A DNA stretch of 64,000 nucleotides from Candidatus Saccharimonadales bacterium (GTDB lineage Bacteria; Patescibacteriota; Saccharimonadia; Saccharimonadales; JAYRRP01). The position numbers and the translations under genes are program-made. The stretch is from contig JAYRIP010000004.1 in assembly GCA_041906765.1 (NCBI GenBank), forward strand, positions 132,342 to 196,341. The letters are read 5' to 3'. The notes under the pieces were generated by a model. The model ran no database searches. It was not told where the DNA came from and was given only the letters and a program-made list of their open reading frames with translations. Below, piece by piece: positions 1 to 64,000 of this stretch. Numbering within the stretch: the stretch's first letter is position 1; each line of letters starts with the position of its first letter.

Positions 1-166
1 TTGTTTCTATATCTGTTAAAGCCTCTGGTGACGCAACATCAATCCTGGCAAGCTCAGCCTTGCGGGCTATTTGCGTAAACGGATTTCTCAGACCCGCAGC
101 CAGAGCCGACAACAGCCGTTCTTGTAAGTCATTGCTGTCCATCTGATCGGCATGTGCAACTTGCAC
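1..166 (-). CDS. hypothetical protein, 5' portion only (gene runs off the left edge)
   Basis: The minus-strand frame is open from GTG at 166 to position 1 (VQVAHADQMDSNDLQERLLSALAAGLRNPFTQIARKAELARIDVASPEALTDIET...). It is preceded by AAGGGGG (176-182) and TGCTATACT (196-204). LSALAAGLRNPFTQI loosely resembles a HisKA H-box with Ala where the phospho-His would be. Truncated, so function is open. Confidence 0.35.
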   Translation of the reverse strand, partial: MQVAHADQMDSNDLQERLLSALAAGLRNPFTQIARKAELARIDVASPEALTDIET

Positions 167-211
167 CAGTAGTAACCCCCTTGTTTGCTATTTTTAGTAT
201 AGCAACTTGGC

Positions 212-874
212 CTACGGCACAAAAGTAAGATTTGCCAGAACAATATTGTCAAGATCTGGCGTAAACTGTGTGGATTCAGTCCATATTTTGAGTGTCTTGT
301 CTCGGGACGGCAGTAAAATCATAGTACCCTGTTTTTTAGGAAAGATCTCTTTCTCTAATCGGGTCCCTGTAACCCCGGGTACTTTTGGAGCTTTATAAGG
401 AGTCGAGGTAACCTTCCCCGTTTTTACAAGCGTTGCGTAAAGCTTTACCTCTTGGTCATAAGTCTTTTCACTTACCTGCACCCTAATGGCAAAATTAGTG
501 CCTGAAGTCACTCCAGGAACATAATTTGGATGGAAGTAGCCATCTACAGGGTTCGCAGTGTTTGGATTTTCGCTAACATAACCACTCCACGTCTTGGGAT
601 ACTTAATATTCACCGTACCAAACGGCGCAGGTGATATGTAATCACGGTAGGGTTGCTTTTCTTTTTCTTCCCACTCTTTGTCTTTTTCTTTCTTCGTCGT
701 TTCGGTTGCTTCTTCTACAGCCGCACTTACTTTTTGGTCGGTATTATTTTTGTAATCCTGCCTGCTCATAAAAGACCAAACACCAAAACCAGCTGCTCCC
801 AGGAATAGGACTATAAATACGATCATAAACACCAGCGTTAGGCTGACTTCGCCGCGCCGGTCTATTTGCTTCAT
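212..874 (-). CDS. membrane-anchored hypothetical protein (single N-terminal TM, extracytoplasmic domain)
   Basis: ORF 212..910. I prefer the ATG at 874 (MKQIDRRGEVSLTLVFMIVFIVLFLGAAGFGVW...), which gives a short cytoplasmic N-terminus followed by a hydrophobic helix. No recognisable catalytic motif. Confidence 0.55.
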   Translation of the reverse strand: MKQIDRRGEVSLTLVFMIVFIVLFLGAAGFGVWSFMSRQDYKNNTDQKVSAAVEEATETTKKEKDKEWEEKEKQPYRDYISPAPFGTVNIKYPKTWSGYVSENPNTANPVDGYFHPNYVPGVTSGTNFAIRVQVSEKTYDQEVKLYATLVKTGKVTSTPYKAPKVPGVTGTRLEKEIFPKKQGTMILLPSRDKTLKIWTESTQFTPDLDNIVLANLTFVP

Positions 875-922
875 ACCGGTTATGGTAACTGAGAAGCCCG
901 GCCCGCGCAAGTGTACTGTTTG

Positions 923-1135
923 TCACTCCCGCTCATTTTGACTTTCAATTTGTATCTTTTGTATGCTGCTACGGGCATTTTTTAAGTATGCTTGCATAAG
1001 TCGAATAACTTCTGCGCCACGCTTATAGCGCACCATGGCCTCCTCTAGCTCAAGTTCCCCCGACTGCAAGCTTTGTATGATCGCTTCTAGCTCTTGACTA
1101 AGCTGCGCATAATCGATTTTTTTCACTTTCGTCAT
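923..1135 (-). CDS. xseB: exodeoxyribonuclease VII small subunit
   Basis: 70-aa helical protein (..LSQELEAIIQSLQSGELELEEAMVRYKRGAEVIRLMQAYL..) located immediately downstream of xseA. Confidence 0.85.
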   Translation of the reverse strand: MTKVKKIDYAQLSQELEAIIQSLQSGELELEEAMVRYKRGAEVIRLMQAYLKNARSSIQKIQIESQNERE

Positions 1136-1139
1136 AACT

Positions 1140-2270
1140 CTATTCTAATATAACCTTTTTTACTTCCGCGACAGCCTGCCCATCACGCAATAACGCCTCG
1201 ATTTCCTGCCCTTTAACAAGCCGCTTGGCACTGCTTAAGGCACGCCCTTTATAGCGAAGTACCGAGTACCCTCTTTGCAGTACCTTAAAAGGACTCAGCG
1301 CATCAAGCAACGATTCTCTTGAAGCCAGGCTTTGGTTTTCACCGTGCAGCAGATGATGAAACGCCTGCTGAAGACGTTCGGAATTATTGGTAGTTTCAAT
1401 TAGTAGGTTTTCAAATGTTTTCTGTAATTGTTGGTCCAGAAGACGCCAGGCAGTAAACAAACGTTCACCTTCATGTTTTTTATCCGGCACCAAAAGTTCA
1501 GCCGCATTGCTCGGTGTACTTGCCCTTACGTCAGCTGCCAATTCTGCCAGACTTATATCAACCTCATGCCCAATAGCAACCAGCGTCGGTATACGGCTAG
1601 TAGCCACCGCACGCACCACCGCTTCTGTATTAAACGCCGCCAAATCATCCGGACTACCGCCACCACGAACAATTACCAGCACATCTGCCAATTCAATTTG
1701 ATTATGCGCAGTAGTGATAGCACGAATGATTTGCTCAGGCGCAATGTTTCCTTGCACCTGCACATCAAATACCTGTATATCAAGACCGCCCCACCTTTGG
1801 TCAAGTATCTTTATAAAGTCCGCGTACGCTGCTGACCCAACAGACGTCACCAAGGCAATGCGGTTTGGAGGATAGCGTAATTGGCGTTTTCTCTCGGTGT
1901 CAAACAAGCCTTCGGCAGCCAGCTTCGCCCGAAGCAATTCCGCGGCTCGTTTGATCGATCCTTGCCCCACCGGCTGGATTGCCCGAAAAGTAAAGCTGAA
2001 TCCATACATATTGTGCAGCTTGGGAGAGCCAGTAACCTGTACCATCATTCCCTCTTCTAAAGGTCCGGGAAGTTGATACACTGAACCGAAGCAACGAAGG
2101 CTTGACTCCTCATCTTTCAAATCAAAATACACCCAGCGGTTCTTACTCACCCGAAAATTGGAAAGTTCGCCTACTACACTCAGTTGAGGATATGCCAAGC
2201 TGAACGTTTGGTTCAAAACTGCAACAAAATCACTAACTGAAAGTACCAGTTCAGACGCCATTGACTTCAT
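1140..2270 (-). CDS. xseA: exodeoxyribonuclease VII large subunit
   Basis: 376 aa with an N-terminal OB-fold region (LSVSDFVAVLNQTF...VVGELSNFRVSKNRWVYFDLKD) and a catalytic core (IALVTSVGSAAYADF...VLVIVRGGGSPDDLAAFN). Forms the xseA-xseB pair. Confidence 0.9.
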   Translation of the reverse strand: MKSMASELVLSVSDFVAVLNQTFSLAYPQLSVVGELSNFRVSKNRWVYFDLKDEESSLRCFGSVYQLPGPLEEGMMVQVTGSPKLHNMYGFSFTFRAIQPVGQGSIKRAAELLRAKLAAEGLFDTERKRQLRYPPNRIALVTSVGSAAYADFIKILDQRWGGLDIQVFDVQVQGNIAPEQIIRAITTAHNQIELADVLVIVRGGGSPDDLAAFNTEAVVRAVATSRIPTLVAIGHEVDISLAELAADVRASTPSNAAELLVPDKKHEGERLFTAWRLLDQQLQKTFENLLIETTNNSERLQQAFHHLLHGENQSLASRESLLDALSPFKVLQRGYSVLRYKGRALSSAKRLVKGQEIEALLRDGQAVAEVKKVILE

Positions 2271-3297
2271 CGTTATTTAGCGCTTCGTGATAGAAGTAAT
2301 AACCCGGTGGTAGCTGGATAGCCATGTTTAATATACGGTACATAACCGTAACTGGCAGACTGACACCAGGAGGGATGCCACCAGCCGCCATGACAGCAGT
2401 CATCAGGGCTTCATAGACGCCGACTCCTCCTGGTAACACAGAGATTAATCCGGCAATGTTGGCTACAGCGTACGCCAAAATTACCGCACCTGGATTCACC
2501 CAATGGCCAAATGCTATGTATACCACATAGATAGTGAGCACCTCACATAAATTGGCTAATAGTGCAAAACCGACCGGTTTATTGAAGTACCGATATTTTC
2601 CTTTCAGAGTCATATAATTATTGTGGAATTCAGTAAACAGCTGGCGCACTTGAGCAACTTCAATGGTTTCCGGATGCTTGGGGCGAAACACTTGAATCAA
2701 TTTGTTTAGCAAGCGTGTAACGAAAGTAAAAAACCCGTTAATCCTTTTTTTACTGCCTATAATAATCCCAAACCCGATGGTAACCACAATCAACAACGTC
2801 GCTAGCGAGCCACCAATTAATATCATCAGTTGGCTGGCCTTCCCATCAAGTGCCAATAAAAATAGCCCGACAAACAGGAATGCCTCGAATGACACCCAGA
2901 GCATAAGCATTTTCATCATGTGTACCAGTGTGGCGCGGCCAGCACGAACGTCTTGAGTACGCATCCGCATTCCCACATAAGAGAAGCCAGATACTCCGCC
3001 GGTCGGAAAGGCATTATTCACTAAGTTAAGTTCGAGTGCCAGGCGGTACAAAAACCGGACATTTATTTTATCACCTAGCAATGCGAATAAGTTTCGATAA
3101 AGTTGGGCCTGGCCATAATAATTAAATGCCTGCAGGGGGAGCATCAGCAGTAATACCACTGCATTGACACGAGTGAGATTCTGCATGGTATCAGAGATCT
3201 GGTGGCGCAAAGCATAAGCCAGCCCAACTAACGCCAACACAGTCACTATGTTTACCAACAGCTTCCAGCGCCGCCTGAAAAAATGCGATTCACTCAT
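2251..3297 (-). CDS. polytopic membrane protein, flippase-like / lysylphosphatidylglycerol-synthase TM-region (UPF0104-like) family
   Basis: 348 aa with about 8 predicted TM helices and a basic N-terminus (FFRRRWKLLVNIVTVLALVGL). The overall architecture is typical of that family. The call rests on general resemblance only. Confidence 0.55.
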   Translation of the reverse strand: MSESHFFRRRWKLLVNIVTVLALVGLAYALRHQISDTMQNLTRVNAVVLLLMLPLQAFNYYGQAQLYRNLFALLGDKINVRFLYRLALELNLVNNAFPTGGVSGFSYVGMRMRTQDVRAGRATLVHMMKMLMLWVSFEAFLFVGLFLLALDGKASQLMILIGGSLATLLIVVTIGFGIIIGSKKRINGFFTFVTRLLNKLIQVFRPKHPETIEVAQVRQLFTEFHNNYMTLKGKYRYFNKPVGFALLANLCEVLTIYVVYIAFGHWVNPGAVILAYAVANIAGLISVLPGGVGVYEALMTAVMAAGGIPPGVSLPVTVMYRILNMAIQLPPGYYFYHEALNNDEVNGV

Positions 3298-3347
3298 ACC
3301 AGATGGGTCCTATTATATCTGCTGTTTGCGCGTATACTAAATAGATT

Positions 3348-4568
3348 ATGGCCCAAACAATGTGCATCCTTGGCCGCCAACCGGCGCTAGGAGTAGCCGA
3401 ATTAGAGGCATTATGCGAGGATGCCAACTTATTGCGAAAAGTCAGTCCTCACGCCGTCATCATCAAGGCAGAGCCTTCGTCCATCAATTTTAGCCGTTTG
3501 GGCGGTACCGTAAAGTTCTGTAAGTTACTCGCAGAATTACCGCTCAAGCGCTGGCCCGATATCGAGGCATACCTAGCAGAAGCATTGCCCGCTCATCTCC
3601 ATACTTTGCCAGCGAGTAAATTACGTCTGGGCGTCAGCACATACGGCATTGATGTGTCTCCTGCTCAAATAAACGCTACCACCCTCCGCTTAAAGAAGCG
3701 AATTCGCGAACAAGGAAAGAGTGTTCGTATCATCGCCAACACTAATCCGGCTCTATCCAGTGCCCAGGTACTCCACAATAAGCTTACCGGTGCCGGTGCC
3801 TGGGAGTTAGTGCTGGTAGGTGGTGGTAAACATATTTTTTTGGCTCAAAATATCGCTGAACAAGATATAGAAGCATACGCACAGCGTGACCAAAAACGCC
3901 CTATGCGTGACAGCCGGGTCGGCATGCTGCCGCCCAAGCTCGCCCAGATAATCATTAACCTGGCAGCAGCCGCTACAAGCTTGGGCACCGAACGAATAGT
4001 GCTCGATCCATTCTGTGGCAGCGGCGTTATTCTTCAGGAAGCAACCTTAATGGGGTTCAACGTACATGGTTCTGATATCAATGCAAAAATGATTGAGTAC
4101 GCCGATCAAAACCTCATGTGGTTGCTCACCCAGCCTAACTGTCCGGTCCAACGTCCACCCGACCCTATTGATCCAAGTTGGCGATACTTTCAAATTGAAC
4201 AAGCCGATGCCACCCGTGCAAAGTGGGAGCCGCTACCTGATTTTATCGCCAGTGAAACCTATTTGGGCCAACCTTTCGCCTCACCCCCCACACTCGAAGC
4301 TTTGCATAAAACTATGCGAGAGACCGATAGTATTCACCGACAGTTCCTTCTGAATCTCGCTAGTCAAACCAAACCCGGATTCCGGTTGTGTGTAGCTGTC
4401 CCCGCCTGGCATCTGAATGGCAAGGTGCATCACCTTAAAACGCTTGATTCCCTACCGAAGTTAGGGTATACTCGGCTAAGTTTTGTTCATGCGCCAAACC
4501 GGGAGCTTATTTACCGGCGTCCCCATCAAATAGTTGGCCGTGAGCTTGTAGTATTAGTAAGGAAATAA
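3348..4568 (+). CDS. SAM-dependent RNA (guanine-N2-type) methyltransferase, UPF0020/Trm11-RlmL-like
   Basis: RPMRDSRVGMLPPKLAQIIINLA followed by SAM motif I VLDPFCGSGVILQEATLMGFNVHGSDIN matches the Trm11/TrmG10/RlmL pattern. The expected DPPYG motif IV is replaced by SETYLG. Confidence 0.6.
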   Translation: MAQTMCILGRQPALGVAELEALCEDANLLRKVSPHAVIIKAEPSSINFSRLGGTVKFCKLLAELPLKRWPDIEAYLAEALPAHLHTLPASKLRLGVSTYGIDVSPAQINATTLRLKKRIREQGKSVRIIANTNPALSSAQVLHNKLTGAGAWELVLVGGGKHIFLAQNIAEQDIEAYAQRDQKRPMRDSRVGMLPPKLAQIIINLAAAATSLGTERIVLDPFCGSGVILQEATLMGFNVHGSDINAKMIEYADQNLMWLLTQPNCPVQRPPDPIDPSWRYFQIEQADATRAKWEPLPDFIASETYLGQPFASPPTLEALHKTMRETDSIHRQFLLNLASQTKPGFRLCVAVPAWHLNGKVHHLKTLDSLPKLGYTRLSFVHAPNRELIYRRPHQIVGRELVVLVRK

Positions 4569-4569
4569 G

Positions 4570-4842
4570 ATGAGTAAGACCAAAGCAGGTGGATCCAGCA
4601 AAAACGTCCATGACAGTCCAGGCCAGCGCTTAGGTGTAAAACTATATGGTGGCCAAAAAGTAAAAACTGGCCAGGTGATCGTCCGGCAAGTGGGTATGAC
4701 TAAACGAGCTGGTGACGGCACAAAATTAAGCCGAAACTACACTATACATGCCGCTCGTGACGGTGTCGTAAGTTACCAAAGTCGAAAAGTTCGCCTTTTT
4801 TCCGGTAAAACAGTTCGCCGCACTGAAGTTACGGTGCAATAG
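4570..4842 (+). CDS. rpmA: 50S ribosomal protein L27
   Basis: MSKTKAGGSSKNVHDSPGQRLGVKLYGGQKV..GQVIVRQVG is a canonical L27 N-terminus. SD AAGGAAA lies upstream. Confidence 0.95.
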   Translation: MSKTKAGGSSKNVHDSPGQRLGVKLYGGQKVKTGQVIVRQVGMTKRAGDGTKLSRNYTIHAARDGVVSYQSRKVRLFSGKTVRRTEVTVQ

Positions 4843-4902
4843 CACACAAAGTCAGCCGACACTACAGAAACGGCCGCTATTATCTATTTATTATTGTGAC
4901 TT

Positions 4903-5322
4903 TTAGGCTTCTAGATGCTGCTTAATGCGCTCTACGACATCGGCAATAACGACTTGTGACTTTACCAAGTAATCATCAGCGCCAAGCGCTTTGGCTTTTT
5001 CTTTGTCGGAGTCTTGGCTTAAGGCGGTCAACATCATGACTTTTACCTTAGAAGTTTCAGGTGTGTTACGTAAAATGTCCAGCACATCAAATCCGCTTAC
5101 TTTAGGCATCATTACATCTAAGAGTATGAGGTCCGGTTTATACTCAAGAGCAGCAGAAAGTGCATCTTCACCGTTGGGGACACGGCGCACATCAAAATTT
5201 TCAGCCTGTAAGCGAGTAAGGTAAACACTCGCTAAGGCGTCATCATCTTCAACTAATAGTATTTTCTTACCGGCGTTCTTGTCACTTGGTTGGAAGCTAC
5301 TTACATCATTCATAAGGCTCAT
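4903..5322 (-). CDS. single-domain response regulator (CheY-like receiver, no output domain)
   Basis: KKILLVEDDDALA...PDLILLDVMMPKVSGFDVL...MLTALS...GADDYLVK carries the receiver-domain Asp pocket, phospho-Asp and conserved Thr/Lys positions. Confidence 0.85.
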   Translation of the reverse strand: MSLMNDVSSFQPSDKNAGKKILLVEDDDALASVYLTRLQAENFDVRRVPNGEDALSAALEYKPDLILLDVMMPKVSGFDVLDILRNTPETSKVKVMMLTALSQDSDKEKAKALGADDYLVKSQVVIADVVERIKQHLEA

Positions 5323-5331
5323 GCTAAGTGA

Positions 5332-6948
5332 TTATGCCGGTTTTTGCAACAAATGATCAACAAAACCTTGAAAGAGAGGGTGTGGGCGAATCGGCCGTGA
5401 GCGGAATTCTGGATGGAATTGACTGGCGACAAAAAATCGGTGTTCTGGAGCTTCAATCATCTCAACCAGTTTATTATCCGGAGAGCTACCAACGGCGTCG
5501 ATACCCCATTTTTTATATTGCTGCCGATAAACATTATTACATTCATAGCGATGGCGATGACGCTCGGTTATTTTTGAAACGCCATAAAGCTTAGCTACCA
5601 AACTATTGTCTTGCAAGGAACAAGGGTAATCCCCTAACCGCATGGTACCACCAGTGTTTTCCTTGCCCTTCTGATCTTCCATTGTCGCGATAACTGGATC
5701 TTTACACTTCGGGTCAAATTCTGTCGAGTTAGCCTTAGTAAGGCCAGCCCGGCGGGCAGCAGCAATTACACCAACCTGCAATCCTAAACACAATCCAAGG
5801 TAAGGAATATCATGATCGAGTGCATATCGGGCAGCCTTAATCTTGCCCTCTACACCTCGTTCACCAAAACCACCAGGTACCACAATACCGTCTATGCGAG
5901 CAAAGATTCTGGAAAGGTCACACTTGTGTTCCAGCTTCTCGGCATCAATCCATTGGATCTTCAGTTTTACGCCCGTTGACCAGGCGGCCGCCCTGAGCGC
6001 CTCAAACACTGACATATAGGTATCTTGGTTGTCCAGGTATTTGGCAACTACCCCGACTGTCGCCTTCTTCTGCCGTGCTCCCGTAGCTTTCGCCACTACC
6101 TCGCGCCATAACTTCAAATCAGGCGCGGTAGCCGTAGTGAGGCTAAGCCGGCGACACATCACATCAGCAATACCCGTATCTTCTAGTGTAAGCGGCACCT
6201 GATAGATGCTGGGCGCATTTGGCAATAAGGCGATAGCTTCTACAGGTACACCACAGAACAAACTGAGCTTATCTTTGACACTAGAAACTGCCGGCTGTTC
6301 GCTACGAGCTACCAGTATATCCGGCGAAATACCTAACCCCCTCAACTCGCGTACGGAATTTTGGGCTGGTTTCGTCTTCGTCTCTTTACTTGCGCCTAAA
6401 AACGGTAGATAAACTACATGTACATACAGACAGTGCTCGCGCCCTACTCTTAAGCCAAGCTCTCTGATTGCTTCAATAAAGCTCAGGCTTTCGTAATCCC
6501 CCACTGTGCCACCTATCTCGACGATATGTACATCGAACCCATCACCTGCAGCAGTAATATATTCCTGAATAGCTGCAGTCAAGTGTGGGATAATCTGTAC
6601 GTCTTCCCCTTTATATAAGCCCGCCCGTTCGTCCTGGATAACTTTCAGTAAGACACGCCCGCTCATCAGCGAACTGGAGCTTGTCAGTTCCTGGTCAAGA
6701 AAACGTTCGTAATGACCAAGATCCAAGTCAGTCTCGGCGCCATCTTTGGTGACAAAACATTCACCATGCTCACGCGGGTTTAGAGTACCGGCATCAATAT
6801 TGAGGTACGGGTCGCACTTCTGGATGTTTACTTTTAAGCCACGAGCTTTTAGGAGCTTACCGATGGAGGCGGCGGTAATGCCTTTGCCGAGTCCGGATAG
6901 CACTCCGCCAGTCACAAAAATGTATTTGGTCGCCTTCTTTGCTCCCAC
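5332..6948 (-). CDS. pyrG: CTP synthase
   Basis: KYIFVTGGVLSGLGKGITAASIG, the GTVGDYESLSFIEA motif, and a glutaminase domain with GLCLGLQ and the HRHRYE triad region. GTG start with AAGAGG SD. Confidence 0.97.
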   Translation of the reverse strand: MGAKKATKYIFVTGGVLSGLGKGITAASIGKLLKARGLKVNIQKCDPYLNIDAGTLNPREHGECFVTKDGAETDLDLGHYERFLDQELTSSSSLMSGRVLLKVIQDERAGLYKGEDVQIIPHLTAAIQEYITAAGDGFDVHIVEIGGTVGDYESLSFIEAIRELGLRVGREHCLYVHVVYLPFLGASKETKTKPAQNSVRELRGLGISPDILVARSEQPAVSSVKDKLSLFCGVPVEAIALLPNAPSIYQVPLTLEDTGIADVMCRRLSLTTATAPDLKLWREVVAKATGARQKKATVGVVAKYLDNQDTYMSVFEALRAAAWSTGVKLKIQWIDAEKLEHKCDLSRIFARIDGIVVPGGFGERGVEGKIKAARYALDHDIPYLGLCLGLQVGVIAAARRAGLTKANSTEFDPKCKDPVIATMEDQKGKENTGGTMRLGDYPCSLQDNSLVAKLYGVSKITERHRHRYECNNVYRQQYKKWGIDAVGSSPDNKLVEMIEAPEHRFFVASQFHPEFRSRPIRPHPLFQGFVDHLLQKPA

Positions 6949-7008
6949 TTGTACCTCTTAACTTTTCTGCTACGATACTACCTTGGACAGGGTTCGAGCG
7001 CAAGCATA

Positions 7009-8232
7009 TTATTGACGTAAAATTTTAAGCGCAGCGTCTTTCTGCGGATCCTTATTGTTCTGATAGTCTTCTTCGCTGCGTTCAACTTTTTTATCTGGCT
7101 CAATACCTTCTTTGTTAATATTGCGGCCATTAGGCGTAAACCACTTGGCGACTGTCACTTTCAGTTCGCCGCCGTTTTGCAGTTTTTCGACCGTTTGCAC
7201 GCTTCCCTTACCAAATGTTTTTACTCCAAGCAGCGTAGCCACCTTGTTTTCTTGCAACGCTCCGGCAGTAATTTCACTGGCACTGGCACTGCCTTCGTCG
7301 ACCAGCACCACAGTCGGTATGCCTTTTAAGACATGCTGGTTACCCGAGGGTTTATAAGTTTTCACTACTGTGGTACCGCGCTTTTCCTGCAGTACTGTTT
7401 GCGATGAATCAAGCCACAAACCCGATAGGTTGACTGCTTCGTTCAAAAGACCGCCGGGATTACCACGCAAATCAAGAATAACGCCTTTTACCCGTGCATC
7501 TGCAAAGCGTTGAGCTGCATCATGGGCCAGTTGTCCTGTATCCTCTGAAAATCTTGATACTTTTAAGTACCCAATTTGACCATCAATAATCTGTGATTCC
7601 ACACTGGGTACGGTAATTTCTGCCCGCGTAATTTCCACCTCGAAGTCTTTGTCATTACCACGAACAATTTTAAGTCGAACTTTCGTGTCCTTTGGTCCCC
7701 TGATACGGTTTACCGCCTCTGAAACGCTTAAATCAAAAGTACTCTGCCCATCGATGGCAACAACTTGGTCTTTGGGCTTCAAACCGGCTTTTTCTGCAGG
7801 AAAACCTGCGAGAGGTGCCACTACCACAATACTGTCAGTTTTAGGATCTTTCGTAAGCTCCGCGCCAATACCCGTAAATGTCCCGCTAAGATCCTCACTA
7901 AAGCGCTTGGCCTCTTCGGGATTTAGATATTCGGTGTATGGATCACCGCTAGCTTTTACCAACCCCTGCTTCAAGCCGTCTTGTAGTTTGTTCGCATCCA
8001 ATTGCCCGTCAAAACTGTCACGTAGTTTGTCATATACTTGTTCTACGCTTGAATAGTCAAGGTTGGCTGGCAGTTGGCTGGCCACTTTTTTATGAAGTAA
8101 TGCATTAGGTCCGATATTGATCCTGCCGCTGCCAATTGCCCAACCAAATAAAAATACTGCTGCTGTTCCAAACGCTAATTTGGCATATGCCGCAGTATTT
8201 TTTTTATCTGTTGCCCCCATTGCTCCAGACAT
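7009..8232 (-). CDS. ctp: carboxy-terminal processing peptidase, S41 family (PDZ-containing)
   Basis: N-terminal TM, a PDZ region (PLAGFPAEKAGLKPKDQVVAIDG), and the S41 core (LDLRGNPGGLL ... DEGSASASEITAGAL ... FGKGSVQ). Confidence 0.9.
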   Translation of the reverse strand: MSGAMGATDKKNTAAYAKLAFGTAAVFLFGWAIGSGRINIGPNALLHKKVASQLPANLDYSSVEQVYDKLRDSFDGQLDANKLQDGLKQGLVKASGDPYTEYLNPEEAKRFSEDLSGTFTGIGAELTKDPKTDSIVVVAPLAGFPAEKAGLKPKDQVVAIDGQSTFDLSVSEAVNRIRGPKDTKVRLKIVRGNDKDFEVEITRAEITVPSVESQIIDGQIGYLKVSRFSEDTGQLAHDAAQRFADARVKGVILDLRGNPGGLLNEAVNLSGLWLDSSQTVLQEKRGTTVVKTYKPSGNQHVLKGIPTVVLVDEGSASASEITAGALQENKVATLLGVKTFGKGSVQTVEKLQNGGELKVTVAKWFTPNGRNINKEGIEPDKKVERSEEDYQNNKDPQKDAALKILRQ

Positions 8233-8305
8233 TATTGCATAGTTGCAAGGCTCTACGCTACTTTAACCTTAAAAACTTTTATTATAATTTCAGATTCACC
8301 TACGC

Positions 8306-9502
8306 TTAAAAGTGGACAAACCAGAGTCCGGCAGCGTTAACGGAGTTACTGTCGTATTTGCCGGTACCAGCCCGGTTGTAGTCACTCACGATGATAGTGC
8401 CATTTCCGTTGACTGCTTCGACATACATCACATGCCCGAAAGTGCCTGCCGTACTGACTGCAGCTGCGCCAGTCTCAGGAGTCTGATCGACGCGGTAGCC
8501 GTAGCCAGGCGCACTACTCACCCAATTCTTGGCATGTCCTAGTCCTGCGGGTACGTACCGACCAGTGCTTCTTACTCGATAAGATACCCAATCAGTGCAG
8601 TTGCGGTATCCATAACCACCAGTTTCCCAATTCCAGACAGAACCGTTCACTGCCCAGTCATAATTAGGGCACCAACCATCCACCTGCCCGGTGTGCAAAC
8701 AAGCGGCATTGCCCCACGGGTATCCACCACCACCAATTACTCCGCCGCTTCCGCCAAACAGGCGGATGTTTTCTAGAGCCTGCTGCCGTTTTAACTCGGT
8801 GATACGGTCATAGTTATCCTTGATTTCTTTGTCAGTGGTAGCTTGTTGACTTTGGTTGAGACCAAGTAGGCGATTTTGCTCACCTTGCTGGACAGCCAAT
8901 TGGTCTTGGAGTTTGGTAAGTTCTTTTATTAACCGCTCGACTTCTTCTTTTTGCCCCTTTAGTTGAAGTTTAAGAGCAGTGACTTTATCAAGTGTTGCCT
9001 TGACTTTGTCTCGAACTGCGTTACGGTATTGTTGCTTATCAACAAACTCACTCAGATCTTTGCTTGAAGCCAGCATCTCCAAAGTAGTGATTTGGCCTTC
9101 CAGGTACATTTCTCGAATATTTTCTCCGAGGACTCTCTTCTGCTTCGCCAATTCAGCTTCAGCCTCTGCGATTTGCTTTTGAAGCTCATCATTACGGGCC
9201 CGGTTGGCATTAATTTGGACTTGTAGCCCATTAATCTGTTCCTGCAATGCGCTTATCGTTGCCTGCAAACCAGTTGCTTCAACTTTTAATCCGTTTAAAA
9301 CTTCCTTTTTTTGGTTGTTTTCCTGAGAAAGCGCATTTATCTGGTCTTGATATCTGTCAGCATTAGCTTTTGAGAAGCTTACGGCTGCGTTTAAGGCTAA
9401 TACACTACTCAGCAGCACTGCTGCTACAGGTAATAATTTCAATCGTACAATTTTAAGTTTTTGTTTTACCATAAACATTTTTACTATACCATACTTAGCC
9501 AC
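8306..9502 (-). CDS. coiled-coil + CHAP-domain peptidoglycan hydrolase (PcsB-like)
   Basis: A signal/TM segment, then about 230 aa of heptad-rich coiled coil, a Gly-rich linker (GGSGGVIGGGGYP), and a C-terminal CHAP domain (NCTDWVSYRV ... GHVMYVEAVNGNGTIIVSDYN). Located directly downstream of ftsEX. The start is uncertain: GTG 9502, or ATG 9478 or 9472. Confidence 0.8.
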   Translation of the reverse strand: MAKYGIVKMFMVKQKLKIVRLKLLPVAAVLLSSVLALNAAVSFSKANADRYQDQINALSQENNQKKEVLNGLKVEATGLQATISALQEQINGLQVQINANRARNDELQKQIAEAEAELAKQKRVLGENIREMYLEGQITTLEMLASSKDLSEFVDKQQYRNAVRDKVKATLDKVTALKLQLKGQKEEVERLIKELTKLQDQLAVQQGEQNRLLGLNQSQQATTDKEIKDNYDRITELKRQQALENIRLFGGSGGVIGGGGYPWGNAACLHTGQVDGWCPNYDWAVNGSVWNWETGGYGYRNCTDWVSYRVRSTGRYVPAGLGHAKNWVSSAPGYGYRVDQTPETGAAAVSTAGTFGHVMYVEAVNGNGTIIVSDYNRAGTGKYDSNSVNAAGLWFVHF

Positions 9503-9576
9503 AAGTTGTAAATATCTCCTTTATATGTTACTGCACATTAAATAACAGATGAATGTCATGCAAAATGAGCTTAACT

Positions 9577-10554
9577 TTATTTTGCAGTTTTAAACTTTAG
9601 ATACCGCCGGGTCGCGATAAAGGAAGAAGCGGCTCCGATGAATATACCAATCGTAAGCTGCATTGTCAAAAATAACCAGAAGTGCTTTGCAAAGTAATCA
9701 TTGGCATAGCCTATATCCAATAGACCTAGGCTACTTGCCTCAAAAGCTGACGAAGATACAATGAACAGTGTATTCAGAAATGCTATGGATATAACCGCCG
9801 AGACTATCCCGTAAATCATGGTTTCTACAATAAACGGGCCACGAATATAGTTTGTACTGGCGCCAAGTAAGCGCATTATGGTTAGCTCGTCACGACGGTT
9901 AAAGATAGCCATTCGTATAGTATTGAAGATAATTAGCATTGAGATAAAGGCGAATGTTAAAACGCCTGCGATACCAAAGCGCCGTATAAAGGCAGTCGCA
10001 CTGGTGATCTTATCAATTGCCACTTTGCGCTCTCCCGAATAAGATGTCTCCTCGGACTGAAGCTCTTTAATCTCTTTTTTCTCTAAAAATGCTTTGATTT
10101 CATTAATTCGATTAGGATCTTTTGGCTTGATCTGTAAACTGGCCGGTAATGGATTTTCGGTTTGTGAAATTGCCACCAGGAGGTCAGGGTTATCGGCATT
10201 TTCTTTCTTGTATGACTCAAGCGCCTCATCTTTTGATATAAAACGGACGGACTTTACATTCTCAAGTCCCCTTATTTGGCTAATTAACTGCTCCCGCTTT
10301 TCAGGCTTGACATCATCTTTTAAGTAAACTGACACGTCAATCCGGTCTGTAATCTGAGCAATGGTATGAGCAAAGGTGGCATTTGCAATTACTGAAAACA
10401 AGACAATAGTAAGAGTTATCACCATGACAGCCATTGCAGCAATTCCTAGCCAGGCGTTGCGAAAGAAATTAACTCCGCCGCCCTTGATGATGCGCCTTAA
10501 CGTTATGACTCGTCGTTTGAAGCCCGATTTATTCATTACTTTCTTCTTGGGCAT
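9577..10554 (-). CDS. ftsX: cell-division ABC transporter permease FtsX
   Basis: A basic N-terminus, TM1, a roughly 100-aa extracytoplasmic domain, and three C-terminal TMs including MRLLGASTNYIRGPF. Follows ftsE. Start candidates are GTG 10575, ATG 10554 and ATG 10536. Confidence 0.85.
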   Translation of the reverse strand: MPKKKVMNKSGFKRRVITLRRIIKGGGVNFFRNAWLGIAAMAVMVITLTIVLFSVIANATFAHTIAQITDRIDVSVYLKDDVKPEKREQLISQIRGLENVKSVRFISKDEALESYKKENADNPDLLVAISQTENPLPASLQIKPKDPNRINEIKAFLEKKEIKELQSEETSYSGERKVAIDKITSATAFIRRFGIAGVLTFAFISMLIIFNTIRMAIFNRRDELTIMRLLGASTNYIRGPFIVETMIYGIVSAVISIAFLNTLFIVSSSAFEASSLGLLDIGYANDYFAKHFWLFLTMQLTIGIFIGAASSFIATRRYLKFKTAK

Positions 10555-11227
10555 ACTCCGCGTTTGCGCGGTCACTAATTACTTTTCCATCACGTATCGT
10601 CACGACCCGTCGTTTCAGCCGATTCACAATATCCTGGTTATGAGTCGTCAACAGTACAGTGGTGCCAAAACGGTTAATCTTTTCAAGTACTTTAATGACA
10701 TCCCACGCATGTTTCGGGTCGAGGTTACCGGTTGGTTCATCCGCAATCAATATCTTCGGCTGACGTACGATCGCCCGAGCAATGGCAACACGCTGACGTT
10801 CGCCGCCAGATAGTTCCCTTGGCATACTTTTTTCTTTGCCCCTTAAGCCAACTATATCTAGCACCCGCGGAACAGTATGCTGGATTTCATGGTTACTCAT
10901 GCCCGCAATCTCCAATGCAAATGCCACATTTTCAAAGACATTCTTATTCGCAAGCAATTTGAAATCCTGAAACACCACACCTATTTTTCGCCTGAGGAGT
11001 GGTATTTCTCTATCTTTTAAACTGTCATAGTCGATGCCGCCGACAATAATTTTGCCGCTTGTTGGCTTTTCTTCCCGTGTCAATAGTTTTAGCAAGGTTG
11101 ATTTACCTGCTCCACTTGGCCCGATGATTATGACAAATTCCTTCGGTTCAACGTGCAGACTGACACGATCCAATGCCGATCCGGTCGTGCGGCCGTAGGT
11201 CTTTGTTACCCTGTCCAATAAAATCAT
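10529..11227 (-). CDS. ftsE: cell-division ATP-binding protein FtsE
   Basis: Walker A GPSGAGKST, signature LSGGERQRVAIARA, Walker B ILIADEPTGNLD. ATG 11227 (MILLDRVTKTYG) lies 7 nt after TGCTATAAT. Confidence 0.95.
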   Translation of the reverse strand: MILLDRVTKTYGRTTGSALDRVSLHVEPKEFVIIIGPSGAGKSTLLKLLTREEKPTSGKIIVGGIDYDSLKDREIPLLRRKIGVVFQDFKLLANKNVFENVAFALEIAGMSNHEIQHTVPRVLDIVGLRGKEKSMPRELSGGERQRVAIARAIVRQPKILIADEPTGNLDPKHAWDVIKVLEKINRFGTTVLLTTHNQDIVNRLKRRVVTIRDGKVISDRANAEYAQEESNE

Positions 11228-11234
11228 TAGCACT

Positions 11235-11243
11235 ATTATAGCA
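11235..11243 (-). promoter_or_regulatory. extended -10 promoter element (TGCTATAAT) for ftsEX, leaderless configuration
   Basis: The minus strand reads CTTGCTATAATagtgctaATG. There are 7 nt between the hexamer and the ATG, and no SD. Confidence 0.5.
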
Positions 11244-11259
11244 AGCTGCAAAAAGTGCG

Positions 11260-12363
11260 CTAGCCGTTTGCCCGCTTTGTTTTTCGTTCTTCCAGCCAGG
11301 CTGCAATGAAAGGGTCAAGTTCGCCTTTGAGCACTGCGTCAACATCAGAGGTTTCATATTTAGTACGCAGATCCTTCACCATCCTATAGGGGTGTAGCAC
11401 ATAACTTCGGATTTGATTGCCCCACTCGGCTGATTGGTTGGGGCCTTTGATCTTTTCTAGTGAAGATTGATGCTGATCGGCTTGCAGGCGCGCAAGCTTA
11501 GAACGCAAGATGGTTAGGGCAGTTTCCTTGTTTTGTAATTGCGAACGCTCATTTTGAATAGCCACCTGTATACCCGAAGGAATATGGGTAACACGAATGG
11601 CCGAATCGGTAGTATTTACGCTTTGCCCGCCATGTCCACCAGACCGGAACACGTCGATTTTTAAGTCTTTTTTATCGATTTCAACCTCTTTTGGAGTATC
11701 TATCTTAGGCAGAACTTCGACCTTCGCAAAACTGGTTTGTCGTAAGTTATCTGCATTGAACGGACTAAGCCGCACGAGACGATGTACGCCGTGCTCGCTC
11801 TGGAGTTTTCCATACGCGTATGGCAAGGACACTACGCACACCACTCTTTTTAGGCCTGCCTCCTCACCACTAGATTGATCTAAAACTTCTAATTTTCCCC
11901 CAGCTTTTTCAACCCAACGAGAGTACATAGTGAATAACATTTGTGTCCAATCCTGCGCATCGGTCCCTCCTGCACCAGCATGGATACTAATTATAGCGCC
12001 GTGTGTGTCGTAAGGACCATCGAAAAGCAGGTCACGCTTTTGTCGGCTAAACTGCTGACTGATACGATCTAGCTGAGCGGTTATTTCACTCTCAAGCGCT
12101 ACATCAGCCAACGCATGCAGTTCCCGTATTTCTTTTAGGTTTTCCTGCAATTCCAGCCAAGGCGTAACCTGTGCTTTTAATTGCTGGTACTGCTCTACCA
12201 CTGTTTGTGCTTTCTGATTGTCTTTCCAAAAGTCCACTCCAGACATCTGCTGCTGCAAATCCTGCATCTTTGTCTGCAGACTTGGAAGGTCTAATTTGCG
12301 CGCAGCTTCCTGGAATTCCTGTTCAAGTGTCTCCAGCTGGTTTTGTATATTCTCTTTTGCCAT
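11260..12363 (-). CDS. prfB: peptide chain release factor 2 (single uninterrupted frame)
   Basis: SPF tripeptide (RLSPFNADNLRQTSFA) and GGQ ([16 protein letters not shown]). The N-terminus is continuous, so there is no programmed +1 frameshift site. Confidence 0.95.
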   Translation of the reverse strand: MAKENIQNQLETLEQEFQEAARKLDLPSLQTKMQDLQQQMSGVDFWKDNQKAQTVVEQYQQLKAQVTPWLELQENLKEIRELHALADVALESEITAQLDRISQQFSRQKRDLLFDGPYDTHGAIISIHAGAGGTDAQDWTQMLFTMYSRWVEKAGGKLEVLDQSSGEEAGLKRVVCVVSLPYAYGKLQSEHGVHRLVRLSPFNADNLRQTSFAKVEVLPKIDTPKEVEIDKKDLKIDVFRSGGHGGQSVNTTDSAIRVTHIPSGIQVAIQNERSQLQNKETALTILRSKLARLQADQHQSSLEKIKGPNQSAEWGNQIRSYVLHPYRMVKDLRTKYETSDVDAVLKGELDPFIAAWLEERKTKRANG

Positions 12364-12369
12364 ACCCTT

Positions 12370-12375
12370 ATTATA
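12370..12375 (-). promoter_or_regulatory. -10 box (TATAAT) 6 nt upstream of the prfB ATG
   Basis: The minus strand reads CAGTTTATAATaagggtATG. Confidence 0.45.
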
Positions 12376-12436
12376 AACTGGCGACCTGATTAGTAACTAA
12401 TTCGAGAGGTTAGGCTGCTCCTGGACCGCTCGTCCT

Positions 12437-13723
12437 TTATTGCCATAAAGGAAAAATTTTAGAGCGAAGTTTTTGAATAAATTCTGTATTCGCGTTGCCA
12501 AGGATACCTAGCCCCCAGATATTATCCTGAAACATTTTCCGGCTAGTTCGAATGATACTTTCTCTCGTGATAGCATCTATGCGAGCAGGTATCTTATAGT
12601 AGTCATCAATTACATCATCAAAAAAATACCGATAACTGTAGCCATTAGCCGTGCCTCCTACTGTTTGTCCACTTCGCTGGTAACGCCCAAGAGCGTACTG
12701 CTTTGCTGCTTTAATATCATCTACCTCGATATTGCCACGAAAAATCTCTTGCAGCTCCTGTGTAATAATATCGAAAAGTTCTGGCGCATTTCGTGGCAGT
12801 ACCTGGCTGCCAAACCACCAGTTAGTGCTTGCTTTCGTCTGACCTATGCCAGAACTCATGCTATACACTAATCCTCGCTCACGTGCACGTCCAAGTATTT
12901 TTGAATAAAGTGTCTCGGTTAACATAGTATTCATAAGACTCAGACTATCCACTTCGTCATCACTGAGACGACGACGCAAAAAAGTATCAATATAAAAATA
13001 GACATTCTCAACAGTGGTATTAGATAAATAGAGCGGTTTTGCCAAGCGCTGGGGGGTTTCTGTAGGTAACTGGCGGCGTCCCTCACCCTTTTCTAGCTCA
13101 ATGCTTCCAATTAATTTCTCTATCTGTCGTCTCCTCGCTGCCGACAAGTTTCCCGCCATCACAAAACGCAAATTAGAAGTTGAGTGCGTCATCTTGTAAT
13201 GCTGCCGAATATCATAAAGCGAAACATTATCCATTAATTGAAGCCTTTCCTGATCTGTCAAAACGTAAAATCCGTATGCTTCTCTTAGGGCCAAACTGAG
13301 GTAACGAAAGTGGTTATTCGAGCGAGCAGTTAACTCCTCTCTTACATTACTGAACTCAGCGTCGAATTCTTCTTTTAAAAAGAGTGGCCGCGTCAACACG
13401 ACCAACAATAATCCTAAGATGCGATCCCACTCAAAATCAGCGCATTCAGCTTCATATGTAATGTCATAGGTACCCGTACTAGCATTCGAATAAGCGCCAT
13501 TCTTTTCAAATTCTGCCTGGAAAGCCCTTGATTTGGGAATAAGTTCATTCGCACCAAGCATAAGATGCTCCATAATGTGGGGTGTTTCCCATTTTTCACG
13601 CGGCACAAGATACTCGCCGGCGCGAAAGTTGAACTCAAAAGTCATGACACTGGCACCGGGAATATGAATAAGCAGCCCTTTGGCTCCATTTTGCAGTGAA
13701 AGTTCTTCTACAGTATGTCTCAT
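12437..13723 (-). CDS. M16-family zinc peptidase (insulinase-like)
   Basis: Inverted zinc motif HxxEH present (TPHIMEHLMLG). 428 aa with the two-lobed M16 architecture. Confidence 0.85.
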   Translation of the reverse strand: MRHTVEELSLQNGAKGLLIHIPGASVMTFEFNFRAGEYLVPREKWETPHIMEHLMLGANELIPKSRAFQAEFEKNGAYSNASTGTYDITYEAECADFEWDRILGLLLVVLTRPLFLKEEFDAEFSNVREELTARSNNHFRYLSLALREAYGFYVLTDQERLQLMDNVSLYDIRQHYKMTHSTSNLRFVMAGNLSAARRRQIEKLIGSIELEKGEGRRQLPTETPQRLAKPLYLSNTTVENVYFYIDTFLRRRLSDDEVDSLSLMNTMLTETLYSKILGRARERGLVYSMSSGIGQTKASTNWWFGSQVLPRNAPELFDIITQELQEIFRGNIEVDDIKAAKQYALGRYQRSGQTVGGTANGYSYRYFFDDVIDDYYKIPARIDAITRESIIRTSRKMFQDNIWGLGILGNANTEFIQKLRSKIFPLWQ

Positions 13724-13746
13724 ATATTCATCAAGCGAAGACTGTG

Positions 13747-16374
13747 TTATTTGCGCCGCTTACCGCCCATCCGGCGACGTTGGCGCTCCGCTTTACGGGC
13801 TTTCTTACGCTGGAGGGAGGTAGTCGACTTTTTGGTGCTGCTAGCAGATAATAAGTCGCCAAAATCCTTTTCTTCAAATTCTTCTGCCTCAATAATTCTA
13901 TCGGCATTATCGACTGATTGGCGGGCTGCCCTCGTAAGCTCTGTCTCGATCGGTGCTTCAAGTTGCTCTTCATTCACTGCTTCAGCGTGGAACAATGTAC
14001 GCACGATATCATGCCGCAGCGTCTGCTGCATTGTTTCGAATAGATGCTGTCCCTGACGGCGATATTCTACCAGTGGGTCTCTCTGCCCTACGCTTATCCA
14101 GTGAATGCCTTCACGCAAGTGATCCATATTTTCAAGGTGTTGCATCCAAAGGTTATCGAGTATTTGCAGATAGATGTCACGCTCAATCTTGCGCATAATT
14201 TCGGCTGTAAAAGCAGTCTCGCGGGCTTCATAAAGCTCTAGTGCTTCTCGAGTAAGTACATCCTTAAATTTCTCTACCTCAGTATCGAACAATCTATCTA
14301 AAGTCGCGTCGTCAAAGGCAAAAACTTCATGAACCACCGACTCAAATTCATCACTGGAAACAAGCGGTGAGGTTGCCAGTGTTCCACTTTCTTCTTTAAT
14401 CAAAGCTTTTATACGACGGCTAATGTCGGATTGAGTCAGAATTTCACGTCGCATAGCATACGTAGCTTTGCGGTGACGATTCATCACATCATCGTACTGC
14501 ACCACATTTTTTCGCTGATCAAAATTAAATCCCTCCACTTTCTTTTGGGCAGCCTCCAAGCTACGGGATATGATCCGATTTTCTATGGGCGTCTCTGCAT
14601 CAACTTTTAATCGATCCATGATAGCGGCGATCCTCTCGCCACCAAAAATCCGCATCAGATCATCTTCGGTGCTAACAAAAAACTGAGTGGTACCGGGATC
14701 GCCCTGACGTCCGGACCGACCGCGCAATTGGTTGTCTATCCTCCTTGACTCATGTCGTTCACTGCCAAGCACAAACAAACCGCCAATTTCTTTCACGCCC
14801 TCACCCAACACGATATCAGTACCGCGTCCAGCAATGTTGGTAGCCAATGTGACAGACCCTTTCTGGCCCGCCCGGGCTATGATACCCGCTTCCCGTTCGT
14901 TATTTTTTGCATTCAAAACTTGATGCGGTACGTTCACTTTGCGCAGCAGATTACCGAGCAATTCATTTTTCTCAATAGAGGCTGTGCCGAGCAGAACCGG
15001 CTGACCACGTTGATGTAACAGTTTTACTTCTCGCGCAATCGCCTTAAACTTAGCCTGTTCGCTCCTATAAATCCGATCTGCACGGTCAGTGCGATAAATT
15101 GGTTTGTTGGGCGGTATTTCCACCACATCCAACTTGTATATCTGGTGAAACTCTTCGCTCTCGGTCATGGCGGTACCTGTCATGCCAGCTAATTTTTGAT
15201 ACAGGCGGAAGTAGTTCTGAAAGCTAATGGTGGCCAAAGTCATGGATTCTTCCTGCACTTCTACGCCTTCCTTGGCTTCAATAGCCTGATGCAAACCTTC
15301 ATTGTAGCGGCGTCCGCGCAACAAACGACCGGTAAATTCATCCACGATAACCACTTCGCCGTCATTTGTCACCACATAATCTTTATCTCGCTTAAACAAA
15401 GCCTCTGCCCGCAAAGCTTGCTCCAAGTGGTAAATGGTGCGGATATTATCAATACCGTAGAGGCTGTCAATTCCTAGCATTCGTTCAACTTGCTCTACCC
15501 CGTCATCAGTCAGCACCACTGCTTTACGTTTTTCATCTACTTCGTAATGCTTTTCAGGTTTTAGTTGCCTGGCCACTTTTGCGAACTGGGCATATGCGCT
15601 ACCACTCGTGACAGCAGGCGCTGAAATAATAAGCGGCGTCCGAGCTTCGTCTATTAAAATAGAGTCTACTTCGTCCACAATGGCATAATGGAGGTCACGT
15701 TGACGAAGTTGATCGACTTCACGCACCATATTGTCCCGTAAATAATCAAAACCAAACTCATTGTTTGTGCCATAAGTAACGTCAGCACGATAAGCCTCCA
15801 TCCGGGTGGCGGGGCGCAGGTGGTGAAAACGGGGATCTTCGTGATTTTTGTTATGATACTGGGGATCAAAAATATATGATTCATCAGCAATAATCACCCC
15901 TGTTGATAGACCAAGAAAATTGTAAACTTGGCCCATCCAGCCCGCATCGCGCTGGGCAAGATAGTCGTTCACGGTCACTACATGGACACCTTTTTCAGTT
16001 AGGGCATTCAGGTAAACCGCCAGTGTAGCGACCAAGGTTTTTCCTTCCCCTGTCTTCATTTCGGATACACTGCCTTCATGTAACGCCATACCGCCAATTA
16101 ACTGGACATCAAAATGCCGTTGCCCTAACACTCGTGTAGCGGCTTCCCGAACAACTGCGAAGGCATCAGGCAGGATCTTGTCCAATGACTCTTTTGCCAA
16201 ACGTTTTTTGAGTTTACTTGTCTGCGCCTTTAAAGTGGCATCAGACATTTTTTTATAGGTAGGCGCTAGAGTATTAATAGTCTGCACTCTCTTGCGCAAG
16301 CGTTTCAGAGTTTTTACCTGAGGATCACCCAAAACTCGTTTTAGGACTTTCTTTACAGCCGACAAATCTCTCAC
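13747..16374 (-). CDS. secA: preprotein translocase ATPase SecA
   Basis: MKTGEGKTLVATL (Walker A), DEVDSILIDEARTPLIIS, TNIAGRGTDIVLGG-like and LRGRSGRQGDPG motifs. The C-terminal tail is Arg/Lys-rich and lacks the Cys-rich zinc motif. The start is either GTG 16374 or TTG 16365. Confidence 0.97.
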   Translation of the reverse strand: MRDLSAVKKVLKRVLGDPQVKTLKRLRKRVQTINTLAPTYKKMSDATLKAQTSKLKKRLAKESLDKILPDAFAVVREAATRVLGQRHFDVQLIGGMALHEGSVSEMKTGEGKTLVATLAVYLNALTEKGVHVVTVNDYLAQRDAGWMGQVYNFLGLSTGVIIADESYIFDPQYHNKNHEDPRFHHLRPATRMEAYRADVTYGTNNEFGFDYLRDNMVREVDQLRQRDLHYAIVDEVDSILIDEARTPLIISAPAVTSGSAYAQFAKVARQLKPEKHYEVDEKRKAVVLTDDGVEQVERMLGIDSLYGIDNIRTIYHLEQALRAEALFKRDKDYVVTNDGEVVIVDEFTGRLLRGRRYNEGLHQAIEAKEGVEVQEESMTLATISFQNYFRLYQKLAGMTGTAMTESEEFHQIYKLDVVEIPPNKPIYRTDRADRIYRSEQAKFKAIAREVKLLHQRGQPVLLGTASIEKNELLGNLLRKVNVPHQVLNAKNNEREAGIIARAGQKGSVTLATNIAGRGTDIVLGEGVKEIGGLFVLGSERHESRRIDNQLRGRSGRQGDPGTTQFFVSTEDDLMRIFGGERIAAIMDRLKVDAETPIENRIISRSLEAAQKKVEGFNFDQRKNVVQYDDVMNRHRKATYAMRREILTQSDISRRIKALIKEESGTLATSPLVSSDEFESVVHEVFAFDDATLDRLFDTEVEKFKDVLTREALELYEARETAFTAEIMRKIERDIYLQILDNLWMQHLENMDHLREGIHWISVGQRDPLVEYRRQGQHLFETMQQTLRHDIVRTLFHAEAVNEEQLEAPIETELTRAARQSVDNADRIIEAEEFEEKDFGDLLSASSTKKSTTSLQRKKARKAERQRRRMGGKRRK

Positions 16375-16449
16375 CTTTCACGGATTATCTATCAGGTACC
16401 TATTGTAGCCTATTTCGAGAGCAGATGTGACGTTATTTTGCCAACAAAG

Positions 16450-16812
16450 CTATATCTTATTACGTGAAAAGCGTCGTAAAATCCGTCGGTGGAACCGGAT
16501 GGGACGTTGCTTCTCTTTGTAACGCTTTAATTGGTTCTTAAGTTTCGCCGTCACAATATCAACTGCAGCGAACATGTTGATGGTAGTTTCTTTGGCAGTA
16601 ATTGTGTCATGTGGCAAATGAAGTATCACCTCACAACTACACTCTTTTTTTGTTTTTACCTTATGCTGTCCCAATTTCACTTCTGCGTGTAGGGATTGCC
16701 GAGCATGCCGGGATACATATTGGTCGAGACGGCCAATTTTTTTGGCGACATATTTTCGCACGTCATCATCAAGATCAAAATGGATGCCGCTAATTTCTAA
16801 TCGTGAAATCAT
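16450..16812 (-). CDS. hpf: ribosome hibernation promoting factor (short HPF/RaiA type)
   Basis: MISRLEISGIHFDLDDDVRKYVAKKIGRLDQY...DMFAAVDIV-like (NMFAAVDIVTAKLKNQLKRYKEK) pattern of the S30AE family. Confidence 0.9.
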   Translation of the reverse strand: MISRLEISGIHFDLDDDVRKYVAKKIGRLDQYVSRHARQSLHAEVKLGQHKVKTKKECSCEVILHLPHDTITAKETTINMFAAVDIVTAKLKNQLKRYKEKQRPIRFHRRILRRFSRNKI

Positions 16813-18107
16813 ATCTGTTTCCTTCCTCCCATGTATGGGACAAGCACTTTAGGTACCATGACGCTGCCGTCAGATTGTTGAAAATTCTCAATAATAGCGA
16901 TCAAAGGCCGCTGCGAAAATACCGTCGCATCATTGGTGTGTACTAACTCATTCGTGCCATTCGGTTTTTTGAAACGTATTTTGAGACGCCGCGCTTGGTA
17001 GTCTGTCATGTAATCGGCTGTGTGTGTCTCGCGATATTTGTCCTGACCCGGTAGCCACGCTTCAATATCCCAACCCCGTGTGTTCGGTTTGCCGATATCA
17101 GCCGTGCACTTATTGATGACACGATACGGCAAATCTAGGGCTTGCATTAGGTGTTCCTGCAGGGCAATCATAAATAAATGTTCCCGGAAAGAAGTCGAAC
17201 CGGTACTGAGACTCTCCATTTCCAACTTATCAAACTGGTGCATGCGGATAATTCCTTCCGTGTCCTTGCCGTATGTGCCGGCTTCTTTTCGAAATGAAGT
17301 TGCAAATCCAATATAGCGTAGCGGCAGTTGATTCTCTTGGAGCATTTCACCCACATGCATGCTTCCCAAAACATGCTCCGCACTTCCCTGTAACCACAGT
17401 TCTTCTCCCTCAATTTTATAGCGATCATCGCGAGGCTCTAAGCGATCCATCGCCTCATAAACTTCCGTCTTCAACATAAGCGGGGGTAAGACGGGGGTAA
17501 ATGGTGTATCGCTTATTTTAAGATCGTTTTTGCTGATAACATCAGCGAGTACCTCCCGATTAGTAAGCTGGTCCAATGCAAACTGCATCAATGCCCATTG
17601 CAGGCGGACAAAATCACCTTTGAGGTAAGCAAAGCGTGACCCACTCACCTTCGCTGCCCGTTTTTTGTCTATCCACATCCTGCCTTCGGCCAGTTCCCAA
17701 TGGTTCTTGGGTGTGAAGTTAAATTGAGGAAGTTCACCCACTGTTTTCGCCACCACATTATCTGCTTCACTCCTGCCGACTGGCACGTCATTCCATGGCA
17801 TATTCGGAACTTTTTTGAGAAGCGTCTCATACTCACGTTCCAAAGAAGCTAATCTATGCTCAGCGTCAGTGAGTTCGATTTTGAGCTGACGGGCATCCTG
17901 GGTTTGGTGAGAGTCAGTAACGGAACTATTCGGAGAAGCTTTAGCTAATTGTTTTCGTTTGCGGCGTAATTCTTCAACTTTTTGTAGCATCTCGCGCCGA
18001 GCCTGATCAAAACCTAAAAGTTGTTTGATATCGACTGAATAACCTTTTTGGCTCGATTTCTGTGTTACTTCCTCGGGGTTGTCACGGATAAATTGGATAT
18101 CAAGCAT
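16809..18107 (-). CDS. serS: seryl-tRNA synthetase
   Basis: N-terminal coiled-coil tRNA-binding arm and class II motifs (FRKEAGTYGKDTEGIIRMHQFDKLE; GWDIEAWLPGQDKYRETHT). Confidence 0.97.
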   Translation of the reverse strand: MLDIQFIRDNPEEVTQKSSQKGYSVDIKQLLGFDQARREMLQKVEELRRKRKQLAKASPNSSVTDSHQTQDARQLKIELTDAEHRLASLEREYETLLKKVPNMPWNDVPVGRSEADNVVAKTVGELPQFNFTPKNHWELAEGRMWIDKKRAAKVSGSRFAYLKGDFVRLQWALMQFALDQLTNREVLADVISKNDLKISDTPFTPVLPPLMLKTEVYEAMDRLEPRDDRYKIEGEELWLQGSAEHVLGSMHVGEMLQENQLPLRYIGFATSFRKEAGTYGKDTEGIIRMHQFDKLEMESLSTGSTSFREHLFMIALQEHLMQALDLPYRVINKCTADIGKPNTRGWDIEAWLPGQDKYRETHTADYMTDYQARRLKIRFKKPNGTNELVHTNDATVFSQRPLIAIIENFQQSDGSVMVPKVLVPYMGGRKQI

Positions 18108-18113
18108 GACACT

Positions 18114-18119
18114 ATTATA
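18114..18119 (-). promoter_or_regulatory. -10 box (TATAAT) 6 nt upstream of the serS ATG
   Basis: The minus strand reads CGCTATAATagtgtcATG. No SD. Confidence 0.45.
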
Positions 18120-18161
18120 GCGGATTTATCAGCACTAAATATGTCGATCTGAGGCATATAT

Positions 18162-18998
18162 TCACTGGAATAGCTCAAGGGCCGAGGCAGAATGCTTTTG
18201 GTCAGACGGCTTTATGCCTCGTTGGTAATGTTGTATGCCAAGCTGGGTGCGGCTTCTGGCATAGGCACAGTATTCACACTCGCCTCCCATGGCTGCATTA
18301 CCAATTGGTGGCATATCGCCCTCCATACAGGCTTTCATATCCTGTAGAGCCGGCTCTACCCAAGTATCACTACCTGTGTAAGAAATGATTTTCGTTTCAA
18401 ACTCAACTTTATCGTAAAAACCTTTAAGATCAAGACGTCCATTTGTATACACAAAATAGCCAACATTACTAACCTTGAAACCATTTTGCCGAAGCAACCA
18501 CTGATAGACTTCCAGTTGGCGTTTGTAGCAAATCTGCCATGGCGCATCCAAGGAAACCTCGCCTGCTTTTGCGGTCGCTTTGTAGTCAACTACTATCAAC
18601 TCGCCTTCTTCATCAACCCAGACATCATCAATCGCCCCAAACACCTGCAAATTGGTAGGAGTATGGAGCGTCCGAACACCGGTAAAATTATGCCGCCAGT
18701 CAGATAAGTCCTCATGCGTAAATGGAACCGCCTTAATCTGATTATCGGTCATCCATGGATGTGGTTCCTGTTTTTGACGATAGGAATCAAACTCTTTTTT
18801 TAACAATTCGTCTATCGCCTTATTAATCTGAAACGGCGGGGTTGAGGGGCGGGAGATTTTTAGACGCACATCTAACCAGAAACAGCGCGGACACTGTTTG
18901 AATAGTTCAATCTTGCTCCGGCTTACCTCAAAGGGTGCCGCCTGGCCCGGTTGATAAGGAGGACGTCGTTTGCGCCGCCACTGGGTTGAATTCGCCAT
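18162..18998 (-). CDS. PD-(D/E)XK nuclease family protein with Cys cluster (Cas4/RecB-nuclease-like)
   Basis: GAIDDVWVD...ELIVVDYKA (a D...(D/E)xK core) followed by QLEVYQWL. Cysteines lie at both ends (CPRCFW near the N-terminus; C-x17-CEYC near the C-terminus). I prefer ATG 18998 (MANSTQWRRKRR) over the ORF-track start 19064, because it sits 2 nt upstream of the rsmE stop codon rather than deep inside rsmE. Confidence 0.7.
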   Translation of the reverse strand: MANSTQWRRKRRPPYQPGQAAPFEVSRSKIELFKQCPRCFWLDVRLKISRPSTPPFQINKAIDELLKKEFDSYRQKQEPHPWMTDNQIKAVPFTHEDLSDWRHNFTGVRTLHTPTNLQVFGAIDDVWVDEEGELIVVDYKATAKAGEVSLDAPWQICYKRQLEVYQWLLRQNGFKVSNVGYFVYTNGRLDLKGFYDKVEFETKIISYTGSDTWVEPALQDMKACMEGDMPPIGNAAMGGECEYCAYARSRTQLGIQHYQRGIKPSDQKHSASALELFQ

Positions 18999-19002
18999 TT
19001 CC

Positions 19003-19707
19003 CTATTGTAGCAGCTTGGCAACTGCGACCGTACAGGCAGTTTCTGCTCGCAGAGTAAAGTCATGCAGATCTAGTGCCCGGACACCGTGTCCAATAAATT
19101 GCTCCTTTTCCTCATCAGTCCAACCGCCCTCAGGACCCACAAACACGCCCAAAGGCCCTTCATCGGTAGCTTTTTCCTGAGCTGAATCGGTATTTTTTTC
19201 ACAATAATAAAGCTTTAATTTAGGATCATACTCCTTGAGCGCTGCTTCTAAAGAGATAGGTGGACGGATAGCCGGCAAGTCGCTGCGACCGCACTGTTCT
19301 GCAGCTTCGATAGCTATTTTGCGCCAACGATCCATACGAATCTGGGACAAATCTTTCTTCTCACTTCGCTGAGACAGTATCGGAATCAGATGGCTCACAC
19401 CCAGTTCGGTGCATTTCTGCACTACCCACTCATTCTTGTCTCTTTTCAGGAGCGTCCAAAAAAGAGATATCTCTTTTTTCGGCGTAAGCGACACCATTTC
19501 TGTTACGAGCGTAAGCTCGGCCTCTTTATCATTAAGACTTATGAGGCGATAAATCTTTTCCTGGCGCCTGGCGTCAAATAAGATAATCTGCTGTCCTGCC
19601 TGCAAGCGGAGCACATGGTGCCATTGATGCAATAAATCATGGTCATGAACCCACACTAATTGGTCGAGTCTTATGGCAGTACCAACGTAAAAACGATGAA
19701 GCTTCAT
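19003..19707 (-). CDS. rsmE: 16S rRNA (uracil1498-N3)-methyltransferase
   Basis: MKLHRFYV start, a PUA-like N-terminus, and the SPOUT C-terminus GPEGGWTDEE...LRAETA. Confidence 0.9.
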   Translation of the reverse strand: MKLHRFYVGTAIRLDQLVWVHDHDLLHQWHHVLRLQAGQQIILFDARRQEKIYRLISLNDKEAELTLVTEMVSLTPKKEISLFWTLLKRDKNEWVVQKCTELGVSHLIPILSQRSEKKDLSQIRMDRWRKIAIEAAEQCGRSDLPAIRPPISLEAALKEYDPKLKLYYCEKNTDSAQEKATDEGPLGVFVGPEGGWTDEEKEQFIGHGVRALDLHDFTLRAETACTVAVAKLLQ

Positions 19708-19759
19708 GAGTAGCGTATTACCTATTTATATTGACTGCCGCAATGTCTGTAGGCACTTC

Positions 19760-20581
19760 TTAGGGGCGCAAGGCACCAAAGAAAATTTGCCAAGCAAGAG
19801 CGGTCTTAGCTACAAGACTTAATATCATATACACCCGTTCTCCATAAAGATAATTCGCCCATTTTCCCTGCCGACGATACTGAAGAAACATATTAACCGC
19901 AAAGCTCATAAAGAATACAAGTAGACTTACGTAAATCCAGTAGACAAAAGCGGGAATTTTACCAGAACCATACACTTTGGCTCCCCACAGGTAGATAGTA
20001 AAGACAATCCACGGCACGACTCCAGCCAACCAGCCCACCTTGTAGCTCAACCAGTTGGTTGTTTTTTGGCCCAGATTCTGTGTTTCCATGAGCAGTCCTA
20101 AAAGACTCATAACCGCACAAAGGGTAAATATCATAATCAAACTGGAAAGATCGTACACGCCAGTCAGCAAACCAATAGCTACAAGCATGGTGCTTGCGCT
20201 GAAGGCATACTCGAACCATCGCGCTCGGTTAATACCTTGGCGTAATCCCGCTTCATACCTTTGGCGATAGACAGTTGCCAGCAGTCCATGTGCAATCGCT
20301 GACATAAAGAAGAAGACTGCAGTCAGCCACGCCATGCGCACATCAAACAAGTGACGCATTGCTGGCGCAAGGACTGGTTTGCCGCCGGCTTGAGTTGCTA
20401 AGGTATTTGAAGTCAAATAACTAGTAGTGACAGGAAAAGTAGTTGCTTTACTCAAGATAAGAATTGCAATACCTTGGACCCCATGCAGCAAAGCTAGGCT
20501 GACATTCCACTTATAGAAGTTGGGAGCTTTGGTATTTGCGGTAGATTTTTTGTGTTTTTTGACTGATTGCTTTTTTGCCAT
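19760..20581 (-). CDS. heliorhodopsin (7-TM retinal protein, inverted topology)
   Basis: Blocks match the prototype HeR 48C12: NRARWFEYAFSASTM (TM3 counter-ion Glu), GVVPWI, IPAFVYWIYVSLLVFFMSFAV, and QYRRQGKWANYLYGERVYMILSLVAKTALAWQIFFGALRP (Schiff-base Lys in SLVAK). The TM1 His (LLHGVQ) and TM2 His (AIAHG) are present. A Lys-rich N-terminus fits a cytoplasmic location. I chose ATG 20581 (MAKKQSVKK) because it sits 6 nt after TGCTATAGT. Confidence 0.9.
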   Translation of the reverse strand: MAKKQSVKKHKKSTANTKAPNFYKWNVSLALLHGVQGIAILILSKATTFPVTTSYLTSNTLATQAGGKPVLAPAMRHLFDVRMAWLTAVFFFMSAIAHGLLATVYRQRYEAGLRQGINRARWFEYAFSASTMLVAIGLLTGVYDLSSLIMIFTLCAVMSLLGLLMETQNLGQKTTNWLSYKVGWLAGVVPWIVFTIYLWGAKVYGSGKIPAFVYWIYVSLLVFFMSFAVNMFLQYRRQGKWANYLYGERVYMILSLVAKTALAWQIFFGALRP

Positions 20582-20587
20582 GGCACC

Positions 20588-20596
20588 ACTATAGCA
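20588..20596 (-). promoter_or_regulatory. extended -10 promoter (TGCTATAGT) of the heliorhodopsin gene, leaderless configuration
   Basis: The minus strand reads ATCATGCTATAGTggtgccATG. There are 6 nt to the ATG and no SD. Confidence 0.5.
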
Positions 20597-20649
20597 TGAT
20601 TTACCTCGCAAAAATCATTTTGCCTGCAGCTCATTAGACAAAAACTAAG

Positions 20650-22185
20650 TTACGCCTGAAGCCGAAGACGCGTAATGAGCCAATCGCGAGGCAAAATACT
20701 CAAGAACCATCCGGCTCTCGGTCCAGATTGTTGAGCGATTAATACTTCATAAAGAGTCTGGAACAATTCCTGCGGCGGCAAGCCACTCTTGTCCTTTAAC
20801 TCGTAGATAGTTTGATGAAACCATTCGCCGTCTGCGTCTGTCGGAGCCGCCTCTACCTTAGCCGCCAGCTGGGTGAGGTAATCCTTTTGTTGGTCAGTAA
20901 GCTGCAGGCTCTCCAGTGACTTGCGTAGCTCAAACTTCACATCTTCTGGTGCCCATTTATTAAGCCAGGCATCAATAAAATCAAGTTCCTTGATAATGAC
21001 TTCTTCTTGCTGGTGAACGGTACTGGCATGCTCTGTGCGACGGATGATATCCAGTGTTTTGGCTTTATCTCGCAGTGCTGCCTGGTAGCTTGCCACCAGG
21101 TGCGAAAATGGCACATTACTGATAGTGTTGCCACCCTTAATGGTACTTGTGCAAACATACAGCAACAGCTCGTCTTTTTCCGTTTTATTGGGCTTTGCTA
21201 AGAGCTCGGCGTATTCGTCAATGAGACGCACCACCCCACTCGTTTCATCGAAAAACAGCTGCTTGCTTGGCTGATAACGTAATACAAAGTAACGCACGAT
21301 TTCTGGCGGCAAAACTTCTAGGAGTTCTGAAATAGTCACCGTATTGCCTGCACTCTTACTCATCTTTTTTGTCTCACCCGACCGATTAATAAACTGGTAC
21401 GGGACCGGTAGGGGCGCTTCGCCGCCAAACACGCTTTTTACCAGCGCGGCACCGGTATCATAACTGCCTCCCTTCGTTGCATGGTCACGTCCGAACGGCT
21501 CTACATCTACCTCTAGTTGCCACCATCGCGCCGGCCAATCGAGCCGCCAATCGAGCTTCACGTCGCCTTTATCATATCCAATGGTTTGCTCTTGCCCCTC
21601 CACATCTTTGTATACCACCTGTTTCGCAGTAGTGTTGAGGCTGACAAACGGACGCTTTTTAAGGTACCCGTCTTCGTTCACCTGGATCGGGGACCACTCT
21701 TCACCCAAACGTCGGCCAGAGACCTCCTCAAGCACACGACGGGCGTTCGTGATATTCATAAGAGCCTTCTCGATTGACGGTATAAAATAACCGCTACGAT
21801 ACTTCTCATGGCTGCGTACAATCTCCATATCAATACCGAGCACATCAACATTATTAATAAAATCACTCAGGTAATAATTTGCGTATGAGTCAGCGTCCGG
21901 CTCTGGCGACGGTACATCGCAAACCGGTTTACCAAGATACTTTGAAAACTCCTCTGGCACACCAGCAGGCACTTTGCGCAGACCATCGAGGTCATCAACA
22001 AAATGTACATGATGCACCTCACGACCCCGCTTACGCAAAATAAGTAGTACCGCATCGGCAGTTAAAACTTCGCGGAGTGTGCCGATATGATACTTTCCCG
22101 AGGGGGATACTCCAGAGGACACCAAAATAGCACCGCTTGGGTGTACGCGCTCTAATTCGTCAGCAATTTGGTGAAGCCAATGCAT
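20650..22185 (-). CDS. lysK: lysyl-tRNA synthetase, class I
   Basis: A Rossmann-type aaRS with a HIGH-like motif (SGKYHIGTLRE) and KMSKS (KKMSKSAGN). The LDWRLDWPARWW block is typical of class I LysRS. There are no class II motifs. Confidence 0.9.
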   Translation of the reverse strand: MHWLHQIADELERVHPSGAILVSSGVSPSGKYHIGTLREVLTADAVLLILRKRGREVHHVHFVDDLDGLRKVPAGVPEEFSKYLGKPVCDVPSPEPDADSYANYYLSDFINNVDVLGIDMEIVRSHEKYRSGYFIPSIEKALMNITNARRVLEEVSGRRLGEEWSPIQVNEDGYLKKRPFVSLNTTAKQVVYKDVEGQEQTIGYDKGDVKLDWRLDWPARWWQLEVDVEPFGRDHATKGGSYDTGAALVKSVFGGEAPLPVPYQFINRSGETKKMSKSAGNTVTISELLEVLPPEIVRYFVLRYQPSKQLFFDETSGVVRLIDEYAELLAKPNKTEKDELLLYVCTSTIKGGNTISNVPFSHLVASYQAALRDKAKTLDIIRRTEHASTVHQQEEVIIKELDFIDAWLNKWAPEDVKFELRKSLESLQLTDQQKDYLTQLAAKVEAAPTDADGEWFHQTIYELKDKSGLPPQELFQTLYEVLIAQQSGPRAGWFLSILPRDWLITRLRLQA

Positions 22186-22229
22186 CTCTATCTCAAGATT
22201 AACCGATTTTCGAGTAAGCTACTAGGTCT

Positions 22230-22703
22230 CTAGCCAATATCTACAATTGTATACGTCACGGTATCGGCTGGTGTTTTGATTTCAACTTCATCACCAACTT
22301 TCTTGCCCAGTAATGCCTGACCTATAGGCGATTCATCAGAAATCTTACCATTTAAAGGATCAGCTTCTACCGTGCCTACTACTTGAAACTCTTTGGATTG
22401 GCCCTTTTTTGCTTTTAGTTTTACTACTGAACCAAGCTGCACTTTGCTGTCACCACGGGGTTTACTAATGATTGCGACATTTTTCAGTATATGATCGATT
22501 TCGGCAATACGGCTCTCAACTCTTTCTTGTTCCTGTCGAGCAGCACTGTATTCGGCATTCTCATTCAAATCACCGAATTCTCGGGCAGCTTTGATTCTTT
22601 CAGCTATCGGTGCTCTTTGAGCAACCAGATCATCATACTCTGCCTGCAGTTCGGCAACACCTGATTTTGTTAATCGGAATTGTTTTTTCATAAACTCGTA
22701 CAA
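22230..22703 (-). CDS. greA: transcription elongation factor GreA
   Basis: N-terminal coiled coil (LTKSGVAELQAEYDDLV...AREFGDLNENAEYSAARQEQ) and a C-terminal FKBP-like domain (SDESPIGQALLGKKVGDEVEI). Confidence 0.93.
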   Translation of the reverse strand: MYEFMKKQFRLTKSGVAELQAEYDDLVAQRAPIAERIKAAREFGDLNENAEYSAARQEQERVESRIAEIDHILKNVAIISKPRGDSKVQLGSVVKLKAKKGQSKEFQVVGTVEADPLNGKISDESPIGQALLGKKVGDEVEIKTPADTVTYTIVDIG

Positions 22704-22747
22704 TTGCTCCTTTGTCCCACCTCGCTCAAGAAGTTGCTTTGCTGATT

Positions 22748-22756
22748 ATTATAGCA
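22748..22756 (-). promoter_or_regulatory. extended -10 promoter (TGCTATAAT) upstream of greA
   Basis: The minus strand reads GGGGCTTGCTATAATaatcag, about 45 nt upstream of the greA start. AAAGGAG SD lies downstream. Confidence 0.45.
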
Positions 22757-22794
22757 AGCCCCGAATGCCTTCGCCAGCTAGTTGTTTGCAGTGG

Positions 22795-24048
22795 TTAGGC
22801 GCCAATAATGGCGACTAATTCACCTGGATTGACCAGCTTTACCTCTTCCGAGGCGCGGGCTTTTAATTCTATCATACTTTTTTGGACAGTTTTATCACTA
22901 ACCACTACACGCCAAGGAACACCGAGTAAATCGGCATCAGCAAACTTCTCACCTGGCCGAATATGCCGGTCATCGTATAACACCTCGACACCGGCAGTTT
23001 GTAACTTATCGTAGAGTTCGTCAGCAGCTTGAATGACGTGATCCTCAACACCAAGACGAGCTAAATAAATTTTCGCGGGTGCAATACTGTGGGGCCAATT
23101 TAACCCTTTATCGTCGGCAAAATGTTCAGCCAGCAGTCCCATAAGCCGACTGATACCCACACCATAGCAACCCATAATAATCGAATGTCGCTTACCGGAT
23201 TCATTAGTATAGTGCACCCCAAGAGTATCCGTATATTTGGTTTCCAGTGGAAAAATGTTTCCTACTTCTACCCCGCGCTTTTCCACCAGGTCAGCTTTGT
23301 TTAAACCAAGTTTACGTAAATTCTCATCGGTATAGATCTCTTTATTAATGGCAAGCTTCTTTTGTTCGTCTATATAGATGGTATCTTCACCAATAGGGCT
23401 GATCGTCTGGAATTCATCACTGAACCTCTCAGTAAAAATACCACCGTCGGCAGCTGTCCGATACGTAATATCACCAATACCAAGTCGGTCGTAGATGCGA
23501 ACGTACGCGTTGGCAGCCTTTTCATAGAGTGCATCATGTTCCTCTTGGCTACGCGCCAATGAGTACATATCCTTCATGATAAATTCACGTCCGCGCAGGA
23601 GTCCGCTTTTTGCACGGAGTTCGTTGCGAAACTTGTTTTGTATCTGATAAACGTAGATTGGCAGATCTTTGTATGAATTTATAAAACTACTAAGCGCATC
23701 GACTATCGGCTCCTCATGCGTTAATCCCATGCCGAGCTCTGTTCCATTGATAAGCTTTGTTTTAAACCAATTATCGACTTTTTTATCATCCCAGCGATCG
23801 GTTTTTTCAAAAATATCGCGTGGTTGTAGCACTGTCATCTGGACTTCTTGCCCGTCAATTGCATTCATCTCTTCACGTACAATATTTGCGATTTTGTCGA
23901 GCACGATTTTCCCGAGCGGCAGATAAGCATACACGCCAGCCATCTCTTTGTGTATATAGCCAGCTTGAATCAGCAACTGAGCGTTTTTTGCCTGCTCATC
24001 AGCGGGGATGGTTTTGCTGGTTTTAGTAAATAGCTTGGATAGCCGCAT
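22795..24048 (-). CDS. proS: prolyl-tRNA synthetase (short bacterial type, no INS editing domain)
   Basis: MRLSKLFTKT...QLLIQAGYIHKEMAGVYAYLPLG, motif 2 FRNELRAKSGLLRGREFIMKD, motif 3 MGCYGVGISRL, and a C-terminal anticodon-binding domain. At 417 aa there is no room for the roughly 180-aa INS domain. Confidence 0.93.
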   Translation of the reverse strand: MRLSKLFTKTSKTIPADEQAKNAQLLIQAGYIHKEMAGVYAYLPLGKIVLDKIANIVREEMNAIDGQEVQMTVLQPRDIFEKTDRWDDKKVDNWFKTKLINGTELGMGLTHEEPIVDALSSFINSYKDLPIYVYQIQNKFRNELRAKSGLLRGREFIMKDMYSLARSQEEHDALYEKAANAYVRIYDRLGIGDITYRTAADGGIFTERFSDEFQTISPIGEDTIYIDEQKKLAINKEIYTDENLRKLGLNKADLVEKRGVEVGNIFPLETKYTDTLGVHYTNESGKRHSIIMGCYGVGISRLMGLLAEHFADDKGLNWPHSIAPAKIYLARLGVEDHVIQAADELYDKLQTAGVEVLYDDRHIRPGEKFADADLLGVPWRVVVSDKTVQKSMIELKARASEEVKLVNPGELVAIIGA

Positions 24049-24065
24049 TGGAGATCATTGTAGCT

Positions 24066-24947
24066 TTAGCGCCCGTGGAATACAAACAGGGTAAGAAATG
24101 CTATCGTGTTCTTCAGCATATGCAAGCCAATCGGTGCCGCAAGTCCGCCCGTTTTTTCTTTAAGGTAAATGAGTACCATAGACAAAGTAAAGGTATCTAA
24201 AGCTGCCACCCATAGTAACGGCGCATCAGATCCAGCCTGTAAGTGCGCTAAACCAAAAAGTACACTAGTGAGAAGCGCCGCCCAAAAATACCGCATGCCA
24301 CTTCTCAATCCTGTATATAAGAAGCCCCTTACCAGGATTTCTTCTACAAACGCTGGCATCAGCACAAGACTGGCAAATACTGCTACAAGCCCGATCCCAG
24401 ATGCATTATCGAATCCAATTTGTTGCTGTTGGTCAGTGTTCAGTGCTGGAATTAACACTTTGGCAAGGCTCAACAGTGCAATAAACGACACAAAATATAT
24501 GCCAAATCCTAACGCTACATAACCAAGATCACGCCATCTTGGACGAAACCAGCCCAAAAATTTCAAGGGAGTCCGTCTCTTTTTCAGAAAACCAAGCAAC
24601 AATGCCACACTGATTGCTTCTATGAGAAGAACGGTTAGAAACTGGCCGTACACTGAACTATCAAGCCACGTAATAACTCTATCGCCGGTAAACCCAAGCA
24701 CCCGGCTGATTGCTAGGGCTGCCAGCACACCCATAAACTGAGCGCCAAAATAGATAAAAAGCGTCACAGCCACGCTTTCCAGGGGTGTCCAAGCCACGCG
24801 ATCCGGGTTATGTTGTTGGTAGCTTGCGGGAGATGATGGAGCAGCCTTTTTGGGGACAAAATAACGCACCAATCCATAGATCGCCAGCAAATATAATGGG
24901 GTAAACCAACTAAGTCCCGTAAGTATTGAAAGAGCGGCGACCATCAA
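24066..24947 (-). CDS. CPBP-family intramembrane glutamic endopeptidase (CAAX protease-like)
   Basis: Multi-TM protein with EEILVRGFLY and FGLAHL motifs. Confidence 0.85.
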   Translation of the reverse strand: MMVAALSILTGLSWFTPLYLLAIYGLVRYFVPKKAAPSSPASYQQHNPDRVAWTPLESVAVTLFIYFGAQFMGVLAALAISRVLGFTGDRVITWLDSSVYGQFLTVLLIEAISVALLLGFLKKRRTPLKFLGWFRPRWRDLGYVALGFGIYFVSFIALLSLAKVLIPALNTDQQQQIGFDNASGIGLVAVFASLVLMPAFVEEILVRGFLYTGLRSGMRYFWAALLTSVLFGLAHLQAGSDAPLLWVAALDTFTLSMVLIYLKEKTGGLAAPIGLHMLKNTIAFLTLFVFHGR

Positions 24948-26071
24948 AAGAACCGCCTTACATCAACAACGGTTATAAGCACAAAGAGGAGCATCAAAGC
25001 TGCAAATCCAGTTCCATGAATAAGTTCCTCCATTCGTGGCGTCAATGGTTTACGCAAAAATCGAAACAGCCAGGTTACAAACAAGCGGCCACCGTCCAAA
25101 GCGGGAATCGGCAGTGTGTTCATAATCGCGAGCGTCAGCGAGATAATAGCGACAATGAGCAGTACGAATTGCGGACCCATCAGGCTCCCGTCTTTCAAAA
25201 GGACAAAAATACCCACCGGGCCCGCTACTTGACTGGTAGCCTGCGCGGTATTCCAGCTCAATAATCCACTCAATGCCAGCCAGAGACCATGTAAAGTAGC
25301 TTTGGTGACTTGCACCATAAATCCTACCGCCATAACTGGCGCCGACCACGTGGATCGCTCTAGGGTGTATTCTGTCGGTACCACACCCAAGTAACCTTTG
25401 GGGTTATCAGTCTGTTTGCTAGCTTCAACTTCCTGGGCGGAACGAAGTTGGACCTGAACCGTTAATTCATTGCCCTGCCTGTCTAGTTTAAGCTGAATTT
25501 TTTGGCCAGCGTACTGCTTGGTCAGGTCCGGAAACATCGCAGCGTTTTCTATCTTTGTCTCCTGTTGGGCAGTAGTCATAAAGCTTCGCAAATTATCACG
25601 CGGCTTTATTCCTGCTTGCTGAGCAGGCGAACCTTCTTCTACATAACCCACCAGCACCTGGTTTTTGATAACGCGACTGTCAGAAGTAACAACGAACTGG
25701 TTATCAAGCACGCGCGGCATACCAACCCAACCTAAAATTGTTAATATGAGCCACGCTGCCAAGAGATTCATTCCGACACCGGCTAGCATAATCTTTGACT
25801 TGGACCGAATGTTTGCGGCACCATAGGTGCCCTTGCCTCGATCTGCATCGTGTTCCCCTTTTAGGCGCACAAATCCACCTAGTGGCAGGTAATTCACGCT
25901 GAAAAGTAAGCCGCTTTTTAGACGTTTACTCCAGGCGCGAGGCGGAAAACCGATGGCGAATTCCTCTACATCTACATTATTACGCCGAGCCGCGATGAAA
26001 TGACCAAATTCGTGCACAATGACAAGACCAACAAAAAGAATAAGCCCGATAATGAGCAAAGCAACTGTCAT
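24944..26071 (-). CDS. rseP: RIP metalloprotease RseP/RasP (M50 site-2 protease with PDZ)
   Basis: HEFGHFIAAR zinc motif in TM1, a central PDZ (GSPAQQAGIKPRD), and a C-terminal NTLPIPALDGG motif. Confidence 0.9.
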   Translation of the reverse strand: MTVALLIIGLILFVGLVIVHEFGHFIAARRNNVDVEEFAIGFPPRAWSKRLKSGLLFSVNYLPLGGFVRLKGEHDADRGKGTYGAANIRSKSKIMLAGVGMNLLAAWLILTILGWVGMPRVLDNQFVVTSDSRVIKNQVLVGYVEEGSPAQQAGIKPRDNLRSFMTTAQQETKIENAAMFPDLTKQYAGQKIQLKLDRQGNELTVQVQLRSAQEVEASKQTDNPKGYLGVVPTEYTLERSTWSAPVMAVGFMVQVTKATLHGLWLALSGLLSWNTAQATSQVAGPVGIFVLLKDGSLMGPQFVLLIVAIISLTLAIMNTLPIPALDGGRLFVTWLFRFLRKPLTPRMEELIHGTGFAALMLLFVLITVVDVRRFF

Positions 26072-26787
26072 GTGCCAAATCTCCGCTGACGCAATGAATA
26101 TTCATGTAGAGCCCGATCAAGCATTTCCACGGTAAAAGCCGGCCAATAAGTTTTGAAGAAAATAAATTCGCTGTAAGCAGCCCGCCACAACATAAAGTTA
26201 CTTAGACGTTGTTCACCCGATGTACGAATTATTAAATCGATCGGCGGCACGTCTGGTGAATACAAATTTTGTTCAATTTTCTCAGGGGTGATCTGTGGTT
26301 TTTCTGATCCACTTTCAATAATTTTTTGACAGGCGTCAGCAATTTCCTGTTGCCCTCCGTAGTTAAAGCACAGCAACATAGTCCCCTTTGTATTATGTTT
26401 TGTCATCTCTTCAATACGCCGTATAGCCTCTACTACCGGCTTTGATAAACGATCTGCAGAGCCCAAAAAGCGCACCTGAATCCCTTCTTGATTCAGTTCA
26501 TCCAACTCGTGTTTACTCACCCACAACAACAGTCTCATCAGATAATTAACTTCTGGCTTGCTGCGGCTCCAGTTTTCAGTAGAAAACATAAAAGCACTAA
26601 CATATGTGATGCCTCTTTCGAATGCAGCCTTAGCAATCTGCTTTAGTGTCTCATAGCCTTTTTTATGACCCTGGGAAACACCTAGATTATTTAACCGGGC
26701 CCAGCGTCGATTACCATCCAGAATAATACCTAAGTGATTAAGTGCTTGTTGATCGATATCCATATTGCTTGTTTTATTATACGGCAC
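26068..26787 (-). CDS. uppS: undecaprenyl-diphosphate synthase (cis-isoprenyl transferase)
   Basis: LGIILDGNRRWA, YVSAFMFSTENWSR, IRTSGEQRLSNFMLWRAAYSEF. Confidence 0.95.
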   Translation of the reverse strand: MPYNKTSNMDIDQQALNHLGIILDGNRRWARLNNLGVSQGHKKGYETLKQIAKAAFERGITYVSAFMFSTENWSRSKPEVNYLMRLLLWVSKHELDELNQEGIQVRFLGSADRLSKPVVEAIRRIEEMTKHNTKGTMLLCFNYGGQQEIADACQKIIESGSEKPQITPEKIEQNLYSPDVPPIDLIIRTSGEQRLSNFMLWRAAYSEFIFFKTYWPAFTVEMLDRALHEYSLRQRRFGT

Positions 26788-27862
26788 TTATCTTCTGTAT
26801 AGAGTATTGTTCTCAAAAATACTCGACACAGAACCATCAGTACCAATTTCAAAGATTGCCTTACCAATTAATGAGCCTATCTCTTGTACAATTAACCTAT
26901 CTCCTAAAGCCTCTTGTGCCTGATCTTGGGGAACTGTATCCGTGACGATAATCTTATCTATTTCTGCCTTCTCTAGACGCTCCAATGCCGGATCGGAAAA
27001 CAAACCATGAGTGGCAGCGAGAATGATTTTATCTGCGCCAGATCGAGATAGAATCTCCGCCGCTGATACAACAGTTCCGGCGGTATCAATCATATCGTCA
27101 ACTAACACTGCAGTTCGCCCACCAAAACCATCAAGCCGCTGAGCATGATGAGTCGCTGCACCATCCGACTGGCGTGTCTTCTGCATGACAGCTGCTTGCC
27201 CATGCTTTATCCTGTCCACATAAAAATTGGGCAACTTCAGGCTGCCGCCATCGGGAGCTACAAAGACAGTATCATCAAGCTCTATACCATTATCTTCAGC
27301 ATACGTTTGTACTACTTTTGTTAACCGATTTGCTCCTGATAAATTATCGAACCATTGATGCATAGAGCCGATTTGGGGCGAGTGCAGGTCAACGGTGACC
27401 AACCTATCCATGCCCACGTTTTGGTATTGCTTCATATGAACAGCCGCCGCTACAGATTCCCTGCCGCTGCTTTTTCTATCTTGGCGTGAGTAAGCGAAGT
27501 AAGGTTTTATCACTGTAACTTCCTTGGCAGAAGCACGCGCAGCTGCATCGATTATGATTGCCGTCTCCTGGACCGAATCATTAATAGACCAATAAAGCGG
27601 CTTCTCTGCCAGATTATTAATCAATCTCGCACAATCAGTCTGTACGATAAATACCTGCTTACCTCTTACTGATTCATGAAACTCTGCATACAGTTCCCCA
27701 TTAGGAAAATGCTTGAGAGCTAAATCACCAAGTTCCGTACCTATACTTTCAGCAGCAAGTTGTCCCTGTTCCGGGTAGGTACTGCCCGCAACGATTACAA
27801 GCCCTTCTGCCTGCTCAGCCGATAATATTCGTTGGTCCGTTTGGTGAAATAGAAGAAGACAT
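26788..27862 (-). CDS. prs: ribose-phosphate diphosphokinase (PRPP synthetase); 5' end disrupted by an apparent +1 frame discontinuity
   Basis: The body (ORF 26788..27624) carries IIIDAAARASAKEVTVIKPYFAYSRQDRKS and VLVDDMIDTAGT. The same frame continues upstream without ATG, GTG or TTG, and encodes the conserved N-terminus (GLVIVAGSTYPEQGQLAAESIGTELGDLALKHFPNGELYAEFHESVRGKQVFIVQT) back to the frr stop. The only SD+ATG (GGAGGG-N9-ATG at 27862) is in the +1 frame and ends at TGA 27817..27815. Confidence 0.75.
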
Positions 27863-27882
27863 ATTAGGAGCCCTCCGTTCAG

Positions 27883-28446
27883 TTATACAGTCATGATTTC
27901 CTGTTCTTTAGCTTTGGCAGCGCTTTCCGCCTCCAGCCTCGTCTTGGACATCAGTTCTTCAACTTGAACCGCCAAACGTTTTGCCTCGTCTTCGCCAATT
28001 TCTTTAGCTTTTTTGGCCTGATCGATAACACTGATCGCCTCATGGCGAATATTACGCATTATGATCATAGTATCCTCAAGCTTGGCGCCCACTTGTTTGC
28101 TAATTTCACGGCGTCGTTCTTCTGTTAAGGGTGGAATTGACACGCGCACTACCCGACCATCGTCTGTCGGGTTTAAACCAAGAGACTGATTGTCGCGTAT
28201 GGCGGCACTAATTGCCTGCAGATTATTTGGGTCAAACGGCGTAATCTGAAGTAATTGAGCCTCTGGAGCAGTCACATTTGCTACTTGGTTCAATGGTAAT
28301 GACGAACCATATACTTCTACCGTAATACCATCAAGCATGGCAGCGTTCGCTCGGCCAGTACGTAATTTTTTAAGTTCTTCTTTGAAGTGAGTTATCGCGG
28401 CAGCGAGTTTTTGTTTAGTCTTTTCTGCGACTTGGCTTACGTCCAT
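27883..28446 (-). CDS. frr: ribosome recycling factor
   Basis: 187 aa with LRTGRANAAMLDGITVEVYGS...IPPLTEERRREISKQ. Confidence 0.95.
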   Translation of the reverse strand: MDVSQVAEKTKQKLAAAITHFKEELKKLRTGRANAAMLDGITVEVYGSSLPLNQVANVTAPEAQLLQITPFDPNNLQAISAAIRDNQSLGLNPTDDGRVVRVSIPPLTEERRREISKQVGAKLEDTMIIMRNIRHEAISVIDQAKKAKEIGEDEAKRLAVQVEELMSKTRLEAESAAKAKEQEIMTV

Positions 28447-28528
28447 ATCCTCCCTTTGTTTATATTTCTATTGTAACAAAAGTGGGGACATATATAGTTA
28501 CAGGTGTTTATCGACGACTGCGCAAGTG

Positions 28529-29122
28529 CTACTTCTCACCAAGTTGCATGCGGTTCATGCGACGAACTACAATATTCTCGCCTAATTTCGCAATATGCTC
28601 TTTGACAAGCTCGCCAACTGTTTGATCAGGGTTCTTAATAAACGGCTGATCCATCAAACAACGTTCTGCAAAGTGTTTCTTTACCATACCATCAACGATT
28701 TTTTCAATTATATCGGCTGGTTTACCTTCGCTTTTCGCCTTTTCAGCAAATTCATCCCTTACCTTTTGTAGTGCATCCGAAGGCACATCTTCGGTACTTA
28801 CATACTGTGGGTTACTCGCCGCAATGTGCATACTAATGTCTTTGACAAGCCCAGTAAAGATCTCGTTGCGGGCTACAAAGTCAGTCTCACAATTCACCTC
28901 TACCGTCACACCAATACGGCCATCATGGTTGTACGTACCAATTACTCCAGCCCGAGCTTCGCGTTCGCCACGCTTTTCAGCTTTAGTAAGGCCTTTCTTG
29001 CGCATCGCATCCAAAGCCTTGTCAAAGTTGCCATTAGCGTCTTCAAGTGCTTTCTTTGCATCTGTAATACCCACACCAGTGAGTTCACGAAGACGCTTTA
29101 TTTCTTCGATGGGCACTGTCAT
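28529..29122 (-). CDS. tsf: elongation factor Ts (short form)
   Basis: UBA-like N-terminus (IKRLRELTGVGITDAKKALEDANGNFDKALDAMRKKG) and VEVNCETDFVARN. At 197 aa it lacks the duplicated core of long EF-Ts. Confidence 0.93.
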   Translation of the reverse strand: MTVPIEEIKRLRELTGVGITDAKKALEDANGNFDKALDAMRKKGLTKAEKRGEREARAGVIGTYNHDGRIGVTVEVNCETDFVARNEIFTGLVKDISMHIAASNPQYVSTEDVPSDALQKVRDEFAEKAKSEGKPADIIEKIVDGMVKKHFAERCLMDQPFIKNPDQTVGELVKEHIAKLGENIVVRRMNRMQLGEK

Positions 29123-29904
29123 TTTTGTGACTCCTCGGTTTGCTTTTTGGCCGCGGTGGCTGTCTGAGAGCTGTTAGCTTGTTCCTTGTCAGCACTTTTT
29201 TCGTTCTTTTGGTGCTTGGCTTTACCAGTAAGTATTGCTGCTTCAACATACCCTGCAATCAATTGCAGAGTTTTAATCGCGTCGTCGTTAGCCGGAATAG
29301 GATAGTTTATGTCGGTCGGATCCGCATTGGTATCAACAATAGCGACTAAAGGCAAACCGAGTTTCTTGGCTTCCCTTACTGCGTTAGCATCATGTAAAAC
29401 ATCGAATACTAGAACTGCTCCTGGACGCGGTGCAAGGTTTTTTACTCCTCCATACAAAAAGTTCATCTGGTCGATTTCTTCTTGGAAACGCTGAATTTCG
29501 AGCTTGTTATACTTTGCCGCCAGCTCGCCACTCTCCATCTTTGTCTCTAGTCCTTTAAGATACTTGATGCGGCCACCGATGGTTTTATGATTGGTTAGCA
29601 TGCCACCTAGCCAGCGTTCAGACACATATGGCATACCTGTATCTTCCCCAAGCTTCTGTACAATTTCTTTCGCTTGTCGCTTGGTACCCACAAATAATAT
29701 TTGCTTGCCTTGCGACGTTGCCTCAGTAATAAAAGCAAGTGCCACCTGCAGACCCTCAACCGTCTGATTCAGATCAATAATATGTGCGTCACCACGTTTA
29801 CTGTGAATATACGGAGCCATCTTGGGGTGCCAACGGCTGGTTTTATGGCCAAAGTGGGCTCCGGCTTCCAATAACTTTTTGATATCTACATCTGCTGATG
29901 CCAT
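29119..29904 (-). CDS. rpsB: 30S ribosomal protein S2
   Basis: LLEAGAHFGHKTSRWHPKMAPYI...ILFVGTKRQA...RWLGGMLTN...VDTNADP. AAAGGA SD. Confidence 0.97.
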   Translation of the reverse strand: MASADVDIKKLLEAGAHFGHKTSRWHPKMAPYIHSKRGDAHIIDLNQTVEGLQVALAFITEATSQGKQILFVGTKRQAKEIVQKLGEDTGMPYVSERWLGGMLTNHKTIGGRIKYLKGLETKMESGELAAKYNKLEIQRFQEEIDQMNFLYGGVKNLAPRPGAVLVFDVLHDANAVREAKKLGLPLVAIVDTNADPTDINYPIPANDDAIKTLQLIAGYVEAAILTGKAKHQKNEKSADKEQANSSQTATAAKKQTEESQK

Positions 29905-30081
29905 CTATAATCCTTTCTCTTCGGTGGCAAGTTGCCCTCACTTGCCCTGCATGGGCTAAGCGAGGAGGATTCGTCTTACCACCTGCTTTATTTTAATTAA
30001 CATCAATAATAACAGATTAGCGCGCAGAGCACAACTGCCCTTGACCCACAAGTAACAGGGGTGTATACTTACCAGCTGATT

Positions 30082-30417
30082 ATGAAAAAAGGGTTACATC
30101 CAGACAATTACCGGCCAGTTGTGTTTCAAGACCTTAATAACAACACAACTTTCTTGACTCGTTCCACGGCAGCGAGTGAGGAAACCATCAAACTTGATGG
30201 CGTGGAATATCCATTGGTCAAGGTACATATTTCTAGTGCCTCTCATCCCTTCTTTACCGGCCAAGAAAAGTTAGTTGATGTCGAAGGTAGAGTTGACCGG
30301 TTTAAAGCGAAGGCTAAAGCAGCAGAGGCCGCAAAAGCTCAGCGCGCAAAATCTGCTGCTAAAAAGACAGCTCGAAAAAGTAACCAAGAAGCCAAACAGG
30401 CAGCGAAAGCCAAATAA
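30082..30417 (+). CDS. rpmE: 50S ribosomal protein L31 (type B, no CxxC zinc motif) with Lys/Ala-rich C-terminal tail
   Basis: [17 protein letters not shown]...[25 protein letters not shown] prefer the ATG at 30082 over GTG 30061. The tail is [37 protein letters not shown]. Confidence 0.9.
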
Positions 30418-30438
30418 CACCTTCAACTTTGATTAAGA

Positions 30439-30465
30439 ACTGCCTACGGCAGTATCTGTTTTTCT
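30439..30465 (+). terminator. putative intrinsic terminator after rpmE
   Basis: ACTGCC-TAC-GGCAGT hairpin (6-bp stem) followed by ATCTGTTTTTCT. Confidence 0.45.
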
Positions 30466-30489
30466 AGTTTTGTATACTAAGGTTAAGCT

Positions 30490-31542
<1,053 letters not shown>

Positions 31543-31678
31543 AACCACCCATGGTTTGTGCGGATGGCCTTATTGACTGCAAAGCACATACTAGTTTAAT
31601 GCATAAATAAAATACCGTTAAATCTTCTGCAAACTTTATAGCACTAATGACCTTCGACAATTCCAAAATGTCAGAGCC

Positions 31679-32140
31679 TTAATAACGAAGTTTCCATAAA
31701 TTTACTCGTCCGTTATGCTTTTCCTCACGATCCGCAATAGCTTCGCAGTAGGCATAGTAGGATCTCATGGTGCTATTTACGCTATCGTCGTCGGTTCCAC
31801 CTATAAACACTCTTAGCAAAAAACTTCCGTGATCCAGATAACGCCTTGTGCTTGACTCCGTAGAATCGCGAAACCGCTGTTTTTGCTCTTCAGAATATAT
31901 ATTTGTACCAGGATCTAAGGTCAATGAATCCCAATGATCACTCTGATCCTCCCTATACTGCACATACTGTTTTACTGCGTCTTCAAGCACTTTAGGATCT
32001 GAGTCTCGAGAAATAACTTCGACAGATACACTGGGAAAATCTTCTGCAGCAGCTGTTCTATCATCAATTATGAAACTCGTTCCAGGATTAATCATCTCAA
32101 AAGAAGCTTTTGTAACTGGATACTGATTTTGATTAGCCAT
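31679..32140 (-). CDS. hypothetical acidic protein (ORFan-like)
   Basis: 153-aa ORF with an AAAGGA SD 7 nt upstream. I recognise no motif. AT-rich flanks. It lies on the opposite strand between prfA and prmC. Confidence 0.55.
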   Translation of the reverse strand: MANQNQYPVTKASFEMINPGTSFIIDDRTAAAEDFPSVSVEVISRDSDPKVLEDAVKQYVQYREDQSDHWDSLTLDPGTNIYSEEQKQRFRDSTESSTRRYLDHGSFLLRVFIGGTDDDSVNSTMRSYYAYCEAIADREEKHNGRVNLWKLRY

Positions 32141-32185
32141 AATCTATGTCCTTTCGTTTTTCGAAATTTAAACATTACTATAATA

Positions 32186-32199
32186 CTCTCTCTCTCTCT
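32186..32199. repeat. (CT)7 dinucleotide microsatellite in the divergent promoter region
   Basis: Read directly as ACTCTCTCTCTCTCTG, immediately downstream of a TATAAT hexamer (32179-32184). Confidence 0.9.
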
Positions 32200-32261
32200 G
32201 AATTTGTCAATACTTTTCAATGTTTATAGCTAGTCGTCAAGATATAGCATTTTATACATGC

Positions 32262-32267
32262 TATACT
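32262..32267 (+). promoter_or_regulatory. -10 box (TATACT) 6 nt upstream of the prmC ATG
   Basis: GCTATACTtgcacgATG. No SD. Supports the start at 32274. Confidence 0.45.
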
Positions 32268-32273
32268 TGCACG

Positions 32274-33092
32274 ATGAAAATTAGCGATTGGCTGCATGAA
32301 GCTACTCAAACCCTGGAAACTCATGACATAGAAACAGCTCGGCTGGACTGTTTGATTCTTTTGGAAGATATTTTGGGCAAAGACAAGGCCTTCTTATTAG
32401 CTCACTCTGAGTTTGAAATTTCCAAGGCACAGCAACATAGGCTGGAAATGCAGATAAAACAGCGTCAAGATCACACTCCGTTGGCCTACATTCGCGGTAA
32501 GACAGAATTTTACGGCCGAGAATTTTTTGTAAACAAAGATGTTCTGGTGCCAAGACCCGAGTCGGAAACTATGGTTGAACTATTACTGCAGAGTGCCGTT
32601 AAAGACCAAGAAGTCCAAATCATCGACATTGGAACCGGCAGCGGGGCGCTGGCGATTTCTGCCAAATTGGAACTACCAAAAAGTACAGTTATTGGTATAG
32701 ATATAGACAAAAAATGCCTTACAGTTGCTAAGAAAAATGCCCTGCAGCTACAGGCCAACGTAACATTCATGCATGGAGACCTGCTTGAACCTATCAAAAA
32801 TAACACGCAAGCTAACGTATTATTATGCAATCTACCTTATATACCCGATAATTTTACCCTCAATCAGGCAGCCATGAATGAGCCACGACTGGCTATTTTT
32901 GGCGGAAAAGACGGTTTGGACTACTATCGTAAATTATTTGGTCAAATCAAGCAGCTTACCACGGTGCCTCAGCTTGTCCTTACCGAAGCCCTCCCCCTTC
33001 AGCACACAGCTCTCATGAGTATTGCTACTCATTACCAATACAAACAACTAACTTCCCAAGATTTTATTCAAGTTTTTACCCTAAGCCACTAG
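32274..33092 (+). CDS. prmC: release-factor glutamine N5-methyltransferase PrmC/HemK (catalytic motif reads NLPY)
   Basis: YIRGKTEFYGREF, the SAM motif IIDIGTGSGALAIS, and catalytic LLCNLPYIPD. I prefer ATG 32274 (MKISDWLHEA) over the ORF-track start 32220. Confidence 0.9.
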   Translation: MKISDWLHEATQTLETHDIETARLDCLILLEDILGKDKAFLLAHSEFEISKAQQHRLEMQIKQRQDHTPLAYIRGKTEFYGREFFVNKDVLVPRPESETMVELLLQSAVKDQEVQIIDIGTGSGALAISAKLELPKSTVIGIDIDKKCLTVAKKNALQLQANVTFMHGDLLEPIKNNTQANVLLCNLPYIPDNFTLNQAAMNEPRLAIFGGKDGLDYYRKLFGQIKQLTTVPQLVLTEALPLQHTALMSIATHYQYKQLTSQDFIQVFTLSH

Positions 33093-34288
33093 TTTTCAGG
33101 AGCAGCTTCGAGTGTTGTCTGAAGCGTCTGCTCTTTACCGTCACGTACAACGGTAATACTTACCTTATCGCCCACACTGAGTCTACCGAGTACCGAAGTA
33201 AGGCTATTATTTTCGTCGATCGGTGTATCGTTAATTTTTACGATAATATCCTTCTCTTTCAGGCCAGCTTTTTCAGCAGGACTACCACTTACCACCACCG
33301 GTTGGCCAGTACGGCCAGGGGCGAGATAGGCTCCTCGTTTTGTGTTGAGGTTATATTGATATGCAATATCATCCGTCAATGATATATAGCGAACCCCTAA
33401 GTATGGTCGAAGCAACTTACCCTGCTCCAGCACACTTTTAATCAGTCCCTTGACGTCATTAATAGGTATCGCGAAGCCGATATTTTCGGCGTTGCCTGCC
33501 ACAGCGGTGTTAATGCCGATAACTTCGCCGCCCATATTCATCAAGGGTCCACCCGAGTTACCCCGGTTGATAGCCGTGTCGGTCTGGAATAGATTCTGCA
33601 AGGTTTCGGAAGAGCTGCCACTATCGTCGCCAGCCTCAACACTGCGCCCATAACCAGAGATTATTCCTGAGGTCACCGTATTTTGAAACTGGCCGAGCGC
33701 ATTGCCGATGGCAATTACCTTATCACCTACTCTTACCTTACTAGAGTCACCCAGTTTAATTGGTGTGAGGGTTTTACCCTTTTTATCTTTAATCTTAAGG
33801 AAGGCAATATCAAGGGAGTCATTCTCACTTGTCCGGCCAATTACCTCTACATTATCAAGTTGGGTGCCATCAGAGAGAATAACACTGACACTACTGGTAC
33901 CTTGGGGTACTACATGACGATTCGTAACAACTACACCGTCAGCACTAATGATAAAACCGGTACCAGCACCTTGCTGAACACTCTCTTGCCCAAACATGGT
34001 CGTACCACCCGACGCCGTTACATTGATCGACACGACACTTGGTCCGGTATTACGAGCAATATCACTGATTAGCTGGCTCTCGCTGGATACAACCAGTTTT
34101 TGGGTATCATTATTCTGTAATGAATTATTGTTTCGCCGTGCCGCGGCACCAAGCCAACCTCCCAGAAAACCGACACTCAACACTGCAAGGAGTGCGAGTA
34201 GTATTGTGGCCACTTTTTTACGGCTTTCTTGCGTCATATAAGCATTAAAGCGAACTTTTTTGCGCCCCCCCGACGAAGTCAGTTTCAT
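33089..34288 (-). CDS. htrA: HtrA/DegP-family serine protease (S1C) with one PDZ domain
   Basis: N-terminal TM, the trypsin-like core (VVTNRHVV; DIAFLKI; TDTAINRGNSGGPL), and a C-terminal PDZ (GSPAEKAGLKEKDIIVKIN). Confidence 0.9.
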   Translation of the reverse strand: MKLTSSGGRKKVRFNAYMTQESRKKVATILLALLAVLSVGFLGGWLGAAARRNNNSLQNNDTQKLVVSSESQLISDIARNTGPSVVSINVTASGGTTMFGQESVQQGAGTGFIISADGVVVTNRHVVPQGTSSVSVILSDGTQLDNVEVIGRTSENDSLDIAFLKIKDKKGKTLTPIKLGDSSKVRVGDKVIAIGNALGQFQNTVTSGIISGYGRSVEAGDDSGSSSETLQNLFQTDTAINRGNSGGPLMNMGGEVIGINTAVAGNAENIGFAIPINDVKGLIKSVLEQGKLLRPYLGVRYISLTDDIAYQYNLNTKRGAYLAPGRTGQPVVVSGSPAEKAGLKEKDIIVKINDTPIDENNSLTSVLGRLSVGDKVSITVVRDGKEQTLQTTLEAAPEN

Positions 34289-34312
34289 AACTACCCCCTT
34301 ACCTATTTAATC

Positions 34313-35071
34313 TTACACGGCTTTGTCACCCCAATCTGAAAAGACCAACACAATAATGACAATAGCAAACATCACAAAGATAAGCTGACGCCTCAGTAAT
34401 AAAGACAATCGGTCGGTTTCTTCCAAGTAATAGATGCCTCCGAGCCCAAAACTGATTACAGCTAACAGCAATGCTGGTTGGGCAATTACACCGTAAAATA
34501 GTAGCCAGTGTGATAATACCCATACTAGTGAAGCACCAAAGTATGCCCAAGTATATGAGAGGAACCGGCTATATGTCTCCTCAAAACTAGTAAAAAAGTG
34601 CCGGGCTGCTGAATAACAGACCAACCAGGTGAGTAGCACCAGCAGCCATGTTCCCATGCCGCCGTACTGAAGAAATATTGCCACCAAACCTGCCAGTTGG
34701 CCAAGCAAAGCCTGCAAGGACACCCCCAACACGCCAGTTTGTCGCTTGATTACCAGTAGCCATACGCCATAGGCGACTGCCCACGCCAACTGTATCATCA
34801 TCGAAGCGCTATGGGTCATGAAAAGCACTATCGAGAGGCCGACAATAATATCAATGGCGTTTGCCCGAATATTCGCTGGCCAGTGGCGTGGTTTTACCGC
34901 AAACATCCGCCATTTACTAAGGATTATCACCACAACGGCTAAAGGTACGAAATTGGTGCGCACAAATACAAACACCAACGCCGGCAATAAGCTGGTTAAG
35001 GCAATATGGACGAAATGCGAAAATCCGCTGGCCGGTTTAATTTTGGCCGCTAGTTGTCTCATTAGCACCAA
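34313..35071 (-). CDS. polytopic membrane protein, unknown function
   Basis: 252 aa with about 7 hydrophobic helices and no recognisable motif. The 5' end overlaps the LCP gene's 3' end. Confidence 0.6.
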   Translation of the reverse strand: MVLMRQLAAKIKPASGFSHFVHIALTSLLPALVFVFVRTNFVPLAVVVIILSKWRMFAVKPRHWPANIRANAIDIIVGLSIVLFMTHSASMMIQLAWAVAYGVWLLVIKRQTGVLGVSLQALLGQLAGLVAIFLQYGGMGTWLLVLLTWLVCYSAARHFFTSFEETYSRFLSYTWAYFGASLVWVLSHWLLFYGVIAQPALLLAVISFGLGGIYYLEETDRLSLLLRRQLIFVMFAIVIIVLVFSDWGDKAV

Positions 35072-36683
35072 CTATTATAACAAAATCAGCTGTCCCCGAA
35101 GCGATGGCGTTATCCGGCAATTTATCGATTGCGGTAACACCAAGCCTCTTCTCCAAATAATGCTTGGTGTATTTCTTATTGCCGCCACGCAAATCAATCA
35201 AAACAGTCTGGCGATAGCTTTTGGTTGGTGCATCGCCAACTTGTGCTACGTAATAACCATAAGATTTCAATAAATCAGCTTTAGCGGTTGCTAAGCCTGG
35301 TCGGGTCGTACCATTCAATACTAAAATGCTGGCATTTTCCTTCTTTAGGTAGCTGTCACGTAAGGTATTACGGACATACGACTGGATTTCCTGATAATTG
35401 CCTATGCCGGCTTTCGGCACCACCACTGAGAGCCCACTGATAGAACTTGTCCGTACATATTCGTTTGGTGGATCAGCTAAACCAAGCGAGGTTACCTTAT
35501 CCGAGCCAACCTGTTTCGCAAGCTCATAGAGGCTTTTAACCTCATTTGAGCCAATATTTGTCTGAATATGATCGCCAAAGGCATCCATAAGTTGAGATAT
35601 TTTGATTGGGTTAGCAAAAGTACCTACACTAAAGATTTTTTGTTTAAGACCAACGAGAATTGCCCGCTGTCGCTCAGTCCGATCAAAATCTCCCCGTGGG
35701 CTGGTATGGCGCGAACGGGCATAGAATAACGCCCGTGTACCATCAAAATGCTGTTGCCCTGGCTGAACATTCAAGACGTAATTTCGGTGTGTCGATTCGT
35801 CCCAAAGGTTTTCATACACGGCTTGTTTAACGTTGAGATCAATACCGCCAACTGCGTTCACCCCATCCTTGAAAGCCTTAAAGTCGACAATAACATGTCT
35901 ATGGATCGGGATACCTATCACCTGCTCCACCGTCTTATCAATAGCGCTCAGTCCTGCTTCTTCAGCTTTGGCAGCCTGGTTGGGTGTCTTTTTCCCGCTC
36001 AGGGCAGCATATTTCGCGTTGGCATAGATGGAATTTATCTTTGTATACCCTCCGCCATTGGACGGTTTGACCCAAAGGTCCCGCGGTATACTCAATAGGC
36101 CAGCTTCCTTATGGACAGGATCAATGCTTGCCACCAGTATTGTATCTGTTAAATCAGGGGCTTCGTGACCATCACCGCCCTTGCCCAGCAGCAAGACATT
36201 GTAACGACCATCGCCCTCTACCTTAAGTGAATTCGGATCAACATCACCCTGCAACGCAGCTACCTCTTCGCCACCGCCCTTCAAGACCTTGCGCCATTTG
36301 AGATAGCCTTTGGTAAACAGTAAACCACCGGTGATAGCTATCGCCAAACATAAAACCAGCGCACTACGTTTCGCAACTTTACGCCATCCTAATTTTTTGG
36401 ACTCCTTTTTTTTCACATCATCATACAGTTTGGACCGCTTACGTGGGCCACGGCTTAAGGAAGCTGCTTTCCCCGGGGGTCCAATCAATGGATTACCAGC
36501 CGGATTAAAACCATCCTTCCGCTTAAAGTTATCGATGTGTTTTGCCACCACATCACCTGAAGCTGCCGATGCCGGCCGCCCAAAGTTAATACTGCCGGAT
36601 CGCTTTGGCGTCCGATCTTTAGTGACGATTCCGTCTACTGAAGCATGTCTAAGTGGCGATCTACGACGCCTGAAATTATCCAT
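35037..36683 (-). CDS. LytR-CpsA-Psr (LCP) family cell-envelope phosphotransferase
   Basis: A basic cytoplasmic tail, one TM, the LCP core (NVLLLGKGGDGHEAPDLTDTILVASIDP...LLSIPRDLWV...RSRH...DFDRTERQR), and a C-terminal LytR_C-like domain. Confidence 0.9.
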   Translation of the reverse strand: MDNFRRRRSPLRHASVDGIVTKDRTPKRSGSINFGRPASAASGDVVAKHIDNFKRKDGFNPAGNPLIGPPGKAASLSRGPRKRSKLYDDVKKKESKKLGWRKVAKRSALVLCLAIAITGGLLFTKGYLKWRKVLKGGGEEVAALQGDVDPNSLKVEGDGRYNVLLLGKGGDGHEAPDLTDTILVASIDPVHKEAGLLSIPRDLWVKPSNGGGYTKINSIYANAKYAALSGKKTPNQAAKAEEAGLSAIDKTVEQVIGIPIHRHVIVDFKAFKDGVNAVGGIDLNVKQAVYENLWDESTHRNYVLNVQPGQQHFDGTRALFYARSRHTSPRGDFDRTERQRAILVGLKQKIFSVGTFANPIKISQLMDAFGDHIQTNIGSNEVKSLYELAKQVGSDKVTSLGLADPPNEYVRTSSISGLSVVVPKAGIGNYQEIQSYVRNTLRDSYLKKENASILVLNGTTRPGLATAKADLLKSYGYYVAQVGDAPTKSYRQTVLIDLRGGNKKYTKHYLEKRLGVTAIDKLPDNAIASGTADFVIIVGANETTSGQN

Positions 36684-36775
36684 AATCGCGTCTGTTTAGT
36701 ATATCGTTTCATGACCAAAACGTAAATGTGTAAACATGTGCATAATCGTGCCTTTTGAGCTATAGTTGAACCGAA

Positions 36776-37420
36776 ATGAGAACACAACAGGAATTCAACT
36801 CATCCGTCTCTTCTAACGCAGACGACGACCGCAACACTAGCGACAAGTCCTTGGCGAAGGAGCGGCTGCGCAGCATTATTTCTACAGTTGCAATTATTGT
36901 TATTGCCCCCTTAATCGCCCTTAGCCTCACCGCGTATGTATTCCAATCTTATGAAGTTGACGGCCCAAGTATGGAAACCACCCTGCAACACCAAGACCGG
37001 TTGATCGTTTATAAGACTCCTCGAACTGTTGCGCGCATTACACATCATCCTTACATCCCTCATCGCGGCGATATTATTATCTTTAACACTTCAGAGGTAG
37101 GCGGTGAAGAAAAGCAATTGATTAAACGGGTAATCGGTCTGCCGGGTGAAAAAGTCGTGGTAAAAGATGGCACCGTGACGGTTTATAACAAAGAACATCC
37201 CCAAGGCTTTGAACCGGACAATACTTTGCCCTACGGCAAAGTCATCGTGACAACCCCGGGCGAATATACTGGAGTGATCGGTGAAAACGAAGTTTTTGTG
37301 ATGGGTGATAACCGTAATAACTCATTGGACTCCAGGATAATCGGCCCCGTCCCAGTCCAAGATATAGTCGGTAAACTGGTCCTGCGGCTCTTTCCTTTCG
37401 GCAAAGCCCAAAAATTTTAA
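36776..37420 (+). CDS. lepB: signal peptidase I
   Basis: SYEVDGPSMETTL (catalytic Ser box), KRVIGLPGE (Lys box), MGDNRNNSLDSR. Confidence 0.93.
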   Translation: MRTQQEFNSSVSSNADDDRNTSDKSLAKERLRSIISTVAIIVIAPLIALSLTAYVFQSYEVDGPSMETTLQHQDRLIVYKTPRTVARITHHPYIPHRGDIIIFNTSEVGGEEKQLIKRVIGLPGEKVVVKDGTVTVYNKEHPQGFEPDNTLPYGKVIVTTPGEYTGVIGENEVFVMGDNRNNSLDSRIIGPVPVQDIVGKLVLRLFPFGKAQKF

Positions 37421-38296
37421 TTAGCCCTTGGTAAGACGCTGGATGATTCGGCGCAAATCTGTATCATTTTGAAAGGTAATCTCCAGTTTGCCACCCTTGG
37501 CAGTCCGGCGAAGCGTTACCGGTGTTTTGAGTAATGAGCTTAGCTTTTCTGTCTGAGGAGTCTTCTCCAGCACCCGACGTTTTGCGACTGCTTCCGATTT
37601 GGCGCCATGTTTATGAGCTAATACATACCGCTCTGCCTGGCGAACGGTCCACCCATGAGTTCGTATTTGCTCAAGAAGATTTTCCTGCAGTTCTGGCGTT
37701 TTGAGAGCCAGGATTGCCCGTGCGTGACCCTCGCTGATTTCTTTAGAATGCAAAGCCTGTTGGGCACGCGGCGATAGCTTCAATAAACGAACTATATTCA
37801 TGACGGTCGAGAGAGCTTTGCCTAATCGTTTGGCGATTACTGAGTACTCCTGGCTGAACTGTTCGTGCAGACGCTGAATAGAGGCAGCCTGTTCTAGGGG
37901 TGAGAGGTCGACTCGCTGGACGTTTTCAACCAGAGCAACTTCTAACTGTTGTAGCTCTTCAGTTGTCCGCACCACTGCCGGCACTGTATCCAAGCCTGCC
38001 AGTTGAGCTGCTCGCCACCGTCTCTCCCCGGCAACAATTTGAAAATTATCACCCTGAGCCGGTGTTACCACAAGGGGTTGCAAAATGCCGTGCCGCTTTA
38101 TCGACTCTGAAAGCTCGATTAAGAATTCTTCGTCAAAATGACGTCGTGGCTGATGCGGGTTTGGCGCTAATTTTGCCACTGGCAATTTCCTAATACGTTC
38201 CTCTTTACTGGTTAATGCACTGACATCCAAATTCTCAGGAATAAGTGCATCGAACCCTTTACCTAATCCTACATGCTTACGTGACACGAGCTTCAA
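37421..38296 (-). CDS. parB: chromosome partitioning protein ParB (Spo0J)
   Basis: GLGKGFDALIP, NPHQPRRHFDEE, HGILQPLVV...IVAGERRWRAA, and an HTH region. The start is TTG 38296 or GTG 38287. Confidence 0.93.
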   Translation of the reverse strand: MKLVSRKHVGLGKGFDALIPENLDVSALTSKEERIRKLPVAKLAPNPHQPRRHFDEEFLIELSESIKRHGILQPLVVTPAQGDNFQIVAGERRWRAAQLAGLDTVPAVVRTTEELQQLEVALVENVQRVDLSPLEQAASIQRLHEQFSQEYSVIAKRLGKALSTVMNIVRLLKLSPRAQQALHSKEISEGHARAILALKTPELQENLLEQIRTHGWTVRQAERYVLAHKHGAKSEAVAKRRVLEKTPQTEKLSSLLKTPVTLRRTAKGGKLEITFQNDTDLRRIIQRLTKG

Positions 38297-39035
38297 CCTC
38301 CTTCGCTAATTGCTTGTAACTGCGGGCGCCTTTGGACCATTTGTCATGCTCTGCAATCGTCTTACCAAAACTTGGTGCTTCAGCAAGACGCACATTTCTA
38401 GGGATAAAGGTTGGCAGTACTTTATCATCAAAATGCTTACGTAGTTCCGTGACTACCTGGTCAGATAATGCAGTCCGGCGATCATACATCGTCACCACCA
38501 GTCCCAAGATTGACAGATCAGGGTTCAGTCCCCCCTTGACTCGTTTTATTACTTCTAACAGTTGTCCCAAGCCCTCAAGCGCGTAGTATTCTGCTTGCAC
38601 CGGTATGAGTACATGTTGTGCAGCGGTAAGTGCATTGACAGTCAATAGCCCCAACGCCGGAGGACAATCAATGATTATGTAATCGTGTGCAGAAGCCGCT
38701 AAGGCCCGCTGAAGCTTATACTCACGTTTTGTTTCTCCAGCGAGGTCTAATTCTGCGGCAGCAAGCGAAGAATTGCTGGGGAGCAAGCTTAAACCCGGAG
38801 TAGCGGACGAAAGAATAGCCTGATCTAGTGAGCACTTACCAAACAGGATGTCGTACATTGTGTGGTCTAGTTCGTATTTATTGGGTCCAAGACCGCTCGT
38901 GGCATTACCCTGCGGATCCATATCAACCAATAAAACGCTTCGGTCTTTTTTTGCTAAATATGCAGCCAAGTTGATGGCGGTAGTGGTTTTACCGACCCCG
39001 CCTTTCTGGTTGATGACCGCGATGATATGGCTCAT
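38277..39035 (-). CDS. parA: chromosome partitioning ATPase ParA (Soj)
   Basis: Deviant Walker A NQKGGVGKTTTAINLAA, then LLVDMDPQGNAT and IIIDCPP. Confidence 0.95.
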   Translation of the reverse strand: MSHIIAVINQKGGVGKTTTAINLAAYLAKKDRSVLLVDMDPQGNATSGLGPNKYELDHTMYDILFGKCSLDQAILSSATPGLSLLPSNSSLAAAELDLAGETKREYKLQRALAASAHDYIIIDCPPALGLLTVNALTAAQHVLIPVQAEYYALEGLGQLLEVIKRVKGGLNPDLSILGLVVTMYDRRTALSDQVVTELRKHFDDKVLPTFIPRNVRLAEAPSFGKTIAEHDKWSKGARSYKQLAKEVEARVT

Positions 39036-39146
39036 TTTGTTTTTGACTTCCGTACCTTAACAAACATAAGCCTACCACTAAGCAAGCAGATAGTAAATCA
39101 ACCACCAAGGTAGCCATTTAGTAATAGTATTAAACGGCTAGTACTG

Positions 39147-39458
39147 TTACTCTTGTGTTATTTTGGATATTTTTATCCGAGTATGGATTTGCCGGTGTCC
39201 GTGTATTTTGCGAACCCGCTTTTTGGCCTTATAGCGGATAGCAGTTACCTTCTCCGCTTTGACTTCTGGTACCACTACCTCAGCGGTAACAGTTGCTGCC
39301 TGCACTTCAGGTGTGCCAATTGATATCTTTTTGTCGATTATGGTTAACAGAGGAGTGAAAGAAACCTTCTTTTGGTCGCTCACTCGCTCGATTTCTAATT
39401 CCTCACCTTCGGTAACAAGATATTGTTTGCCTCCGGTGACAATGACCGCTTTTTTCAC
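39147..39458 (-). CDS. rplU: 50S ribosomal protein L21
   Basis: MKKAVIVTGGKQYLVTEGEELEIE...YKAKKRVRKIHGHRQ. Confidence 0.93.
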   Translation of the reverse strand: MKKAVIVTGGKQYLVTEGEELEIERVSDQKKVSFTPLLTIIDKKISIGTPEVQAATVTAEVVVPEVKAEKVTAIRYKAKKRVRKIHGHRQIHTRIKISKITQE

Positions 39459-39529
39459 AGTTCGTACTCTTCTTTTAGAATGTTTACCGATAGATGGTAA
39501 CAGAGAAGGACCTCTCTGTAAAGGGCACT

Positions 39530-42436
39530 CTAGGACTTACCAAGGCTAATTTGTAGAGCTTTTTTGTCAACCACAACGGTTGTTTGGTGCGGCAAATGGG
39601 CCTTATGAGCCACATTGAGCGTGGTAGCCAGTGTTTCTTGGCTTATAACAGCTGTATGCTGCTCTATGGCCGTAGTTAACTCTGGATCGTCTGTATGCAG
39701 CTGCAATGTAATACGATCATCCACATGAAGCCCAGCTTTTTTGCGAGCATTTTGGACTTGGCGTATCACTTCACGCGCCACCCCTTCCCTTTTCAACGCA
39801 GGGGTAAGCGTAGTGTCGAGTAAAACATGCGGGAGGACAATAGCCCCATTAGCCGCCGAGCTTGCTTGCACGCTAATATGTTTCACGTTCAGCTCTTCTT
39901 TTGCAATCTCTAAGAGATCCTGATTCAGGGTATTGCCTGGGATGTTCACTAGTGTCACTGAAGCGAGCGGCTGACGCACTTTGATACCTTGCTCAGCTCG
40001 CTTAGATAGACCGTCGTTGATAGCCTGGCGTACTACTACCATCTCCTTTAAGGCCAATTCATTTATGTGACCATATTGGGGCCAATCAAGCAGATGTACG
40101 GACTCTCTTCCAGTAAGCTTTTGATAAAGTTCCTCCGCCAAAAACGGGGTAAACGGTGCCATAACCATAGCAAGCTGTACTAGGACATAATGAAGGGTCT
40201 TATAGGCGTCATGCTTATCTTTATCGCTACCTGACTTCCAAAAACGACGCCGGGAACGGCGAACGTACCAGTTCGACGCATCGTCAATGAACGGTAATAT
40301 CGGCTTCATGGCATTCGGAATGTCATACGCATCCATGTGTCTTTCCACCTCACCGGTCAACTGATGGACACGACTGATAATCCAGTGGTCTAGTGGGTTT
40401 GTGCAGCTGGGGTAAGGATCTTCATGACGACCATCCCACTCCCACCCATCCACCTCAGCGTACATAGTAAAGAAATCATACATATTCCAGATCATATCGA
40501 GTTTGCGGGCCACGTCGCCGACATCTTTGTCGTGCAAGGCAAAATCTTCGCCGTTTAACAGCGGGCTTGAAAGCAGCAGGAAGCGTAAGGAGTCGGCGGA
40601 GAACTTGTCCATCAGCTCATTCGGATCGGTGTAATTTCCATAGCTTTTGCTCATTTTACGACCATCATTGCCAGCTACGTTACCGGTAACAATAACGTTC
40701 TTGAACGAATTTTCACCGAACAACGCCACCGCCATGGCGTGCATATAGTAAAACCACGCCCGCACCTGGCCGATGTATTCAACAATGAAATCACCCGGAA
40801 AGTTTTCTTCAAATTTCTCTTTGTTCTCAAAGGGGTAATGAAACTGCGCGAATGGCATGGAACCGGCCTCAAACCAGCTGTCTATCACCTTGTCGATACG
40901 ACGGTAATGTACGCCATCCAGGTCAAACTCGATTTTATCTATCCAAGGACGATGATAATCTTCTAGCTCAATTCCTGAAAGTTCTTTTAATTCCGCGTAA
41001 CTACCTATTACTTTGGTATGTTCCTGTCCGTTGCCATCAACACCTTTCCACACCGGCATAGCCGTCGCCCAAAAGCGATCACGCGAGATGTTCCAATCTG
41101 GCGCCTGCTCAATGTTCTTGGCGAAACGGCCGTTCTTTACATGCTCTGGAAACCAGTTAATCGGACCGTTCTTCTCGAGCATCAGCTCGCGTTGACCATC
41201 GATATCTATAAACCAACTTGGGTGAGCACGGTACATCAGTCGTGTCCCACAGCGATGACAGTGAGGATAGCTGTGAAGCATGTAGTCAATTTTCCAGACA
41301 ATGCCCCGTTCTTTTAGATCTTTGGCAATCTGCTTATTAACTTCCCAAACATTATTGCCCTTCCAGGGACCTTCAGTAAAATAGCCGTTTTCGTCAATGG
41401 TATGTACCACCGGTATACCATTCTCCCGAGCCAGCTGGAAGTCCTCTTCGCCGTAAGCCGGCGCAAGGTGCACAATACCGGTACCGTCTTCGTGACTTAC
41501 GTAATCAGCAGCCCAGACCTTATGGGCTCCGCTGCCGCGATCAACCCCAAGCAACGGCTCATATGAGGCCCCCACGAGATCTTTTCCCTTCAGCTCATTG
41601 ACTGTCTCATATGTGAGCAGCTGGTGTTTCTCATCCACCAATACCTTGTTCAGGAGTTCCTTGGCGATAATGAACTGCTCGCCAGCTACTTTGACTTCCA
41701 CGTAGGTTAGTTTTTTATTGACCGCCAGTGCCGTATTGGCCGGTAATGTCCAGGGTGTGGTTGTCCACGCGAGTAGCGTCCGTCCATCAGTTAGCTTAAA
41801 CTTCACGTATACGCTCGGATCAGTTACATCCTGGTACGCACCGGCATCCATGGTGACCTCTGCTTTACTGAGAGGTGTAGCATCGAGGGTGCAGTACATC
41901 AGCACCTTTTCCCCTTCGAAAATCTTGCCTCTTTCGTATAGAGTCTTAAACGCCCACCAGATACTTTCCATATAGTCTTTGTCCATGGTCTTGTAAGCAC
42001 CTTTGAAATCTACCCAGCGGCCTATGCGATCAACCACGTCCTCCCATTCGCTCGATGTCTGCACCATGTTGTCCCGACAGGCTAGGATGTATTTTTCAAT
42101 GCCGTACTCGAGCACTTCTTCACGACTATGGATACCAAGTTTTTGCTCAGTGTAACGTTCGGCCGGCAGACCGTGGCAGTCCCATCCCCACACGCGCTCG
42201 ACTCTTTTACCTTTCATGGTCTGGTAACGCGGCACCGCATCTTTTACGATAGAGCTCAGCAGTGTACCGTGATGAGGCACACCCGAAATAAATGGTGGAC
42301 CATCATAAAATACATAGCTGTTGTCCTTGGGGCGATTTTCGATTGACCTCTCAAATGTCTTCTTGGCTTTCCACTGCTGTACTAAGTCATTTTCATATTC
42401 AAGCGGGGATCGGCGTGTTCTGGATCGATATTTCAT
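39530..42436 (-). CDS. ileS: isoleucyl-tRNA synthetase
   Basis: FYDGPPFISGVPHHGTLL (HIGH region), the CP1 editing region (TTPWTLPAN), and KMSKSYGN. At 968 aa it lacks the long Cys-rich C-terminus of type 1 enzymes. Confidence 0.97.
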   Translation of the reverse strand: MKYRSRTRRSPLEYENDLVQQWKAKKTFERSIENRPKDNSYVFYDGPPFISGVPHHGTLLSSIVKDAVPRYQTMKGKRVERVWGWDCHGLPAERYTEQKLGIHSREEVLEYGIEKYILACRDNMVQTSSEWEDVVDRIGRWVDFKGAYKTMDKDYMESIWWAFKTLYERGKIFEGEKVLMYCTLDATPLSKAEVTMDAGAYQDVTDPSVYVKFKLTDGRTLLAWTTTPWTLPANTALAVNKKLTYVEVKVAGEQFIIAKELLNKVLVDEKHQLLTYETVNELKGKDLVGASYEPLLGVDRGSGAHKVWAADYVSHEDGTGIVHLAPAYGEEDFQLARENGIPVVHTIDENGYFTEGPWKGNNVWEVNKQIAKDLKERGIVWKIDYMLHSYPHCHRCGTRLMYRAHPSWFIDIDGQRELMLEKNGPINWFPEHVKNGRFAKNIEQAPDWNISRDRFWATAMPVWKGVDGNGQEHTKVIGSYAELKELSGIELEDYHRPWIDKIEFDLDGVHYRRIDKVIDSWFEAGSMPFAQFHYPFENKEKFEENFPGDFIVEYIGQVRAWFYYMHAMAVALFGENSFKNVIVTGNVAGNDGRKMSKSYGNYTDPNELMDKFSADSLRFLLLSSPLLNGEDFALHDKDVGDVARKLDMIWNMYDFFTMYAEVDGWEWDGRHEDPYPSCTNPLDHWIISRVHQLTGEVERHMDAYDIPNAMKPILPFIDDASNWYVRRSRRRFWKSGSDKDKHDAYKTLHYVLVQLAMVMAPFTPFLAEELYQKLTGRESVHLLDWPQYGHINELALKEMVVVRQAINDGLSKRAEQGIKVRQPLASVTLVNIPGNTLNQDLLEIAKEELNVKHISVQASSAANGAIVLPHVLLDTTLTPALKREGVAREVIRQVQNARKKAGLHVDDRITLQLHTDDPELTTAIEQHTAVISQETLATTLNVAHKAHLPHQTTVVVDKKALQISLGKS

Positions 42437-42660
42437 ATTTCTTCCTTAATAAGTCAATTGGGACAAAAAAAGTCCCTCTATTCAGCCGGAATCCCTGTGT
42501 GCAGTTTTCTTGACTAAACTGCGCTTGGGGACGGTACCATCCGGCTTCCTAAAGAGACGCTTTCTCTAGAGGCCCTTGATTTTCGCTGTGACGGGCGGCC
42601 CGTCGGGTTCTACTTGGGAATATCCCGTTCTTCCCGCTCCTTCGTGGATGATAGCCACTT
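42437..42660 (-). promoter_or_regulatory. T-box leader (tRNA-Ile sensing) upstream of ileS
   Basis: The minus-strand RNA contains AGCCGGA-UGGUACC-GUCCC (plus 42527-42547). The T-box core UGGUACCG is intact. The downstream partner strand GGGAU-UCCGGCU allows a two-helix antiterminator with a 7-nt bulge, in which UGGU would pair with the tRNA ACCA end. Upstream lie AGUAGAA, a 6-bp hairpin (GACGGG-CCG-CCCGUC), then GCGAAA-AUC-A, an Ile codon followed by a purine (AUC at 42580..42578). A GGGAC-U7-GUCCC hairpin (42460-42476) and SD AAGGAAG precede the ATG. Confidence 0.6.
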
Positions 42661-42712
42661 TTGCTTTACCACTACAGTAGTAAACAGACGGATTTACAGT
42701 TATGACTATACG

Positions 42713-43000
42713 CTACAGATACGCTGCGTGCAACTCAGGTTGCGCGTAACTGGCTACTTCGCTTACAAGGGGTAATTGCTCGCCTTCCCACGAACGAATA
42801 AGCTGTCCATCGTCCGATAGGGCGAGAAGTGCAGGATAGCGGACAATGTCATATAGAGAAGCAGTAGCGGCACCGTCACGGGTATCAAGGTTCACGAGTT
42901 CCACTTTTCTGTCAGGATATAAATGACGGAACTCATGCAAGAACTCCTCGATGCTCCGCGCATGTTCAGAATCTGGTCGGTACAAAACACACACCTTCAT
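42713..43000 (-). CDS. small glutaredoxin/NrdH-like (thioredoxin-fold) protein lacking the CxxC active site
   Basis: 95 aa. MKVCVLYRPDSEHARSIEEFL...VELVNLD...YPALLAL.DDGQLIRSW follows the beta-alpha-beta...cis-Pro layout of Grx/NrdH, but PDSEH sits where CxxC is expected. Directly downstream of nrdJ. Confidence 0.5.
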   Translation of the reverse strand: MKVCVLYRPDSEHARSIEEFLHEFRHLYPDRKVELVNLDTRDGAATASLYDIVRYPALLALSDDGQLIRSWEGEQLPLVSEVASYAQPELHAAYL

Positions 43001-43029
43001 TATGGTGAGTAGTGTAACACAGCTCGTGC

Positions 43030-45786
43030 TTAGCTGCAGCCTGTTGTTGAGCCGCAGGCAGTACAGACGTAGCAGCTACCTGCCCGTTGCGTTTGATTAC
43101 CACAGTTATAGCAAATGGGGGCAGTGTCATCCTGGTTCTGCGTGGTTTTTAGAGCTTCTACCTGCTCTGCACCACTGACTGGCACCACATCAGACGGAAC
43201 AGCAGCGGCACTCTGTGCAGCCCCCTCATCAATAGGTAGTTCAGCTTGTTCGCCAGGCATATCTTCTATAGAGGACAAGCCGAGTTCAAGCCGATCATCG
43301 AATGGCAAATAAGTCAGAGCAAGCCGGCGCGACAGATAGTCGACAAGTGACGATGCAGTTCGTATATCAGGATCGTCAGTAATACCAGCCGGTGCAAATG
43401 ACATACTGGTAAATGACTTTACGTAGCTCTTCAGCGGAACACCATACTGTAAGCCATGACTCATACTGATGGCAAACGCATCCATAATACCACGCAAAGT
43501 GGATCCCTGTTTGGCGATACTAACAAAGATCTCACCCGGGCTGCCGTCTTCATACTCGCCTACGGTCATATACCCATGACTATCGGCTACATGAAAGGAG
43601 AAGGTTTTGGCGGCGCGGACTTTCGGCAGCTCGCGACGGACTGCACCTTTGACAATAATTTTGTCATTCACACGCTGAGCTTCATCTACAGGTGTCTTAT
43701 CATCTTCTTTCTTTGCCATAGAGAGAGGCTGAGCAACTTTGCAGTTATCCCGATAAATCGCTACTGCCTTGAGTCCCATTTTCCACGCATCGATATGAAG
43801 TTGCTCTACGTCTTCCACGCTCGCATCTTCTGGCATATTGACAGTCTTACTAATAGCACCTGAGAGAAATGGTTGCACTGCCGCCATCATTTTGACGTGG
43901 CCCAAATAATGGATAGCGTTATCGCCCATCGAACAGGCAAACACCGGAACATGCTCGGCACGAAGATGCGGCGCGCCCTGAATGGTTTTTTCTTGATCGA
44001 TGTGTCGGACGATATCAGTGATTTGGTTGGCGGTATAGCCAAGCGCTGCCAGTGCCCGTGGTACTGTTTGGTTGACGATACTCATCGTGCCGCCACCCAC
44101 CAGTTTTTTCACTTTCACCAGCCCCAAATCCGGTTCGATACCAGTGGTATCACAATCCATCATTAAACCTATGGTACCTGTGGGTGCCAATACACTGGCT
44201 TGTGCATTGCGAACTCCATACAAAGTGCCAAGTTCCACCGCCTCATCCCATGACGTCGCAGCTGCACTCAGCAATTCCTCTGCCACCAAGCCGGCATCTA
44301 TATGTGATACTGCTTCGCGATGCATCTTCAGTACATTAATCATGCCAGCTTTGTCTTTGTGGAAGCCAGCGAAGGGCCCTACCCGACTGGCAATTCGGGC
44401 ACTTGTAGTGTAAGCATGGCCGGTCATTAACGCAGTAATAGCAGCAGCCTGGGCGCGTCCTTCATCAGAATCATATGGCAATCCCTGAGCCATAAGCAAT
44501 GCGCCAAGGTTTGCGTAGCCCAAGCCTAATTCTCTGTAGGCACGGGCATTTTTGGCAATGTTCTTCGTAGGATAATCCGAGTATCCCACCAATATCTCCT
44601 GAGCAGTAAATACCAACTCAACCGTATGCTTAAACGCTTCAATATCAAAGGTCGCGTCATCTTTGAGATATTTTAATAGATTGATCGAGGCAAGATTACA
44701 AGCACTGTTATCGAGGTGCATGTATTCGCTACAAGGATTCGAGGCGTTAATGCGGCCAGCATTTGGTGTAGTGTGCCAATGATTAATCGTCGTATCGAAC
44801 TGCATGCCTGGGTCGGCACATTCCCAGGCAGCCTCAGCAATCTGTCTAAATAGGTCTCTCGCCTTGATACGTTTAACCGCCTTACCGGTCTTCATCTCTT
44901 TGAGTTCCCAATCAGCATCGTCTTCAACGGCTTGCATAAATTCGTCGGTGACACGTACCGAGTTATTGGCATTTTGATATTGCACTGAGTATGCGTCTCT
45001 CCCATCCAAACTCATATCAAAACCAGCCTCTTGTAATACGCGTGCCTTACGTTCTTCACGTGCTTTGCACCAGATAAATTCCTCAATATCAGGGTGGTCA
45101 GCATTCAGTATGACCATCTTGGCAGCTCGTCGTGTCTTACCACCACTTTTGATGGCACCGGCGGAAGCGTCTGCACCACGCATAAAGCTTAAGGGTCCGG
45201 AGGCAGTTCCGGCACTCTTACCTAGTTTTTCCATCGAGCCACGAAGAGTACTTAGGTTAATACCGGAGCCTGAGCCGCCCTTAAAAATCATGCCTTCTTC
45301 TGTGTACCAGTTAAGAATAGAGGGCATGGTGTCTTCAACGGCAAGGATAAAACAGGCGCTGGCCTGTTGAGAGCGCGTAGGTACACCGATGTTAAACCAT
45401 ACCGGTGAGTTAAAAGCGGCCCTTTGTGTTGCCAGGATGTATTTTAGCTCTTCCTTAAAGTCTGCAGTTTCGGTAGCTGATTCGAAATACCCTTCTTGTT
45501 GGCCTTGTCTGGCAATGGTATCGACAATACGGTCAATTAGATCTTTGAGTGAGGCTTCACGCTCAGAAGTACCAGGAGTACCGGTAAAATACTTTTGAGC
45601 TACGATATTAATGGCATTCTGAGACCAACCTTCAGGAAATTCCACATCTTGCTGCGCAAAGACAGGTTTACCAGTCATCGGATTGGTGATCAGGGCATCT
45701 TGCTTTGCCCATTTAAGCTTGTCATACGCTTTTGTTTTAGGAGGAGTGAATAGCCTCCTGCGCCCCAGGATTGTTGTCTGTCCCAT
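43030..45786 (-). CDS. nrdJ: adenosylcobalamin-dependent ribonucleotide reductase (class II)
   Basis: 918 aa with a class I/II RNR ten-stranded barrel signature (NPCSEYMHLDNSACNLASINL, with thiyl Cys in the finger loop) and a C-terminal Cys-rich tail (ICYNCG...CYVCTACGSTTGCS). There is no R2 gene nearby. Confidence 0.93.
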   Translation of the reverse strand: MGQTTILGRRRLFTPPKTKAYDKLKWAKQDALITNPMTGKPVFAQQDVEFPEGWSQNAINIVAQKYFTGTPGTSEREASLKDLIDRIVDTIARQGQQEGYFESATETADFKEELKYILATQRAAFNSPVWFNIGVPTRSQQASACFILAVEDTMPSILNWYTEEGMIFKGGSGSGINLSTLRGSMEKLGKSAGTASGPLSFMRGADASAGAIKSGGKTRRAAKMVILNADHPDIEEFIWCKAREERKARVLQEAGFDMSLDGRDAYSVQYQNANNSVRVTDEFMQAVEDDADWELKEMKTGKAVKRIKARDLFRQIAEAAWECADPGMQFDTTINHWHTTPNAGRINASNPCSEYMHLDNSACNLASINLLKYLKDDATFDIEAFKHTVELVFTAQEILVGYSDYPTKNIAKNARAYRELGLGYANLGALLMAQGLPYDSDEGRAQAAAITALMTGHAYTTSARIASRVGPFAGFHKDKAGMINVLKMHREAVSHIDAGLVAEELLSAAATSWDEAVELGTLYGVRNAQASVLAPTGTIGLMMDCDTTGIEPDLGLVKVKKLVGGGTMSIVNQTVPRALAALGYTANQITDIVRHIDQEKTIQGAPHLRAEHVPVFACSMGDNAIHYLGHVKMMAAVQPFLSGAISKTVNMPEDASVEDVEQLHIDAWKMGLKAVAIYRDNCKVAQPLSMAKKEDDKTPVDEAQRVNDKIIVKGAVRRELPKVRAAKTFSFHVADSHGYMTVGEYEDGSPGEIFVSIAKQGSTLRGIMDAFAISMSHGLQYGVPLKSYVKSFTSMSFAPAGITDDPDIRTASSLVDYLSRRLALTYLPFDDRLELGLSSIEDMPGEQAELPIDEGAAQSAAAVPSDVVPVSGAEQVEALKTTQNQDDTAPICYNCGNQTQRAGSCYVCTACGSTTGCS

Positions 45787-45866
45787 ACTTTACCCCCATA
45801 CTTTCCCTGCCTCATCTCTCAATTGGCAAGAAGTTTTTATTAATGTTTATTGTTTATTTAGAGTCA

Positions 45867-45922
45867 CCCAGCCTGATGGCCGGGAAAGCTCCCCCGGAGT
45901 CTAAGCCTTAGGCCCCGGGGGA
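45867..45922 (-). terminator. two GC-rich hairpins between nrdR and nrdJ (possible terminator/attenuator)
   Basis: The minus RNA reads UCCCCCGG-N17-CCGGGGGA (45890-45922, starting 5 nt after the nrdR stop), then CCCGGCC-AUCA-GGCUGGG (45867-45884). The second stem has a G-U pair only on the minus-strand RNA. The U-tract is weak. Confidence 0.35.
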
Positions 45923-45926
45923 ACTG

Positions 45927-46412
45927 TCAAACAGTTCTGGTATTTGACGTACGACTGGTTTTGAGTTCACGGATCTGAGAAAGTTCACGTTCGAATCCGG
46001 CAATATCCTTAAAGCGACGATAGACACTGGCGAACCGTACGTAGGCTACCTCATTGAGACGAGCAAGCCGATCCATTACCATCTGACCTATCTGCGTCGA
46101 GGTAACTTCAGCATCACCGCAACCGTAAAGCTGTTCCTCAATATCTGATACTAACCGCTCAAGCTGTACATTAGTAAGAGATGTTTTTTCGCTTGCACGG
46201 TACAAACCACCTAACAATTTTTGCCGGCTAAACAACTCGCGTGTACCGTTGTGTTTAATCACGACAAGTTGAGGCCGCTCTACCCTTTCATAGGTAGTAA
46301 ACCGATGGCTGCATTTCAGGCATACCCGTCGGCGGCGAATAGACTCACCGTCGGCGACATCGCGCGATTCAATTACTTTAGTATCTGCTTTTTGGCAGTG
46401 ACTACATTTCAT
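45927..46412 (-). CDS. nrdR: transcriptional repressor NrdR
   Basis: MKCSHCQKADTKVIESRD...RRRRVCLKCSHRFTTYE zinc ribbon plus an ATP-cone. Confidence 0.95.
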   Translation of the reverse strand: MKCSHCQKADTKVIESRDVADGESIRRRRVCLKCSHRFTTYERVERPQLVVIKHNGTRELFSRQKLLGGLYRASEKTSLTNVQLERLVSDIEEQLYGCGDAEVTSTQIGQMVMDRLARLNEVAYVRFASVYRRFKDIAGFERELSQIRELKTSRTSNTRTV

Positions 46413-46465
46413 GAGGTTTCTCTTTTTGCCTCCTTCCTCACTCTGAATGTACCAGGGCTATATCC

Positions 46466-46508
46466 CTACATATAGCGTCTATGATAGGTAGAATAACTCT
46501 ATCACTAG
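46466..46508. promoter_or_regulatory. candidate tandem NrdR boxes upstream of nrdR
   Basis: The minus strand has CTATATGTAG (46466-46475), which matches 9 of 10 core positions of the published NrdR-box core CwAtATaTwG. CTAGTGATAG (46499-46508) matches 7 of 10. The centres are 33 bp apart. Confidence 0.3.
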
Positions 46509-46565
46509 CGCTTTTGCAAGAAATTTGTGGTGTATTATTTATGACGAACTTGCCCAATTTACACC

Positions 46566-47861
46566 TTAAGAAGCATCGTCTGACTCAGAAGTGGACTTGT
46601 CTTTTTCTTGTTTTTGGTCAGAACGCCGTTTTTTGAGCCGACGTAAAAAGGAGGGTTTTTCTAATTCTTGGGCCGCAGCTTCTTCGGTGCCGGTCTCATC
46701 TGTCAATTCATCATTATGCTCGTGATCAAGCGCCCATATGTTGGGGATAGTCGGTTCTTTGTGGAACTCTTCCGAACCGGAAACCTGGGCCTTCTCGTCT
46801 AATTGCATATCGATATTGTCCATGTCGGCCTCTTCTGTCGGTGTCTCAGATTCCTGATGTTTAGAAGGTTTTTCCTCCTTAAGGAGCTTCGACCGGTTAG
46901 CAAAATACGATGCATCAAAACCAGTTGCCACCACAGTAATAATGATTTCCCCTTCCAGTTCTGGGTTGATAGTTGCTCCAAAAATAATATTGGCATCTGG
47001 ATCCGCCGCCGCAGTAATCGTTTCGGCGGCAGCATTAATTTCGTGCATTGACATATCATTGCCACCAATAACGTTAAAGAGAATTCCTCGTGCACCATCA
47101 ATGGATACTTCAAGCAATGGCGATTCGATCGCCTGTTGTGCAGCCTGGATAGCCCGATTCTCTCCACTAGCACGGCCAATCCCCATCAACGCGGAACCCG
47201 CCTCACTCATCACTGTTTTAACATCCGCAAAGTCAAGGTTAATAAGCCCATGCACGGTTATAAGATCTGATATTCCCTGCACTCCTTGACGTAATACGTC
47301 ATCCGCCACCTTAAAGGCTTCCAGAAGAGGGGTTTGCCGATCGATAGTTTGCAGCAAGCGGTCGTTCGGAATAATAATCAATGTATCCACGGCATCACGC
47401 AATCTCTCAATAGCAACCTCAGCATTCTTGCGTCGTTTATCACCCTCGAATGCGAACGGTTTAGTTGCAAATCCTACAACAAGAATTCCCTGTGACTGGG
47501 CCGCCTGGGCAACGACATGCCCTGCGCCACTACCGGTACCTCCGCCAGCGCCAATAGTCACGAAAACCATGTCAGCGCCTTCAACGGCCTTTTTAATGTC
47601 GTCAATTGATTCTTGAGCAGCCTTTTGTCCTACTGCTGGATCCGCGCCCGCACCTAGTCCTCTCGTAGCTTCTTTGCCAATATGGATCTTGGTTTGCGCT
47701 TTCGAATGATGCAGGGCTTGGGCGTCAGTATTAATCGCAACGAACTCCACACCTTCTATACCTGCTTCTATCATGCGATTGATGGCGGCGCCGCCAGCGC
47801 CCCCGACACCAATAACTTTGATACGTGCAAATGTTTCTATCGCCGGATCTACCTGTGGCAT
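46566..47861 (-). CDS. ftsZ: cell division protein FtsZ
   Basis: [17 protein letters not shown] and the tubulin signature [10 protein letters not shown] long acidic linker precedes the C-terminal peptide KPSFLRR and an extended tail. Confidence 0.97.
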
Positions 47862-47997
47862 ACTGTAAATTTCCTTAAAATATCACCTAAATTTATAGAC
47901 GGAAGTATACCGCAATACTGATTAGCCTTCAATGAACAATTTATAGGAGCTGATAAATTGTCGTATATTTCTGACGAGCAAAATATGTGCACGAAAG

Positions 47998-49233
47998 TCA
48001 GTTACGCTTGAAGCGACGAAGTATCCCGTCGAGTAGACCGAACACACCGGGATTCGGCACTCCCCGTTGCACCAATCCAGTTGCCCCTGGCATCAATAAC
48101 ATGTCTAACAGCATCAATCCTACCACCGTACAATAAGCCGGATCCTGGACGGTATCAATTAAGCCTTCCAGCGGTTGCAATTTACCTATCCTGGCAGCCA
48201 GCTCTAACTTTTCTTTGGCAATTTCTGCAATACCCGGTAGTTTGGCGCTGCCACCCACCAGAACCACACCGCCCGGCAGTTTCCTTGAACGCTGAATTTT
48301 TTTCAATTCCTTATCGACAAAATCAAACAGCTCCTCTACTCTGGCCTCAACAATCATATGAATCTCTTCACCTGAAAATTCATGGCGTTGTTGACTCACT
48401 ACCACTGAGGTTTTACCAGCCTTAGCCCGTTTCCCAAGACCACCGTGATGCAATTTCACAGCTTCAGCAACGTCCAAGTCAGTCTTCAGCCCAATTGCCA
48501 AATCGTTGGTGATATGGATGCCACCAATCGGTATGACAGCAATATGCTGCACTTCTCCATCTTCAATCACTACCAGGTTAGTGGTGCCAGCGCCAATGTC
48601 GAGTAAAACAGTGCCTGATTCTTTTTGCTGTCGGCTTAAAACAGCTTCGGCGGCAGCCAAGCTTGCTACCGTATGATGAGAGGGCGCAACACGGGCTTTT
48701 TCGAGTGCAAGATCGAGATTCCGTAAGTTCGGTGTCGCAGCAGTAACGATATGGGTATCTACTTCTAGACGTACACCTTGCATGCCAACAGGGTTTTTTA
48801 TGTTATCCTGGCCGTCTAAACGATAATTTTTGGCGAAAACCTGGATCATCTCCCGGTTAGGCGGCATTTTCACAATGGTAGCCGCTTCTTCGACCCGCAA
48901 CCTGTCGTCCCCTGTAATCTCCCGATTGGCATTGCTGATCGCGATAACACCTCTTGAGTTCATGCCGCTCACATGAGAGCCGTTGACGTTCACGGTAGCG
49001 TGAGGTATTTGCAGACCAGATACACGTTCAGCCTCCGTCACTGCTTGAACGATTGCTTCTACTACATCGTTCACATGCACTACAATTCCACGGCGCATAC
49101 CTACATTCGGCGCGCTGCCATGACCGATAATAGATAGCCGTTGCTTGTCTACGTCCAACACACCAGCCACACAGCGCACCATGCTTGTGCCAATATCAAG
49201 ACCAAAGAAAGCAGCTTGTGCTTGTTCGCGCAT
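47998..49233 (-). CDS. ftsA: cell division protein FtsA
   Basis: Actin-fold motifs (FGLDIGTSMVRCV; LLDIGAGTTNLVV; VVLVGGSAKLPG). Directly upstream of ftsZ. Confidence 0.95.
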   Translation of the reverse strand: MREQAQAAFFGLDIGTSMVRCVAGVLDVDKQRLSIIGHGSAPNVGMRRGIVVHVNDVVEAIVQAVTEAERVSGLQIPHATVNVNGSHVSGMNSRGVIAISNANREITGDDRLRVEEAATIVKMPPNREMIQVFAKNYRLDGQDNIKNPVGMQGVRLEVDTHIVTAATPNLRNLDLALEKARVAPSHHTVASLAAAEAVLSRQQKESGTVLLDIGAGTTNLVVIEDGEVQHIAVIPIGGIHITNDLAIGLKTDLDVAEAVKLHHGGLGKRAKAGKTSVVVSQQRHEFSGEEIHMIVEARVEELFDFVDKELKKIQRSRKLPGGVVLVGGSAKLPGIAEIAKEKLELAARIGKLQPLEGLIDTVQDPAYCTVVGLMLLDMLLMPGATGLVQRGVPNPGVFGLLDGILRRFKRN

Positions 49234-49239
49234 GGTGGC

Positions 49240-49248
49240 AGTATAGCA
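49240..49248 (-). promoter_or_regulatory. extended -10 promoter (TGCTATACT) of ftsA, leaderless configuration
   Basis: The minus strand reads TATGCTATACTgccaccATG. There are 6 nt to the ATG and no SD. Confidence 0.5.
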
Positions 49249-49272
49249 TATGGACTTTGAGGAGACTGCGCT

Positions 49273-50028
49273 TCAAACGGTGGTAAGAATTTCTGCCCCG
49301 CCCCCTGTCACCAGCACCGTATGCTCAAAATGAGCAGCTATCGAACCATCCCGTGTACGAACTGTCCATCGATCCTTGTCGATATAGACGGCATAGTCCC
49401 CGAGGGTCGCCATAGGTTCAATTGCTATTGTCATGCCACTGCTCAGTCGAAAACCCTTACCGCGCCGTCCATAATTGGGAATGTCCGGCTCTTCATGTAG
49501 GTGGTGACCTACCCCATGACCAACTAAATCACGCACCACTCCAAGCTGTGCACTAGTCAGATGCCGTTCAATTGCATAGCCAATATCACCTGTCATTGCA
49601 CCGTCCCGCACCATCTCTATACCTTTCATAAGGCTGCGTTGGGTCGCATCGACAAGCTCTCGGTGTTTTCTCTCTCGTTCCTTGCCTATAATTACAGTGA
49701 TGGCACCGTCCGTAATCATGCCGTTCACTATTACGCCAAAATCCAATCCTACTACATCCCCTTCTTGAAGAATTTGCTGGTGCGAAGGTATGCCATGTAC
49801 CACCGCATCATTAATTGAGGTACACAATACATCGGGAAAGCCCTGATATCCCAAGAAAGCTGGTTCGCCCCCCAAAGCCTGCAACTCTTTAGCGGCAATA
49901 TCTGCAAGCTCTTTGGTAGTACTGCCAACCGCTGCCTGTCGGCGAAGCAAATCAAGTACTGTTGCCAACATCTTTCCACTTACACGCATAGCATCAATCT
50001 CTGTGGCACTCTTCACAACAGTTACCAT
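49273..50028 (-). CDS. map: methionine aminopeptidase, type I
   Basis: VVHGIP, GDVVGLDFG, GHGVGHHLHEEP, TIAIEP, EHTVLVT metal-ligand blocks. Confidence 0.97.
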   Translation of the reverse strand: MVTVVKSATEIDAMRVSGKMLATVLDLLRRQAAVGSTTKELADIAAKELQALGGEPAFLGYQGFPDVLCTSINDAVVHGIPSHQQILQEGDVVGLDFGVIVNGMITDGAITVIIGKERERKHRELVDATQRSLMKGIEMVRDGAMTGDIGYAIERHLTSAQLGVVRDLVGHGVGHHLHEEPDIPNYGRRGKGFRLSSGMTIAIEPMATLGDYAVYIDKDRWTVRTRDGSIAAHFEHTVLVTGGGAEILTTV

Positions 50029-50038
50029 TTGCTTTCTC

Positions 50039-50572
50039 CTATTCGTTCAGATTGTCCAAGACAGTTTGATGCACTGAATCGACTGGTTTCTCACCATCAA
50101 CGTCAAGCACCGGTATCCCCGCTTGCTTGAAATGATCAAGGATAGGCTTGAGGGTGGTTTCGAACTCCTGAAAACGTTCCGCCATAGCCTCCTGAGTGTC
50201 GTCTGGTCGCCCCCGTTGTAATAACCGCTTTGTAACCGTTTCTTGTGACGCGACTAGATGAATGACTTTTGCAGGACTGATTTGTTGATGTTTGACCTGA
50301 GTAACCAGCCAATCGGCCTGGGCTGTGCTACGCGGGAACCCATCAAGAACAAATTCTTCTTTAGGATTAATGATACCCATGATGCGCTGCACCAGGTTAA
50401 TTATTTCTTCATCAGGCAATAACTTACCGGCAATCATTTCCTTGCGGCGTTCGCCAGAAACCAGCATGCGCAAGAATTCTCCGGTAGATAACCAGGGTAA
50501 TGCCAACTCGTCGGCTAAAAGTCTCCCCTGAATACTCTTTCCTGAACCAGCAACGCCCATGAATATTATCAT
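50039..50572 (-). CDS. adk: adenylate kinase (short, lid-less form)
   Basis: P-loop MGVAGSGKSIQG, then STGEFLR and DGFPRSTAQA. At 177 aa there is no zinc lid. Confidence 0.88.
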   Translation of the reverse strand: MIIFMGVAGSGKSIQGRLLADELALPWLSTGEFLRMLVSGERRKEMIAGKLLPDEEIINLVQRIMGIINPKEEFVLDGFPRSTAQADWLVTQVKHQQISPAKVIHLVASQETVTKRLLQRGRPDDTQEAMAERFQEFETTLKPILDHFKQAGIPVLDVDGEKPVDSVHQTVLDNLNE

Positions 50573-51027
50573 TTGGCTAGTTCCTCTTTTACTATCTGCG
50601 CGATCCGGGCTCCATCCGCACGTGCTCCTACTTCTTTCTTGACCTGTCCGATTGCTCTTCCCAAGGCGCTTGGTCCCTCCTCATTAATTGTATCTACTAC
50701 TCTGTTCACTACCTGACGAAGTTCCTCGTCAGTTAACTGTTTAGGTAAATATCCTTCTATCACCTCTTTTTCAGCCAGTTCTGCCTGTTCCTTTTCCTTA
50801 TTACCGCCTTGGGCATATAAATCAGCGCTTTCCTGACGCTTTTTCGCCTCTTTCTGTAAGAGTGAGACAAGTTCCCCTTCGTCTAATCCTTGCTCACGTT
50901 TACCAGCCGCCACTTCAGCATAGAGGATGGCACTTTTTAGGCCCCTTAATGTAGTTACCAATTGGCTATCGCGCGCCAACATCGCGGATTTAAGATCCTG
51001 GTCTATCTGTTTTTTTAGCTCTGCCAT
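50569..51027 (-). CDS. GatB/YqeY domain-containing protein
   Basis: MAELKKQIDQDLKSAMLARD...LRGLKSAILYAEV...EKEVIEGYLPKQLTDEEL is typical YqeY. I chose the ATG at 51027. Confidence 0.85.
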   Translation of the reverse strand: MAELKKQIDQDLKSAMLARDSQLVTTLRGLKSAILYAEVAAGKREQGLDEGELVSLLQKEAKKRQESADLYAQGGNKEKEQAELAEKEVIEGYLPKQLTDEELRQVVNRVVDTINEEGPSALGRAIGQVKKEVGARADGARIAQIVKEELAK

Positions 51028-51088
51028 ATCAGAGATAAGTGTAGCAGAGCTACCAGTTTCCATCAAAAGCCGTTTCAGACTGCAATTG

Positions 51089-51304
51089 CTAACGCAAACC
51101 GAGCTTAATGCGCTTGAGCTTCACGGCTTTGCGTTGCCGCCGCAGTATTGCTTTATGACGCCGCTCGCGCTTGCTTATCGGCTTTTCGAAGTACTGCTTC
51201 TGTTTCACCACTGCCAAAGCCCCGGATTGTTGAACTTTCCTGTTAAAACGACGTAACAGGCTTTCCAGTGATTCTTTCGGGTCTTTTTTCGTAACTACTA
51301 TCAT
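51089..51304 (-). CDS. rpsU: 30S ribosomal protein S21
   Basis: ESLESLLRRFNRKVQQSGAL...YFEKPSxKRxR-type sequence (YFEKPISKRERRHKA). Confidence 0.92.
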   Translation of the reverse strand: MIVVTKKDPKESLESLLRRFNRKVQQSGALAVVKQKQYFEKPISKRERRHKAILRRQRKAVKLKRIKLGLR

Positions 51305-51346
51305 TCTTAAAAAGTTATTATACGCTGCTATTACTTATCTGGCAAG

Positions 51347-51640
51347 TTACTGGGAACCCTGCTGGCGTTTTTGGTTTAATCGTTGTGATTTTAATACTAT
51401 GCTTTGGAGTTCTTTAAAAATCGCAAAGTGCTTATTGGTATAGTAAACTTTCGTATTTCCCTGTTTTTCAGAAATTAAAAAGCCTATTTTCTCCAAGCGC
51501 TTCAGTTCGCGCTGGATATTGCCAGCATCTTCTTTAATCAGTTTCGCCAAACCACGCACATGCGTTTTGAAGTCTGGATATTTGGCGTAAACTACAATTA
51601 TTTTCCGTCGTACGCGTGAAGTGATAAATACGTCTAACAT
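51347..51640 (-). CDS. small winged-helix (ArsR/PadR-like) transcriptional regulator
   Basis: 97 aa. VRGLAKLIKEDAGNIQRELKRLEKIGFLISEKQGNTKVYYTN shows an HTH plus wing pattern. Confidence 0.65.
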   Translation of the reverse strand: MLDVFITSRVRRKIIVVYAKYPDFKTHVRGLAKLIKEDAGNIQRELKRLEKIGFLISEKQGNTKVYYTNKHFAIFKELQSIVLKSQRLNQKRQQGSQ

Positions 51641-51731
51641 AAGCTCTTATTGTTATTCGAACAACGTAAAGTATAAAGACTTGGCCAGCATATTTCAAAC
51701 TTTTTCGCTAAATAAGAATATACTAAGGCTC

Positions 51732-53702
51732 GTGCAGTATTACGAAGTGGGGGTGAACAGCTCGAAATATCAAGGCCGCGATGCTTTAACCTACGCGTCT
51801 TCTCAGCCGCTCAAAGAAGGTGCAGTGGTAGTCGTTCCTTTGCGTCAGGCGCATGTACTCGGTGTCGTGCTGCACAAAACCAGTCGGACAGGTACTTTTC
51901 GGACCAAACCGATCAGTCGTATTTTGCCCATACAGTTGCCCAGCAGAAGTTTGGAATTACTCAATTGGTGCCGGCAATATTACCCAGCAGGGATCAGTTC
52001 ACATGTGTCGCTCTTTTTGCCGCAAGCCCTAATGACTGCTCCACGAATCAAAGCACGGGAAACACGAACTGCTCAACCGTCAACACTGACAGAAAAACCT
52101 TACGCCCTACCCCATTTAACTACCGAGCAACAGACCGCCCTCAAGACAATAAATAAGCACATCCAGAGTCATGAACGTACCACTATCATGTTGCACGGAA
52201 GAACAGGAAGCGGCAAAACAAGAATATATTTAGAACTAGCCAAACAGACTTTAGCAGACAACCGGAGTGTTTTAGTCCTTACTCCAGAAATTGGGTTGAC
52301 TTCACCGCTTGCCACCTTTTTTCGAGCGCATATACAACAAAAAGTTATTCTTATCCACTCAGGCATTACACCTGCCGTACGCCGTGACCGTTGGCTGGAA
52401 GCACTTGACGGTGATAATCCTAAAGTTATTATCGGGCCACGTTCTGCCCTTTTTACACCGTTACGTAACATTGGTCTAATTGTCATCGATGAAGCGCATG
52501 ACGGTGCTTACAAGCAAGACCAACTACCTCGGTACCAAACTTTGCGTGTAGCAGGTACCCTTGCAGCTATCCACTCAGCGACACTCATTATGGGTTCGGC
52601 AACACCCCTAGTAAGTGATTATTACCTAATGGAGGCGAAAGGCCTCCCAATTATTCGCTTGCTGGAATTAGCTGCCGGCACCGCCGCTCCGCCCCAGATC
52701 GAAATCGTCTCTAGTCGGGACAGAGACCACTTTAGTACCCATCCCTACTTGTCCAACCAGCTTATTACCGCTGTTCATCAAGCACTCAAAGAGAAGCGCC
52801 AGGTACTGCTATTTCTCAACCGACGCGGAACTGCACAATTAGTTGTCTGCCAGAACTGCGGATGGCAAGCCCTTTGTCCCCGCTGTGACATTCCGCTCAC
52901 CTATCATGGAGATACTCATCACATGCAATGCCATACTTGCGGGCTTAGGCAAGAAGCTCCAGCTGGCTGCCCGAAATGTAGCAGTGCCGACATACTCTTT
53001 AAAAGCGCCGGCACAAAAGCAATCGAGACTTATGCACAAAAATTATTTCCAGAAGCCACCATACGCCGTTTTGACACAGATAATCGCCGTGTAGAAAGCC
53101 TAGAGCAATCCTTTGAGGAGATCAAATCGGGAAAGATTAATATCCTCATAGGCACCCAGATACTTGCTAAAGGCCTTGACTTACCGCTACTAGGGACAGT
53201 GGGTGTCCTGGCTGCTGACACTGGCCTGTATTTTCCTGACTATACTGCTGAAGAACAAACTTATCAGCTACTCTCCCAAGTTATTGGCCGGGTTAATCGC
53301 GGACATACACCAGGTAAAGTGGTCATTCAAACTTTCATGCCCGACAATTCGATTCTATCTGCAGCAATCAAGGACAACTGGCAGTCCTTTTATAAAGCTC
53401 AGATTGATGAACGAAAACGTTTCTTATTTCCACCTTTCTGCTTCATCTTAAAACTTAGCGTTGCCAGAAAGTCCAAACCGGCCGCCGCTCGTGCTTGCCA
53501 AGCTATGGTCGTTATTCTGCAAGACTTGCACCTCAAGCAAACGGTTATCCAGGGCCCGGCGCCACGTTTCATCGAGCGAGCCGGTGGCAAATACCACCAG
53601 CAAATTATCGTGAAAGCAAAAGATCGGAGCGAATTACTAAAGATTATTCCCCGCCTTCCGAGCGGTTGGCATTATGATCTTGACCCCCTGCATTTACTTT
53701 AA
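51732..53702 (+). CDS. priA: primosomal protein N' (replication restart helicase PriA)
   Basis: Walker A HGRTGSGKT, DEAH box (VIDEAHD), and a Cys4+Cys4 zinc insert (CQNCGW...CPRCD...CHTCG...CPKCSS). I prefer GTG 51732 (VQYYEVGV), which lies 7 nt after TATACT. The ORF-track start 51621 would overlap the divergent regulator gene. Confidence 0.9.
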   Translation: MQYYEVGVNSSKYQGRDALTYASSQPLKEGAVVVVPLRQAHVLGVVLHKTSRTGTFRTKPISRILPIQLPSRSLELLNWCRQYYPAGISSHVSLFLPQALMTAPRIKARETRTAQPSTLTEKPYALPHLTTEQQTALKTINKHIQSHERTTIMLHGRTGSGKTRIYLELAKQTLADNRSVLVLTPEIGLTSPLATFFRAHIQQKVILIHSGITPAVRRDRWLEALDGDNPKVIIGPRSALFTPLRNIGLIVIDEAHDGAYKQDQLPRYQTLRVAGTLAAIHSATLIMGSATPLVSDYYLMEAKGLPIIRLLELAAGTAAPPQIEIVSSRDRDHFSTHPYLSNQLITAVHQALKEKRQVLLFLNRRGTAQLVVCQNCGWQALCPRCDIPLTYHGDTHHMQCHTCGLRQEAPAGCPKCSSADILFKSAGTKAIETYAQKLFPEATIRRFDTDNRRVESLEQSFEEIKSGKINILIGTQILAKGLDLPLLGTVGVLAADTGLYFPDYTAEEQTYQLLSQVIGRVNRGHTPGKVVIQTFMPDNSILSAAIKDNWQSFYKAQIDERKRFLFPPFCFILKLSVARKSKPAAARACQAMVVILQDLHLKQTVIQGPAPRFIERAGGKYHQQIIVKAKDRSELLKIIPRLPSGWHYDLDPLHLL

Positions 53703-53743
53703 CCATACGCCTGGAAGGTGTTTTGCTTTATACTATCTCGTAA

Positions 53744-54322
53744 ATGGCCCTAAAGAAAAGTGACATCATCACTCTGCCCCACCCGGATTTGCGAAAAAGG
53801 TCACAAAAAGTCGGCCTTGTTACGCCAAAAATCCGACAGCTTGTGAAAGATATGGAGACAGCAACTCTTGATTGGGAGGACAGCCGCAAACATGAAATTG
53901 GTGTAGCCTTGGCTGCAGTGCAAATTGATCATTTACTTCGTATTATCATCATCCGCAACAACCTGGAAAATAAGCAGGACCGCAGTTTCGCAACTTTTAT
54001 TAACCCGGTGATTACCAAGCGTGAGGGCAAGATCAGCTCTGACTTTGAAGGCTGTCTCAGTATCAAAGATATTTACGGAAAAGTCCCTCGGTATGAAACG
54101 GTAAGAGTCAAGGCACTTGACCTGAAGGGCCAAGAGTTCCGGGTTACTGCTCAAGGCTTCCTTGCCCGTGTCTTTCAGCATGAAATTGATCATATGAATG
54201 GCAAGGTGTTTATTGATCATATTAAGGATGATCCGGAGGCATTTTTTCGACTCGAAAAAGACGGTAAATTAACTCAACTGGACTATGAAAAAAATATCCG
54301 AGACAATCGTATTCTTTGGTAG
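53744..54322 (+). CDS. def: peptide deformylase
   Basis: Motif 1 GVALAAVQI, motif 2 EGCLS, motif 3 HEIDHMNG. Confidence 0.95.
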   Translation: MALKKSDIITLPHPDLRKRSQKVGLVTPKIRQLVKDMETATLDWEDSRKHEIGVALAAVQIDHLLRIIIIRNNLENKQDRSFATFINPVITKREGKISSDFEGCLSIKDIYGKVPRYETVRVKALDLKGQEFRVTAQGFLARVFQHEIDHMNGKVFIDHIKDDPEAFFRLEKDGKLTQLDYEKNIRDNRILW

Positions 54323-55211
54323 CGGACCCGTAGCCGCCCAATCACTTGAACTTCTCTCGAGAGACTTCAATGTGGAGGCAGTAATTACAAAACCGAAACC
54401 TCCGCACCATCGCGGGGAATTTCCGGTGTTAAAGGTAGCTGATAAACTCGGTTTGCCTATGCTGCTTGCCGAAGATAAGCGCAGTCTTGACGACCTCATG
54501 GCGAACCAACAACTCAAAAGTAAAGTCGCGGTTTTGGTTGACTTCGGCATCATTGTGAGCCGTAAGGTTATCAACTATTTTCCTGGAGGTATTGTAAATA
54601 GTCACTTTTCGCTTCTGCCTCGCTGGCGAGGCGCGGATCCAATATCGTTTACTATTCTTGCAGGTGATAAGAAAACAGGTGTCAGCCTGATGCTGATTGA
54701 CGAGGGCATGGATACCGGCAAACTTATCGGGCAGAAAAACCTGCCTATTGCCCCTGATGCTACCACACCGTCGTTAACTCATGAACTTATCAATCTTAGC
54801 CAGGCAATGCTTATTGACTACCTACCACGTTATCTTGAGGGTGAGATTACGCCTCGCAGCCAGCCCCACCCTTCCAGAGCTACGTATTCACGTAAACTTA
54901 CCAAAGCTGATGGTGTTATCGACTGGGAAAAACCTGCCGAGCAAATCGAGCGGGAAATCCGTGCCTTTATTGAGTGGCCGAAAAGCCGGACTGTGTTCGG
55001 TGGCAAAGAAGTGATTATCACCCAAGCTCACGCGATACCCTCTAATCATCCAGAGAAACAACCTGGTGATATCGAAGTTATAGAAGATACGGGAATACTC
55101 ATGGTTGAAAACAGCGAGGGCTACTTATGTATTGATAAGATCAAACCAGCCGGCAAGCGCGAGATGTCGGCACGTGAATTTCTGACCGGTTATGGCCACC
55201 TATTGGGCTGA
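54285..55211 (+). CDS. fmt: methionyl-tRNA formyltransferase
   Basis: IVFFGSGP..., NSHFSLLPRWRGADPI, and a C-terminal beta-barrel domain. Overlaps the def 3' end. Confidence 0.95.
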   Translation: MKKISETIVFFGSGPVAAQSLELLSRDFNVEAVITKPKPPHHRGEFPVLKVADKLGLPMLLAEDKRSLDDLMANQQLKSKVAVLVDFGIIVSRKVINYFPGGIVNSHFSLLPRWRGADPISFTILAGDKKTGVSLMLIDEGMDTGKLIGQKNLPIAPDATTPSLTHELINLSQAMLIDYLPRYLEGEITPRSQPHPSRATYSRKLTKADGVIDWEKPAEQIEREIRAFIEWPKSRTVFGGKEVIITQAHAIPSNHPEKQPGDIEVIEDTGILMVENSEGYLCIDKIKPAGKREMSAREFLTGYGHLLG

Positions 55212-55538
55212 CGGTGGCTGTTGTGAGCGCTGACTCTCTGCCACTATCTGGGGTGCAGCAGCCTTTATCTCACTCTTTAGCCGATCGAGTTCATCACTCA
55301 CTACCTGCTTGTAGTCAGGAAAATTAGTTTCAAGCCATTTGAGTGAACCTGCGTCGTCGTTCCGCTCTACAAACCCTTCGAATTCTTCAAGTTGCTGCGG
55401 GCTCATCTGAGAAGCTAGACGTTTTCCAACCCGCATCTCAAGTGAGTCATAGATATGTCTGAGCATCACATTCTTCTCTTGGGGTGGGAGTGCTCCCAGG
55501 CCAAGTTCCTTAAGCAAATTATCATCAAGCTTAAACAT
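55200..55538 (-). CDS. hypothetical protein, DUF5663-like
   Basis: MFKLDDNLLKELGLGALPPQEKNVMLRHIYDSLEMRVGKRLASQMSPQQLEEFE matches my recollection of that family. I chose the ATG at 55538. The 3' end overlaps the fmt 3' end by 12 nt. Confidence 0.55.
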   Translation of the reverse strand: MFKLDDNLLKELGLGALPPQEKNVMLRHIYDSLEMRVGKRLASQMSPQQLEEFEGFVERNDDAGSLKWLETNFPDYKQVVSDELDRLKSEIKAAAPQIVAESQRSQQPPSAQ

Positions 55539-55566
55539 GTAGACATTCCTCCTAATACTTCTTGAG

Positions 55567-56124
55567 TTATTGTAGCAAAAGCCAGGCAATTCCTGCTAAT
55601 CCCATAACTATAAGCGCCACTACTGATCCGGCTATTGCCGATCGCCTATACAGTGCAGAGCGAGCACTCTGGCGAAATAGTTGGCTCACACGGGACTGGC
55701 TGCCTGTCTTGCTATCTGTTCCTTCCTCCGCCGCTTCCACCGTCGCTAGTGTCCACTTTTCGGCTAAACGCCTCTTATGTTCTGCCAGCTCCTGTTGCTT
55801 GATCTGCAACTCATCTGCACTTCTGTTATTTGGCCCCAAGGACGAAGGTACGCCCATTTCAGGTGACACCTCCGGTTCATTAGCAATTTCGTATCGCATT
55901 ACTTGGTTAATGCCTGCCTCAGGGTCAGATGTAACCTGCTCCAAAGCAACAAACTGATCCAGCATCCTTTTTAATGCTGCTCGTAGAAAAAGCGCTACAT
56001 TTTGGGCATAGTCAGGCAAATATTTATCATACGAAACTTGATTAAGTCGGGAACGCGAAAGCCAGGATTGAAAAAAACTAGGCTTTTGTTCATCACTAGA
56101 GTTCTGCTGGCCATTACCATCCAT
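55567..56124 (-). CDS. hypothetical tail-anchored membrane protein
   Basis: 185 aa. The N-terminal approximately 160 residues are soluble, with a single C-terminal TM (IAGSVVALIVMGLAGIAWLLL). No motif recognised. Confidence 0.5.
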   Translation of the reverse strand: MDGNGQQNSSDEQKPSFFQSWLSRSRLNQVSYDKYLPDYAQNVALFLRAALKRMLDQFVALEQVTSDPEAGINQVMRYEIANEPEVSPEMGVPSSLGPNNRSADELQIKQQELAEHKRRLAEKWTLATVEAAEEGTDSKTGSQSRVSQLFRQSARSALYRRSAIAGSVVALIVMGLAGIAWLLLQ

Positions 56125-56142
56125 CTTAGGCTACCCTGCCTG

Positions 56143-57906
56143 CTAGAGTTTGCGTTCTACCATCTCCGTGGTAAATAACTCTACTTGGTCACCCTCAAGA
56201 ATCTCTAACTTTCCTTCGGTAGTAAGGCTTAGGCCACATAGCTCACCTTCAACTGCCTCTTTTACATCTTGTGGCCCTTTTTTCAAATTGGTCAGTTCGG
56301 CTTGCGCTATCACCTCTCCGTCTCTGACAATCCGGGCATTAGTCGGCACGCGCAACTTCCCTGAGATAACTTCACCCCCACAAATAACTTGGGTCTTTGT
56401 TGTCTTAAATACACCTTTAACCACCAGTTTTCCCTGTTCTGTTTCGACAATCTCAGGAGCTAATAAATTGCTCAGCTCTTTCTTGACGTCATCAATAAGC
56501 TCATAAATTACGGTAAACAACCTGACCGACACCTTATCCCGACTCGCTAGCCGCTTAATATTTGGTGGTAATTGCACGTGGAAACCATAGACAATAGCCC
56601 CACTTGTATGCGCCATACGGATGTCATTTTCGGTGAGTGCACCGACTCCTGTTGACACGACACGTGTAGTCACCTCGTCAGTATCAAGCGTACGTAAACT
56701 GTCAACTACTGATGTAACCGAACCCTGTACATCAGCGCGGATAATGACTGGTAATTCACTTACTTCCCGTTTGCGGTTAATAAGCTTTAGTAATTCACTG
56801 CTACCCAGATCGCTACGGCTGCCTGACTGCGCAGCTTGTCGTTGCGCTTCAGAGGCTTGTTGTCTAGCTGACTTTTCATCTTTTACAACATTAAAGGCAT
56901 CACCAAACGACGGTAAAGACTTAAAACCGGTAACTATAACTGGGGTAGAAGGACCTGCTTGTGTAACTGGTTCCCTTTGTGTGGATTCAAGGTTACGGAT
57001 TTTAGCATATGTAGTACCTGTAACTACAAAATCACCATTATGAAGCGTGCCTTCTTCTACCAGTGCAATGGCGACTGGTCCCCGCCCTTTTTCCATGTGG
57101 GCTTCAATGATTAAGCCACGCGGAGAGGCCTTCTCGTCGGCAGTAAGCTCTTCTACATCAGTTACTAACAGCACCATATCAAGTAGCTTATCGATGCCCT
57201 GATTATTTTTAGCCGATACTTCAACTACTACAATATCGCCGCCCCATTCCTCTACCAGCAAACCTTCTTCAGACAACTCTTGTTTGACGCGGTTAGGGTC
57301 AGCGCCTTCCTTGTCCATCTTGTTAATTGCAACCACCATTTTAACTCCGGCCTTCTTGGCGAATCGGATAGCCTCTTTAGTTTGTGGCTTTACCCCGTCG
57401 TCAGCTGCGACAACTACTATTACCAAATCCGTAAGTTGCGCGCCATGCTCACGCAGCGCAGCGAATGCTTCATGGCCCGGTGTATCCAAAAAAGTGATAG
57501 CCCGCTCACCATGCGTTACTTGATAGGCAGAAATATGCTGGGTAATACCGCCAGCTTCCTTCTTGGCCACACCAGCACCTCTGATAGCATCCAGTAAAGA
57601 GGTTTTGCCATGGTCAACATGACCCATGACGGCCACCACAGGTGGTCTTGGCGATCCGCCACTGGTTTTCTCGGTACGACGACGTGGGATAGATTCAGTA
57701 CTTTGAGCTGTTTTACGGGTAAGCTCCACATCAAGGCCCAACTCGCCGACAATTATCTGGGCAGTATCGAAATCAATCCGCTCATTGACTGTGGCCATTA
57801 CCCCGTTTTTCATTAACTCTCCGATAAGTCGAGTGACCGGAATCATAAGCTTCTCGGCAAGTATCCCAACGGTCACATGTTCATCGATTTCTATGGTCTG
57901 TGCCAT
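56143..57906 (-). CDS. infB: translation initiation factor IF-2 (short form)
   Basis: G domain VAVMGHVDHGKTSLLD, DTPGHEAF, NKMDK, and C-terminal domains. GGAAAGGAG SD. Confidence 0.97.
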   Translation of the reverse strand: MAQTIEIDEHVTVGILAEKLMIPVTRLIGELMKNGVMATVNERIDFDTAQIIVGELGLDVELTRKTAQSTESIPRRRTEKTSGGSPRPPVVAVMGHVDHGKTSLLDAIRGAGVAKKEAGGITQHISAYQVTHGERAITFLDTPGHEAFAALREHGAQLTDLVIVVVAADDGVKPQTKEAIRFAKKAGVKMVVAINKMDKEGADPNRVKQELSEEGLLVEEWGGDIVVVEVSAKNNQGIDKLLDMVLLVTDVEELTADEKASPRGLIIEAHMEKGRGPVAIALVEEGTLHNGDFVVTGTTYAKIRNLESTQREPVTQAGPSTPVIVTGFKSLPSFGDAFNVVKDEKSARQQASEAQRQAAQSGSRSDLGSSELLKLINRKREVSELPVIIRADVQGSVTSVVDSLRTLDTDEVTTRVVSTGVGALTENDIRMAHTSGAIVYGFHVQLPPNIKRLASRDKVSVRLFTVIYELIDDVKKELSNLLAPEIVETEQGKLVVKGVFKTTKTQVICGGEVISGKLRVPTNARIVRDGEVIAQAELTNLKKGPQDVKEAVEGELCGLSLTTEGKLEILEGDQVELFTTEMVERKL

Positions 57907-57968
57907 GTTCCCGTTCTCCTTTCCTGCTGCCGCTCATCTGTGAGAGGTTTAACGCTCTAAAGCAACTG

Positions 57969-59036
57969 TTACTTCTTGGTATCCTTGAGGCTTAGTGCAA
58001 TTTTGCGGGCTTCCGTATCGATGTCGATAACCTTGAATTGCTTCTTCTCATTCAACTGGAAGATTTTTTCTGGATCGGCACTGTCATCGTCGCTCATTTC
58101 AGATACATGGACAAGTGCTTCGACACTAGGCGACAACTGAACGAAAGCGCCAAAAGGTGTAATGCGAGTTACCTTTCCTTCGACCATCTCGCCTTTCTTG
58201 AATGCTTTGACCTCTTTGAGCCAGGGATCTTCGCTCATTTGTTTTATTGACAAACTGAGACGGTCCTTATCAATCGCGATAATCTTTGCCTTGATCTTCT
58301 GGCCGGTCTTGACGTAATCACGCGGATTTTCAACTCGCTCCCATGATATCTCCGAGATATGCACTAATCCTTCAATGCCATCGACGTTTACGAAAGCGCC
58401 GAAATCGATTACACCGGTGACAATTCCTTCGACATTGTCGCCTACATGCAACTCGGCAAACCGTGCCTGCATATCATCTTTAACAGCCTCTTTCTCTGAG
58501 AAAATCAGCTTGTTATCCTTGCGGCTTAGGTCAAGGATCCTAACACGCAAATCCGTATTGGTAAGCGCATTTAACTTCTGGAGTATTTCATCTTTATCCG
58601 CCCCTGAGACTCGGGGATAATGCGCAGGCGCTAACTGGGACACTGGCAGAAAGCCTCTAATTCCTTCTAATTCGATTAGTAGACCACCCCTGTTGGCATC
58701 ATAAGGTGCCACCTCTATAATTTCATGGCTATCGAATACCCTCTGTAGTTCGTCCCAACCACGATCCTTTACCGCCCGTTTCATGCTGAGTAAGGCGTAA
58801 CCCTCTTCAATTTCCGGGTCGACCACGCTAGTGGTTACCTTCTGTCCGGATTCCAGCTTTTGGCCATGACCGATTTCGCGGCGCAGCACCACTCCGATGC
58901 CATTGGCTCCCAGATCAATCCAAACCTCATGTTTCTTTACGGACGTTATCGTCCCTTCGATGACATCGCCGGCTTTCAGTGGCTTCACATCGAAAGCTGC
59001 GAGCAAATCATCCATACTTACTGTTGTGTTTGACAT
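57969..59036 (-). CDS. rpsA: 30S ribosomal protein S1 (four S1 repeats)
   Basis: Four repeats of the G.V..V...GA.V.L......G..H.S motif. GAAGGAGG SD. Confidence 0.92.
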   Translation of the reverse strand: MSNTTVSMDDLLAAFDVKPLKAGDVIEGTITSVKKHEVWIDLGANGIGVVLRREIGHGQKLESGQKVTTSVVDPEIEEGYALLSMKRAVKDRGWDELQRVFDSHEIIEVAPYDANRGGLLIELEGIRGFLPVSQLAPAHYPRVSGADKDEILQKLNALTNTDLRVRILDLSRKDNKLIFSEKEAVKDDMQARFAELHVGDNVEGIVTGVIDFGAFVNVDGIEGLVHISEISWERVENPRDYVKTGQKIKAKIIAIDKDRLSLSIKQMSEDPWLKEVKAFKKGEMVEGKVTRITPFGAFVQLSPSVEALVHVSEMSDDDSADPEKIFQLNEKKQFKVIDIDTEARKIALSLKDTKK

Positions 59037-59170
59037 GTTCTTGCATGCCTCCTTCTAAAAAGTATTTCTATCACACGCTGCGGCGCGTTAAGCACAGGCC
59101 ACCTCCACGCATATGAAAGATTACTCGCCATTATATCTGTTATTACCCAAGGAGTAAAGGGGGTCAGACT

Positions 59171-59998
59171 GTGGTACACTTGAGCCTAGATATGTACGTC
59201 GGAATTGATATCGGAGGGACGAAAGTGCTCATGGCCGCATTCACCAATGATGGCCAGATACGCGAACAGATAAAACTGCCCACACCAAAGATATATGATG
59301 ACCTCATAGCCCTGCTACATACACACACGACCAAGTTAAGTGATCAACGCTTTCAGGCAGCTGGCGTGGCGATTCCTGGCATTGTTGAACGAGAAACGCG
59401 CACGGGTGTTTCATTCGGTAATTTAGGCTGGCACAATGTGCCAATAGGACGTGACCTGGAAAAACGATTAGGGTGTCCTGTAGCAATCGAAAATGATGCC
59501 AAAGCCGGTGCCCTTTCAGAAGCACTATATATCAAGAATGAGTTTAAGCACGTGCTTTATGTAGCTATTGGTACAGGCATCGGCATAGGTTATGTGTCTA
59601 ATGGTAAGATCGAGACAAGCTTCGCCGACCGTGGCGGCAACCAACTCCTCCTTGAGTATAAAGGCCATCTAAAGCCTTGGGAGTCCTTCGCATCCGGAAA
59701 AGCTATAGTGGGGCGTTTTGGCAAAAGGGCCAGTGAAATAACCGACGCAGCGACTTGGAGGAGCATTGCGCACGACTTAGCTTTGGGTATTGTTGAACTC
59801 ATCGCGCTCGTCGAAACGGATGCAGTAATTATCGGTGGAGGCGTTGGATCTTATTTTGATCGCTATGCAAAATATCTGGAAGCAGAAATGCAGAAATATA
59901 CCACTCCTGTCTTGCCGACACCAGTCATTCGACAAGCCAGACATCCCGAAGAAGCAGTTGTGTATGGATGTTACCAACTTGCGAAGGCACTGGTGTGA
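59171..59998 (+). CDS. ROK-family sugar kinase-like protein (no N-terminal HTH, no Cys zinc motif)
   Basis: VGIDIGGTKV, ENDAKAGALSE, IGTGIGIG. The usual CxCGxxGC zinc block is absent (GGNQLLLEYKGHLKPWESFASG). The start is GTG 59171 or ATG 59192. Confidence 0.78.
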   Translation: MVHLSLDMYVGIDIGGTKVLMAAFTNDGQIREQIKLPTPKIYDDLIALLHTHTTKLSDQRFQAAGVAIPGIVERETRTGVSFGNLGWHNVPIGRDLEKRLGCPVAIENDAKAGALSEALYIKNEFKHVLYVAIGTGIGIGYVSNGKIETSFADRGGNQLLLEYKGHLKPWESFASGKAIVGRFGKRASEITDAATWRSIAHDLALGIVELIALVETDAVIIGGGVGSYFDRYAKYLEAEMQKYTTPVLPTPVIRQARHPEEAVVYGCYQLAKALV

Positions 59999-60468
59999 AA
60001 GTTCTTCTTTCAAAACTGCAACGAGACTTCCCTGACCTCTCTTTCAGAGACGGTGCTACTTTTTTGTGGTCACCAAGGCACCACGTCGTGACATACAAAC
60101 AAGCCGCTACCAACTCCGTTGTGGCTCAGTGGTCACTCCTTCATGAGGTCGGACATGCGCTTTTATCTCATCGACACTATGATTCTGATTTTGAGCTCTT
60201 AATGCTCGAGGTTGATGCCTGGGCCAAGGCAGAAGAACTTGCCGAGCAATACGGCCTCGAGATTGATGCCGGCCATATACAAGACTGTCTGGATACCTAC
60301 CGCGATTGGCTTTACCAGCGGAGCACCTGTCCCACCTGCACTCACTGCAGTCTTCAGGAGGACCGCCGAACCTATCTCTGTTTCAACTGCGGCACCTCTT
60401 GGCAGGTATCTAACTCCCGACTTTGCCGCCCTTATCGGCGCACACAAAAAAGAGCCCCAATTTTATAA
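59968..60468 (+). CDS. ImmA/IrrE-like zinc metallopeptidase with C-terminal zinc ribbon
   Basis: HExxH in WSLLHEVGHALLSH, plus CPTCTHC...CFNCG. The alternative start GTG 59995 forms a GTGA overlap with the ROK stop. Confidence 0.6.
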   Translation: MLPTCEGTGVKVLLSKLQRDFPDLSFRDGATFLWSPRHHVVTYKQAATNSVVAQWSLLHEVGHALLSHRHYDSDFELLMLEVDAWAKAEELAEQYGLEIDAGHIQDCLDTYRDWLYQRSTCPTCTHCSLQEDRRTYLCFNCGTSWQVSNSRLCRPYRRTQKRAPIL

Positions 60469-60502
60469 GGGCCCTTTTTTCGCTTTAGTAGCCTAGAGCT
60501 AT

Positions 60503-60700
60503 TTAGACAGCACGTTTTGTGCGTCGGCTAATACGACCACCTTTGGCGCCAGCAATACGTGCCAATTCACGATTGGCGAAGAAGCCACCTGTGCGGCCTT
60601 TTTTGCCGCCCATTGCGCCAATCCGTGCATAAAAATCTGCACCGTATTTAGTCTTGTTGGTTGAGGCAGCAGCTTTGCCGCCAGCTTTGGTACCTGCCAT
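60503..60700 (-). CDS. KGG-repeat general stress protein (YciG/GsiB-like)
   Basis: 65 aa with two degenerate repeats (DFYARIGAMGGKKGRTGG; FFANRELARIAGAKGGRIS). AAGGAG SD. Confidence 0.72.
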   Translation of the reverse strand: MAGTKAGGKAAASTNKTKYGADFYARIGAMGGKKGRTGGFFANRELARIAGAKGGRISRRTKRAV

Positions 60701-60904
60701 AAGATTATCTCCTTAAGCAATACCCCACCCGGTTAATAAAATCCCACCCCTTCTCACCTTAGAAACAAAAAAGGCCCCGTATTACCGGAACCCTCTTTGC
60801 ATTCTTGCGAATATGCTTATGATAGCACTGATTAATGTTTATGTCAATACTTATTCTCCCTGTAGTTGGCCATCTCCGTACCGTCATATTACAATACGTA
60901 AAGT

Positions 60905-61315
60905 ATGGGTATGCTTTTTATAGCTGGTTATATATTACTAGTGGGTATGGCCACTTTTCTTATGAAAGTCGGCCTAAAAACCCTTACTCCCTACCAATTA
61001 AACTTCTTGATGGGAATCGGCATGCTTGTTACTGGCATCCCAGCCTTACTGCTTGCTCAGAAGTCATTTAAAATACCAGCTAAAGAGCTACCTCTTGGTA
61101 TTATCATTGGCATTATGATGGCCGGCGGCTCAATTTTTTTTGTGCTGGCAGTCAATAAGATGTCGGTAAGTGTCGCCTCTGTTTTGGCAGCTACCTACGT
61201 AGCTGTTGTTGTCCTTCTTTCATGGCTATTCTTAAAAGAGAGTTTTGATACGGTCAAGTTACTTGGCCTCATACTGACCTTCGCTGGTGCCCTGGTGCTC
61301 ACATACAAGTCGTAA
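60905..61315 (+). CDS. EamA-like (DMT superfamily) half-size membrane transporter
   Basis: 136 aa with 4-5 TM helices and a single EamA-type repeat (..PYQLNFLMGIGMLV...SVLAATYVAVVVLLSWLFLKE..). Confidence 0.7.
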   Translation: MGMLFIAGYILLVGMATFLMKVGLKTLTPYQLNFLMGIGMLVTGIPALLLAQKSFKIPAKELPLGIIIGIMMAGGSIFFVLAVNKMSVSVASVLAATYVAVVVLLSWLFLKESFDTVKLLGLILTFAGALVLTYKS

Positions 61316-61318
61316 CAC

Positions 61319-61525
61319 TCACGTGATATGGAGGAGCCGCAAAACCGCATGGATGATATATGCTGGCCACACAATGCTCTTGAGAAACGCAACCACGAAG
61401 CCCCAAAAACCCTCTGATAACTGCACAAAGTAGACCAGCGCCCCAATCCAGCCCAAAAAGAACACAAAGCCCGTTGGTCCACTTTTATCGATAACTTTCG
61501 TAGTATTGCCTTTTACCTTTGCCAT
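61319..61525 (-). CDS. small two-TM membrane protein, unknown function
   Basis: 68 aa. AAAGGGGG SD 6 nt upstream. Two hydrophobic helices. Confidence 0.5.
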   Translation of the reverse strand: MAKVKGNTTKVIDKSGPTGFVFFLGWIGALVYFVQLSEGFWGFVVAFLKSIVWPAYIIHAVLRLLHIT

Positions 61526-61578
61526 AACCGCCCCCTTTCTATCTTATTTAAGCATAACCACAGCAATAAAACGCACAA

Positions 61579-61586
61579 TGTATAAT
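61579..61586 (+). promoter_or_regulatory. TGTATAAT promoter element 7 nt upstream of the DUF1801 gene ATG
   Basis: CAATGTATAATtttaggcATG. No SD. Confidence 0.45.
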
Positions 61587-61593
61587 TTTAGGC

Positions 61594-61950
61594 ATGCAGA
61601 GCTATAAAGATATCGATGAATACATCGGCAATTTTCCAGCTGACGTGCGAGCAAATTTACAAAGAATACGCCAAACTATTCAAAAAGCAGCACCCCAAGC
61701 TAAGGAAAATATTAGCTATGGTATTCCAACCTTCACTTTTCATGGTAATCTAGTCCATTTTGCTGCCTATGAGACGCACTATGGCTTTTACCCGGGGTCA
61801 GGACCTATCAAAGAGTTTGCCAATGAGCTTAAACCATACAAAACGTCTAAAGGCACTGTCCGCTTCCCTCTAGATAAGCCGGTTCCATATGATCTGATCG
61901 AAAATATGACTCTCACTGCAGTAAAGCGCAACTTATCTAAAGTGAAATAA
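61594..61950 (+). CDS. DUF1801 (YdhG-like) domain protein
   Basis: DIDEYIGNFPADVRANLQRIRQTIQKAAPQAKENISYGIPTF...HFAAYETHYGFYPG pattern. Confidence 0.78.
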   Translation: MQSYKDIDEYIGNFPADVRANLQRIRQTIQKAAPQAKENISYGIPTFTFHGNLVHFAAYETHYGFYPGSGPIKEFANELKPYKTSKGTVRFPLDKPVPYDLIENMTLTAVKRNLSKVK

Positions 61951-61951
61951 C

Positions 61952-62389
61952 CTACGATTCCTCAGCATCCAAGCTGCGGAGCGCCAGCGCACCTAAAGGA
62001 AATATCCATGTCTCATTTGAGCCATGCCCGTCTCTCTCTTCATGGTTGGGGCTACTTCTTCTCTCAAGTGCTTGTGTAAGTTTACTGTCTTGACCCCTTT
62101 GTCCCTGTGCGGCACGTAATAACTCTACTGTACCTGTCGCAATACCTGGTTCACCAAAAGCCAAGTTCACCACACTGCGCCGTTGAGCTATTCCTATCGC
62201 TTCATCGTGAAGGATAATTGACTGGTCAAATCCAACTGTTAAGCCACCCAATAACTTAAGAGGTATCTGTCCATTAATCTCTTCTGCGTTGTAATTATTA
62301 TACGACCATATGGCAGAGCTCTTCGTGGCTACCTCTGTAGCCCACACTTCATTAATTTCCCCAACTAAGGTTTCTCTTGCCTCTTCCAT
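61952..62389 (-). CDS. hypothetical protein
   Basis: 145-aa ORF with AAGGAGG SD. No motif recognised. Confidence 0.5.
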   Translation of the reverse strand: MEEARETLVGEINEVWATEVATKSSAIWSYNNYNAEEINGQIPLKLLGGLTVGFDQSIILHDEAIGIAQRRSVVNLAFGEPGIATGTVELLRAAQGQRGQDSKLTQALERRSSPNHEERDGHGSNETWIFPLGALALRSLDAEES

Positions 62390-62458
62390 GCTTACCTCCT
62401 TGAAATCTAGATTTATTCTAAGTTTTATCTAGGCAGCAAGCAAGCATAGGCTCTTTTG

Positions 62459-62845
62459 TTATTTTATCTTTTGAAAGAAAACCAGTTTGTAGCCATCAGG
62501 GTCGCGCAGAATAAATTCTCGCCTACCTACCGGTCTATCGTCCGGCATACCATCTGGTTTTAGACCTTTTTTAATCACCTCAGCGTGGAAATCATCTACG
62601 TCATCAACGCTGATACAAAGCCACTCACCTGCTCCACGATTACTTAAGGCTGCTTCTTTTTGGATCTCGACATTATCCTCTCTACTAACGGTCACAAAAT
62701 CTACCCAAAACCAGTTTAAGCGAATCGTGAGACGGTCTGATTCGCGGTTTGCAACCAAAAAACCTAACTTTTCATAAAATTCCTTAGTTCTATCTAGATC
62801 TTTAACAATAAAGACGAGCCCTGAGATGCTTACTAATTTAGTCAT
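62459..62845 (-). CDS. VOC-family (glyoxalase/bleomycin-resistance fold) protein
   Basis: LVFIVKDLDRTKEFYEKLGF...FILRDPDGYKLVFFQ. Confidence 0.8.
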   Translation of the reverse strand: MTKLVSISGLVFIVKDLDRTKEFYEKLGFLVANRESDRLTIRLNWFWVDFVTVSREDNVEIQKEAALSNRGAGEWLCISVDDVDDFHAEVIKKGLKPDGMPDDRPVGRREFILRDPDGYKLVFFQKIK

Positions 62846-62907
62846 GGTCTTATTCTACACTCCCGAGTTTTAGAGCGTATAATTAATCCCATAACAAAGG
62901 AGGATTT

Positions 62908-63306
62908 ATGAGCAAGAACCCAGTAGTACACTTTGAGATGCCGTATAAAGACGCCAAAAGAGTGTCGGAATTTTATGAAAAAGCCTTTGGTTGGAAGATG
63001 AACAAGTTCGGTGAGGAAATGGGTAATTATATCACCGCGCACACCGCTGAAACAGATGAAAACAGTATGGTCAAAACTCCCGGTAACATCAACGGCGGAT
63101 TTTACGACCTCAATATGCCAAATACTACCAAGGAGCCTTCGGTGGTTATTTCTGTACCCGATATAGAGGCCGCCATGAAGGATGTCGAAGCAGCAGGCGG
63201 CAAAATATTGCGCAAGCCAGACATGATTCCTGGCGTTGGTCTGTGGACGGCATTTATAGACTCCGAAGGCAACCGCGTTAGCATCCTCCAGGCTAACAAT
63301 AGTTAG
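62908..63306 (+). CDS. VOC-family (glyoxalase fold) protein
   Basis: VVHFEMPYKDAKRVSEFYEKAFGW...AFIDSEGNRVSILQ. TATAAT (62878-62883) and AAGGAGG SD. Confidence 0.82.
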   Translation: MSKNPVVHFEMPYKDAKRVSEFYEKAFGWKMNKFGEEMGNYITAHTAETDENSMVKTPGNINGGFYDLNMPNTTKEPSVVISVPDIEAAMKDVEAAGGKILRKPDMIPGVGLWTAFIDSEGNRVSILQANNS

Positions 63307-63333
63307 TACAAGTAATTCTTTTACCTGATTTAG

Positions 63334-63999
63334 TTAGTATGAATAGCATGAAAATGAGTGGGAGTATATCCCGGTATCGTAACAATTGGTAATCGTAGGA
63401 GTGTGGGCAATAGGCGCAGGCGTGTAATTATAAGTTGGGTTTGGTGCTGTATCAGCTAACCCCGTCATGTGTCCCTGACCGTTTTGAGCACAGTAATCAT
63501 CACTCTTGTGCGTAAAGCCAGTATATGAGTTTTTGAACTGATCGTTAGTGTAATACCGATAGGACCCATTTGAGCACCACATGTATTGGTATCTTTTCGT
63601 ACCTTGTGCTTTAGTTTCGTTTACGGGGCTCTTGACCGTCTTATCAGAAACTATAGTCTCACTGACTTTTCGTCCAGAAAGCGTTTTTCTGATATGGATA
63701 GTTGTTGCTTTTATACCATTTTCGCCATGCTGCCGAGTCTGCTGCTCACCTAATTCTAAGCTAGAGTCCTGTATATATTCGACATCATAAGGAATATCAC
63801 TGTTGCGAATCTCAGTCCGTGTAAAGGGTACGCGATAATACATCATTGCTCCACTAAACACGAATATAACTAGAGCCAAGAGAGCTATTTCCAGCGGTTT
63901 CGTTGGTAGTAATGACTTAAGTAGAGGCCTGGGGAAAGACTTCCTAGTTTTGCTCTTAGTTGCAGCTTTTTTCGTTTTGCTACGTCTCAGTAGTTTCAT
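63334..63999 (-). CDS. membrane-anchored G5-domain protein with Cys/Tyr-rich C-terminal region
   Basis: A basic N-terminus and one TM, then a G5-like block (YIQDSSLELGEQQTRQHGENGIKATTIHIRKTLSGRKVSETIVSDKTVKSPVNETKAQGTK). The start lies at the window edge. Confidence 0.65.
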   Translation of the reverse strand: MKLLRRSKTKKAATKSKTRKSFPRPLLKSLLPTKPLEIALLALVIFVFSGAMMYYRVPFTRTEIRNSDIPYDVEYIQDSSLELGEQQTRQHGENGIKATTIHIRKTLSGRKVSETIVSDKTVKSPVNETKAQGTKRYQYMWCSNGSYRYYTNDQFKNSYTGFTHKSDDYCAQNGQGHMTGLADTAPNPTYNYTPAPIAHTPTITNCYDTGIYSHSFSCYSY

Positions 64000-64000
64000 G

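Follow-up and report, generated by a model that had tools for sequence, protein, structure and literature searches.

The window analyzed here, a 64,000-nt stretch of a Candidatus Saccharimonadales genome (contig JAYRIP010000004.1, positions 132,342 to 196,341), encodes isoleucine-tRNA ligase (ileS) on its minus strand. In the leader of this gene, a preliminary description had recognized by eye a T-box of the actinobacterial type, whose Stem I is ultrashort. T-boxes are a model system for RNA-RNA sensing, and Saccharibacteria (TM7) are ultrasmall epibionts that are unable to make amino acids. The locus raises the question of whether these bacteria possess a T-box and by what means it would control ileS, a point on which the preliminary description had left the choice between a transcription terminator and a sequestrator of the Shine-Dalgarno (SD) sequence unsettled. 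Comparison with orthologous leaders identifies this Saccharibacteria ileS leader as a T-box. Overall, the element (~42660-42465, minus strand) is an ultrashort-Stem-I T-box, which we propose would probably sense uncharged tRNA-Ile and control a terminator via docking of Stem III.

Covariance models detect a T-box element upstream of ileS

We constructed one covariance model of the decoding domain (seeded with 12 orthologs) and one of the 3' domain (seeded with 16 orthologs, the window left out), and each shows one forward-strand match per locus across 79 orthologous ileS loci. In the window, the decoding-domain model matches 42546-42661(-) with 63.5 bits (E = 3e-12), and the 3'-domain model matches 42465-42578(-) with 42.6 bits (E = 3e-7). 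Across the decoding domain and Stem III, 92.8% of alignment cells are paired and 25 of 26 pairs show changes on both sides, a level reached by 0 of 500 shuffles; this alignment and that of the 3' domain are fitted to the structures they test, an effect that slid and shuffled controls mitigate but do not remove. Both alignments are model-based (MAFFT alone misregistered the variable loops). The signature T-box motifs are near-invariant across the 79 orthologs, and the tRNA-contacting motifs are under strong purifying selection over ~150 copies.

The element always lies upstream of ileS or an ileS operon, both at the orthologous loci and among metagenome copies. We also scanned metagenomes for this discriminator in combination with different specifiers or target genes, and obtained only AUC specifiers and ileS operons, besides chance matches and two canonical T-boxes; the pattern demanded GATGGTACC and AAGNGC, and divergent relatives would escape it. 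The decoding-domain model also detects two actinobacterial ileS leaders, those of Tsukamurella (29.8 bits, E = 3e-6) and Microbacterium (20.6 bits, E = 5e-4), each aligned over its full length. Moreover, the Rfam T-box model RF00230 aligns one of our orthologs (L031) element by element with 18-19 bits (E = 0.02). Together, these two comparisons bear out the initial identification of an actinobacterial-type T-box with an ultrashort Stem I.

Rfam at its gathering threshold gave no match in the window or in 16 orthologous loci, and permissive scans of the window leader with RF00230 gave none even at E <= 10. The preliminary description had offered such a scan as a way to refute the identification. 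Its negative outcome in the window is uninformative for the ultrashort class, because RF00230 gives the actinobacterial ileS T-boxes, too, no more than 31.9 and 23.2 bits, far below the gathering cut-off of 93 bits. Rfam-based annotation is thus blind to this class, and the TBDB translational model was run on Actinobacteria only; present catalogues therefore probably lack such elements. Searches of the literature for saccharibacterial or patescibacterial T-boxes, in which coverage of subscription journals was thin and an earlier report is possible, returned nothing relevant. If the reading as a transcriptional Stem III switch is true, the Candidate Phyla Radiation (CPR) would have its first described T-box.

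Table 1. Coordinates of the ileS leader, its elements and the regulated gene in the window.
Feature	Position	Strand	Description
Candidate -10 hexamer	42705..42710	-	TATAGT; read from sequence; tentative 5' boundary of leader transcript
Ultrashort Stem I	42644..42658	-	4-bp GUGG/CCAC, 7-nt specifier loop CUAUCAU
Specifier AUC	42652-42650	-	next purine A at 42649
Stem II with S-turn	42604..42636	-	lower helix CGGG/CCCG, upper helix GGG/CCC
Stem II internal loop	42632-42628, 42615-42608	-	AAGAA (42632-42628) opposite AAGUAGAA (42615-42608)
Stem IIA/B pseudoknot	42584..42602	-	supported by covariation
Helix IIA	42602-42600, 42594-42592	-	CGG with CCG; two invariant pairs and one covarying pair
F-box	42594-42589	-	CCGUCA
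Helix IIB	42597-42595, 42586-42584	-	loop CGC with GCG
Purine string	42573..42577	-	AAGGG (RRRxG), just 5' of Stem III
Stem III	42548..42572	-	3' arm 42558-42550, shared strand of the proposed switch
AA dinucleotide	42546..42547	-	between Stem III and helix A1
T-box core	42485..42545	-	A1, 7-nt bulge, A2
Helix A1	42545-42540, 42490-42485	-	GCCGGA with UCCGGC
7-nt bulge	42539-42533	-	UGGUACC
Helix A2	42532-42528, 42495-42491	-	GUCCC with GGGAU, including the G42532-U42491 wobble
A2-loop insertion	42527-42496	-	32 nt, window-specific
Terminator 3' arm	42480-42472	-	UAGAGGGAC, pairs with GUCUCUUUA (42558-42550); with U7 tract, 42465..42480
U7 tract	42471-42465	-	right after terminator 3' arm
Shine-Dalgarno	42447-42441	-	AAGGAAG; read from sequence; outside all conserved pairings
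ileS start codon	42436-42434	-	AUG; read from sequence; outside all conserved pairings
ileS	39530..42436	-	isoleucine-tRNA ligase, 968 aa; TIGR00392, 795.7 bits (cut-off 621)

A minimal decoding domain with the specifier in the Stem I loop

Stem I (Table 1) is 99% paired across the 79 orthologs, with changes on both sides of all four pairs, and the A-U-C-A of its specifier loop is kept in 75, 77, 76 and 74 of 79, respectively. The specifier AUC, found in 69 of 69 metagenome copies, matches the amino acid of the downstream ileS, and the codon is followed by a conserved purine. Stem I is ultrashort, without the elbow-binding platform (IDTM), the K-turn and the specifier internal loop of a long Stem I; the distal double T-loop platform is likewise missing, and RF00230 model positions 1-71 are unmatched in the ortholog alignment. 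The preliminary description had placed the specifier further downstream, in GCGAAA-AUC-A (GCGAAAAUCA, 42586-42577). We reject this assignment because the AUC at that place lacks conservation among orthologs, and it is the terminal loop of Stem I that carries the conserved AUC-A; the GCG of the proposed site is the 3' strand of helix IIB. Stem I is also flanked by GA...GA dinucleotides (G in 52 and A in 78 of 79 on one side, G in 70 and A in 53 on the other; AA...GA in the window), which may be the remnant of a GA motif.

The lower and upper helices of Stem II are 92-98% paired, and 8 of 8 pairs covary. Between them, both strands of the S-turn (AAGAA and A-G-U-A-G-A) are near-invariant, and RF00230 places its own Stem II GAA/AGU on the Stem II S-turn of the ortholog. 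The sequence AGUAGAA (42614-42608) had rightly been called S-turn-like at the outset. The 6-bp hairpin said to follow it, GACGGG/CCCGUC (42603-42590), is present in sequence but has a different identity, that of Stem IIA with its F-box. Helix IIB closes the pseudoknot, with three covarying central pairs (CG 44, UA 8, GC 6, AU 5, others). The F-box CCGUCA of the window is the same as that of Nocardia farcinica (PMC7583486).

Stem III and the T-box core

The purine string A-A-G-N-G is kept in 74, 79, 79 and 76 of the 79 orthologs at its four defined positions, and the AA dinucleotide is A in 78 and 79 of 79, which completes the motif 5'-RRRxG-Stem III-AA-3' (defined in PMC7583486). Within Stem III itself, pairing reaches 97.6%, with covariation in 8 of 9 pairs. 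It contains the helix CUAGAGA/UCUCUUUAG (within 42569-42549) that had been labeled as Stem II-like: the helix stands, while the label does not.

The T-box core was already correctly assigned in the preliminary description as A1-bulge-A2, from AGCCGGA (42546-42540), UGGUACC (42539-42533) and GUCCC (42532-42528), with the complements GGGAU (42495-42491) and UCCGGCU (42490-42484). We find covariation in 4 of 6 pairs of A1, which has zero unpaired cells, and in 4 of 4 pairs of A2. The bulge directly abuts A1 and reads UGGUACC in 69 of 78 orthologs; UGGA (locus L023, CP011211.1) and UGGC occur as variants of its 5' edge. In ortholog L031, RF00230 aligns its T-box sequence on the bulge and core at high posterior probability. 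At the end of A2, the last pair is GU in 40, UA in 17, AU in 14, GC in 3 and another combination in 3 of 77 members of the family; in the window it is GU. A G-U wobble at this place, the steric sensor of aminoacylation in T-boxes, is thus not universal in the family. In T-boxes the N of UGGN pairs with the discriminator base of the cognate tRNA, and the U of UGGU predicts A73, the usual discriminator base of bacterial tRNA-Ile; a search for tRNA-Ile genes that would reveal this base came up empty, both in the window and across 202 loci.

All four sequence elements that the preliminary description had listed on the minus strand are present at their positions, and covariation among orthologs, whose absence it had named as a refutation, supports each of the helices. 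Conservation places the specifier in the Stem I loop.

A predicted terminator that shares a strand with Stem III

The 3' arm of Stem III has two mutually exclusive covarying partners. One is the 5' arm of the same stem; the other is a strand downstream of A1, with which its contiguous match averages 12 nt. Pairing with the downstream strand generates a long hairpin composed of a basal helix (9-15 bp), A1 and A2, with a U-tract directly after it. The basal helix, with 15 pairs, shows compensatory changes at 13 positions, and the whole conformer is 97.4% paired, compared with 41-57% for slid partners, with compensatory changes in 21 of 25 pairs. Of 78 orthologs, 77 have this conformer, with A1/A2 paired, as their minimum free energy (MFE) structure, at a mean ddG of -12.7 kcal/mol; once the downstream terminator arm is withheld, 74 of the 78 form Stem III. 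The U-tract follows the covarying helix in all 78 orthologs, and in 76 of them the 8 nt after the helix include 5-7 U. The 3' strands of A2 and A1 show no excess of downstream complementarity, with a longest match of 6.3 nt versus 5.7 nt in shuffled sequences.

Judging from these comparisons, the expression platform appears to be a transcription terminator of unusual topology, unlike all described T-boxes; the choice that could not be made by eye thus falls on a terminator. The GGGAC-U7-GUCCC element noted initially (42476-42460) exists as a sequence, but the hairpin it could form is window-specific and not conserved in orthologs, and its GGGAC-U7 portion is terminator 3' arm and U-tract. The alternative pairing suggested between GGGAC and the T-box GUCCC is likewise not conserved.

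We rejected two other platforms: SD sequestration, with the SD outside conserved pairings, its distance variable and the A1 3' strand without a downstream partner; and the canonical terminator topology, with A1/A2 3' strand complementarity at chance level. A simple scan of this genome for intrinsic terminators found 23, against 17.6 +/- 3.5 expected, with no clear enrichment.

A model for tRNA-dependent docking of Stem III

In the mechanism we propose, Stem III and A1/A2 would fold first during transcription. Uncharged tRNA-Ile would pair with AUC via its anticodon and with UGGU via its 3'-ACCA, and the purine string and Stem III would then dock on A1, as in solved T-box complexes. Once docked, Stem III would be shielded at its junction with A1 against invasion by the downstream strand, and RNA polymerase would read through into ileS. 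With tRNA charged or absent, Stem III would stay undocked, and the downstream strand would displace its 5' arm to form the terminator and stop transcription; the long terminator hairpin is the thermodynamic default. Contrary to all described T-boxes, this OFF state would keep A1 and A2 wound.

Because A1-bulge-A2 persists in the terminator form, pairing of the tRNA 3' end alone cannot separate the two states. We infer transcription attenuation in which uncharged tRNA-Ile, by docking Stem III, blocks strand invasion. The docking step is carried over from other T-boxes by analogy: in the Mycobacterium tuberculosis ileS T-box, charged tRNA moves Stem III off the antisequestrator (PMC12647780), and stacking of Stem III on the antisequestrator has been described (10.1101/2023.02.28.530422). 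In the literature, transcriptional T-boxes require the elbow contact of a long Stem I for quick tRNA capture, and because a long Stem I is deemed necessary for fast capture, a co-transcriptional switch with an ultrashort one is kinetically questionable. On balance, we lean toward a previously unrecognized transcriptional T-box in Saccharibacteria, with a minimal tRNA-Ile decoding module and constitutive A1/A2, in which the decision would be made wholly by tRNA-dependent docking of Stem III against the enclosing terminator.

With A1-bulge-A2 intact inside the hairpin, the canonical logic by which tRNA stabilizes A1 against the terminator cannot apply. This would suit a T-box-derived aptamer whose terminator is constitutive or otherwise controlled (a stabilizing or processing structure, or a leaky terminator), with a different role for tRNA or none. 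We consider this unlikely: Stem III covaries independently yet shares its 3' arm with the terminator, a three-way constraint that is the signature of a switch; the strong purifying selection falls on every tRNA-contacting motif; and the gap between terminator and antiterminator given in TBDB for known T-boxes agrees with the ddG here, about -13 kcal/mol. The element could also be a translational T-box like those of actinobacterial ileS, in which the hairpin and U-run would be incidental and tRNA would gate ribosome access to the SD. Every ultrashort-Stem-I T-box described so far is translational, the decoding domain is homologous to the actinobacterial ones, and the A2 loop of the window has an insertion, which is described as frequent in translational T-boxes. 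However, no conserved pairing includes the SD, whose distance from the U-tract varies between 14 and 132 nt, and in 29 of 77 loci the element precedes a gene other than ileS. Moreover, the A1 3' strand lacks a conserved partner further downstream, whereas in Tsukamurella it pairs with the SD, and the U-tract stands right behind the covarying helix throughout, which makes translational control quite improbable.

Preservation of the whole acceptor site (A1, UGGU bulge and A2) in the terminator conformer would also allow an inverted logic, in which uncharged tRNA, bound to the bulge, would stabilize the long hairpin and raise termination. Shutting off ileS under uncharged tRNA-Ile would be physiologically senseless, however; the terminator is already more stable by ~13 kcal/mol and needs no help, and the RRRxG and AA purines, which act as a latch on the tRNA/bulge helix, are positioned only with Stem III formed. 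We regard this logic as very unlikely. The arrangement of all described transcriptional T-boxes, including the two from the metagenome (L114 and L160), is re-pairing of the A1/A2 3' strands downstream to form the terminator. Its operation here is scarcely credible, given complementarity of the A2+A1 3' strands at the shuffled level, the 12-nt average match of the Stem III 3' arm in their stead, and A1/A2 still paired in 77 of 78 MFE structures.

Relationship to known systems

The closest relatives are the ultrashort ileS T-boxes of actinobacteria (M. tuberculosis, M. smegmatis and N. farcinica, along with Tsukamurella, L201, and Microbacterium, L202). These share the ileS target and a 4-bp Stem I that carries AUC-A in its terminal loop and has no elbow platform, as well as the S-turn (GAAGAA/AGUAGAA), the F-box CCGUCA within a IIA/B pseudoknot, the motif RRRxG-Stem III-AA and the core A1-UGGUACC-A2. 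The Stem I loop has 7 nt in Saccharibacteria and 6 nt (CCAUCA) in Tsukamurella and Microbacterium. In the actinobacterial elements the SD is sequestered by the A1 3' strand, Stem III is intact in both states and there is no U-tract, whereas the Saccharibacteria element is predicted to form a U-tract terminator by Stem III strand exchange, with A1/A2 still paired and the SD free. The hosts also belong to different phyla, Saccharibacteria (CPR) and Actinomycetota. Transfer from actinobacterial hosts, which had been suggested initially, finds no support: IleS is ~41% identical to actinobacterial enzymes and ~39-40% to those of Bacillus, Paenibacillus and Pseudoalteromonas, identities from which deep ancestry and ancient transfer are indistinguishable.

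With canonical Firmicutes T-boxes (Bacillus subtilis tyrS and glyQS; RF00230; L114 and L160), the Saccharibacteria element has in common the discriminator core, the purine string, an intrinsic terminator as output, an OFF default and a terminator ~12-13 kcal/mol more stable than the ON form. In canonical elements, a long Stem I bears a double T-loop platform, and the 5' strand of the terminator consists of the A1 and A2 3' strands. In the Saccharibacteria element, by contrast, Stem I is ultrashort, the 3' arm of Stem III supplies the 5' strand of the terminator, and A1/A2 form the apical part of the hairpin. The 3'-domain model scores at most 17 bits on L114 and L160, with the basal helix broken.

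In generic riboswitch platforms, a terminator strand invades a ligand-stabilized closing helix (P1-type strand displacement). The Saccharibacteria element resembles these in having one strand common to the ligand-stabilized helix and a more stable terminator, and in a decision that is presumably kinetic and co-transcriptional. It differs in that the ligand would be tRNA, and the stabilized helix (Stem III) a peripheral docking helix instead of the helix that closes the pocket.

In current T-box models, uncharged tRNA stacks on A1 and stabilizes it against a terminator made from the A1/A2 3' strands. If our reading is true, this family would be a natural counter-example both to the need for a long Stem I in transcriptional T-boxes, with a minimal decoding domain sufficing for a transcriptional switch, and to tRNA acting by stabilization of A1 against the terminator. 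A family whose A1/A2 is never unwound would moreover isolate the share of aminoacylation sensing that is due to docking of Stem III and the purine string, and the proposed latch would be directly testable by simple termination assays. The ileS leader is one of few identifiable cis-regulatory sensors in Saccharibacteria, and suggests that these bacteria monitor isoleucine supply through tRNA charging.

Leader boundaries

A strict promoter scan upstream of the leader found none. In 60 of 78 orthologs, a -10-like hexamer (at least 5 of 6 positions matching) precedes Stem I by no more than 60 nt, a count that has no control set and is suggestive only. On the 3' side, the distance from the U-tract to the start codon ranges from 14 to 132 nt across 48 loci, and other genes lie between the element and ileS in 29 of 77. 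The start of the element at ~42660 coincides with the edge of the region delimited in the preliminary description.

A conserved structured leader precedes ileS in Saccharibacteria

We assembled 80 orthologous ileS loci from species-representative genomes, all of them Candidatus Saccharibacteria/Saccharimonadales MAGs (IleS identity 70-76%), which places the window in a TM7/CPR bacterium. A search anchored on GAUGGNACC recovered a common leader ahead of ileS in 75 of 81 sequences; in these leaders helix A1, which with A2 flanks the T-box bulge, is perfectly complementary in at least 16 sequence variants. We then used two covariance models, R1 for the 3' domain (16 seed sequences, window excluded) and R2 for the decoding domain from Stem I through Stem III (12 seed sequences). 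R1 gives exactly one forward-strand match per locus across 79 loci, with weaker reverse-strand matches due to hairpin symmetry, and matches the window at 42465-42578 (42.6 bits, E=3e-7). R2 gives 79 matches, all on the forward strand, including the window at 42546-42661 (63.5 bits, E=3e-12). Neither model finds a second copy in the 64-kb window.

Features of the ileS leader and its neighbors in the window
Feature	Position	Strand	Remarks
nrdJ	43030-45786		B12-dependent
95-aa ORF	42713-43000	minus	unknown family; after nrdJ, between nrdJ and ileS leader
T-box leader	42660-42465	minus	between 95-aa ORF and ileS
Ile specifier codon AUC	42652-42650, then A42649	minus	Stem I terminal loop, conserved
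Outer helix, 5' strand	42558-42550	minus	GUCUCUUUA
A2-loop insertion	42527-42496	minus	32 nt, window-specific; own hairpin GCAGUUU/AAACUGC
Outer helix, 3' strand	42480-42472	minus	UAGAGGGAC
ileS	39530-42436	minus	TIGR00392, 796 bits

With pair counts taken from alignments fitted to the models, standard pairs occupy 92.8% of pair cells in the R2 alignment, a share that falls to 42-50% once partners are shifted by 1-3 columns, and 25 of 26 pairs vary on both strands; none of 500 shuffles reaches any of these measures. The support covers Stem I (99% of cells paired, 4/4 pairs covarying), lower and upper Stem II (92-98%, 8/8), Stem III (97.6%, 8/9) and the three central pairs of IIB, which are well supported (e.g. 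CG 44, UA 8, GC 6, AU 5) and all covary. Of the three Stem IIA pairs, two are invariant and one covaries. In the R1 alignment, A1 shows four covarying pairs and zero unpaired cells, and all four A2 pairs covary.

No NCBIfam family matches the 95-aa ORF, whose stop codon overlaps a candidate -10 hexamer, at which we tentatively place the leader's promoter. Several members (L030, L002 and other orthologous loci) carry an additional small hairpin 5' of Stem I, downstream of the putative -10 element; window positions 42662-42700 (minus strand; UUACUAC...GUGGUAA) possibly hold one too, in sequence that is not conserved across the family. At the gathering threshold, Rfam reports zero families over the whole 64-kb window, and hence no cobalamin riboswitch upstream of nrdJ.

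The decoding domain resembles ultrashort-Stem-I T-boxes

The Stem I loop is 7 nt long and reads Y-U-A-U-C-A-N, its AUCA positions being conserved as A in 75, U in 77, C in 76 and A in 74 of 79 sequences. Almost invariant are AAGAA opposite A-G-U-A-G-A in Stem II, an F-box pattern CG...CG-[U/A]-N-A and, flanking Stem III, A-A-G-N-G on the 5' side and AA on the 3' side. The window's F-box, CCGUCA, is identical to that of N. farcinica as quoted in a review (PMC7583486), and the Stem III flanks match the T-box discriminator motif RRRxG-Stem III-AA (PMC7583486). In the window (42648-42654) and all orthologs the specifier loop is laid out like a tRNA anticodon loop, with a U33-like U, the triplet and a purine-37-like A; two anticodon-like hairpins would thus meet loop to loop when the specifier recognises the anticodon.

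The four sequence elements of the preliminary description are all present where it placed them, and several take on different roles. The AUC at 42580-42578, proposed there as the specifier, belongs to a linker that is not conserved, and the preceding GCG forms the 3' strand of helix IIB; the Stem I loop holds the conserved Ile codon. What had been read as a 6-bp hairpin corresponds to IIA and its F-box, the helix called "Stem II-like" to Stem III, and the proposed GGGAC-U7-GUCCC element divides into the terminator 3' arm plus U-tract (GGGAC-U7) and a downstream GUCCC that is not conserved.

The Rfam T-box model RF00230 finds nothing in the window at a threshold as loose as E<=10, and nothing at the gathering threshold in 16 orthologs. 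Such a missing match had been put forward as grounds for rejecting a T-box, but the test is invalid for this class: the actinobacterial ileS T-boxes of Tsukamurella (L201:409-588, 31.9 bits) and Microbacterium (L202:394-605, 23.2 bits), taken as positive controls, also fall far under the cut-off of 93, so the ultrashort-Stem-I class is invisible to standard Rfam annotation. A small-region scan of ortholog L031 scored 18-19 bits (cut-off 93; E=0.02) and mapped one-to-one onto RF00230 through Stem II GAA/AGU, IIA with CGUUA, AGuG, Stem III, AA and A1-UGGNACC-A2; the long Stem I (model positions 1-71) alone has no counterpart. The window, unlike L031, was probably missed owing to its A2-loop insertion. 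Enlarged A2 loops also occur in L055, L080, L005, L012, L036, L039 and L050; a review describes such insertions as typical of translational T-boxes.

R2, seeded from Saccharibacteria only, detects the Tsukamurella (29.8 bits, E=3e-6) and Microbacterium (20.6 bits, E=5e-4) leaders, aligning the AUCA loop, S-turn, CCGUCA, RRRxG, Stem III and AA. Because R2 both detects and aligns these leaders, the Saccharibacteria leader is homologous to ultrashort-Stem-I ileS T-boxes, as first suggested. The actinobacterial examples differ in having a 6-nt Stem I loop, CCAUCA, rather than 7 nt.

The T-box bulge is UGGUACC in 69 of 78 elements. Variants are UGGAACC (L023, L031, L061), UGGCACC (L079, L013), UGGUAUC (L025, L027, L056) and UGGUAAC (L004, L044); some of them replace by A or C the U that should face the tRNA discriminator. 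Such genomes would have either a tRNA-Ile with another discriminator base or a switch that tolerates the mismatch; a search of the 64-kb window found no tRNA gene, and one of 202 loci found no tRNA-Ile gene, to compare at position 73, where A is expected.

A predicted terminator shares its 5' strand with Stem III

In the minimum free energy (MFE) structure of the window leader, A1/A2 are enclosed by an outer helix followed by U7. In the family as a whole, 97.4% of the cells in this terminator conformer are paired, versus 41-57% for slid partners, with compensatory changes in 21 of 25 pairs. The 5' strand of its basal helix is the Stem III 3' arm (plus loop), so the shared strand has two covarying, mutually exclusive partners. 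The predicted terminator conformer is the MFE structure in 77 of 78 elements, exceeding the Stem III + A1/A2 conformer in stability by 12.7 kcal/mol on average, close to the terminator/antiterminator difference given in TBDB; with the downstream arm withheld, 74 of 78 elements fold Stem III. Directly 3' of the terminator helix, U makes up 5-7 of the next 8 nt in 76 of 78 elements and 4 of 8 in the remaining two. A simple scan of this genome for intrinsic terminators counted 23 against 17.6 +/- 3.5 expected, which is no clear enrichment.

The canonical platform was not found: downstream complementarity of the A2 and A1 3' strands does not exceed that in shuffled sequences (6.3 versus 5.7 nt). 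The contiguous downstream match of the Stem III 3' arm averages 12 nt. The SD falls outside every conserved pairing, and the U-tract lies 14-132 nt from the next start codon in 48 loci; in another 29 loci, other genes lie in between. Tsukamurella, by contrast, keeps Stem III intact and uses the A1 3' strand (CCCC) to pair with the SD (GGAG). R1 finds no meaningful match in the actinobacterial leaders or in two canonical metagenome T-boxes (<=17 bits, basal helix broken).

The analysis shows two alternative covarying structures and their relative stabilities, the U-tract and the homology of the sensor; from these we infer tRNA binding, termination and a role for Stem III docking. In the M. tuberculosis ileS T-box, single-molecule work reports that charged tRNA undocks the linker and Stem III moves away (PMC12647780), and cryo-EM work reports Stem III stacking on the antisequestrator (10.1101/2023.02.28.530422). 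An invading downstream strand would have to begin at the Stem III/A1 junction, the site of this latch. Since the latch sits exactly where invasion must start, we propose that uncharged tRNA-Ile would lock Stem III and block strand invasion, allowing read-through; otherwise the terminator would form.

Origin and distribution

In the literature available, ultrashort-Stem-I T-boxes are translational and confined to actinobacterial ileS, transcriptional T-boxes generally require a long Stem I platform, and the terminator 5' strand comes from A1/A2. The Saccharibacteria family departs from all three. Literature searches, incomplete in coverage, for T-boxes with Saccharibacteria, Patescibacteria, CPR or TM7 returned nothing relevant. 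Shared ancestry or transfer from actinobacterial hosts had been suggested; IleS is no closer to actinobacterial enzymes (~41% identity) than to Firmicute or proteobacterial IleRS2-type enzymes (~39-40%), so recent transfer from the hosts is not indicated; either ancient transfer or shared ancestry may account for the element.

A metagenome scan for the discriminator signature yielded at least 120 stretches; the full decoding domain is present in 69 of the first 100, with further clear members among the last 20. The specifier is AUC in all 69 copies (three odd loop calls were alignment artefacts), and ileS lies within 2.6 kb in 51 of the 61 copies whose downstream sequence runs to 400 nt or more. 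The family therefore appears restricted to Ile and ileS, as reported for ultrashort T-boxes (10.1101/2023.02.28.530422).

The short slot between terminator and ileS is an insertion hotspot, holding one or two unrelated ORFs in 29 of 77 genome loci (L002, L005, L007, L011, L015, L019, L023, L029, L033, L036, L038, L039, L044-L046, L050, L053, L055, L056, L058, L059, L068, L070, L073, L075, L077-L079). These include small acidic proteins of 50-83 aa and others judged by eye to be GNAT-, cupin-, CYTH-, Tag-, NUDIX- or HAD-like. In the metagenome set, the two long copies that lack ileS within 2.6 kb carry a restriction-modification module ahead of ileS, an EcoRI-like methyltransferase plus GmrSD/HNH nuclease (L123:3853-6600, L142:881-3384). 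Genes inserted here would be co-regulated by tRNA-Ile charging.
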